Source: Styela clava
Lineage: Eukaryota
Direction: 5' to 3'
Assembly (NCBI RefSeq): GCF_964204865.1
Contig: NC_135262.1
Location: 6,014,001 to 6,078,000 of the forward strand
DNA length: 64,000 nucleotides
Shown in pieces: positions 1 to 64,000 of this stretch. Below the pieces are notes generated by a model, which worked only from the letters and a program-made list of their open reading frames with translations, was not told the origin of the DNA and made no database searches. Position numbers and translations under genes: made by a program. How positions within the stretch are numbered: the first letter of the stretch is position 1; every line of letters begins with the position of its first letter.

Positions 1-649
1 TCGTACAATTCACGAGTGCATGATTGCAAATTACCATCCGCACAAAGCAACAAAACGTCACGTCTGCACGTACCGTATGTGTGCTGAAACTCCCGAGTCG
101 GGAACAGATGAAGATATTTATACAAACCTTTGTAATGCTTCATCTTTTATTCGGTTTCATAATCCATGAAAATACAACTAAACATCGATTGCGAAGGTCC
201 AACACTGAATACTGTATTTACTCATAGACCGATCTGGGTTTCGGTAGAAGGATGACATTAGAATGCATTCATGCGTAGCAAAATTTGATTTTTATATTGC
301 CTTATGGACCTTTCCCCGAGCACCGACTTCCTTGTTTACTTCGTGACATTGGCCAATCAAGAAGATGCAAAAAATAACGTAACAATACTCCCTTTTCGCA
401 TCCGCTCAGACACTTTTCTCACTCAGACAGATTTTCAGGCGTGGACGTAAACATCACCTCGTTTTCGCGTTTTCGAACTCTATTCGTTAGTTTTCAGTTG
501 TGTTTCGGGAATTTGAATATAAATGAGATAATTCAATGATCACTCTGTCTTCTTGGGAGTTTTAAATTATTTGCAGTAATGAAAAATTAGTGTAGAAAAA
601 GCTGTGATAGACTAGGCTAAAATTCCTTTCCGGTACCGTACTTTTGAAA

Positions 650-815
650 AACAGATTGTTGTATGCGTTGAATCCAACGACTAACATACGGTTGAATCAT
701 AATGATGGTTTGAACAAATACCCCATTTTACAGGCGCCAACACGCGAAACTACTCAGCAATTTTTCAATGATAAAAGTACAGCATAAGGAAGAATTTTTC
801 GAGGGTCAAAGGTCC
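650..815 (+). repeat. Dispersed repeat fragment shared with ~63722-63870
   Basis: AACAGATTGTT..GTTTGAA(A)CAAATACCCCATTTTACAGGC..AGAATTTTT..GGTCAAAGGTC at both ends of the window. Confidence 0.7.
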
Positions 816-1087
816 ATGGCTCGCTCGATGAGAAAACTTTTAAAGATAAAATATGACTAAAGCTTTTTGGCGATCATTTTTATTCGATGAGCAGAGAGCT
901 GCTATTTTTTTTTTTCAAAAACAGTACGCAGGGCTGCCATAACGTCCTTATTTCTGAGATTTGTACTTATTTTGACATGTGTCCTTATTTTATGGGTAGA
1001 GGTTCTAATACCAGGCACTAAGATTGGTCCATTAGAATGATTGATTTGCTAGAAATGATATTTCACAACCTCAGTGATTGCTACGCG

Positions 1088-1179
1088 CATTCATTACGTA
1101 ATAACAGCAAATTAATTAACACAATGACAAAACCATTCATTACGTAATAACAGCAAATTAATTAACATAATGACAAAAC
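1088..1179. repeat. 46-bp tandem duplication
   Basis: CATTCATTACGTAATAACAGCAAATTAATTAACA(C/T)AATGACAAAAC x2, one mismatch. Confidence 0.9.
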
Positions 1180-1492
1180 AATAGCCAACCGGCCAAAATC
1201 ACTTCGTGTAATCGAATCGAAATACAACATGTGATAAGTCGTGTTATCGGCTTTCCTGTCCCTGGATAAAAATGATAACTTATCCTTATCTTGTCAAACA
1301 GCTGGCTCGAGAAGTATTGACAGCTAGTATCTAAATCTCAATACCACTGAGCTATATTTTAATATTGTACAGTAAAATTTTAGGAACAAAACTGGAAACT
1401 AACGAACAACACTCCAGAACTATGAAATTGAGTCAATACAACCTAGTTCCTTGCCCACTATAAAACTAAAGCATTACTTGATATATGTATTA

Positions 1493-1498
1493 TTTATT
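1493..1498 (-). terminator. Candidate polyadenylation signal (AATAAA) of the LONRF gene
   Basis: TTTATT on the + strand ~340 nt downstream of the stop codon; AT-rich context makes chance matches likely. Confidence 0.45.
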
Positions 1499-1839
1499 CG
1501 CAAGAGAAAGGAAAGAATAATAAATATATATGTGAAATTCAACGTAAAAAACAAAGACACACCCACACAATATGGGAGTTAAAAGCAACAGGCAGTATAT
1601 AAGATAAAATTAATAAATAAGGAAAATATTTGAAGTGAATACCCTGAACCATGATTACAGAATATTGACAGTAGAAGAACAGTACAGTATGGACAATTTT
1701 ATCCCAGTTTATTTTGTAATACTGCTGGAAATTGTCTTTCTGTTCAAAATACTGACAAGTTTATAAAACCACTAAGCGCATACAAAGAATACTTTCATTG
1801 GACAAATCGAGTCCACGAGAAATTGGAATTGTGTGAATT

Positions 1840-8563
<6,724 letters not shown>

Positions 8564-11500
8564 TTTAGTTAAACTAGCTTTAAATTACAAGAAAAAGAAA
8601 AATAGGATACAAATTTAGTTTTAACAGTAACAAGTACAGTACCGTAAAAGCAGGTAACTTCGGATGAAATTTTTAATCGTTTTTATCTCGACTACATTGC
8701 GTCATATTGTGCTTATGGCAGTTTCTATAGTGAGGACTTATATGTCTAAATCTGTTATCATATTCAATCGCGCAGTTTAATTTATTTTATCATTAAAAAA
8801 ATCTCGTTTTGGCATAAAATTGACACTCCGTTGTCGAGCGGCTCAAATTGTGACTTCTACTGATGCTAACTTCGTCAAAATAGCGTCATTCAATAGAGGG
8901 CGTTATCAATGTATATAATATTAGACTAATCGCGAGATGTCTTATGAGACCCGATAAAAAATTAAAATTTGAATAATTTTTTTTATCACAATAATAGCAT
9001 CTTACACATTGAACTTGACGTCACCCTAACGTCGCTCACTTCGAGGACGACGTCATGTTGCGTCGCCGTTACAGGTTCGACGCCAGACATTCGGGCACCG
9101 ACGAGTTGGCGTAGATTTGAAAATAACAACGATATTTTGTTCGATTGATCAATATCGGCAAAATATACGCATCAACAACTTTCTGTGGATCATAAATTCA
9201 TGGCGTCAAATGCTGGAAATGTAATTCAATTAAATTTATCAAAAATGGCAATTAATGAAAAGCATATCCATTCGATTTGACGATTTCAAATTTCTCCGCC
9301 AATATACTTTGGCAATCCCTATGATGTGATGGTGACGTCGTAGTGACGTAATTTTTGGATGGCATAGGCCTAGTCAGGTGAGGGTTATGCTACGCCCACT
9401 GGAAGTACTTGTGGTACTAAACTATACTAGACCCCTAACCTGAATTATACACATATAACTATACAAGGCCTATGCTATGTTAGTGCTGTACGGTACTACA
9501 GTCAGACAGTGTGGCCTACTGAACCACCATTCTAGTAAATGCCTATGAGTACAAGTATAATACTTTGGGTATCGCATACCATATCCTACTAAACTGTGCC
9601 TAATCTCAATATATACCACGAATATAAGCATATATATATGAACCGTACTGGTATGTTACGCAACGATTGACAATCGACGCTCTGCGCACTGACCGACATA
9701 GCGGATGCGTCGACGAATGAATGTTACATAAGTTTTGCCGTTCAGACTTACATAACACATTTTCTATACGTTGCCAGATTGTATAACATCATTAAATATA
9801 GAATGTAAAAAAAACGTAAATTTTTAAATAAATTCATTAGGAATAATTTTAGAATAAGTTATTACCCAAATGTTATGTTATCCCCAAAAAATGGTAACCG
9901 ATAAGACGGCGTAATCACAGGGGGGACCACGGTCTTTTGTCCGGTTGCTAGTCTATGCCGACACGGGACTAATTTAGCAATAAAGAAGCATGAATGTAAT
10001 AGAATAAAATATTTTTATACAAAAATTGATCTAAGAACTAATTCATCAAATACATGAAACGAACGAAAAAAACTAATTAAGTTCATTAGATCTGGCAACG
10101 TCGGTTTTTCAGACGTTTTATATTGTAAATATGGGGGGTGACGTCACCATTTTCTTCGTTCATCGACGGGCTGTATTTAAATTTAACATGAAGTACGGGC
10201 TCGGATAAAGGAAAGTCAAATGACGGCATTTTGGTATTATATAAGTATAAGTTTATTTATTTTTAGTGCGAACGCGCAAATGAATGATGAAATGATCAAC
10301 AGTTCTGTTCACAAAAGTTTTTCTTGCTCGTCGACAGTAGGCGATAATAGCCAAGTTGAAATAGACGGTTGATCAGTCAGACCAATTACACTTTTGAGGC
10401 AAATAAACATAGAGGTTTATTTCATGTGATCTTCGTGATAAATGTGTACTTTGTTCGCATTGTGATAATATATCCCACTGTTGCAATATTTCACATAGTT
10501 TGTAAATCATTTATGACTCTGCTCAGCCCTAAAATATTCATGCTCAGTAAAATAAACATTTGCTCATTGTAACATTTTCTTAGAGGGAACACTTATAGCC
10601 AACCATATTTTATTTTGGGGGGCAATCATCACGACTATTACACTTGGGTTCTATTCTTTTGTACCAGAGTTTTTTCGAGTCTTTTTTTCTTCTGAATCGA
10701 TGCATGTAATTATCTATTATTCATTATTACAGCGGTTCCCAAGGTGAGCGCCTATATTATTTGCCAAGTGCGCCCGGAATTACCTACTTTGAAACGATTC
10801 AACAGAGCGTGACGACTGCTGCCAGAACCACTTTTTGAGAAAACGCTGCCAATTTGCTTTGTATTCGTATGTGGTTTGGGCGGTAGATTAACCGAGAGAT
10901 GCTGTACTAAAGTAGGTTTTTCGTAATATGTCAGTGTTTTAAGGTACACGATATCCGATCCTCTGACGGTACTGCAGTACCGGTACAGATGCACCACTAC
11001 CAGGTACGGTACCGGTACCGTACTATACCGGTACTCAACCTAACCGACAAATAGACGTGGTAGGCCTACTGTACATGCAACTTAACAAATGTTAGTCAGT
11101 ATTTAATTTATAATATTAAAAAAATTGTTGAAGCAACATTCACACACAGTGAGCTTTTCGAAGCAGGTACGAATAACAACCGCGCGTAGTCTGAAATGGC
11201 GCCGTAAGGCTAGTGTCCCCTCAAAATATGTTGCTGACAGCATCGTTCAAAGGTCATGAAAGTTGGTAATGTGCTCCTGGCGCATACGATACCACTTTTT
11301 CACGGTTCGTGGAGTCACAGAATTGTGTCAGTTATCTGGTATCAAATCTAACAGGAATATTTTTGATTTTTGTATGTCGTTTGATCAACAGACATATTGC
11401 TAGAGTCAGGCATGAAATGTTATTCGTATGACCTTGCGATTTCTTCAGTAAAATACTCAAAAAACTTTTAATTTAGCTGTGAAAATTGGAAATATTTTAA

Positions 11501-11975
11501 AAACGATCAATAAGCACTCATTTTCCTGGCGCTGCTTTACTTCCTTTGGGTTTAGCTAACCTGATGTACTTCAAGATCCGGTGGACTTAAGCAATACAAA
11601 AAGCATTAACGGTGCAAACCATTATACGAGAGTTCTACATTGTTTTTAACCCTCACAATCCGTACAGACTCATGGTTATCGGCAATGACCAAGACTTTAC
11701 CCGAAAGAAATCTCCAGATTACTGTTATTTTATACACCAAAAGACTCTTTGACTGGTCTGTAAAAATGTCAGTTCCAGAGGGTCACGGCGAAGTTGGACC
11801 ATGCCAAGTGGGTGGTGATGAGAAATATTGAAAGAGCACTGATCTACAACACCATGAGTTTGTTGGATGGTGACCAAGATGCCTAAATTCTTGTCTACTT
11901 TCTTTCCTACACATGAACTACACAACATTTTCAACAATTACGAGTTAACAGGACGCAGAAAAAAGGACATACACA

Positions 11976-11981
11976 TTTATT
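11976..11981 (-). terminator. Candidate polyadenylation signal (AATAAA) of the MPRIP-like gene
   Basis: TTTATT on the + strand ~690 nt past the stop codon, followed on the minus strand by a GT/T-rich tract. Confidence 0.5.
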
Positions 11982-12671
11982 GAGATATTTATAGAAATTA
12001 TTTTGCAACAACAGTACATTTCATTTTAATAGAGAAAGCTGCAACAATCCGAGAATAATAAATTCCCTTTTTAGTCAAAACAAAAAATATCATCCACCAA
12101 AATCGCAGACAAGAAACAAAGGGACCCTACATAGGATCCAGTGGGTAACTGAGAATATGTTTTCATTTAAAAAAAGTCAAACAAATCATAAGCGCCATTT
12201 TTAGTCAATTGCCTGGTTGAAATTAGCGCCAAAATGGAATTTCATGTGCGGAAAACGTGCAAAATCAGATTATGAAAAGTAGCGCCAAAGGTAACACAGC
12301 AAAAAAAAATCAGGAAAACGTTACATGAATTTTCATGATTTCAAAGATGAACTAGTGATAATATAAACATAAACTAGAATAAAACAAACAACACTGACTG
12401 AAAAGCATTATTATTCCATATTTCCATCATGGACCATGCCTTATCGCGCATGATTTGGTAGAAATACCAAGTCAGGTTGATGAGAAATATTGTAAAAAGC
12501 TAAGCACCGTTGCTTTCATAGAAAAGTACTAATATAATTCTTAATAACAACAATAATATAGTATGTGGATTAATTAATTATTTATGATAACAAATGGAAG
12601 ACTACATTGTGTGACATCGTGGTTTAGCTAAAAATCATGATGAAAATGAACAATAAAATATTTTAGACTTA

Positions 12672-15600
12672 TTAGCTTGACACGCCTTCTCTTCCAAGCT
12701 GAAAAAAATAAAGAGAAAGGTTTATAAATTATACATTTCAAACAGTTTACCGAATAAAATTGAATCTTTTGCCTGGTATGGGATACAGAGATGAGCTGGG
12801 GTGCCTTAACTGTATAAAAAAAGAAATTTGAAATATTCAGTCAGTTACCGGTGGTTCTTTGACCAGGTTAGTATGTATAGCCCTAAACTAAGCTCTTACA
12901 CAGTGAAATTCATTCAAATATAACTTTTGATTAAACTAACTTTTGAGTCAGTAGAGGTCAAACGAGTCTCGCCAGCGAACAAAGTCTATTTTTCTTTCAG
13001 GAATTACCCATTACATGAAGTATTTTGTTAATTGAGGTCTTTTCTATATATTAACACAAATTTACCTTCGAGTAACTTCTTCTTTCTGAACTCCTTTTGA
13101 CAGGTTTTGATGATGGAAGATCTTCAAATGATATAAAATCTGGATGACTTTTGGATTTCACAATATCTAAAAATATATATACATGGTATATATGAGTGAA
13201 GATCAAATATATGGACACGAAGGCCAAAACAAAGTAGTAGGGGTATTCTGCCACAGTAGACGAAAAAGTCACAGAAATATTTAGTAAAATTAGTCTTCTT
13301 TAGTAAAAAAGTCTTCTAGGTAAAAAAAAAAAAATTTTCAAACACTGGAAAATTTCATTATTCCAGTAATTAAAGAAAAAACGATTTTTTTTAAAACACT
13401 AAGAAGAAAAATACCGAAAACAACAACAGAACGATCCACAGCCACATTTCGTGCTTCGTCTAACAAGAACTGAAGCATATGCAAGCCTTTTTTGATAAAC
13501 GGTGGAAAGTCTAGTAAACTTTATGCTAAATTTCAAAAGCAATCAGCCAATGATGGACCATAATAACTTGTCAATAAAATTTACTAACCGTATCCTTTTC
13601 CTGACGGCAGACCAATGCCTCCATCTGCCGTCAGCCTTCTTGAGCGATGGTATTTTCTTCCCTGTATAATACATGATAAATATAAATCAAAATAAGATAT
13701 TCTTTTCATTTTGAGTTAAACCAGCGTGACAGTTATAACAATTTTTTATTCCAAAATGTATAGAACCAAGTTTGAATCGATTCAAATATAATACGCCTTA
13801 ACATGTGCAACCCCCGAGGGAATCATTATGTAAGATGATTATTGGATCATTATCTGTAAGGGATCGGTTTACATAACAACAAGAGCTGTTGAGGTCAATC
13901 TTTTACCATCTAAATCTGTATACTTGTAACATTTGCAGCATTAGCTCCCTCGAATTGAGTCAATGACTCGTTCCCCCGCAAGTCGATAACTCGAGCCTTC
14001 TTGATTTGAGTCGGTGACTAGACCTCCCTCGAGTTGAAGCGATGACTTGAGCCTAAGAGTCGAGTCGATGACTCAACCCCCCTCGAGCTGAGTCGATGAC
14101 TTGAGTTGGCGATACAAGCCTCCTCGAGTTGAGTCCATGACTCGAGCAACGGGCAAGCTTGAAAACCAAATATTATCTCGTCTTTCTTCTCCCCTCAGAA
14201 AAATATAAAATACTATCTACATAGTTCCGAGCGAGTGTGCATGACAATAAAATCTATTACCTGTAGAGCAACTGATGCCTGTTGTTTAAATGATTCCATC
14301 TGTTGCTGCAAAACTGCAATCTGTAGTTTTTTCATGCTCAGTTCAACCTAAATTAACATAGAATAATTTCATGGTAAAGGATAATTCCAGTGTTATCATA
14401 ACAAGGGCAGTTAGAATCGAGAGAAAATTTACAATCGACTCAGACGCTGCGCTGAAAAAATTTCAACTCATTCTAGAAATCCTGATATGATAATAAAAAT
14501 GAGTCAACTGATTTTTTTTACTTTCGATTGCAATTTGAGATTCAAAATTTCGACTAGACTATGAGGAGTTTGAAAATCCGACTCCGTTGAGTATATTTCC
14601 AACTCCGACACCACAGCCACGACAGATTCAATACAATTTGCAATATCGAACCTGTAGTTGATAGACACCGTCATCCGCTCCAGAACCTGAAGAATGTTTT
14701 GCGGACTTTTTAACTTCCATTATCTCTTTCTGTAAAATAAAACAGATGATCATAAAAATTGTCAGTGCGATGGATCAGTGTGTTGTATCCAACTTTGGGT
14801 TGGTAAAATGGCTGATAATGATCTTGGGTTGAAAACACTATGTCGAAGAAGATTAACACAGGGTGACCCCCCTCGGTGTTTAGAAAGGCCGGGCCGAAAA
14901 AGTTAAAGTACAAACATGATGCTAATGAGCGAGCCCTTGTCTGGACAAATATGTAGGAGGCGCTCGTTCAAGCGTCTGGCTCGAGCACTTGTCAGCCTAG
15001 CAGAACGGTCACATTGTTATGCCTGGGTTTTAGGCACCGCTGCAGGCGGTCGGCAGGGCTCTTGCTTGTGCGAAAAAAACTCCTGTATGATTGTACCCAA
15101 ACGTTTCAATAATCTGTAGGGGGCTCTGCACAAATGACCTGGATTCTCATTTTTATTGTTCACCCTATATGTTGGGTAAGTTCAATTCCAAAACTGGGGA
15201 GATTTTCTTCCTTCTATAAATAGCAGATACTAATGTATTAGTGGTTACTAGCACGGTGCCTCGTTCAGAGCAAGAGTACAAAATTGTTATCTAAAAACCA
15301 TTATTTTTTTTCTCATCCTAAGATTTAAAATTATTATTTTTTTTTTTAATGAAGCAAGGTTAATTTCGACAGATAGCGAGCCAGCCCAATTATCAAGGCG
15401 TTCCCACTGTACCCTATGAATAATTTTCAAACCAAGTCGTGTTTACTTCGACTTTTAATTGAAGAAAACTTTTTTTCAAACTATGATCCAACTCATCTAA
15501 TTGACGTTCTGTGTAAAGCCATATAACAGAGCAACCATTATTTTGTTAGTTAGATAACGCCAATTAAAATAAAGTGTGCGCTGAAGATCGTTATATAAAA

Positions 15601-18600
15601 AAAGGAATTAAAATTAAGAATGTGCTGAGGATGCTTTTATGAAAAAGGCAATTAAAATCAAGAATGTGCTGAAGATCGTTATATAAAAAAGCAACGTTTA
15701 TCTTAGAAAAGGGCAATTAAAATCAAACATGTGCCAAACATGGTCATATGTATGAAATCTAATGGGAAATATTTCATAATAAATATCTCTGCGGAAAAAT
15801 AAAACACGGTTTAATACCACAATATAGTGATATGTAACAGACACCCTCTTCTTGATTATGTAAGGAAATGTAGGTTCTGTGACATTATGAAATATAGTTG
15901 TGACATAATTACATTGATCGTAATATCTTCACTCACTTAGGATTATATAAGCGTTTGAATATTGATTGAGATAAGAATGTTATTTGACAGCATAAATAAA
16001 TACTCAATAAATGAAACATGATCAAATGAAAAGATAGTGGGAAGAGTATTACATGAGAATTGTTATTCAGTATAAGAGGTTATGTAATTCACAGATTTCA
16101 AAGCTAATGAATGTAAGGTATGTCTAATCAAATTCCGCATTGTACTAAAATGATGTGTGCTATTCGGGATTTTATTCCTGACATTGGAATTTTCTAACGG
16201 CGGTATTATAAAAATAATCTAAAGTGGCACTCAATGTTGCAAGAAGCTCAACTTTGGTAGGCCATGAAAATTGAATAATAAACATCAGTTTATTGCTAAT
16301 ATGAAAAAGCGCTCCTACTTGAAAATTTGTGGACAAATGATCGTTTTGTTCTTTCAATACTCTGTTATTTTCTTCAGCTGTATTCAACCTCTCTTCTATA
16401 TCTCCATTTTCTTTTTCTTTTAAGCCAAATTCGACACATTTTTTTGTATAAAGGTCCGACAATGTCTATGAAACAAGAACAGAAAAAAAAAATTGAGTCA
16501 TGATAATAAAAAAAGTTTTATTTACATTTTAAGGTGAATAACGTGGTGAATTCGAATCTATAAAAAATTATTATATAATGTTGAGAATGTTATATATTGT
16601 ATTATTGTTATGAAAGATAAATTCTTATGTAATGAATTTTCAGATTTAAAAGCCCGAATGGAAGATTTTAGTTGAACTGTAAGATGTACCAATAGGATTG
16701 GATTTACATGTTTATCCCGGGGAAAGGAAAACCGATAGGACGACTTAATCATATGGCGAACCACGGCCTCTCATCAAGTTATCAGTCCATATCAGGTATG
16801 GGTTTAGTTTGCCAGTTATTTTTTTCAGAGGGATGAACTTGATGGCAGATGAAGCCGTAACCAACTATTGATTATGTGAACTCTGCTAAGGTGGCGAGAA
16901 GTCCAGCAATCCTATTGCACATAATTATACCCCATGAGTTTCGAACTTGCGAACCCACACAGGGTAATTAGAGGTGCGGTGGTGATCATATTGCTAACAC
17001 TTAGCACGATGCACCACACCACAGAGCCAATAAAAAATATTTCCCAAAGTTTTTTCAATTAATAGGGCTTTGGTACTCTAGAAGTATGTGCACCAAGATG
17101 TCAAATACCGCAACGTCGTATGTGTACCAGGTTAGGGTTAGGCCATACAATATATCAGGTACAAATACTACAGGAGTCACTTGACTAGTCACCGAACTCG
17201 TAATAATTGGAATAAAACTATGTCCTAACCCTAACCTGGTACACATTCAACTTTCCTATGTCCGCCGTCTTGGTGCACATACTTCTGGAGCGCCAAGGCT
17301 TTAACATATTGCAATTAAATATGAAACTTGTTATGTAGAAAGCAGCGAAAATCATGATTTATGATGAACAAAGTGATTTTTATCCTTTTTTTACTCTAAA
17401 CAAGGCCCAAGCAAGCATAGCTTAGTTGAACTCGTAGTTGTTATAATGGAGGGACCAAAATATTACTGGTTCAGCATTGTGTACTCAATTTATTACACCG
17501 AGAGAGGTGGTGGACGTGGCATTCGAACTCGAGTATTTTAACTTGTGATACCAACATAGTCAAGTCTAATGCTTCAACCCACTGATTTCATTGCATAAGA
17601 GATAAACCTGCAGCTTCCACCACCATCAAGTCCATGCATCTGTAACAAATAACTGGCTAACTGATTCAGTGCCCGACATGGACTGGTAACCGGACGAAAG
17701 GCTGTGGTTCACCATACGATTAGGCTGTCCTATCGGCTTTCCTCTCCCCCAGAATAAATATGTAAATCCTATCTTAACTTATATGACGCAATTGAATGAT
17801 GTTTGTGAATATATTAAAAAACAGGGGTGTGCAACCTTTAACACAGGAGGGCCAGGTACAGATATGTGGGTGAAACGGCTGGCCGCACATTTATTTAACA
17901 AAGGCTTTCTAGTAGTTGTAAGCACAAAAATTTCGGTTATTGATCCTGGGATATGCTTTGTTGGCTTTGCACAAGCTAGTTTGTAGGGCATTGTAACGTC
18001 ATAAGCATAGATAATAAACTGGTCTCAGGAGCCACACAACTTTTCCTTGTGTTCCGCATTTGGCCAACGAGCCGCAGGTTGCACACCCTTGTATTAAAAT
18101 ACTGGAATATATTAACCTCAATCTGACGTTTGAGATCATCCGTTTCTTCTTTTGCACTCCTGTCAACTGTGGTTGATTTTAATTTCTCTAATTCTTCTTG
18201 ATAATGCTAAAAAAAGAAAACAAACAATTTGAGCACAGTACATTCAATCGAGGCGATATCAAACATGAACTATATAAAAATCTATCTTCATTAGATAATA
18301 ACCTCCGTTTCATATAAGCATTCGCTAGAATATATTTTCTATATTTTGTAGAGAGCGGAGATCCAATAAAATTTATCGAAGGGTTGGCACTGACTTAAAA
18401 ATAATTCAAATGTACTTTTACTCTAACGGCAACTAAAATTGAACTTAGCAACAAAGAACGTTTTTATGGTCTCGAACATATATTTAGAGGTGGTACTAAA
18501 TATATACTTGCTTATAACAGTTATTTAGTAACTTGTGCAGACTTCATTTTTAAAAGTCATTCATGACATAATAGTGCTTATTCCATATATTACCCTAATG

Positions 18601-21600
18601 TGTCAAATACAAAGTATGACATCATAATAAGATGTCACATATTTTCAATTTCTACATTCCCCCACAGTGAGATTCTGCATACACCACTTCTCATGTATGA
18701 TTCAAATATAAATGTACCTTTTCCATAGAAACGATTGCCATCTTAGTCGAAGTGATTTCATCTTCCATTTCTTGTGCTTTTTCTTCTTCAATAACCTTCA
18801 AGTTTTGTTGATATTGCTCAGCCAGCTCATCCAACTTGATAACAGAAGAGTTTAGAAATTAATTACTGGTACAAGTTACAAGAAGTTGTAGACTTCAATG
18901 GCCCAATTGCAGGGCTATTCAAACTGGGGGTTGTGCAACAAATTTTAGGGGTCGCAAAGAATACACCAATATCACACAAAGTACTATATATCTATTGCAA
19001 TTTTTTTTGACTTTTGATACAAAATACAATTATGTTATTTTATTAAACTAGTGCAAACTCAAGTTTTCAATACAATGAATAGCATCAGAGAAACGGTGCG
19101 CTTTCACAACCTTGCAGACTTTGATGGTAGGACCTGAGAAGCGGCCCGCTTGTATAACAATGCTGATTTAAAAGGGTTAACAGAAAGTTTAAATATATTG
19201 GAAGGGGTCGCAAGCTTAAAAAATGGGGGAGCCCTGCTTTATAAAATAGTTACATCTTGAACTTGGTAGAAAATTTTTTGCTTATTTCCACATTTAAGTT
19301 TTTTTTTATCATTACTACATGAACATTGTCTATAATCATGTTCCTATTTAAAATGGCGAAATAAAAAACTAAGCAATGGTTGTAAACAATTGTATTTCAT
19401 ATTTTATTCTCTCAGCCCAAAGTTAGAAGTCGGTTGTCAATGTTCCCGCAGAATCCTGTTTAAGATTTTTGGACTCTGACACCAGCTCCAAGAAAATCGA
19501 ATGTTGACAACAAAGACTTCGCCGTACCCAAACCTTCTTTAAACAGTCAATAAACGCTCCATCTATCATATGTTAAGGTACCTGCTTTTGATGGTTGTCC
19601 TTGATATCCGTGACACTTCTTTCAAACATTTCTTGAAGTTCCGACATTTGTTCGTCGTGTTTTGACTAGACAGTGAAAGGAAAAGGAAAAAAATTTACAT
19701 GAGAATATCTTCGCGATTGGGGCGTTTGGGTTACCATATGAAGGGAGATTTATACAATTAAGATGATTTTGGGACAAGTTGGACATGAAATTTTTAAGAT
19801 ACTTTTAAATCACCGACACATGTGAAAAAAAATCCTAAAATTTCAAACGTCTACCTCAGACATTGTTCTTTCTCTTTGTTTAGATTCTTCCAATTCATTT
19901 TTCATTTTCATCATTTCTTTCAGTTTTTGCGTGATGTTGTTGACAGCTTTTTCTTTATCTGTTAAACAGAGTATTTGGAACAGTTCGCAACAAATCTCAA
20001 TGAAAACTAAACAAATTGATTCTGTTTGAAAAGCAAGTATGTGAAGCGTTTGGTAATTTTTGTCACAACAACAACAACAATTTGCCAAAATGATTTATTA
20101 GCTAATCCATTCATTTATTGAAGTGATTTTGATTATACTAACACCATACTTGATAGGCACTACTTGACTTTTGTAACTACAGTAATATTAGGCATGATGT
20201 CTATAGGGCAGCCCAATAACCCTCTCCCATAGACGGCCATATAAATTCATCTCTATTCCGAACAGTAAGTTATAACTGTTTTCGGTACTCTCATAGTATG
20301 TGTACCAGGTTAGGGTTATGGCATAATGTTATTCCGATTTTCCTTATTTGTTTCTATTACGAGTTCAGGACTGTCTGTGTTAGCCAAGTGAATATACCTC
20401 CTGCCCATAGGTTTCAGTCCTTTTACACAACTTGATGTAGAGTAGGCGAACAAAATTAGTTACCTCCATATTGGTTCATACACATCTGAAGCGCCTTTTT
20501 GGAATTACCGGTGAAGTTTTTATTTTGTATTTGCATTTACCTTCTTTCAAATCTTCAATTTCCTTTTCATGTTTTTCTTTCAATTTTTCAATTTCTCGAA
20601 CCTTTTGTTTATCGAGCTCCGATATTTTCTTTTTATAAGATTCCACAGTTAACTCAAATTCTTCATTAAATTCATCCTAAAAAAATCAAAAATAAATTCC
20701 ATAGTTGATTGACTTGCATCCTTCTATACAAAAATAATGGTAAATATAGCAGATAGATCAGCAGTTCAAAAACTTTTTAAGCCTTTTTAAAATTTGTTAA
20801 TTCTTGTGCCCGACCTCAAAAATAACTAGCTAACAATAAGCTACAAATAACAGGTAGGGTAGGGCGAAAGTATGTTTTATCAAAAAAAAAAGTTGCATAT
20901 ACATGTACATATTGAAGAAATATTGATATACAAAGAGAACCACTGATATGGAATTATGTGTCATGTATAAAAACTTACTAGGAAACACTAAATCATACAA
21001 TATTACACGAATATTTGGTACATAAAATAAAACAAAAATTTTTTTTATATTTTTTTACCACTTTATCAATGAAAAAGACTTAATAATGTCGAATTTGTTG
21101 CTGACTTCGTAATAACTGAATTTTCTCCTATTTAGCGACGAACAAAAGTCAATTGCTGAATAAAGTCTCACTAGTATTTAATCGAATGTGAGTCTCACAC
21201 ATTTCATTTAGATCAGGGGTCGGCAACCTTTGTCGCTCGCAGGCCAAAATCAAGATTTCAAGTCATTGGCGGGCCGAACTTATTTTTAGAAAGTTGAAAA
21301 ACCGAACGGATGGTACTTTTTATAATAAAAATAAAGCAGTGATACATCTTTCGAATAGAATATAGATTTAGATTGCATCTCATAAAATTCTATTTGAATA
21401 TTTTTAGCGCCATTAGACCCTTTGCACTTAGCATCAACTTTTCTGCGTTTTGTTGCCATTTGCTTAATATTAATTAAATATATGCTCATTAAACGAGTAA
21501 TTGTGAATTATATAATTGTTAGGTTATAATATAATTTAGTCTAAAGAATATATTCGTCAAAACAGATGTTTTGTTACTGTAATTGAGTGAAGCGTCGCGG

Positions 21601-24600
21601 GCCGGATTATAGTGCTCCGCGGGCCGGATCCGGCCCGTGGGCCGTAGGTTGCCGACCCCTGATTTAGATGACTCAAGTCAATTTCAGTCTTTAATAACTG
21701 GTGGCTCGAGTAAAACTCAGGTCGAGTTAATGACTCAAGCCTCCTCAATACTATGAAATACCAGTTATTGCCGATAAATGGGCGCTCCAGAAGTACGTGT
21801 ACCAATATGGAGGTAACTAATTTTGTTCGCCTACTTTACATCAAGTTGTGTAAAGTGTCTGAAACCTATGGGCAGGGGTTACATTCACTTGGCTAACACA
21901 AACAGTCCCCGAACTCGTAATAGAACTAAAATAGGGAAACTCAGAATAAAATTATGCCCTATGTACCCGAGGCTCAATATTAAAATACCAGTTATTACAC
22001 ATAAATGTAATTCCGTGCAAAATGATAAACATTCTGAGACAATGGCCTATTATATATAAGTGTGTGCAGGTGTAGGATCTTGTTTGGAGGAAAGATGAAA
22101 GAAACCTCAATCTAATCTAAAAATGTTGAAACATACCTTTATCTTATCCATCTTATCTTCGTTATCTTTATTGATATCATCAATCTTGATTTTGTATTCT
22201 TTTTTCACAGAAGATAACGACTCCTCGTAACTTGTTTTAGTGTCAGCGATTTGTCGCCTGAAAAAAATTATACAAAATTTAGCGAACTGCTCTGACCAGT
22301 AGCATATTGCGATATTGACTTTGCACTATGTCCTTGACAAGGTAGAGCAGGGGTTCACAGCCTTTTTCTCTCATTTATCCCTTGGTAAATTTCAAAGTGT
22401 AAGTATCATAAGCGTTTTTTCGGTAATTCAAATGTGGATCTGTGTTTTTGTACATGAATTTCATAAAATAAAGTAACAGGAATCGCTTAAGCCCTGACCA
22501 TCCTTGTCCAAGTGGTAAATTTGCATCTGTTTGAAAACCCAACCATGTCCCACTATGTTTGACGATATGCTACACTTTTCCTGGGAACCCCCAACCCAGA
22601 AAAGAAAAGTGAGTAGAACATACTCATGGTATTCTTTTATTTGTTTGAGACTATTCTTCAATTGTTCAATTTCTTCGATATATTCCTGAACTGTTTGTTG
22701 TAAATGTGACTTGTTGTCTTTAAGTTCCTTGCGAAGTTTTTCAGTTTCCTATAAAATAAAACGAATTTTATAATATAACAATATTTAGAAAAAATATGTG
22801 ATTTGAAAAAATCTAAACCCTCGCGGCAACTGTCTCCGTGTTCCCAAGAATGAAATTACAACGGTGGAAGTTTATATGAAATATAGGAACAATTAAAAGG
22901 TAAACGCCCTTTTAGCGACAACAACAATCTGTAACCACTGGAAATTTCAAAGAAATTTATCTAGTAATAAAAAAGAAAAGTGATTTTTTTCATAACAGCA
23001 ACAAGAAAAATACTAACAAGAACAACAACAACATAATACCAAAACGATACATAAATACATTTTGTGTCCAATAAGTCCATATTGCAGTGCCCAAATGTCT
23101 ACGACCAACAACATACTTGAATTTGCTAAAAACGGTTTTAAAGAAAAATATACCTGTTTATGCCTAGCTTCATTTCTTTCCATTTCTCTCTGTTGTTTTT
23201 GAGCTAAATTCAATAATTTTTTATCCATGTCAGAAGTCATTTCTATTCTTGCTTTCTCAACCATAGATAATTGCTGCATTAGTCTTTCAACCTGAAATTA
23301 TAACTACAATTTTCCTATACGTAAGGCAAATTTGAATGATCTATATCCTGTAGAATGGACATGGCTTGGGAACATGAAAAAAGGCAGATTAGACTTGAAA
23401 GATTAGATTCTGACTATACAATAATATATTTGACTTGAATCTTCATCCAATGGCTAAGCGAAATTCGAATAAGTTCAGATTCGACTTAAAACTCTGATTT
23501 GGGCTGAACAAATTGAATTTGGCCTGAGCCTTGATCTTACAGCAGTGTGGGATTTGACTTAAGCACAGATTTGACTTAGAACTTTGGTTCCGGCTTGACT
23601 AAATTGAATTTGGCTCGAGCCTTAATTAAACAATTAAGTGAAATTTGAATTAAGCTCTGATTCGACTTGGAAATATTGGTTTCGACTGAACAAAATTAAA
23701 TTTGACTAAATCTGTTATCAAATAGCTAAGTGAAAAGTCAACACAAGCTTAGATTTGACTTGGAGTTTTGGTTTAGGCTTAACAAAATTGAACTTGACTT
23801 AAGCCTTAATTAAACAGCGAAGTGGGATTTGACTCAAGCTCTGATTTGACTTCGAACTTTGGTATCGGCTTAACACAATAAGCACAGCAAAAACAAAATG
23901 TGGCTTTGGGTGGAAAAAATTGTACCTTTTGTTTATGTTCCGAAGCCATTTCTTGCATTCTGGTGGCATCCCCGTTTTCAATCTCCATTAATTTTCCTTG
24001 TAATGTCTGACAATGTTCTGTCTGTTGTTTAACCACAGACCTCATTTTTGAAATTTGTGCTTCATAGTCATTGTGTATCCTGAAAATAAATTATAAAAGA
24101 TATCAAGTCTAGAGTGGAATTAGGATTAGAAAACTAAGGCGTGCAATGATAAAAATTACCTTTTACAAAGAAACATCAGCTGAGCTTGGGATATGGCTTC
24201 ATAGGCAATAACTGATGCATGTTCTCCTATTTCAGAAGGCTTCAACATTCTGTTCAATTGAAATAAATGAAAAAAATCAGGATCCATTGTGACGTTAAGT
24301 ATGGAAAGTTAATTCAAAACTAAAATAAACTGATTTTTCACAGTGGAAAATAAATTTGATTCTGAAATTTCAACTTGACCTTTGCTGTTAGCATGAGAAA
24401 TATTTCGACCTCAACTACTGGAACGTTGAACAGTAATAGGTTCAATTACTTCAGTCTAAATTTAAACTTACAGACTAACTCTGAATTCAAATATATAATA
24501 TACCCCCAATGCAGGAAAAGTTTACCCGGGAAGGGGTAAATTACCCAGATTGAAAACCCCTGGGCGTACCAGAAGTGTGTGTACCAATATCAACAATATG

Positions 24601-27600
24601 AAGGTAATTTTGTTCGCCTATTTTACATCAAGTTGTGTGAAGGGACCAAAACCTATGGGCAAGAGGTATATTCACTTGGCTAACACAGACAGTCCCCGAA
24701 CTCATATTAGAACTAAAATAAGGAAATTCAGAATAAAATTATGGCATAATCTGGTACATACACTATGGGAGTACCAACCCCTGCCCTAATGCCTTGGGGA
24801 CCCAATGGCCGGAAACACTCAGAAGACAGCTTGAGGGTGAGTAAACGACATACTTTGACAGAGAGGCATCTAATTCCAAAATCCTCGTTCCTATGTTAGT
24901 GAGGTTGCTAACATCTGATGACATGGAAGAAACATCTTTTGCCAGTTTTGTGAAAAAATCTGCTTCAACGTGGAGATCAAGGGTGGAAAAACTTGCTTCA
25001 GCGCCATGTAGCATTCCATAGTCAACCTTAAAAAAAGGATACTTTGAGTGATCAATTAGAGCAGGGTTTCCCAAACTGGGATCCGCGATGGCTGGACCAG
25101 GTGGCCACAACCCTTTCTCCCTGTCTTCATGTTGGCACAGTACTGGCGTTACCGTTACTTAAAAGCATTATTGGGGTTCCCTGAATTTCAGGTATTCTGT
25201 GAAAGTTTCTCATTATTGACAGGACTTTTTCAATTTCTCAATACCTATTTGCATGAAGCAATTTCTTCCTCTTTCACAATTATTAGGAATAAAAACAGAA
25301 GTCGCCTAAATAGTGTTGATATGTGCATAGGATTTCATTCAAAATCTTATGTAGAATCAAATTCCCATACAACAAATTTGGAAATTTTTTTCAGAGAATA
25401 GAAAAATCAAACCTGCTGTCTCCATAAAGGTAAATCATCCACGGTTTGAGCAAGTGACATTTTAGTGTCGACTTCCACTGCCAATTCCGATACAAGTTCG
25501 ATATCCCTGGTTTTACATGCATGAACGAGTTCATGTAACTTTTGTTGCAGCATGTCAGCACGATGTTGGGCTTCTTTTACATCTTGCGTCAACCTTGATA
25601 TTCTGTCATTGTACACCTGAGCAAGTGAAAATTTGGATCTTTTACAATTTTATTCAGCTATCACTATCATTACATGGTTTCCCAAACTCAATGTTATTAG
25701 GTACCCTTTGGACAATCTTAGATCGCTTGTGAAAACCCAAATTGCCTTCTGAACTGTGAATGTACACTCGATAGTTACTGTAGTTGTATTTAAAGCTCCC
25801 ACCTTGGGGAGGGGGAGTGACTTTCTGAAGAGTTGCTTAACTCACGTCTTCATATTATTACCACCAGGAGATAAAATATTTCAAAGTTATGGAAAGGTCA
25901 ATTCTTACACTCAATCTAATTTATCCCTTGAAAGTGTCTAGATGTATCCATGGGGGGTACAAGTACCCAAGTTTGGGAAACCCTGTTGTTAGACCATGGT
26001 GAGTCACTGCTGGGTAATCATCATTCGTTCCTGCGACTTGCCTTCCCGATAAAAGTGAGTGTTCACTTTTTGAAACAAATATTGATACATATTCAATTAA
26101 ACGATTGTGCTTCATGATGTCCAATACAGAAAATTTCAAATTGAGTTTTTATCCTGAGGATCTGACTTTAAAAACTGCAATATATAAAATTAATGCTTGC
26201 CTAGAGTCTACCCAAGAGCAATTAATATGATGATATGGATGACTGTCTTCTCTAGTGAAATGTTAAAGTAACCAACTTACATGAAGAACATAATGGATCT
26301 GTGCTTGAACAAGCGAAAGGTCGCCAGCTCCTTCTACATTAAAATTCCGATGCTTTGTTTCTTGTTGACGTTTCCGAGAACTCGAAGTTGACGACTCTGA
26401 GTCGTTTGTTGTCGGAGAAGACTTCCTCGTCGTTTCTTTAATCTGAAAATCCGCGAGTTCCCTCACAAAATGACTTTCTAGTAAAAGTTTTTCCGCAAGA
26501 ACACCAGCGTGTTTAAGCAATTCACTTTCTGCTCCGGGTGTTAATGTCTGCGGAAACACGCCCTTGGCGTCTGAATGTAGAGTTGCCGTCGGCGACGTAC
26601 TCGCTTCGTATCTCTCGAGCGAGGAAGCCATCTCAGCAACGACCATTGCTTGTAAACTGAGTTGTTCCGCTAGTAAGTTAGCAGTTTGATTTGAAAATAC
26701 TGAATTGTCATGGGGAAGATTATCCTGGGAATTGTGTGAGTTTGATAGAATGGAAGAAGAAAGTGCACTTTTAGATTGATGAGACGTTGTAGGTAAAATA
26801 GTTGTATCATTTGCTGATGACGATAGATTGTCGTTTACGTCCGCACTTGTTATTTTCAACTGATCTGTGAGCAGTTTGAGTTTATCTAATGTCATTTTTT
26901 CAATTTCCTTTTCATTTTGATCTCTTGATGCTGCGGTTTCGCTTGATTGATTTTGGTTGACTTGCGAATTGTTATAGTTTATTTGTATGCTTCCACCGTC
27001 AATAGTTTGCAATGTGTCTTCTAAAACCGATTCCAAAAACGGTAAAATATTTAGAGGTTCTTTGACAAATTTGTTACTTCGTACTTCAGCGATTTTAACG
27101 CGAAGTTCGTGTAAACATTGTCGGACTGAAAACCATTTCTTTTCGTCTTCTGCTATTTTCTTTTTCAAGTTTGTTATGGTTGTTCGATTTGCCTGAAGAG
27201 TCTCATGAACATCAGTACTAAAAAAAAATAAACGAAAATGCTGTAATTACAATTATCATAGTAACGTTTTATCATGTGAAAACATTTGCTTTAAATTTCC
27301 ATTTCAATTGTAGCAAGTTTGTGGAGTCTGGAAAAATTCAAAATTAACCCGACACTTTGGGTTAAAAAATTTTTGGATTCGACACTTTGGGTTTTCAACT
27401 CCAGCCTCAAGAAAATCGCATTTTTATAACAACTCTGACCCATGCAAGCCTTCTTTAATAGACTGTTAAGAACGCTTAATACTTTCAGCCAGCGTACCCA
27501 GGTGCAGTTGCGGGTCGTTACCATGCATAGCAATTTTTTCAGCTGGAAACTCTTTTTAGATCCTCAAGATACTTAAAACCCCCCCGTTTTCTGGCATCCG

Positions 27601-30600
27601 AGTGATCCGTCCAGACCCGCTGGAAGTTACAGTCTTACTTGGAAATTAAAAATTTCAACCCCCCCCCCATTTCAAAATTCCTGGCTATGCCCCTGCTTTC
27701 GACATCAGGAGAATATTATTCACGATGGTTAAATTTTTGACATCATTTGAATTTTCAACTTTTTCTAAACTGCGGAACACTTTTTGTACCCATACTTTTG
27801 CAGAACATCAGAAAAAAATTTCGGATTTTACCGAAATAATCGTTTCTAGTTGTCCGTTTCTCTTTTCAAATATCTGTCCAACTTAACAAGCGTAATTGAT
27901 AATAACGTGCGGTACGCGTTGTGATATCATCGCAAACTGCCTACTATTTGGCAGAAAAAATGATAAATTGAATTTCTGTTATGATGTTATAAAACTCAAC
28001 TAATTTTCATTATAATGCAACAAACTCGTCTTGAATCAAACAAGTGATTTTTGATTCGCAATCTAAAAAAAAAATATGCCAATTGGAAAAAAGTGAAACA
28101 ATAATTTGACGCAGAACACATGACCGTCATTTATGGAACACCGGGTGATAATCACTGATAATAACGATATTTCCCATCATTATTACCTTGATTGAGCAGC
28201 TTTTCTTGCTTCCTTCAAAGCTTTTATAACTTCTTCCAACCTCTGATGCGTTGAATCTAAATCACCTTCTTTCTTCCGCAACTAACGAGAGAGTATAAAT
28301 TTAAATAATGTTAAATTGAAAAGCTATTTCTGTCTAATAATCAGTGGTTGGGGATGCCAAAGAAATTTGAAATTTAAGCGTTTTTCAAGAAAATAAAAAA
28401 AGCGTATATACTCATTTCATCAATAAGTACGTAAATTTTCGATAAATCACAGAGACACTTAAAGTAGCGATACTGTTTTTTTGGTGCTCTCGAAGTATGC
28501 GAACCAAGATGGCGGACATCGGAACGTAACATGGGTAACAGGTTAGGGTTAGGCGATAATTTTTTTCCAATTTTCCTTATTTTAGTCCCATTATCAGTTC
28601 GAAGACTAGCCAAGAGCCTCCCGTAGTATTTATACCTAAAATTATGGCCTAACCCTAACCTAGTACACATATTACATTCCGATGTCCGCAATCTTGGTTC
28701 GCATACTTCGGGAGCCCCGTTTTTTTTTTTATAATAGGTATGCTTGTACAAAGTTTTTACAGAGACTTCAGATGGAAGTGAACCTGACTTTTGACAAATT
28801 CTATTTTGAGAAAAAAATTGAACTAATCAGATAATTTGATCTGGTCCGGCCTTGTTCAAAGCAAAAATCATAATAGGCATTGCATAAAAGAACATAATTT
28901 GAATTTTCTCAAAGTTACCTTGGATGTTAGGACTTCAATTTTCTCATCCTCTTTATTTTGTTTCATCATTTGATTTATGGAGGAACAAGAGGAATTGGAT
29001 CCTGCTTCATCAGATTCATCTGTTTCCCTTCTACGAGGATTCTCTAACGCTGACAAACGGGCAGCTAGCATTTGACCAGTGTCCTCCATTTCAGCTTCAA
29101 GTTCTGAAACTCGAGCCTAGAAAGTTAAAAAAAGAGATGATAATTTCACTGCAGTTTTGAGGTTATAAATTTGAGAAATTCTTGAGTAAATCAGTGCTAA
29201 GGAGGCTTGAGTAATAGACTCGACTCGCGTCACCATTCATTAAGTGGCCTGTAACATCACAATAGAATGACTTGGACTCACCATCCGCTAAGCATTACTA
29301 AAATTGACTTAACTACAGACTCTTGGCTTGAGGATTTCTACTCAGCACTGGAAAAAAAAATTTTTGACAATATATATCTCAATATCCTAAAGTGGGTAAA
29401 TTTTTGATTTATCGCTAAAACATTGAAAGTAGCATATACTGTTTTTTATTAAAAAGATCGCTTGTACAAAGGCTTTACAGGGACTTCAGACAGACAATTA
29501 TATGTAAGTGAACCAGGGACGAACATATATCTCAATATCACCCTGGGTAGTCATTGGTAGGGGCGAGCAAGGTTTTTGAACCAGGGGCCAAAAGTTTTGC
29601 CCACTTAGAATGGCGGGCCATGTAAGTGTGATGTAAAAAGTTACATTTTATGAACAATATTTACAGTATTACAAAGTAAAGTTGAAAAAAATAGGCCTTG
29701 TGTCATAACTAAATTTAACCGCAATCTCAACAAATTCCTTGAGTTATTTTAGCTGAAACATCAAAATTTAATTTCAGTTTGGTTGTGGCAGCATCAGGCG
29801 GGCCAGATTGAATTACCCAACAGCCGGATTTGGCCCACGAGCCATACTTTGCCCATGTCTGGTCACAGGCAACACTAGATTTGGAAAGATTCTGCCACAT
29901 AGAAAGTTACGGCCCCGATGTATTAGTGGCTGCATGTACAACAATAATAAATTGCTACCTTGAAGCTTCCACTTGTTTCTGATTTCAAGTTTGACCTTTG
30001 TGTTTTCGATCGTTTTTCCGATTTCGTTAATTCCATTTTCAAATCTCTTATTTTAGCATTTAGTTTTTCACTTTCTTGTTGCCTCGTTTGTAATCCTTGA
30101 TGAATCTGAGAAAAATGAAATTCATAGGAAATATTACATTGTGAATTTAGAAGAAATATCACTAAGACGTTAAAAAGTAGAAATACTGTTTGTTTTTTAC
30201 GAAATGTACGTTCGTATGAAAGAGACTTCAGACAGATATATGTATGTGAAGTTCAGGAATGGCCAAAACCGAATAATTCACTATTACAAATACATTCAAC
30301 TATTTTCGAATACATTCTAAATTGGGAGCAAGTTCATTTCTCATCGTGCAAAATTATATTAATCATTATATTATTCATGTTGATCACATTTAAAACGATA
30401 CAAACATGAAGATGTTGTTTGGAACAAGTTCGAGTTTTGACCTGCTTAAATTCCTTGATTTGAAAAAAAAAATGTTCTAAATTATTATTAAATATAAAAA
30501 TTTTATATTGAATATAATGAGTTTCGAATGTATTCAAGAACTTGATACGTTTTCGACATCTCTGATTAGTGAACATTTAATTAATTTTAATTATGAAATT

Positions 30601-33600
30601 GAAATTAATCAAAATGGTAACTGAAGACAAAATCTAAAAACCTATTTAAACTTTAAAACCAATATTTTTTAATTTTCTCATTTTTTTCTTAAAAATGAAT
30701 ACAGAAGTCAAACCTCGTCTTTGAGTCTTTTATTTTCATCCATTGCACCCTTGTAAGCGATTTCTAAGGCTTTTACTTTATCAAGATCTCCTTCATTATG
30801 ATAACTTGATAAATCCTGTAGGAAGGTATAAAAAATCATGTAAAGATTTAAGTGTATTAAAGTGACCCTAACCTCAGGAGGGGAATCTAATTTTTCTCAA
30901 CTCAGAGATCAGTAGTCGAATGTAAATTTCCCGACTCCTCAGCCCTGCATACAGCAGAGATTCTCAAACTTTTCAAATTCACTCAAAGGTGTTGCAAAAA
31001 CACTAAAAACCTGTGAAAAACTACCAAAAACCTTGCAAAAACTTTAAAAAACAACTCTTGTAATTTCCATATCATTCAGAAATTAAATTTTTGAATTTAT
31101 TTTATTTCTTGAGTGACAAATAAAAATCTCCGACTCAGACTTCCAATTCAAGAGAAAGAAAAATTAACTGAATTTGAAGATATCTCGCAGTTTGGGAACC
31201 CCTGGTTTATAACTATATGCGGACATATAAAAAAATTTAATTGTTACTAATGAAAAACTTTTTTGGGGATCATGTACCCAAATTTAACGTTATACCAAAT
31301 GGAATAGGTCGTAAATCAAGTTTTATATAAAAACTATGAAACCCAAACTTTATTCTGATTTAGATTATTCAATAAAGATGTTGAATAAAATGAATTTTAT
31401 CGCATTACCTGTTTGACATTATTTTCTCCCATGACATCTGAAATGCTGAGAAAACAAATATTGCAATTTTTATTAATTTTCCCAAAAAGAATTCACTATC
31501 TGATAAATGTTTTTCTGATTGTATAGACTTGAACTGTTCAAACATCATGTCCATCAGCACTCACTGTACTACCAAAAAACACAACAGCTTGTGACATTAC
31601 AGGGATCAGATATAACTTTACTCAAAAATGAGTTTCCTTCACTTCTGGGAGAATGCACATTAAAATTTATGTTGTATGTCACAACATTAAAACATAAAAG
31701 AGGAGTGTCACTGGGTTAAAAAAGACTCTTCGATTATCTTTGGCATGGGTGAAATTATAACGTATCGATCCGACTCAATTAAAACCTCTAAATTTGTTAC
31801 CAACAAAGTCTGATGACTAAAATGGAACTTTTTTCCTGCTCCAAATTTGAGCAGCATTAAAATGCATACATTTTGCTTATATTTTAAATAATGTAGAAAT
31901 ATTGAAATCCGAATTCCAGTACGGTATCGAGGTTCGCCATACTGATTCACACTAACCTGTTTCCAACACCTTTCAGAGATTCGAGTGAAGTATTGTCAAA
32001 TATTTCCAAACTTTCTTTTTGACTTTTTTCGAGGTGTTTTTCAATAGAATCAACCTGAGTGAAAGTTGTGATTTACATAAAATAGTGAGTATTAATTTAT
32101 ATGATAATAGTTTATGTGTTTTTATTTATTCAAATTTTTAGATGCATGCCTTTTCAGCTTTAAAACCCAATAATATGAAATGACATAGATCCAAAATTCT
32201 GAAATTCTGAAGAAAAAAAAATTCAAAACATTGCAAATAATACAGACTCCTCAATCTTCAACAGTCTACATTATCATATATTAATTAATTTTCAATGTAA
32301 ATTTTGAGGAAAAAGAAAACTCAATATTTGTCATTTCACCGCAACATATTTTTGATAGAAATACTATATGGCAAATTTGGGAGGAAGAAAAGATCTCTCC
32401 AATCTCGGCAATGTGTGTTACAATATGAAAATCTACCAAACAATGATTAAAAACATATGTAAAATTATTAAAGAGATGAAAGTCAAATCAAACCTCATCT
32501 TTCAAGCCATTTAAAGCGGAATACGAAGATGAATCTTTCGTTGGTGAAAATTGCTTAGTAGTCGAAGTCAAAAAGTTATCGAAATTCTCTATTTTCGTCC
32601 ACTCGCCAGCTGCTGACCTTGGCAACTGATAAAGTAAACAAACGGTGTTAAAACACGAAATACAAAAATGATAATTCCAGTTTTTATCAACCTTGGAGCC
32701 ATATCTATTTCCTACTTTAGAAGTGAAGTTATTGATAGTTGCAAAAATTATCTTTTCCGTGACTAGCATACCAATAGATCTAAAATTTTCAGTATTTGGA
32801 AATGATCGAAGCTGGTAAAAGTCTAATAGTTTTTTTTCAACTTCCTCTCACGATATTTCATCAAAATTTTTTTTACAATTCTAAATTATCCTAAAATTAA
32901 AAACATACAATTCAATCAATTTCGAATGTATGCGAATATTCAACTCATTTTTGACATCCTGCCAAAGATCAAATATTCAAAACAATGTCAAAATACACCA
33001 TAAAAATATTGGATTTTATCTGTACTCACAATGAAGTGTGGACTTTTAACAGAGACTGTTTCTTTAACATCCAAATCATTGGTCCGACTCGTAGTCTAAA
33101 AAAAAATAAAATCCTAAAAACTTTGTTGATGTATGTATCTGAATAGCCTAGTTAGTATTTTGTAACCCAAACTGGGTAACAATCTCCTTTTAACACAGGT
33201 CAAAATAATGTCTTTTAAAGCGTAATCACAATATTCTCGAAATGTTACTAAAATGCTTAAAACGAATCGGAGAAAAAATTTGATCAGAAGGATTAATTAT
33301 ATTACGAACCACAACCTCTCGACCGATTGCCAGTCCATGTCAGGTATGGGATTAGTTAGCCAGTGATTTGTTTCAGATGCATAGACGGAGAAAGCCGTAA
33401 CTTACAAACCATGAACCATCCTGTTATTATTTGTTGATGTGCCTAATATTACATAAACTTACCAATTTGGGTGATGTCACTACTGGAAATTTTTCCCTTT
33501 CCACTTTTTCATTCTCATGATTTGTCTCAGCTTGCTTTGCTTGGTGTTTCCTATCTTTTTTCTCCTCATGTTTGATTGCAAAATCAGTTAAGTTGACTCC

Positions 33601-36600
33601 ATCCACCTCGGGTTCAAGGACAATATCATTTGAATTATGCACAGCAGACCTGAAAAAGAGATTATAAATCTTTTACCATAAATCTAAATACTCGAGAATG
33701 AAATAAAGATGAAATTTAGCAATATCTGTAACTGATTGGGTTTGATATTAATAATTATTTTGTGCAGTTTTGTCTGTTTATTTTAAATTTGATAGATTTG
33801 CTCAACAAAATCATAATATTTGCAAATAATCGAAGTAACTATTCAATTTTGTCAGATAGTGGAGTGTGTGTCTCAGGACCCATCGCAATATATTGATGAG
33901 GCAAATACTTGTTGCAAATTAAAAATGAAAATTCGTGCCCAATTCCGCTAGAGTTGTAAATATGCAAATCAACCCAAACAATCATAAATTTAAAGTTTCA
34001 GATGGCCAATCGAAGTTTATTAAAACTCAAAAATATGCGTTTTCATCACTTTTTTATAACAGCTTTTCAGTCTTCGCACTTGGCAGAGCACCTATTTCGA
34101 TTGAAAGATTGGTGAATGAGTATACAGATGTGTCGAACAATACAGAAATGAAAAAAAAAAAAAAAAGATAAAACTTAAAAATCAATTGGCCCACTGGTTG
34201 CAGGTTGCCATCTCAGTTTCCTAAACTTACTATTTAATGTTTGTGACTCACAATATATTATCAACAAAAACAATACAACAAAGACAGTTAAAAGCAATAT
34301 TACTAAATCATTATAAAATAATTCTTGAATAAAAGAAAACTTCTTTTCATTAAATCCCACCTCAACTCTGCAAAATCATAAGTTCTTGATCTTCCTGTTT
34401 TTCTTCTATCTCTAATCCTCGCTCTTCTTTGTCGTTTTATCTCAACAGTAGTAACGTCATCAGCAGTTGTGCCGGAAATATAAGGAGGTGGAGATTTTTG
34501 TGCTTCCGGGATTATTTTCTCAATCTGAAAGAGAACAAAAATTTGAAGTGAAGAAGTGCTGCACAGCTTTTATTTAGAATAATTCATTATATTTTGTCCC
34601 AATTAGGAAAGAAATTTCAACTTTATCTCCAGAAAGTCAAAATCGACTAGACGTTGATCATATGATGAACCACAACCCCTCGTCCAGTTACCAGTCCAAT
34701 TCAGGTATGGTGATAGAATAGAACGTTTAGATGCATGAAATCGCTATTGAAGGAAGCTGTAACTTACCAGAGGTTTCTTGAACCACCCGGCGAAGACTTT
34801 AGCAGCAATCCTTTCGCAAATAAATATCCCCTACAACTATGAATTGTGGGTCACAAAGTAACACATGTTTTTTTGGTGACTCGCAAATTATTGCAAACAT
34901 TTCAGTAACTAAAACTGGCTTTAATTCAGTCCAACAAAATTCAAACTACTGTAGTATATCAGTAGGCAGGCAACAATGACGTCACAATAAAAAGTACTCC
35001 TGTAGTATGCGAACCAAGATGGCGGACACCGGAATGTAGTATGTGTACCAGGTCAGGGTTAGGCCATAATTTTATTCCCATTTTCCTTATTTTAGTTCTA
35101 TTACGAGTTCGGGACAAGCCAAGTGACTCCCGTAGTATTTGTTCCTGAAATTATGGCCCAACCCTAACCTGGTACACATACTACGTTCCGGTGTCCGCCA
35201 TCTTGGTTCGCATACTACAATGGTATCCAAAAAAATGCTTTCCAATTCTCGCAACTTGACTAATATTTGAGTTATCTAGATACTGATTTTGCCCGAGCGT
35301 ATACTCTGTGATAAAATATATCTATCTGAACATACCACTGCAGTAGATTTCAAGCATTTCTGTATAGAATTCATCCAATTCCTTCGAATCCCAGATGTGA
35401 CAGCAGCTAACAGCATTTCTTCATCATGAGTCTAAATTAATAATCAATATTAACTTGGTACGCATTTAATTTTGTTCGTATTTTTCAATAGAAATACTGA
35501 TTTATTTGTGGATTTTTTTGATAATTCTAAGTAATAGGAAACCCGAAAATATGGCCCAATCATACGGCAAGTCAATTGCCCACTCACCATTAGACACAAT
35601 ATTGCTATCCAGTTTATTATTTTAGTCAAACAGACTTGTTGAAGTGAGTGTTTGAGAGTGATAAAAGAAGTCATAGACGAAACATCGAACCCTTATCTGT
35701 TGACTCATTCCAGGCCAAAGTCATTTCATAAAAACAATTCTATTTGCATACTTAGAAAGAATGAATCCTGATAAGACAGGGAGTGTATTCATTCCAGTTC
35801 GTTATTCAATTCACAATACACACATTTCCTTATCGCCAATGAAATATTTACTTCCTTCAAAAACAATTTTTTGGTGTCCCTCAGCTAATATAAATTCAAC
35901 TCAGATTATCACAATTAATTGCAACTTCTAGACAGGAAATAACTTATTATCTTTCTAAATCACATGCATTCAAGATCAGACAATCATCAATCATAAATCG
36001 CAGATAATCAGATAAACTTTGACATGGAATACCTATAGGGATTTGATAGATATCCGGGATGGCCAAAAACGGATAAGCCACTATTCCGCATACGACATTT
36101 TCGAATATGGATTATATTTTAAATAACAAAGTTTGAAATTGATAATTTAAGAAATCTCGAGAAAAATGATTCAATCAATTCTCTAGGATAGCATTGTTTA
36201 AGGTTTCTAGAGATTGAATAAATGCATTTTATTTTTTTTTTGTTATAATGAGAGATACAAATTGATGAAATCAAGAATATCGAATATAACAAATTTTTAA
36301 TCGATTCAAATAGTCGTTTCACTGATAGATACAGAAATTATATCCAAACCAGATACATTTCCAGTCTAATACTCAATCTTTATCCCTTTTAAATTATACT
36401 TAATCCAAATAGGATTAAGTCATAATCTATTAAAATAAACAGAAAAAATTGAGTATATTGGATCGAATGCTTATTAGGAATGTACAGTATCATCTCCAAG
36501 TATGATCTAGGTTTGAAGTGGCTTTAATAAAAGGCTTAATTTGAGTAAACAAGTTGAAATACCCGATGAAAAATATGAACATTTATCGCTAATAATAATT

Positions 36601-39600
36601 TGGACAAAAGAAAACAAACAGTAATAAAGGTCGATAAGTAGATTAAGTATCTACAGGGATGTAAAATGAGTTTAATAAATTAAATATTAATTCTGACAAA
36701 GATGTTTTGACTAAAAAATTCGTAAAATCTACTAAGCATATTATATTATATTTTTTGTAGCAGAATGAAAACAAAATTCTGGAACATAAAACTATATAAA
36801 AATCAATTCGGCCCATTTTAGACTAAAATTTTGGTACTACCGTAGTATGTGTACCAGGTTAGGGTTAGGCCATAATTTATTTCAGATTTTCCTTATTTTA
36901 GTTCTATTAAGAGTTTGGGGACTGTTCGTGTTAGCCAAGTGAACAAAATTAGTTACCTCCATAATGGTACAAATACTTCTGGAGCGCCAAAATTTTAACA
37001 TAACATGGGCTAATCAAGTATCGAACAAGAATACGAACTCATCGAGATACTAACAAAAATAAATATCTCACTACGCAGCAAATCTCGCAACAAAAGTAAT
37101 TTACACAATTGTCATTTTATGATGACCAATTTAGAAACCACATAAAGGATCAATGGACAATAATTTGTATCAAGGGTGATTACACACAATAATGCTACAC
37201 AGTTTGCCACTTTTTCAATTTGTCATGTAAGGCCAAAGATAAATAATACAAGAGAGCAAGGAATTATCATTGAGCCAGACTTGAATGGTCATACATCAAA
37301 AACCGTAATTCAAAACAAATTTTACGTACTTGAATCGAAAACCCATAATTACGGTTCAGTTCAACTTCTCCCATCCTTTCGACTTCGGTCAGATTTATTT
37401 CGCCCTCTGCTTTCGAAAACTTGAAAAAAAATTGACATTTCATAAATAAGAGTTGACGTAATTCTCAGGTAAAAAACTCAAGATAATTGACAGTTTCAAA
37501 CATGTAATTATCTACACAAGAACTAGGTTGTTTACAATCAAGCTTACACATTCGAGGACAAGGTTGATAATACTTAAAGTCGGTAAAAAGTGTCAAGTGT
37601 CAGTGGTAATTCTCAAAAAAAATAACATTTATACAGATGTGTCTGAAATAAATATTAAATAGGCTATTCAACGTTTCTTTTCATTAAGGAAATAATGAAT
37701 TGCTAATACTACTTTCTATGATAGCAGCACAGTGTCTCCAAAACCCCATGGTCATTGATATTTTTTGTTATGACCACAACCATATGCTGAAGAAGGAGGG
37801 ATTCCACTATTTGTATGCATTGGAATAACGTAGTGAAACATATATAAGTAAAATGTGAAAAAATAACTAATAACAATAGTTTGATTCTAGACTAGGAAAG
37901 AAGAAAACTCACTGCATCTTCAGACGAGGGATCTTTATAAAAACAGAGCGTATTATCGATCAGAACGAACCAATGTTTTGAAAAGGTTTCTTTAATCGTA
38001 TCTTTTTGTTTCATCATCAACCATCCCTTTCTTTGATTGAGAGCTTCCATCTGAAAATAGTGATAAAGTACATATGGTGTAGTGTAGATCGAAGAATGCT
38101 GTGTCCAATGGATGTGTTAACTTAATAGTAACACAGTAGTTATCCCTAACTTAGAGCTGGTCAAAGTTGATATGGTATATACAACAGGTTGCAAGACATC
38201 ATGATGCACAATTTGACTATATTAATAACAGTAAATTGAAACAAAGAATAGTTTTATAATATATGATTCTCAGTGAACTGGTGGTCATAATACCGGTATT
38301 GTAAAAGATTTGATACTACTTCGTTTTGATCTTAGTGTCCATATATTTGAGCACTGCTCTCTTGTCTTCAATTGTGAAGGATGTAAATTATTGTTTATCT
38401 TACAATTCCTGTGTTTTCTAAATCACTGATTTAATATACATTGACTATTTGTTCTTTATTAAACACAACCTGATTTAGGATACATTTGAAATACTTCGAT
38501 TGTTCGAGTTTGGCCAATCCAGTGAGGATACTCAGTGGTAGTGAGAGTTTAGACAGTACATATTCATGGAATTTCTCAATTGATTTGATTTTAATAATAT
38601 TTACATAAAATACCATTACCATAAAAGTAACTTTACTCAAGCATACCGATACCACAAAAAAAATAAAACAAAACCAGTCATTACTTAAACTTATACCAAC
38701 AATGTAAATAACATGTTGCCTTGTTAATATTTTCACTTAGAGAAATTGATGGTACCCAGTTCATTTTTTATCACACACTACAGTTATAATACTTTTAGTT
38801 ATCAAAAATTCGATGTATACAAATATTATTATCATAGAACCTTCAAGAATGTAACACAAAACCTTGATTCAACATATAAAAGGCATTAAATTACCATCAT
38901 AACTAATTATGTACAAATCGAGCATGAAAAATAGACAATTTAGTTCTAATTTATCTTAGATTTATGCTTGATGAAACGAGACAAGATAAGATATGATTGG
39001 ATAAAAGTTATGACAGGAAACATACCGCAACAGCGATGGATTCACGGTCGAGCGATTTAGCTCTTCGTAGTGGCTTGTCGGATGTCTGTGTTCCCTGGAT
39101 AGGAAATAATGAACATAAATTAATGCAAATATAAATTGCTGAAATGCTTATTAACAGAAAAACATTGCGAACATAAAATTACTCTGTTTACGGTGAATGA
39201 AACTAATTTAGAATGAGTATAATAATTAAATGACTAGCTAGAATTTTAAAAAATAAAGGCTGTTCACCTGTTTCATATCTGTCGATTTCCTTGATATGCT
39301 CCTCCCACGTTTCACATCAACATTGAGAAAATTCTTGTTTTCCGAAACAGCTTCTGGGGAAGAGAGCACCATAGTTGGCTCTGATTTCGGTTGATCCGTA
39401 TTTTCCAATTTTGGGCTTCGTAAATTGTCGTGTATATCCGGTGGTGTACTTTTGTCTTGATCAATCTTGAAAAACGAGAAAAAATAGGTGAAAAACACAG
39501 AAACGAAGCATTTTAAAATGTGAAATAACTGTAGTCTTTTTATTTCACAAGCAAGATTGAAATGTTTTTCTCTAGTAACACTCACTGTATAATCAATAGT

Positions 39601-42600
39601 AGGCCTGGTGTATCTCTTCCCAGCTCTTTTCTTCCTCTGAGCATCTTTCTTCGCTGTTTCAGGAAACACGATAAGTTGGTCGAACCACCTGATTGAAACA
39701 ATAAATAGAATGAATAAAACCATCTAACTTATAACACAGAGAAAATAGGATGGCATAGTACTTCCAATTTTAAGATGTAATTAAATGGATGTACAGATAG
39801 GAAGCCACTATATTTAAAAAAAACTGTGTGACAATTTTCGCATAGCTTGCATAAATTCTTGGGCTCTACGGGTAGCAATAGGCACAAGGCTTAACTAAAC
39901 AAGATATCTTTACGTATGATGCAAAAATGGTTAGGCTCAATGTCCTAAAAATTGAACCCATATGGTATTTGGTTAGGGTCAGATCAGGGATGGCCAAAAT
40001 GAATAATCTACTATTACGGATAACAACATTTTCATACAATATAAGAATTTCATCTAATTAACAATACATTCTTGTACATACGCATTAGAACTTTCTCTGT
40101 TTTCCGATCTTATAAAATATTTCATGTCGGTTGTATAAATTCCAATTGAATATTTTTGTCCTGTGATAACTTCTGAATGAACGACATCAGAACATTGATT
40201 CATGTTGATGGTTCCTTGTGCAAGAGTGTTTGCCTGAAAATAAGGATAAATAATTAGAGCAGTGGTTTTCAAACTTTTTGAGCCGCGCCCCCTTTTTAGA
40301 AATTGTCAAGTATCGCGCCCCACCTCAAAAATAACTAGCTAACAATAAGCTACAAATAATAGATAGTAAGGCGAAAATATGTTTTATTCAAAAAATACGC
40401 TGAAAATGAGTGGATGGAACGCATATTCATGCATAGGTCACAGCTCTAGTTTGTAATTGCCAAATTTGCAATTGTGATGTGTTTATGGTTGACCCGTGCA
40501 TATGTCTCACTGTTATTTTGTGATTTGCAACGCTCGATGCTGCAATAATCAATATTCCACTTTTTTATAGCAACTTGTTATACAAATATAACATATACCA
40601 TGTGTAATGGAAACATACAAATAATAAAAAAGATTGTTCACAGTCCACCAACAAAATTCCTAGATCTATTCAAAAATTTAACTTTGAGAGCAGCCTAAAA
40701 ACGACATACAGTGTAATATTGCAAATATTGATGACAATGATAACGACAAATGAGTGTGCCAATACCAAACAAATGGGAGATTGTACAAATAAAAATGACA
40801 GAGCAAACTGATATGAGCTCTGTTATCTAACTCTAATTACCCCATACAAACAAAATATTGCGGCCAATCCTTTTAATACGCTAGCAGAAACAATATTTGG
40901 ATATCCCATAGGGTGCAATCAATGTGGTTAAATGCATAATGCATGTTGCACCAAAACCACACTACACAGCAAGGGATTAGGATGTGACTACTTCAACCTA
41001 ATGCAGTGATTCTCGAACTTTTTAAGCCACGCCCCTTTTTTTAGAATTTGTCAAGTCTCGCCCCCACCTCAAAAATAACTAGCTAACAATATGCTACAAA
41101 TACGAGATGTAAGACGAAAGTATGTCTTATTAAAAAAATACATTTGAAAAAACATGGATGGAACGTAAATAATAAAATGAATGAAAATTTTCAAATAGGC
41201 GAGATCAAATCTAAAAAATATTTTCATTTTCAATTAGCTACTCGCCCCCTAAAAAAAGTGTCTCACCCCATCGTTTGAGAACCACTCAAGGAACTTGATT
41301 ATAAATTCAGTAATTTAAAATCTACCAAAAAAGTTCATTTACACACAAGATAGGGGAAATTGGAAAAAAAATTTTGACTTGGATTATTAGTGCAATTTTT
41401 CAGTCATTTCATTTCTTATTAATAATAAATATACTTATATTAGGGAATCAACATCATTTGAAAATATTAGTTGAAGCTGATGTTACACATTCATCTATTG
41501 CATGGTTTCAATTTACTGGAAAATATCTAAATACCTTATCAAATATTATTAGGTAGTAGCGATCTAATTTCCTGTTATGATTACTGTAGTTTGAAAACAT
41601 TAAATGATGTATGTTGTACTTGTACAAGGTACATTATATTATAAAGCAATGTCATATTAAAATGCATTATATATAAAAAAATATATACAAAAGTTGTCAT
41701 CTATATAATATAACATAATATAATCGAGCCTATATAATTATCCCCATTACATGCATATATTAACATTCGTTTCTTTCTGTTTACAGTTATTATGAGCATT
41801 ACTGTTTAATAAATGTACAGTAAATGTCCCATGACTATTGATTCTATTTGTGTGTGAGTGATAGTTATCTATGCTCATAATCAAACGATGCCTTCTGTAC
41901 AATGCCCATGGACCGGTTGTGATTACTCTACACCTGATGATGCAGACTATAACGCAGCAGTAGCCTTACTTCAGCTCCACAAGGAAGCCCTACACTCTAC
42001 TCCTATCAACCAGACTGTAAGAGTAGAAAAACCAAAACGTCCAACCATCGCACCGAGAGGCACTGCAGAGGAGTGGACTTATTTCTTACAAAGATGGAAG
42101 GAATATAAATGCGCTTCAAGAATAACTGATCCTGATATTACTTATCAACTTTTAGACTGCTGTACTGAAGATTTGCGACGAGACCTCACACGAACATACT
42201 ATGATTTATCGACATCAGATGAAAACACAATCCTAAAAAACATAATGTCTCTAGCGATCAGAAAGGAGAACATCTTGGTAGCTCGACTTCAACTACACAA
42301 GCTCCAACAAGATCGAGACGAGCCTATTCGAGCATTCGTGGCACGACTGCGTGGGCAAGCTAGCACTTGCCGCTTTCATGTTAAATGCCAATGTGACCCC
42401 CAAACACATGTAGACTACAGTAACGCCATGATTCGCGACGCACTTGTCTGGGGCCTCTATGATGACGACATCCGTCTTGATCTCCTCTCACAGGCCGACG
42501 AGGAAATAACTTTAGAGGAATCCATCAAATTCATCGAGGCAAAAGAGAGCGGCAAACGCTCAGCACATCGCCTCACCGAACATGACACCTCTGCTGCTAT

Positions 42601-45600
42601 AAACAGTTCTTACCAGCGAAAGCAACGGGATAGGGCTCGTGACAAACGCGAATCCTGCGAATACTGTGGGAAATCTAAGCATGGAAGCAACAAAGATCGA
42701 ATTAAATCTTGTCCAGCATATGGCCAAACATGCTCAAGATGCGGGATCAAAAATCACTTTGGAAGTTTATGCCGCCAACCTGAATGGAAATTGCGACAAC
42801 GGGATCGTAAGGTCTTTCCTTCCCCAAAACGAAAAGCTCACAATGATTCTGGAAACACTGAAGACGCGGCCTCTATCCTTGCAACACTTTGCTCAGTAGA
42901 TGACAGCTCTTCCCAAAGTCCAGAGGCCAGCAGCGTCACACTTGACCATCACATTTATAACGAACTGTGTGATATCTGGGAAAGAAGAGCCTCTGACCCA
43001 CAGCCAAGTGTTAATGTCTCAATCCTCCATGACCCATCTGATACTCGTCTCATTGGCTCAAGCCCTCAAATTTCAAACCCAACACGTTCTGTCACATTCC
43101 CTGCCATAGCTGACACTGGCTGCCAGTCATGCCTCGCTGGCATCAATCTACTGGAAAAGCTGGGTCTTGGCCCACAGCATCTGAACCCAGTAAAATTGCA
43201 GATGAGTGCAGCTGACTGCCGTCGTATTCAGATCATAGGCGCACTTTCGCTGAGAATATCAGCTCCTTCAAGCGCGTCGATAATTGAAACACGCCAATTG
43301 GTATACTTCACTGACTCAACGAATAGGCTCTACCTATCTCAACAGGCTTGTAAAGCACTCGGCCTCATATCTCGATCCTTCCCAACAATTGGCGAACATA
43401 AAGAGAGTTACAGGTCTAAAACAACTTCGTCTCCTATACACACCGGATCGGACATGGTCGCTCCTTGCGGATGCCCTATACGAGAACCACCTCCGCCAAT
43501 CCCAACCTCGGCACCTTTTCCACTCACCCACGAAAACCGAGAAAAGTTGGAAAAATGGATCCTCACTTATTACGCATCAAGCTCATTCAACGTTTGTCAA
43601 CATCAACCATTGCCAAGGATGAGTGGTCCTCCCTTACGTTTGATGGTGGATCCAGAAGCAAGACCGGTCGCCCACCACACACCAATTCCCATCCCCATAC
43701 ACTGGCAAGATGAGGTAAAGTCAGGCCTGGACCAGGATTGCAGACTTGGTGTCATAGAACCTGTACCAATTGGTGAACCTGTAACATGGTGCCACAGAAT
43801 GGTCATCTGCGCGAAAAGGTCTGGTAAACCACGCCGCACGGTCGACCTCCAAGCACTGAATAAACACTCTACACGTGAAACACATCATACACAGTCACCA
43901 TTTCATCAAGCTAGAGCGGTCCCACCAAACACTTTAAAGACAGTTTTCGACGCATGGAATGGATACCATGCAGTGCCCCTACACCCAAGTGACCGTCACT
44001 ACACCACCTTTATTACCCCCTGGGGCCGATATCGCTATTGCGTAGCACCACAGGGATACGTCGCATCAGGTGATGGGTATAGCCGTCGTTTTGACGAAAT
44101 AGTGTCTGATATACACAACAAGACTAAATGTGTCGATGACACTCTCATATGGTCCAATGACACGGAAGAAGCATTCTTTCAAACAATTGAATGGCTAGAC
44201 AAATGTGGTCGAAATGGGATCATTCAAAACCCCACCAAATTCCAATTTGCATCACCAATCGTAGCTTTCGCTGGCTTCGAGATCACACCAACAGCAGTTC
44301 GTCCTTGCTCAAGAACACTGCAGGCGATAGCAGATTTTCCAACCCCAAAAAACATTACAGACATTCGAAGTTGGTTTGGACTTGTCAACCAAGTTGCATA
44401 CGCTTTTGCGTCCACAAAACACATGCTACCATTCCGATCTCTCCTCAAATCTAAAACATCATTTGTATGGACTAAACAACTTGACGACCTTTTTGAGCAA
44501 TCGAAGGCTGTCATTGTAGATGAGATCAAGAAGGGCGTCGAGATATTTAACAAGTCAAGACCCACATGCCTTGTAACTGACTGGTGCAAGGACGGTGTTG
44601 GTTTCTGGCTAATGCAGAAACATTGCGAATGCACTTCAGCTAAACCCTTCTGTTGTAAAACTGGCTGGAAGATTACACTGGTTGGCAGTCGTTTCACCTC
44701 CGGGGCTGAATCTCGCTACTGGCCAATTGAGGGGGAAGCACTAGCTGTCGTGGACGCACTTGACAAAGCACGACACTTTGTACTAGGCTGTTCAGATCTC
44801 ATGATTGCTGTTGATCACAGGCCCTTAGTAAAGGTTTTGGGCGATCGCTGCTTAAACGACATTGCCAATCCTCGCCTTCGCAATCTCAAGGAGAAATGTC
44901 TGCGCTACAGATTCAAAGTCGTACATTTGCCTGGCATTCGCAATGTCGCTGCAGACTCATTATCACGCCACCCAGTTGGCGAACCAAACATGTTGGAGCT
45001 TCCTGACGACGTTGACTCAGGCGCCATTTTCACCGCCATTCGCACATTCGACCCCGAAACAGCGGAAATCTGCTCTTATTCAACCGATTCCACAAAAGAA
45101 ATCATCAAGAATGTGACATGGAATGACATACGGCTTGCCACAGCCAGCGACCCATCAATGCGTTTTCTTATCGACAAAATCCAAGACGGCTTCCCAGACC
45201 GACCAGCAGATATCCACACTGAAATTCGCCCCTTTCATCAATACCGTGACAATCTCTCAGAGTTTGACGGTGTCTGTCTCTACAAGGATCGCGTTATCAT
45301 TCCACCCTCCTTAAGAGATAGGGTACTCAAAACTTTACACTCTGCACACCAAGGAGTATCAACAATGTGCTGTCGTGCAGAATCCTCCTTTTTCTGGCCC
45401 GGTATGACTAATGCCATCATCAAGCTACGCAACAACTGCTCAGCTTGTAACAGAATGGCCCCCTCACAACCTAGTGCCCCACCAACTCCTCCTCTACAAC
45501 CAATGTATCCCTTTGAATGCCTGGCAGCGGATTTTTTTAGCTACAGAGGTAAACATTATTTGGTGGCAGTAGATAGATACAGTAACTGGCCAATTGTTGA

Positions 45601-48600
45601 ACAAGCGAAAGGAGGAGCCGCTGGACTGATCACGACTTTAAGACGAACATTTGTTACTTTTGGGATTAGCGACGAACTCACTTCTGACGGTGGTCCAGAG
45701 TTTACTGCGAAGGAGACAACCACTTTCCTCAAGAATTGGGGTGTTAAACATCGCTTATCGTCAGTGGCGTTCCCCCACAGCAACACACGAGCTGAAATTG
45801 CCGTCAAAACTATCAAACGTCTCATCACCAATAACACTGACGAAGAGGGCTCACTCGACACCGATCATTTTCAACGAGCGATACTTCAGTACCGCAATAC
45901 TCCCGACAGGGATACTCGCTTATCTCCTGCTATGTGCATTTTTGGCCGCGCCATACGTGATTTCATTCCCATCCATCCTGGCAAATACAAACCACATAAT
46001 ACATGGCGCGAGACACTGATTGCCAGGGAAGATGCCTTACGCCATCGGCATATGAGAGCTGCAGAGCGCCTAACCGAACACACCCGATCTCTGCCACCAT
46101 TATCTATTGGCAACCATGTTCGCATCCAAAATCAGACTGGCCCACACCCTCTAAAATGGGACAAAACTGGAGTTGTCATTGAGGTGCGACAATTCGATCA
46201 ATATGTGGTTCGAGTAGATGGTTCCGGTCGTGTCACTCTCAGAAATCGTAAATTCTTACGTAAATACCAACCAGTCATCGACCGTGAACCACTCACAAAG
46301 TCAACACACAACAATACGTACAATCAGGCACAATTCGTGCCCCAGCTACCTGTGACTCCGCCTCCTCAGACTGAGATTAAAGTCACCAAACTCTCACAAC
46401 CAGTCATGAACCAGCAAGATATTGCAAAGCCAAGACCTCTACCTCCCACAGGACACAAAGACGTTGCTCCAGCTACACAAAAATTGCCTCGTGCACTACG
46501 GGCTCTTATGCCCCATAACTCGCCTGGACTCGGAGAATCCACTGATGCTCTACCAAGAACACGAAGTCAGTCAACGCAGTAATGGCTTGAACATTCAAAG
46601 ACTACTCAGTCTTGTGATTCATTCTTCTCAAAGACTTGGGGGGGCATATATAATTATCCCCATTACATGCATATATTAACATTCGTTTCTTTCTGTTTAC
46701 AGTTATTATGAGCATTACTGTTTAATAAATGTACAGTAAATGTCCCATGACTATTGATTCTATTTGTGTGTGAGTGATAGTTATCTAGAGCCTAATCAGG
46801 CTTCAATCAAATATGTCGGTTTATGAATATTGTAGTTTGGACAAATTGAACAAATATTTGTTCAAATTTATTTACCAAGCTGATTAAAAGTTGGAGAAAA
46901 GGTAACAAGAGAGAAAGCTTATTTGATAAGAAGCGACTAATTCATCTGAGGCAGGCTAAAATCGAATAATTTACTATTCTGATTTTATATGTTTTGGAAT
47001 AAAACTTTCAAATATGGAATATACAATGTATGATGAATAGTTACATGAAGAACAAGGAAATCTGATTGAAGTATTACAATGGAAATAATTGTTGAAGGAT
47101 TTTTTTTAAAGTGTCACAACGTCTATTTTGTCTCTGACTGCCATCAGATATCGAATGACCAAAATAACAAATGAAAAACTATTTTATAGTAAATGAAATT
47201 AATATTGAGGATTTACTATAGTATTTTGAATATAACCGATTTTGGGTGTATTGGATATTCAATTCCTGGATATCTCTGCTCTACTATTGACAAAACCTTC
47301 CATAAATGCCAATTTAATTATATAGACTCAATACCGAAATTGGGCATAAGAATCATAATAATAAATGATGGTGAATGTTTAATAAAAACCGATACCACAT
47401 ACAAACAAACCATGTACATAAAGCTTAAGCGATTTCAACTAGTTATAATTCAAATTTCTTAATCAAACTTCTATGAGAAGTGGCTGATATCATGATTTTT
47501 ACACTCATGGAAAATTAAAAATATTCGAAACCGATATAGAGAAGCAAAGTATGCAGATGTCAGAAACAGTCATCAAAATACTTTAAGAAATAACTGCTTT
47601 AGGTATACTGGTTAACCAATTAGAATTTTTCAACACCTTGATTGACAACAGAGTACAATGTAAGGACTTACTATTTTTGGAAAGACCGGAATCTTTCCAT
47701 CTTGTGATTGACTACCCAATCTATTACACCCTATTGAGGTGATGAGCATTTGATTAGAACTTGACGTCTTTCACTTGTTGTGACACTAATAAATTTAGGT
47801 CTAACAACCTACAGTAACTACCAGGCCTATCCAGCCCAGTTGCGTACCAGTATTTGATGAAACCAAAATCATTACCGTAAAACCAAAATGTCAGCAGAAA
47901 ACTGTGAAGAAAACAAAACTCACATTGTCATCCAATGCATATCGTAAAGCACCATGTTCGAACAGTACAAAGTATCTTCTTTGCCATTTCTGAAATAATA
48001 ACATTATAATAATAAGAGCAAAATCACACTATTCAAATGGAATTGGGAAAGCCAAAAAAATTCAGTCTGGCATGTTGCGTTGATATTAGAATCGGATCAT
48101 GACTCCTATTTTGAACTCTCATTCGAGTCGAAATTTTAAACTTATTATAGTGTTTTCATAATACAATATAACCAATTCAAAGATTTCGTATTAAACTATA
48201 TAATATACCAAATAATAATCATGTCAATATCACAATGTGATCTAGTATTTCAGAGATAGTCAACTTATTTTAATATAGTTTACCCAGACAGAATTCGAGA
48301 AATATACTGTTAATATTAGACAAACCCCGATATATATTGAAGATGAATGACAACTAATCTTGATTATGGTAAAAAGTTAAAACCTCTAATGATAAGATAT
48401 ATCAATCATTACGAAAATTTCTGTAGAAAAGTGTTTGATGCCGCCATATATGGAAGAGCACACCTATGATTGTTAATACCAGAAGAAATGTCAAGCAAGC
48501 ATAGCATAATATGCCAAACATGAATGAATGATATCACAAGCGTAAAAACATAATCTATAACCTTTAAACTTAATGCTTATAAAAGTTCATACTACAACAT

Positions 48601-50806
48601 TTCATATGTTGTGAGCGTTCATTTGGAATGAATTTTCTGAAAACTTGGGAATTAGCATCTGGTCATGACAAATCAAGAATAAAAATATAAATTTAAAAGA
48701 AATATTATTAAGTCAACAATTCAATTTTCAATTTGCGATAGGCTCAAGTAGAAAAATGTAATCACTTATTTGAACAATCATTTAAGCTAGCAGTAATACA
48801 GTTTTTTCGGTAAGAGCACAGACTGACAAAGCAAAATAATACTTTGTAATTTTGTAATGTTTTTTTGTACAGAAATATACAAAAAAGTAGAAGCTATTTT
48901 AAGTTATTGCAGTTTGAATGCATTAGTAGTCTTATGATTATAATCGCATGCTAAATAATATTTTATCTACCCAGTTTTCAAGTTTGAATACAATTGGTGA
49001 TTCAAATTGTGATTCATATTAAAAATTTTTTTTTTATAAATGATTTCACCGCATGGTGGAATAACTGGAAACATCTATAATTAATAACGCGAAAACAAGA
49101 AAACTGTTACAAATGACTTGAATAAACAAACAACATGTCATGTTTAATCGGGAATTATCTCAAAACTCGATTACAAAGCTATGTATCTGATAAAATATAA
49201 ACACATTAAATATTTTCACATTACAAATTATAATGGATAAGGTAATGTACCGGTATGTCTCAGTGGATGACCAAAACACGGCGTTTGAGAATTTCTGCCT
49301 TTCAGCAAGTTACTGATCATTATGTGACACATACTTAATGTTCATGAATTGTACAGGTATAATGGTATAAATGTAAGAGATTACAATGGACATGTTTGTA
49401 CAAATACACATGTTAAATAGACCAATAATGTATCAATCAAAATCAAAATTGATGTCACTATCAAAAATAAGTGAAAATCTTTTGAATAAAACCTGGGCAA
49501 TTGATAGAAGATAAAAAATGATATGAGAAACAAAAGTTTGAATATAGCTCTTCTACAGCTGTTCACATTTATTTTTTAATTGTTGATGCATATTACACTA
49601 ACATAATGACATAAAAATTTATCCTAGTTAAATGGACTTTACATAAACAAATACTAGATCTGTCCAAACAAACTGAAAATTCGAAATCAAATACAATCAC
49701 AAGTAATTCAAACTGTTTTTCGGTAATTTGCGAATATTCGAATCGTGTGGTAAAATAAAATAACATTCGATTATTCGGTTTGATTCATGAAAAATATCCT
49801 ATTTAAATCGAAAAAATAATCGAATTTGGACAGCCAGAACAAATACATTCATCAAGATTGCTATCTTTAACAACTTTTCTGTAGTTCATCAAGAAAAGAA
49901 AAAATTACACAAGACTGAGAACCAGCCAATCTAATTATATATACCACATATAATACAAATATTACACTGCATAAAAGAATATACACAAACTTTGTACAAA
50001 TATTCTAATGGTCTTACCCTATTTCTATGAGTTGGATTATCAAAATCTGTTCCAATGGGAGCTAGCAGAAGCCATCCGCAGTATATTGGCACAGCCTAAA
50101 AACAATAGAAAATATTTGAAACATATTCGAAACACAATTATGAAAATAGTCCTTCTATCATCTAGTAGCTAAAGAGATATAAAATTGCCATCCATAAAGT
50201 ATAGGCCACCTAAATGGGCAAATTTTTGATAACTGAAGAAAATATTGACTCTTAACAAAGGTTCCAGTACAAAGCGGGGAATTGATAAAATTTCAAAAAT
50301 TTACATTCAAAAACATTAGAGATATAGTTGCTCAATCATAGTCTGAAGCAATATTATTCACCCAATGTATTTTAATAAAATGTTACACAAATTTTATAAT
50401 CCAAATTTTTTTTGCTCATTGTCCCGAGATTCGCCTTTTTGGCTCAAAGCTCTCCTTAGATATCGGTATAATATTTAAAATCTATGATAATACAATAATT
50501 TAGGTAAAGTTTTCATGCAGATCCTGTTTTAAATCAGAACATCTACATGATTGGCAACACATTTTCAAAATAATTAACAATTTCACAAAATCATTCTCCA
50601 ACTGTTTATTGGAAGCATTGTTGTTACATTAGTTAACATATGATAGGATTCATCATTCCATTTTATACCGTGATTCTACTTACTTTGTTAAGATCTTTAT
50701 CAGATAAAAGATGAGTTTCTCTTGGTCGAAAACAATTCTGGCATTTATTTTTATTGAAGATATTCGGTGAAAAATTCCGACATTGATTTTCTCTCTGCAT
50801 TTTCAT
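12672..50806 (-). CDS. MPRIP: Myosin phosphatase Rho-interacting protein (MPRIP/TRIOBP/outspread family), 39 coding exons, ~1774 aa
   Basis: Exons (minus): 50684-50806, 50018-50095, 47924-47989, 40082-40233, 39586-39688, 39268-39465, 39026-39094, 37913-38050, 37330-37419, 35336-35431, 34361-34524, 33463-33649, 33030-33095, 32494-32625, 31957-32054, 31409-31445, 30714-30815, 29959-30105, 28919-29116, 28187-28281, 26281-27217, 25413-25616, 24854-25026, 24160-24249, 23926-24079, 23154-23291, 22624-22748, 22137-22257, 20541-20676, 19855-19958, 19582-19665, 18718-18834, 18117-18206, 16319-16465, 14652-14729, 14261-14347, 13589-13661, 13066-13166, 12672-12698; total 5325 nt, phases consistent. Diagnostic peptides: [26 protein letters not shown]; PH1 [44 protein letters not shown]; RRAKSLDR; PH2 KGWLM..KHWFVL..RNYGF..SGIRRNW; [10 protein letters not shown]; LSDLYTKKC; [11 protein letters not shown]. 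Confidence 0.92.
13946..14148. repeat. Minisatellite, ~25-30-bp units with a palindromic GAGTC-N3-GACTC core
   Basis: About 7 degenerate copies of CCTCGAGTTGAGTCGATGACTCGAG. Confidence 0.8.
15560..15735. repeat. ~43-bp tandem repeat
   Basis: AATTAAAAT(C/T)AAGAATGTGCTGAAGATCGTTATATAAAAAA(A)GG, three copies plus a partial. Confidence 0.8.
16692..17028 (-). mobile_element. tRNA-derived SINE, near full length (truncated copies at ~4657-4904, ~9880-9980, ~17600-17773, ~33290-33420, ~34655-34831)
   Basis: Minus strand starts GGCTCTGTGGTGTGGTGC (A-box-like), has GTTCGAAACTC (B-box-like; AATCCC end in the 4657 copy) and ends in an (ATCCT)n-like tail; most other copies are truncated at the head end. 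Confidence 0.7.
17072..17294. mobile_element. MITE family A copy
   Basis: GGTACTC...GAGCGCC ends, long inverted arms with GGTTAGGGTTAGG; TSD AGGGCTTT/AAGGCTTT. Confidence 0.85.
17822..18091. mobile_element. hAT-like MITE
   Basis: TIR CAGGGGTGTGCAACC...GGTTGCACACCCTTG; approximate TSD TATTAAAA. Confidence 0.7.
18910..19236. mobile_element. Degenerate hAT-like MITE
   Basis: CAGGGCT...AGCCCTG ends with GGGGTCGC subterminal motifs. Confidence 0.5.
20284..20495. mobile_element. MITE family A, asymmetric subtype
   Basis: Same termini and internal sequence as the 24563 and 36833 copies; TSD not clear. Confidence 0.75.
21214..21661 (-). mobile_element. Non-autonomous hAT (SPIN/Charlie-like) MITE
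   Basis: Perfect 15-bp TIR CAGGGGTCGGCAACC, perfect TSD ATTTAGAT, GGGCCG/CGGCCC subterminal motifs, remnant [14 protein letters not shown]. Confidence 0.92.
21781..21966. mobile_element. MITE family A, asymmetric subtype, truncated
   Basis: Starts GGCGCTCCAGAAGTACGTGTACC; reverse complement of the 20284 copy; right end missing. Confidence 0.7.
23390..23875. repeat. ~74-bp degenerate tandem repeat in an MPRIP intron
   Basis: About 6 units of AAGCTCTGATTTGACTTGGAA..TTGGTT..GCTTAAC.AAATTGAATTTG. Confidence 0.75.
24563..24775. mobile_element. MITE family A, asymmetric subtype
   Basis: Perfect 8-bp TSD AACCCCTG on both sides. Confidence 0.88.
28483..28718. mobile_element. MITE family A, long palindromic subtype
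   Basis: Long inverted arms; perfect TSD GTTTTTTT. Confidence 0.87.
34993..35227. mobile_element. MITE family A, long palindromic subtype
   Basis: Near-perfect ~75-bp inverted arms; TSD CAATAAAA/CAAAAAAA. Confidence 0.85.
36833..36988. mobile_element. MITE family A, internally deleted asymmetric subtype
   Basis: Perfect TSD AAAATTTT. Confidence 0.85.
41004..41287. mobile_element. hAT-like MITE family D (related fragments at ~20760-20885 and ~40260-40440)
   Basis: CAGTGATTCTCGAAC...GTTTGAGAACCACT ends; shared core CACCTCAAAAATAACTAGCTAACAATA(A/T)GCTACAAATA in three places. Confidence 0.7.
41731..41871 (+). repeat. 5' LTR (141 bp, TA...TA termini)
   Basis: Identical to 46647-46787; TATA-like ATATATTAA at ~41755-41763, AATAAA at 41808-41813. 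Confidence 0.96.
41871..41881 (+). promoter_or_regulatory. Non-tRNA primer-binding site, complementary to LTR positions 41789-41799 (putative self-priming PBS)
   Basis: ATGCTCATAAT is the exact reverse complement of ATTATGAGCAT in the LTR; no TGG follows the LTR. Confidence 0.75.
41888..46582 (+). CDS. Gag-Pol polyprotein (1564 aa from first ATG): Gag with zinc knuckles, aspartic protease, reverse transcriptase, RNase H, integrase
   Basis: Knuckles [10 protein letters not shown] and [14 protein letters not shown]; protease ADTGCQS; [24 protein letters not shown]; RNase [29 protein letters not shown]; integrase HSAH..CSAC, AADFF, SDGGPEF, RAEIAV. The ORF-track start at 41858 is a GTG inside the LTR. 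Confidence 0.96.
46647..46787 (+). repeat. 3' LTR (141 bp, TA...TA termini)
   Basis: Identical to the 5' LTR; preceded by GGGGGGG-CA (PPT), followed by TSD GAGCC. Confidence 0.96.
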
Positions 50807-51875
50807 TGATTTGATGTTATATCAACTCAGTAAACACACTCAATGTTATCACCAGCATTCTATATGAAATTTAGTAATGTTACCAAGAAGCTAAAGACAA
50901 CATTGCTGTTAAAACCTGAATAAAGAATATAAAAAGGATGAAAAATTGAGTTCAGAGCAGGGCCCTTCGTGGGATTGAGAAAATTCACCGAATTCGACGA
51001 CAGTCCATAAAAAAACTGATTTCAGATTCTTAAAGATATCTGAACTCAGAAAATCCAAATATTACCCCCAAAAACGTTTGTGTATGCAAGCTATTATTAG
51101 TTGTAGGTTAGGAATGCTTACTCACTTCCCGCTTGATGTTTCTAACAGCAATTTTAACCTTAATTAGACTATCACTATTATTCAAAATTCCAAATCCGGC
51201 TCCTCCAACGAATAAGAAAATAAAACTTCAATGTCAAAAAAACATGTGCTAAACTCATATTACAGACCTGCACAGCCCTGAAACGTGTGTGTTAGCTAAA
51301 AGGAAGCAATTGCATGGACTAATTGCTGGATCTGTGGATTGAGCGCTGAACACGCCATATGTGCTGAAAAAATGCCAGTATGGATTTGATGGATATTTTT
51401 CCATGAGAAGTTGGGTGTGCAATCACAGATCAAGGCGTGCAGTCCAGAAATTCCAGCCCACAATCAGTGACTGCGGCACGCCAAACAATACAATTTTAAA
51501 CGTCCGAACATGCATGCAAACTTACCGAAACAGAGTAAAAACCAAGACTCTTAGTATGCAAGTGACAGAATGGCCCTATTTAAAAAAAGTTAAACAAACA
51601 AGCGTAAAATTATTTAAACCAAACATCCCAGATGGGGCTTTGACACACAGGCTCGCAAAACAACAGCAATGTTGCGAATTTTTGCATAGGTCAGAGTTCA
51701 GAAAAGTCTGACATTTTATGAGGGGCCATTTAGTTGTTAATTGGCATGGATTTTAAACTTTTGGTGTGTTTGTGGAACCGAAAAATGCGTGGTATGTTAT
51801 TTATATTCAGTCAGCCTGTAAATCTGTAACTTTAGTCCCTGTTAGCACTGTGTATTCACCAGACTGGATTCCATG

Positions 51876-52730
51876 GCAGGTGCACGCCCGAGGGCGCCAG
51901 CGCTTCGCAAAAATGCACGCGAGCAAATTCAATTTTGCACGCCGAAAATTTGTAATTGCTCACCAATGAAATTAAAATGGTTCAAATGGTTTTTAAATCA
52001 ATAATCCAGTAATATTAAGATGCCAACAAATTGTAACTCCACAATTGTCGACTAATACTAGCTTGCAAGATTTGACCTAATCGAAAAATGCGAAGCAAAA
52101 AGACCATATCGTGTTGACTGATAGGAATCCTGTGAGAATAGTTATGGACGAAAAGTTCGCCTCTGCACCGACGCTGGCCAGTTACGGCTCTGATTCAGCG
52201 AATTATTTGTACAATAATTTTACACGGGTGTACTGAACAGTAACGGTATCTAAAGTCGCACAAACACTCTCAAAATTAGTGACAAAGAATAGAAATAATG
52301 TTCGGGGTCAAAGGTCAAACGTCCATTTTTTGCTCTTATATAACGTATTTTTTATCCAATAATTCTACGTAAACCCACTCCCAAGATTAATGACAAAGTA
52401 TGGCCATTTTGCTTTGATTGAACGTATTTTTTACCCCATAATTTTATGCGGATGTACTGGACAGTACCGGTATCCGAAGTTGCACAAACACTCTCAAAAT
52501 TAGCAACAAACTGTAAAAATAATGTTTGGGGGTCAAAGGTCAAACGTCCATTTTTGCTCTGATTCAACGTATTTTTTATCCAGTACCGGTAATTTTACGT
52601 TAAAGTGAGAGATATCTAATGTCGAAGTCAGTTGAACGCGGGCGCAGTTGTTTTGCACGCCGTGATCTATAATTGCACGCCAGGAATTCTTATTTGCACG
52701 CGGGAATTTCTGCGTTCACGTGTGACCTGC
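51876..52730. mobile_element. Probable non-autonomous DNA element with TTGCACGC subterminal repeats and an internal ~160-bp direct repeat
   Basis: GCAGGT...ACCTGC ends; TGCACGC repeats at both ends; 52214-52372 similar to 52438-52600. Confidence 0.55.
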
Positions 52731-53339
52731 AGAACTCTGCAACAGAACCAGTATTGACAAACCTCAGAACTGATATCTCAGTGTCTGCTGCTTGTTAACT
52801 TAGATCAGTAGATGGCGAGGGGACCGGTAGGGTAGACAGACGGGCGAACCAGTTAACGTAATATCTTCAATATGCTAGCATATACATTATCCAAACCTGA
52901 TTTGTTTGGCACATTTCGGACTCACGATTCCCATCCTGCAATCTGACAATATTATATTTTTATACAATACAAGTATACCTGTATACTGTGAACAATGCGC
53001 TCTGACAGTTTTCTCTAAGTAGGCAGGCAGCAGAGCAATCACGAAACTGAAGAGCAGTTTCAGGGGCGACACCACGTGGATATTTCAAGATCCAACTGCA
53101 GCATTCGCAATAAAAAATCTTAAATATCTAAATCGACCCAGTAACAAATAGCGCGGTGAGTGATGGCAGGCAGTATGCTCGAAGTAGTTGAGTACACCCA
53201 TAATCTCTTACCCTGCAGCGGCCACTGTTGAACTCCGGTTCTGCCATCTTAGGTAACTGCAGAGAAATCTAGCCATGTGCGCCCAGGGACTGTCATTTTT
53301 TGTTTGACAGCTATGTTATCATTTTTGGTACCATTATCT

Positions 53340-53717
53340 TTGAACCCACGTACATTTGCACCCAGGACGATTGCATCTGCATACTTTTGCATCCACGGAC
53401 ATTTGAACCGATGAACAATTGCACCCATACATTTGCACCCGTGAACATTTGCTCCCATGAATATTTACACCCATGACCCTCACAATGAATAAGGGCTACT
53501 TAAAATTTGCAATCCATCTTCATTTCGAATTATATTTATAATTGGTGATTAAAGTTTGTCTGAAACACGGTTATTCGCGAACATGACTATGGGTGCGTTA
53601 ATGAGGCGCATGCATATGCGTGAGAATGTCATGGGTAAAAATGTACGTGGGTGCAAATGTACATGGGTGCAAATGTCTGTGGGTGCAAATGTACGTGAGT
53701 GCGAATGTACGTCGGTG
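53340..53717. repeat. Inverted arrays of ~15-20-bp GGGTGCAAATGT units (continues at 56187-56346 and 56600-56655)
   Basis: ACATTTGCACCC units at 53345-53475 face GGGTGCAAATGT units at 53590-53715. Confidence 0.8.
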
Positions 53718-53834
53718 CAGAGGCGTAGCCAGCATATTTTGCGCCCGGGGCAAAATATAAAATTGGCGCCCCAACCCCCACGTTTAATCATGTTTTCTAT
53801 TGCATTTAATTGTATATGTAAAAAAAATTATATT

Positions 53835-55086
53835 TCGTCACGCTAATAACCGAATTGCGTAAGTCATTTTTAGCTGTTTTGAGAAAAACGTAAAAAAACT
53901 TCCTAATGATATTGCTATGCCATTGAGAGTCTTTAATTTGCCATAGTTCAACTTTTTGATCGTAGCCGGATTTAAGTTAATTTGTATGACGCAGTCATGT
54001 GACGTCATAATGGCACACTGGCACACTTCAATTTCCCTGTGATCATATCCCTCATATTTTATCATGTGTAAGCACAAAAGATTCAGAACAGATTGAAAGT
54101 GTAAATTAATATAATAAATTTGGTATGGAATTCTTATTTTTTGCTCCTCTCTATTTAAAATTTATTTAATAACTTCCTAATCCCGATTAGAAATTTTTCT
54201 CATCTCTAATTAGATATCATTTTTTTTTCCATAGTGTATATAGTTTTTTTTTCCATATGTATATCCTGAGAGTGTAATATTACAGAACCTGTGTTATTAA
54301 TTTATTTATTCATGTGCTTGCTTTGGGTGGTAACCGACTCAGATGACTGTTAATGGTCGTATCGTTACCACCCTGTCATCTACCGAAATCTAATTTTTCT
54401 CATTTTGCTATCATATATATATTGTATGTGTTTTCTGGTTTGACGAAACAATAAAAATTCTCTCTCTCTCTCACTGTGATTTAGGCAAAAATGTGTCTAT
54501 GGCTAGAGGACATACGCAATTTTGCAACTTGTCTATATGTACCAGTCCTGAAAACCAAACAATCCAAAATCCCCAAAATAGCTAATCTGTTTCAATTACA
54601 TTATTTTTTATGTTTAAAAATATTTATTTCATCAATATAACACGCTCTGCACATCACTGAAATAAGACTAAAGTTAAATATAAAGAATAAAACAGTAATG
54701 TACTCTTATATAAAAGTCAACCAAGGTGAATTGGACTCAGACAGTAAATATCACAAGTGCACGCCTTCCTATACAGTAGTATAAATTAAAAATTATTAGC
54801 GCTAAGCTAGAATCTGAGATGCAAAAACTCGAAAATCTTTCGCCTAGGTTATTTTGCCTTTGTGACGTCACAATAGTCCTGCGTTAACAATGATAATTCA
54901 TTATGACGGAACAATTGAACAAATTTGCATATCATACAAAATTTCTATTTTTATGGGTTTCGGAATTCTTAAAATAAAATCTGAGTTAACAGACAGGTGC
55001 GCAGCATTACATAAATACCTATTTTATGAAAAATTCAAAACCGCCCAAAATGACTTACGCACGCAATTCGGTTATTAGCGTGACGA
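53835..55086. mobile_element. Unclassified 1.25-kb non-coding TIR element nested in the hAT remnant
   Basis: Perfect 26-bp TIR TCGTCACGCTAATAACCGAATTGCGT / ACGCAATTCGGTTATTAGCGTGACGA, extendable by AAGTCATTTT across a 4-bp duplication. Confidence 0.8.
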
Positions 55087-55306
55087 TATGTGAATTCAAA
55101 TTTATATGTATTTATATATTTTATTATTTATTCAAAAATATATGTATATATAAATTCAAATTTTAATGGAACATTTTATTTAAAGAAGAAGCAAAGCTAT
55201 ACAAAATAGAGCATATGTCCCACTCAGTTACTGTCAAAGATGATCTACATAGTCTAAAATAAATTCATTTTTTCAATTTCACTGTCGTAAACTGGTTAAC
55301 ACGTCA

Positions 55307-55681
55307 TCAAAATCTGTTTTTTTCCAATGTTTCTCTTTCAACACTTAGAAATGCAAGATCACGGAGACGATCCTGTCCCGTTGATGCACGCGAATACGAC
55401 AAAATAAGTTTCAATCTGCTGAAAGACCGTTCACAGCTTGCAATTGAAACTGATATTGTTAACAAAATTTGTAGAGAAATTCGCAGATTGAATAAAACGT
55501 CGTCTCCAAAAGACACAATAAAACCAAGAAGAGCCGAAGGAGTTTCTGGTTGATCTACAGTTCTGTTACTGAGCAGCATTCTGCAATCTCCAATTTCGGT
55601 GAAAAGTTCGTGGCCATTGATGTCCGTGTGGTAGAGATTTGCAAAATCTGTGCAATCTCGACGAATTGTCGAAAACGGCAT
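55307..55681 (-). pseudogene. hAT transposase C-terminal dimerisation domain fragment
   Basis: NLRISLQILLTISVSIASCERSFSRLKLILSYSRASTGQDRLRDLAFLSVERE; no upstream catalytic region in frame. Confidence 0.85.
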
Positions 55682-56346
55682 TGAGGTCTTTTAGCACAGT
55701 ATAATATATTTTATGTAACTCTGCCGCAAAGTACGGTACTTTGACAACAAAATACAATCCACGTATTACTCAAAACATGTATTAACATCATTCAACCAAA
55801 TTCCGTTTCCATTTGTCTCCAGCACAGAACTAATATCAACTTACATCCGAGTGCGCAGGCAAGAACTTAACGATACAGAACCACGTAATTAACCCGGTGC
55901 ATTTTGTTACCTAACGTTACCAAATCAAATTTTGCTTTGTTTTCCGGCCAAATTTTTTTGGCCATGTAATTACGATGGAAATCTGACCGTGCTATGTGCG
56001 TGATGACGTCGTCTGACCAAGTGTGCAGTTTGCCATGTACTAAGATTAGATGTCTGCCGCCGGTGCGATCTTGCTTGTGACCGTTTTTTACCTTTGTTGT
56101 GAAATTTTTGCCAGCCCCATTTTGACGCCCCTGTACCTTGGCGCCCGGGGGCATATGTACCCCACTGCCCCCCCCCCCCCCCCCCGCAATGCAAACGTTC
56201 GTGGGTGCAAATGTTTGTGGGTGCAAATGTGCATGAGTGCAAACGTCCATGGGTGCAAATGTCCGCGGGTACAGATGTACATGAGTTCAAATGTCTGCGA
56301 GTTCATTCTATATGCGGGTGCTAAAATCTATGGGTGCAAAAGAATG

Positions 56347-56592
56347 GGTACTCCCGAGGTATGTGAACCAAGATGGCGGACACTCGTTCGTAGTATGTGC
56401 ATCAGGTTGGGGTTTGGCCATAATTTCAGGTAGGCTACAAATACTAAGGGAGTCACTTGGCTAGTCATTGAACTCTTAATAGAACTAAAATAAAAAAAGT
56501 TGGAATAAAATTATGGCCCAACCCTAACATGGTACACATACTACGTTCCGGTTTCCGCCATCTTGGTTCACATAGCCTACCTCGGGAGTACC
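56347..56592. mobile_element. MITE family A, long palindromic subtype, inserted in a GGGTGCAAATGT array
   Basis: GGTACTCCCGAGGTA...TACCTCGGGAGTACC ends; degenerate TSD AAAGAATG/AAAATATG. Confidence 0.82.
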
Positions 56593-59259
56593 AAAATATG
56601 GAGGTGCAAATGTCCTGAGTGAAGTTTACGGGTGCAAATGTACGAGGGTTAAATTGTGCTGTCATCATCATTTTTGTCCCAGCGAAGAGTAAAGCCATCG
56701 TCAGCGGTAGTCTTTCATCTAGTTGACCCGTAGGATCTTGTATTAATTGTGCACATGCCGTAACCTCCTCTAACCTGTTCAAAACCTCTGTTTTTGATAA
56801 GTTGTGAAAAGTAAATCTGACTACGGACAGATGCGCACAGCTTCAAGAATTCCAATCAGGAGGTTAGACACCCTCTACCTAGTCCTATGGCTGTCGAAGT
56901 GTTTTCTATTTCCTGGTACCGTAGTAAGTTACTTAGGACGCTAGGTTACTTTTTCCATTTTCAACACCGTTCATTCTTTTATACAAAAATTGTTCTCCCA
57001 CTTTGGGTTGGCTGGGTATTACTTTTACGTCAAAATGTTCCTTCCATTGCATGTAGCCTACTCAGAGTATTTGCCTGAATCGTTTTAGAATTTAAGTTTC
57101 CAATTGATGATTTTATTGGATTTGATTTTTATAATTAATTTTTATCATGCAACTAAAAATAGATCTCAATTCCAATGACTAGGCCGCGGTTAGGAGTGCA
57201 GGAAATTTTTGTCGTGTCGGATATGCCTCGCTTTTGATGTATGTTGATCTGAAACTCTAGTAGAGTCTAGATATTTGATGCAGATATATCTATTTGATAA
57301 GATGTTTTATTAAAATACAATCTCTAACCACTGAAAATTTGGTCCAGTAGTTAATAAGAAAAGCGATTTTTTTCATAACGATAAGAAAAAAATACCAATG
57401 TAAATTTCGTGCCCAATAAACAGATAGATCTTACCTCTCTGTTATTTCGCTCCTTGTTATGCTGACAACAACAGTTCGGAAAAAAATAAAGGCTGTCCAA
57501 CTACCCTGTGTACTCGTCCGTCGCTTTCACAAAATTCCAAAATTTTACGAAAGAGACTATTAATATTGTGACGTCATAATGTTTTGTTATGCATTTTTAA
57601 CCAAATTTTCAAAGAAATAGTGTCCGAAAACTAGCGCATACCATCATTTCGAACTAATGGTAAGATTTAAAATTCTAAATCCGATAATACTGCAGTAATA
57701 TTTCATATTTAGAACAAATATTTATTGTACGGTCGTCCGTTCCCTCCCAGTTAGTACCGAAAGCATATGTTTACTCAATATTTAAATATGTACCCATATA
57801 TTGTTTTCCTGGTTTGACAAAATGATATAAACCCCTCTCTCTCCCTCAAAGTAAAGTTTTGAGCCCCCTCTGATAAGAGAGCAACAAATGACGAACGCAC
57901 ACGAAAACAGCAATTGACCAACGCACCAACAGCTTTGTGCTGGCATGGCGGTATGGTGGCTGCTTCAATGAGTATCGGCTGACCAGAAATTTTATGCATT
58001 TCTAGTCACAGGCTTACAGCATAAAAATCAGCTAGCTGAAAGCAAATTGTACAAACCGGATATACCTAAGAATATTGGAGAAAAAATTTTGTTCATAGAA
58101 AACTGACGGAATAAATTTTTATCGTATGAGGAAAGTTAAGTTTTTGCGACACAGAAGCTATGTCACAATCACGTCAATACGAAAAGGATTGCGGGCTTCG
58201 TTAAGTTTCATGTCGCAGACGTCACCCTGGGCAATCGTCGCTTCACTTTGTCAAGCCTTATTACTTGATTATGACGTAATATTATCGTAATTTTAGAATG
58301 GCGTAGTCAAGTGGGGGCAGGAATGACACATACAACATTTTTACGCTACGCAAACTAAAGCCCTAACTGCACTAGGTTACATTGTGCCCACAGGTAGGGT
58401 AGTCGTTTCGTAGTTCGAACTTCGTTTATGATACTATTTTGGGGAAGTTGTAAGTAAAATGTTTCGTTTTAGCTGATATCTTGTTTATATACTTATAGGT
58501 TATAGTCTTCTGAAATATTATACAAAAATTAACAAAAACATCAGGCGTCTCTATGCTAAATAACTCAGTTTACTTCTCTTTTTCAGAACAAAAAATGTAG
58601 CCTATTTTCTCAATTCAATTTCCCAGAATTATTCGACACCTTGAGGCCATATGCATCGCCCTTTTACTTTCTTGTGGCTATTGGGGCGACTTCTTTTTGG
58701 AGCGAAAAAATCAATATATATCTATACTCACACTCTGATAATGTTCTTGCTATGGACAAAGATTCGTTGTTTTATCAGTTAAATATATGACCCGTTTTTC
58801 TTTCGAGAGACCTCGGTCATCGCACTTTTTGCGAATGACGCTGGTAAACTACTCCCTACAGGTCTAGATAAAGATTTCGACATCTCTCCGTCGACATGAC
58901 TTGACAAGTCGGCGTAAACAAGTCTTGTTTTCTCTCATCCTTATTTGTTTATTATTTCGTTTCGTCGCCAGTTGGGCTGTTTATATTTCTTTCGTATTCG
59001 AAGTTCGCTGTTTTGGCAATGTTAAGTTATTTGCGATGTAAAGCGGATTGTTTGATTTTCATTTAGTTAAATTATAAGGTTTGATTCATATTGCGCAATT
59101 TAACTTTGCTATTGTTTGCATCTTTTAGAATTAAGTATGTTGTTAACCGGCCTGTTGGTCCTAAATATTAACAACCCTTTACAAAATGCATTTCTACTAC
59201 TTTACCGTATCTATCGCCACACTATTTCGTCGTTTTTCGTCACATATATTCGTCTATGT

Positions 59260-60079
59260 CAGGGGTTGGCAACCTACAGCCCGCGGAATGAAATAGTTCA
59301 GCCCGCGACGCTTCACTGATTATAGTAACAAAACGGCTGTTTTGACGATAACATTTTTTACGTAACAGAATTTATTGTGAGACACGTGTAGACTAAGTTG
59401 TATATATTATGACCTAACATGTATATAATTCAAAATTACTCGTTTGTTGAGCCTATAATTTAGTTATAATTAGACAAATGGCAACAAAACGCAGAAAAGT
59501 TGATGCTAAGTGCAAAGGATTCAATGGCGCAGAAAATATTCAAATGAAATTTTTTGAGGTGCAATGCAATGGGGAAATAAATCTGTATTCTATTCGAGAG
59601 ATGTATCACTATCACTACTTGATTTTCATCTTCTTGAAGAAAAACTCTATCCAAATTTGACAAACCATGCGAAAAAATTACATATGCATACAAGTACATA
59701 TATATATATGCATGCAAACAACTATTTTCCAAAATGAACATTATAAAAAGCAAGCGGGGAACTCGGATAAGTGATTCCCATTTATAAAATGTTTTGTTCT
59801 TGGCTTCATTCAGTGTCCCATTTAGAAAATGTGCAAGCAACGAAAAGTGCCACATTAAATGTCATTTGTAAATTCCTTTCTTTCTTCAGTTCTCTGACAT
59901 AAAGCACACGAAAAGTAAACTGACAAACAAAATGCAGAGATACCTGGAAGGCGAGCATAACTTAAAATAAAGTTGAAAAGCGGCCGGCCATCGATTCGGT
60001 TTTTAACTTTCTAAAGGCCCGCCAAGACTTGCAACCCTTCATTTTGGCCCGCAAGCCACAAAAAGGTTGCCGACCCCTG
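59260..60079 (+). mobile_element. Non-autonomous hAT element of the same family as 21214-21661 (longer deletion derivative)
   Basis: TIR CAGGGGT(T/C)GGCAACC, perfect TSD GTCTATGT, remnant [17 protein letters not shown] at 59478. Confidence 0.9.
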
Positions 60080-60181
60080 GTCTATGTTGTATTTCGTGCA
60101 TGTAGACTTGGTAATTCACTGACCGCAATATATTTCAATCAAAGTTGTGGAGTTGTTGATATCGAAAAACCTGGCAGGTTG

Positions 60182-60349
60182 TAAGTCTAAGGAAGTTGAT
60201 AGCGTGAAGTGTCACCGCCCAACACGTTAGGGTTCGTGTACAAGAAGCCTAATAAACATATTCTTGAAGAAGCCTATAACGTGTTGAGTGGTGACACTTC
60301 ACTATCAACTATCACTGGCAGTTCGCACTATCAACTTCTTTAGACTTAT
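60182..60349. repeat. Fold-back inverted repeat (MITE-like)
   Basis: TAAGTCTAAGGAAGTTGATAG..GAAGTGTCACC..CAACACGTTA pairs with TAACGTGTTG..GGTGACACTTC..CTATCAACTTCTTTAGACTTA. Confidence 0.7.
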
Positions 60350-63300
60350 GTAAAGCATCACCATAAGTGACTAAATTACTTATAATCTACTTCTACCTAA
60401 TATTTGCTTGCTAAAACTACAAATAATACTGCATAAGCACGCACAGAAATTTCATTTTCTTTACCAGCCATTGGGGCTATACAGGAAATAATGAGAATAA
60501 CAAACTTTGATAAATGAGAAACATTTCATTGATATTTTTTATAATAACTAAGATATAACAAACTTTGATAAATGAGAAACATTTATAAGATATGAAGCTG
60601 TCTGATTTTTTCTCGATGAATCGTTTTTTCCGTAGTTAATATCATTTTACTCCAGGCGAATCGTTTTCCATATCCTGTCTAGTTCCCCAGTACTTTTACT
60701 GTCCTGGGTGCCAGTAAACCAAAAAATAAGTTGACAGTGCAACAACTGGTGTGAATGTGCATACCAAGTACGCGACAACTGCAATCCATCTTTTACTATG
60801 AAATAAAACAAAATAAAACCTCAGTTACGATTGGATTTTTGTCTTCAACGTGAAAGCTCAGTTAATGTATCAAACGCTGCAGCAATCAGAAACACAATGA
60901 ACAATAAAGTTTCAGAAGAATTACAGTACCGGCACATATAACCTAACTTTAGAATGATATATCTGCTCAATGCAACAAAAACATAAAAAAATGTGTGAAA
61001 GTGATTCCAGAGAACGAACTGTTGGGAAATAGATATTTGCGATATAGATTCGCGGAAAGGAAGTTTTGCGAGAATGAACTCTCGCAATGATGTACTTTTG
61101 CAAAAAAAGGACTTTTGTGCGAATGCATGGTATTTAGTGATAAGGTGATTTTGAGCAGAATTTTTAATCAGTATAAATTTTATCACGCATACTGCTAACC
61201 TAACCCAAATATAAGCTTGATTCCTGCATATAAATAAAAGTCAGTTCTCACAGGAAAACTCCAGAGGCGCTTGAACTGCAAGATAATACATCTACTATTC
61301 ATTTGTTTCCGTTTTTGAGCATATATATATATATATATACTGCTCAAAAGCACATTCTCCCATAAGTAAATTTGTCTAGTCTGTACATACATCTGGTTAT
61401 ATAACTTGTATTACACTGCTTTAAAACATGCAGTTTATTTGATTGAAAAACAAATCACTAATTACCAGTAATTAATCTTCGGCTCGGAGTTCAGAAGTTC
61501 GATTCGGTCGGTGTTGAATGAAAATTGTATATGTGGACTTGATGTCACCGTCGTCGCCATTTTTATATCTCAATATCTTCCGGATTGTTTGTATTTCCGT
61601 CTATTTAGAAATTCTCACCTATTGTGATCTAAATTGAACAGAATTTCGTTTTTTTGTTGGATTTAATCGAATCGATGGAAGGCCTCTGGCTAGCACGTAG
61701 AGCAGAACAGAACCGGTACCTACAGACCTATAATTTTCAAGTGAATCAAATTTGATTGATTTTTCCCAATCTTAGGAAACTCTGAAACTGAAACTCGGCC
61801 CTCAGTTTCCTGTAATGTTTGGGCCAAACCATAAGTCATAATGAAGTATGGCCGCATGGAACATTACTTTTGGTAATATTTCAATGTGTTCGATTTGGGT
61901 GTCGCTGCTAGATAACCAGCTTTAGTTCCACGCGGCTTCCCTTCTCCAGTGAAATTTGTATTCGATTCAATTTGTATTATTTCTTTGAACTTTGCATGTT
62001 ATTTTCCTACTGGATAGAAAAAATGAACTTAACTATGACTATGTTAATCGGCTTTGATAGACCTAAATTTTGAAGCATCCTGTAGTAAAAGGCATTGATA
62101 GATGCCCTATCTACGAGAGAACTGTTAAGCAATAAATCTGAATCCTGTCAACAAACTGCCTTCGTCCTAACAGCAGTAAATTTGTGTTTCTAAGTTGACC
62201 AAAATAAGCGATATAGCGCTACACTGCCGCTAATACAACAGAAAATGCTGAATTACCACCAGTAAATAAACGCCGCCTCTCTCATTTGCTGGCTATATTT
62301 ACGTCATGTTGTAATCAAACGACCGACGGACGTAATCGTTGTTTTCTGACGGGCTCCAGGCTTTGATTACTAAAATTAAATTATTCTCTTTCAAACATAC
62401 GACTGGCTTGTTTGCTTGACTGGATTGAAAACAATGTACATCCCACACTCGCTAAGGCATCTAACGCCATGCATTATTTAGCGTAATATTTGCTACACGC
62501 ATCAGTCCGAAAATCGCAGCCGTTAATGTGGCAGTAGATGTCAGAATAAATAAAAAAAAAATAAGAAAGTAATACGACTTTTTATCGATATGCTACGCAA
62601 CTCCTTATACTGCCTCATAATAATTAACGCATCGATTGATATATTATGATGCAACGGAATCGATCAAATCTCTACACATTTTTTAAACTCTGCCGTCTAC
62701 TACTTCTACGAAAATTACCAGGTATCGGCGATAGTTTTCCCTAAAGCTTTTTACCACGTCGAAGTCTTGATGTTTTCGAAAAGGCTAATGATACAACTGG
62801 CAGTTCGTTTCAATAATGAGTATTTGTTTTCGCACTTTTTGAACTCCTCAGACCTTTTTTTGCGGGATGTATATCCGCCGGTTTATTTATTATAAAAACT
62901 ATAAATACCGACGTGGACAATGGAATCTTCATTTATTTAAAATCACGGTCGCTCTTCGATTTGATATCGTATCTGGTCGTAACTAGCTCGGGTGTGACAT
63001 TTGTGAAATAAATTCGGACAGAAATCGCACAATTCGCATGTCCGAATCGTAAACTTAACAATAATCGATGCAGTAAATCGTATTTCACGGGATATTACCA
63101 TTTCTTAGACTTGATCAAAATATCATCGAGTCGGGAGCGCTCCAGAAGTATGTGTACCAACATGTTCACCACACGAAAGAATCACATGATAAAATGGGGT
63201 CACGTCGACTGAGGCGGTCGGAGCTGTGCAAGAATAGTCAAATCTGACCCATTTGGGCAATATATTAGTCGAAACAACAGTTCCGACTCTGCAAACCGCG

Positions 63301-64000
63301 CGACACTAAGATATACATAAAATCAAACAAAAAAGGGCAAGTTCAGTCCTGTCACAAAAGCAAATAAAACACCTCATTGATATCAGCCCTGACATGCTAT
63401 TGTTTATGCGACGATAATACAAGAAAGCAATGCTCAAATATATGGATATGAAGTCCAAAACAAAGTACTATTCGTACTTACTATTTCGTACTACCGGTAT
63501 CAATTAATCTCCGAATTTCGCATAGCGTCGAATCCAATCAGAAAATGCCGTCACGCTTGGCGGATGAAAAATCGTGTTCCCATGAAAAATAAAATTATAG
63601 AGAAAATGGCAGTGGCGGCGCGTCAATAGTTCTTACAAATATAAAGCAGTGATGAATTTCTCGAATCGAATATTCAAAATTTTATTTCCTTATTGCAAGA
63701 ATTCTTTTCGATACTTTCAAATAACAGATTGTTGAATGATATGAATTAGGATGATAGTTTGAAACAAATACCCCATTTTACAGGCAACACCTCGGGAACC
63801 ACTCTTAAACAAAGCACCGAAAATTTAAAAATGGAAAATATACAAAGAATTTTTCCGCGGTCAAAGGTCGGGGAAAGGTTCATTCAGTGAATCGTCCGCG
63901 CCAGATTATTTTACCCCGGCCGTATTTTGCCGACCACTGGGATACGCAAACTACCGTACCTTACTGCGAAGACGAGTTTAGCAATCCTTTCGCGTGTAAT

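Follow-up and report, generated by a model that had tools for sequence, protein, structure and literature searches.

Published accounts of retroviral integrases call the CA-3' end invariant (PMC5329712, PMC11054761). Among plant elements, the integrases of Tos17, TARE1, AcCOPIA1 and the TGTT/AACA elements accept non-CA ends (PMC5659011), and the Arabidopsis Copia element AtRE1 has 5'-TA...TA-3' ends (bioRxiv 10.1101/137141), like the Styela clava element described here. The plant non-TGCA elements are mostly Copia (89% of classified cases, bioRxiv 10.1101/137141), whereas the ends reported here belong to a Gypsy clade with many families and animal groups. TATA is also included in the motif list of LTR_retriever. 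The Zam/errantivirus LTRs of insects represent an animal Gypsy clade with inherited non-TG...CA ends, as in the Styela clade, although the Zam motif, AGTTA...TAAYT, differs from the TATA...TCTA of the Styela element. Errantiviruses also possess env, and their priming is by tRNA.

For the tubeworm Lamellibrachia luymesi, an independent genome, the supplements of PMC8220671 list 13 Gypsy rows with the motif TATA and 5-bp duplications, and all sequences there with the RNase H motif of the Styela clade (12/12) fall among the TATA rows. This TATA group has LTRs of 117–191 bp and elements of 5.0–5.6 kb; LLGY5, 6, 14 and others share both RNase H and RT motifs with the Styela clade (PMC8220671). The Styela element has the same RNase H motif, TA...TA ends and 5-bp duplication. 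Within the accessible portions of PMC8220671, TATA is only named in a motif list and is not linked to a clade; the two mentions of "PBS" are both in the introduction.

With regard to priming, Tf1/Tf2/Tj1, the Tf1/sushi chromoviruses and plant Tcn1 have a primer site that anneals to the 5' end of the RNA of the element itself and not to a tRNA (PMC4600332, PMC6317226, PMC5341516), as the site in the Styela clade appears to do. Tf1-type systems and the Styela clade also share a duplex of at least 11 nt adjoining the LTR. The Sushi LTR model ends TG...CA, unlike the Styela element, which further differs from the Tf1/sushi chromoviruses in that no Pfam match to a chromodomain was found in the entire ORF or in its last 100 aa; and, in contrast to the Tf1 group, the primer sequence is different in every family of the Styela clade. 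The Mag lineage (A, B and C clades) resembles the Styela element in its short LTRs, single ORF and 5-bp duplication (mosquito Mag table), but the LTR models for Mag A and Mag C have TG...CA termini, and mosquito Mag elements have tRNA-Leu, -Ser or -Arg primer sites where the Styela element has no recognised tRNA site. A "Mag clade" label was not supported, since the clade's RNase H motif was absent from the reference Mag, Gulliver, DRM, CFG1, Hydra2-1, SPM and SURL sequences.

The analysed window was a 64,000-nucleotide stretch of Styela clava DNA, in which positions 41731–46787 hold an intact Ty3/Gypsy retrotransposon with two LTRs and a target-site duplication. Its parts are:

41726..41730, + strand: left target-site duplication GAGCC, present once in the X1 contig that shows the empty site
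41731..41871, + strand: 5' LTR, 141 bp, TATA...TCTA, identical to the 3' LTR
41756..41763, + strand: TATA-box-like element, predicted promoter by motif position
41784..41788, + strand: CAGTT resembling an initiator, with RNA predicted to start near 41785
41789..41799, + strand: predicted self-primer, 11 nt, complementary to 41871–41881
41800..41822, + strand: small predicted hairpin (fold), loop with AATAAA (41808–41813)
41831..41868, + strand: predicted U5 stem-loop (fold) within the primer duplex
41872..41881, + strand: primer-binding site directly 3' of the LTR, starting TGC and not TGG
41888..46582, + strand: single gag-pol ORF, 1564 aa from ATG
42656..42772, + strand: two Gag Cys/His knuckles, invariant C/H columns in the alignment
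43859..44284, + strand: reverse transcriptase core, active-site motif CVDD (PF00078, E 1.7e-11)
44468..44851, + strand: RNase H-like domain (PF17919 and PF17917)
45299..45796, + strand: integrase zinc-binding and core domains to the catalytic Glu at 45794–45796 (PF17921 and PF00665)
46638..46646, + strand: G-rich polypurine tract, directly adjoining the 3' LTR
46647..46787, + strand: 3' LTR, 141 bp, TATA...TCTA
46788..46792, + strand: right target-site duplication GAGCC

Both LTRs begin TATA and finish TCTA in place of the canonical TG...CA, as the earlier note had read them; they match with 0 mismatches, and the identity extends 0 nt beyond either side. At their ends lies an imperfect inverted repeat (TATATAA versus TAGATAA). 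The right end is fixed by the 5-bp GAGCC duplication, again as claimed. At the left end the same note had allowed a shift of 2 nt that would still leave TA. Taken by itself the insertion site is indeed compatible with duplications of 3–7 bp, but the 3' LTR has the same TATA immediately 3' of the purine tract, which settles the boundary at 41731. The ends are thus truly non-canonical, although their rarity had been overstated in view of AtRE1, the LTR_retriever entry and the Zam clade. Pfam matches within the ORF follow the Gypsy order (RT, RNase H, integrase), with no Pfam match found for Gag; the paired Gag knuckles resemble those of Mag. The integrase aligned to Ty3 integrase (E 2.2e-14), and Ty3 was the best solved relative of the integrase profile.

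Public sequencing runs, X1, X5, X14 and X21 among them, contained several copies, with unchanged boundaries. Run X1 yielded a contig of exactly 141 nt corresponding to 46647–46787, i.e., the LTR alone, and an empty-site allele contig in which 5062 nt are skipped, while in run X21, a Hi-C library, three raw reads whose flanks are unlike (agreement 0.56) join at 46647. The element is young and this copy recently inserted: its LTRs are identical, 518 of 724 reads match at 99% or more, and its depth is far above that of the flanks. Runs X5 and X14 contain a joint of 46646 to 41731, which was not scored as a one-LTR circle, since assembly collapse yields the same joint.

Among 29 related families, all but one (28) read TA directly after the purine tract. 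An exact 5-bp duplication at TA...TA was present in 10 of 16 two-LTR elements, the Styela element included, in four families; the nine such insertions in relatives, eight of which stem from two related assembly sets, together with the empty site and the duplication at the locus itself, bear out the proposal that integration with TA ends worked precisely. The other two-LTR elements comprised three without a duplication, two with 4/5 bases and the equivocal L079, and some relatives also permit shifted 6-bp solutions. The end motif is symmetric at both termini, mostly TAGA with TCTA/TTTA. Exceptions at the U5 end are L053/L054, L083 and L084, with GA or CA instead of TA, and L084 may be TG...CA; U5 ends of single-LTR contigs were read from the duplex register and not from flanks. 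On these data, TA...TA is an inherited trait of the clade and not of a single copy.

No tRNA primer site was recognised from the sequence at 41872..41881, which starts TGC. The site is instead complementary to the predicted start of the RNA of the element itself, which matches the Tf1/sushi arrangement as a sequence signature. The duplex between 41789–41799 and 41871–41881 had pair probabilities of 0.45–0.91 (17/200,000 shuffles). Its 11 bp only equalled the maximum of 12 shuffles in a motif-free scan, and the case for this duplex is made by where it lies and by the relatives. With 11 bp as the threshold, perfect duplexes of 11–18 bp occurred in 21 of 27 families, each beginning at the last A of the LTR; the remaining six included two in register at 8–9 bp and four with short or repeat-filled upstream DNA. 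Among the 21, every primer site is different, and the U5 ends are TA in 19, GA in one and CA in one. The primer arm in many relatives starts at, or a few nt past, a CAG/CAC motif. This covarying pairing of site and LTR is, at the sequence level, the signature of Tf1-type self-priming. Self-priming alone does not account for the TA ends, because Tf1 self-primes yet retains TG...CA. Neither this structure adjoining the U5 end nor the missing tRNA site had been mentioned in the earlier note.

The residues around the catalytic Glu, whose comparison with TG...CA relatives had been suggested earlier, yielded no determinant: no residue near Glu tracking TA ends was found among the relatives compared. 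Three residues ahead of Glu, 143 of 148 close proteins carry C, S or T. Loss of Gly there is not a necessary cause of TA, since L080 and L081 keep it and still have TA at U5, and a hydrophobic residue after Glu is not a sufficient one, since it is also present in L083 and L084, which have the same Gly motif and end in CA. The residue after Glu is Arg in Ty3, MMTV and MVV. In the foamy-virus intasome both positions presumably lie against the terminal base pairs, for which the literature passages searched contained no confirmation. In an unrooted integrase tree (26 rows) the Gly-keeping group was separate (100/98) with TA and CA mixed within it, so that the tree yields no order of events. Altered end recognition, as suggested earlier, is still likely, with a specificity that is loose.

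Three other readings of the data bear on these points. A copy-specific change, or misplaced boundaries of what is really an ordinary TG...CA element, could draw on the 3–7 bp leeway and the shifted 6-bp solutions, but this reading is contradicted by other runs, with their LTR contig of 141 nt and the junctions in reads, by the 28 of 29 families and by the published L. luymesi TATA rows; with the relatives' duplications it is so improbable that we ruled it out, and neither TG...CA copies nor another boundary, the outcomes named beforehand as adverse, turned up. The complementarity of primer site and LTR might alternatively be structural or regulatory (packaging, poly(A)-signal shielding), with an unrecognised host RNA as primer. 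The absence of a host tRNA set from the comparison, the AATAAA in the predicted loop and the 19 of 21 sites that begin TG, like tRNA sites, would fit; that each of the 21 differing sites pairs with its own LTR and no other (none of 420 swaps reached 11 bp), in one register throughout and never starting TGG, makes it improbable.

A more serious competitor, which we nevertheless regard as unlikely, holds that the integrase is indifferent to the penultimate base and that TA is maintained by reverse-transcription signals, namely RNase H cleavage behind the purine tract at U3 and, at U5, the point where the primer duplex ends. It would explain why GA and CA are tolerated at U5 and why no residue near Glu tracks TA, and both termini do touch priming signals without a spacer. 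A symmetric end motif, however, is not expected from two unrelated priming signals, and the penultimate U5 base lies outside the primer duplex. Because of that symmetry we lean slightly towards an integrase that itself prefers TA.

Taken together, the locus probably represents an active, envelope-less Ty3/Gypsy family from a marine-invertebrate clade, with TA...TA as an inherited attachment signal and self-primed reverse transcription. The boundaries, the duplications of 5 bp, the TA found across the clade and the covariation of primer site and LTR are features of the sequences themselves, from which the following course is proposed. The transcript would start near 41785, and its first ~15 nt would double back onto the site immediately 3' of the LTR, enclosing the U5 stem. 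If Tf1 is a guide, the RT/RNase H of the element would free the folded RNA piece, whose CA or CAU end would resemble the CA end of a tRNA and prime the minus strand. Since no spacer separates the primer site or the purine tract from the adjoining LTR, the cDNA would probably be flush and need little or no 3' trimming. The integrase would then join TA-3' ends with a 5-bp stagger, needing the final A, preferring a preceding T and tolerating G or C at U5.

More speculatively, and at less than even odds, the clade could be a large undescribed animal Gypsy branch that acquired self-priming independently of the Tf1 chromoviruses, in which an RNA start mimicking the tRNA CA end did away with the need for 3' trimming of the cDNA, followed by a shift of the integrase from the near-universal CA to TA. 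If so, it would offer a natural CA, GA and TA series for studying the role of the conserved CA in retroviral-type integration. TA...TA ends (AtRE1) and self-priming (Tf1) are each previously known; no description of their clade-wide combination was found in the literature searched, with Repbase, Dfam and most subscription journals outside the search. An active clade that integrates TA ends cleanly and has relatives with CA or GA makes the role of the C testable by comparison, and the clade suggests that self-priming also occurs beyond the chromoviruses and the plant TAR lineage. Annotation that demands TG...CA and a tRNA primer site would miss or mis-trim such elements.

An Atlas search returned only generic RT/RNase H clusters, and no relatives of the element were found in the viral contigs scanned. 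The TA-ended clade is widespread among marine animals and seems to start copying with a piece of its own RNA and not a host tRNA: the protein search gave 1312 relatives among 4183 candidates, the named matches including Mytilus, Batillaria, Nucella and Lamellibrachia.

The two LTRs of the element are identical, this identity ends exactly at the LTR limits, and GAGCC stands as a duplication on both sides. The structural features are as follows:

41731-41871: 5' LTR, 141 bp, TATA...TCTA
46647-46787: 3' LTR, 141 bp, TATA...TCTA
41888-46582: single open frame whose domains follow the Gypsy arrangement (Gag, a protease-like motif, RT, RNase H, integrase)

A Pfam domain search of the open frame gave no match to env or a chromodomain. 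The RT active site (44162-44173) reads CVDD, and CVDD or CIDD was found throughout the clade; the motif in most RTs is YxDD. Taken alone, the site in the window allows a target duplication of 3 to 7 bp, and other copies were therefore sought.

Part or all of the stretch is contained in 18 public sequencing runs from 7 studies, and four of 21 listed runs were examined. In run X1, one contig linked 41725 directly to 46788, representing an empty site, and another of exactly 141 nt matched 46647-46787. Summed contig depth in this run, which does not equal copy number, was ~110 for the element body, 236 for the LTR contig and ~17 for the flanks. Raw reads of run X21 had a depth of mostly 15–30 on the body vs 0–2 on the flanks, 518 of 724 reads were at least 99% alike, and three reads with differing flanks all joined at 46647, in a Hi-C library where chimeric reads are possible. 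Based on the empty site, the depths in both runs and the likeness of the X21 reads, the family is multi-copy, young and polymorphic. The 141-nt contig, the empty site and the junctions at 46647 also bear out the element boundaries proposed in the earlier note. In runs X5 and X14, contigs joined 46646 to 41731 through one LTR, reflecting either a one-LTR circle or assembly collapse.

For the integrase region, 1312 relatives were found among 4183 candidates, the best 120 having 71–81% identity; named relatives were from Mytilus, Batillaria, Nucella and Lamellibrachia. The comparison set, 79 metagenome loci plus 6 that are more distant (handles beginning with L), formed, together with the window, 49 families at 80% nucleotide identity, the nearest to the window at 72%. 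The TA...TA termini first noticed in the window recurred with an exact 5-bp duplication in nine relatives (L012, L014, L015, L017, L028, L040, L048, L063 and L073), giving 10 of 16 two-LTR elements, from 4 families. Among the remaining two-LTR elements, L016 and L026 had 4 of 5 bases alike, L079 was equivocal, and no target duplication was found for L004, L024 and L075. Shifted 6-bp duplications are possible for some, and the sole reading shared by all ten is TA...TA with 5 bp. In the 29 families with a polypurine tract found behind the integrase, the base after the first T past the tract was A in 28 and G in one (L084); since that T is set by the method, the A is the actual test. Judged from these sequence comparisons, TA ends are a trait of the clade, and the feature is real and inherited. 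The LTR pair of L084 (999-1286 and 6154-6441) reads TA...CA by identity vs TG...CA by the purine-tract rule; no target duplication was found for this locus, and its left flank likewise ends GAGCC, probably by chance. L080-L085 are animal-type Gypsy elements within bacterial metagenome-assembled genomes, most likely through host contamination.

A published table of Lamellibrachia luymesi elements, 89% of which are TGCA overall, lists 13 Gypsy rows with motif TATA, each with a 5-bp duplication (PMC8220671). All 12 occurrences of the clade's RNase H motif in the accompanying alignment, whose gaps may conceal more clade members, fall in TATA rows, and the 13th TATA row carries a near variant. The motif is absent from the supplement's sequences of the references Mag, Gulliver, DRM, CFG1, Hydra2-1, SPM, SURL and Cigr1. 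The passages and supplement rows consulted from that paper draw no tie between TATA and any clade. At the level of aligned motifs, these rows are independent support for clade-linked TA ends.

The sequence past the element's 5' LTR starts TGC, not the TGG of the tRNA primer site rule (PMC6317226). Positions 41871-41881 pair perfectly with 41789-41799, an arm directly 3' of an initiator-like CAGTT and ~30 nt past a TATA-like box, and in the predicted fold (-25.5 kcal/mol) the primer duplex closes over a U5 stem. The 11-mer was present in a shuffled LTR in 17 of 200000 trials, but in a motif-free scan the window's 11 bp equaled the best of 12 shuffles without exceeding it; the case for self-priming therefore rests on the relatives. 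When upstream DNA of 44 loci from 27 families was scanned, the longest inverted repeat was 11–18 bp in 21 families, in all of which it begins at the LTR's last A. These 21 primer sites are all unlike one another, none starts TGG, and none of 420 swapped site–LTR pairs reached 11 bp (maximum 9). Of the six misses, L068 (8 bp) and L083 (9 bp) were in register, and L011, L019, L036 and L045 had short or repeat-filled upstream DNA. Read by duplex register, which for single-LTR contigs relies on calibration with two-LTR elements, the right (U5) terminus was TA in 19 families, GA in one (L053/L054) and CA in one (L084), with L083 likewise CA. L053 and L054, members of one family, combine a TA left (U3) terminus with GA at U5 and have a 14-bp self-priming duplex. 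In the predicted 5' fold, an AATAAA downstream of the pairing arm would lie in the loop of a hairpin (41800-41822) within the primer duplex and could affect early polyadenylation.

In the proposed mechanism, the start of the element's RNA would fold onto the primer site, and RT/RNase H would release a primer ending CA or CAU, by analogy with the self-primer release described for Tf1/Tf2 (PMC4600332, PMC5341516). The cDNA would probably be flush, because both priming signals adjoin the LTRs, and integrase would then join TA ends with a 5-bp stagger. As the motif is symmetric at both ends, we lean slightly towards an integrase that itself reads TA, and the occurrence of GA and CA ends points to a loose reading. 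A less probable, tentative explanation is that the integrase is indifferent and the priming signals hold TA in place. The earlier note had inferred altered end recognition by integrase and proposed comparing residues near the catalytic Glu; neither position examined tracks TA. Three residues before this Glu, Ty3 has Gly and the window Thr; C, S or T occurs in 143/148 close relatives and Gly in 52/88 distant ones. L080 and L081 keep the Gly and still have U5 ends in TA, ruling out its loss as a requirement. Ty3, MMTV and MVV have Arg immediately after the Glu, a position held by V, I or L in all 148 close proteins, in all 23 of intermediate distance and in 77 of the 88 distant ones; L083 and L084 carry such a residue yet end CA, so it is not a sufficient cause. 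Both positions may touch terminal bases in the foamy-virus intasome. In an unrooted tree of 26 integrases, which gives no order of events, the Gly-keeping group is separate and also predicted to be self-priming.

The element resembles Tf1 in priming but is not classed as a chromovirus. TA...TA ends are reported for AtRE1, in a study where non-TGCA elements are mostly plant Copia and Gypsy TATA cases may stand in supplements (bioRxiv 10.1101/137141); further plant variants are described in PMC5659011. Animal Gypsy LTR models have TG...CA ends, Zam excepted (PMC3601003), and Tf1/sushi, Tcn1 and TAR have been described as self-priming (PMC6317226). In text searches, PBS, tRNA and TSD appeared nowhere in the text of a mollusc survey (PMC6238403), nor PBS and TG-CA in that of an annelid survey (PMC8556966); further related literature includes PMC3286476, PMC6934838, PMC10886601, PMC8632968, PMC5329712 and PMC11054761. 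The literature searched, with Repbase and most subscription journals outside its scope, yielded no account of an animal Gypsy clade that combines self-priming with TA ends. TA ends and self-priming are thus each known elsewhere, and their clade-wide combination appears undescribed.

Around the element, two related repeats of ~140 nt (40288-40426 and 41033-41170, spaced 744 nt) and, just to its left, a short stretch at high copy in the run data (41200-41240) are possibly miniature DNA transposons. A hAT transposase dimerisation domain remnant (PF05699, E 7.9e-07) lies at 55310-55690 on the minus strand. Minus-strand stretches at 28374-28826, 56050-56433 and 56465-56842 are alike in translation, which suggests another dispersed repeat. 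Long minus-strand frames at 24763-25158, 26263-27246 and 39238-39723 had no Pfam match and may be host exons, in which case the element could be antisense in or near a gene.
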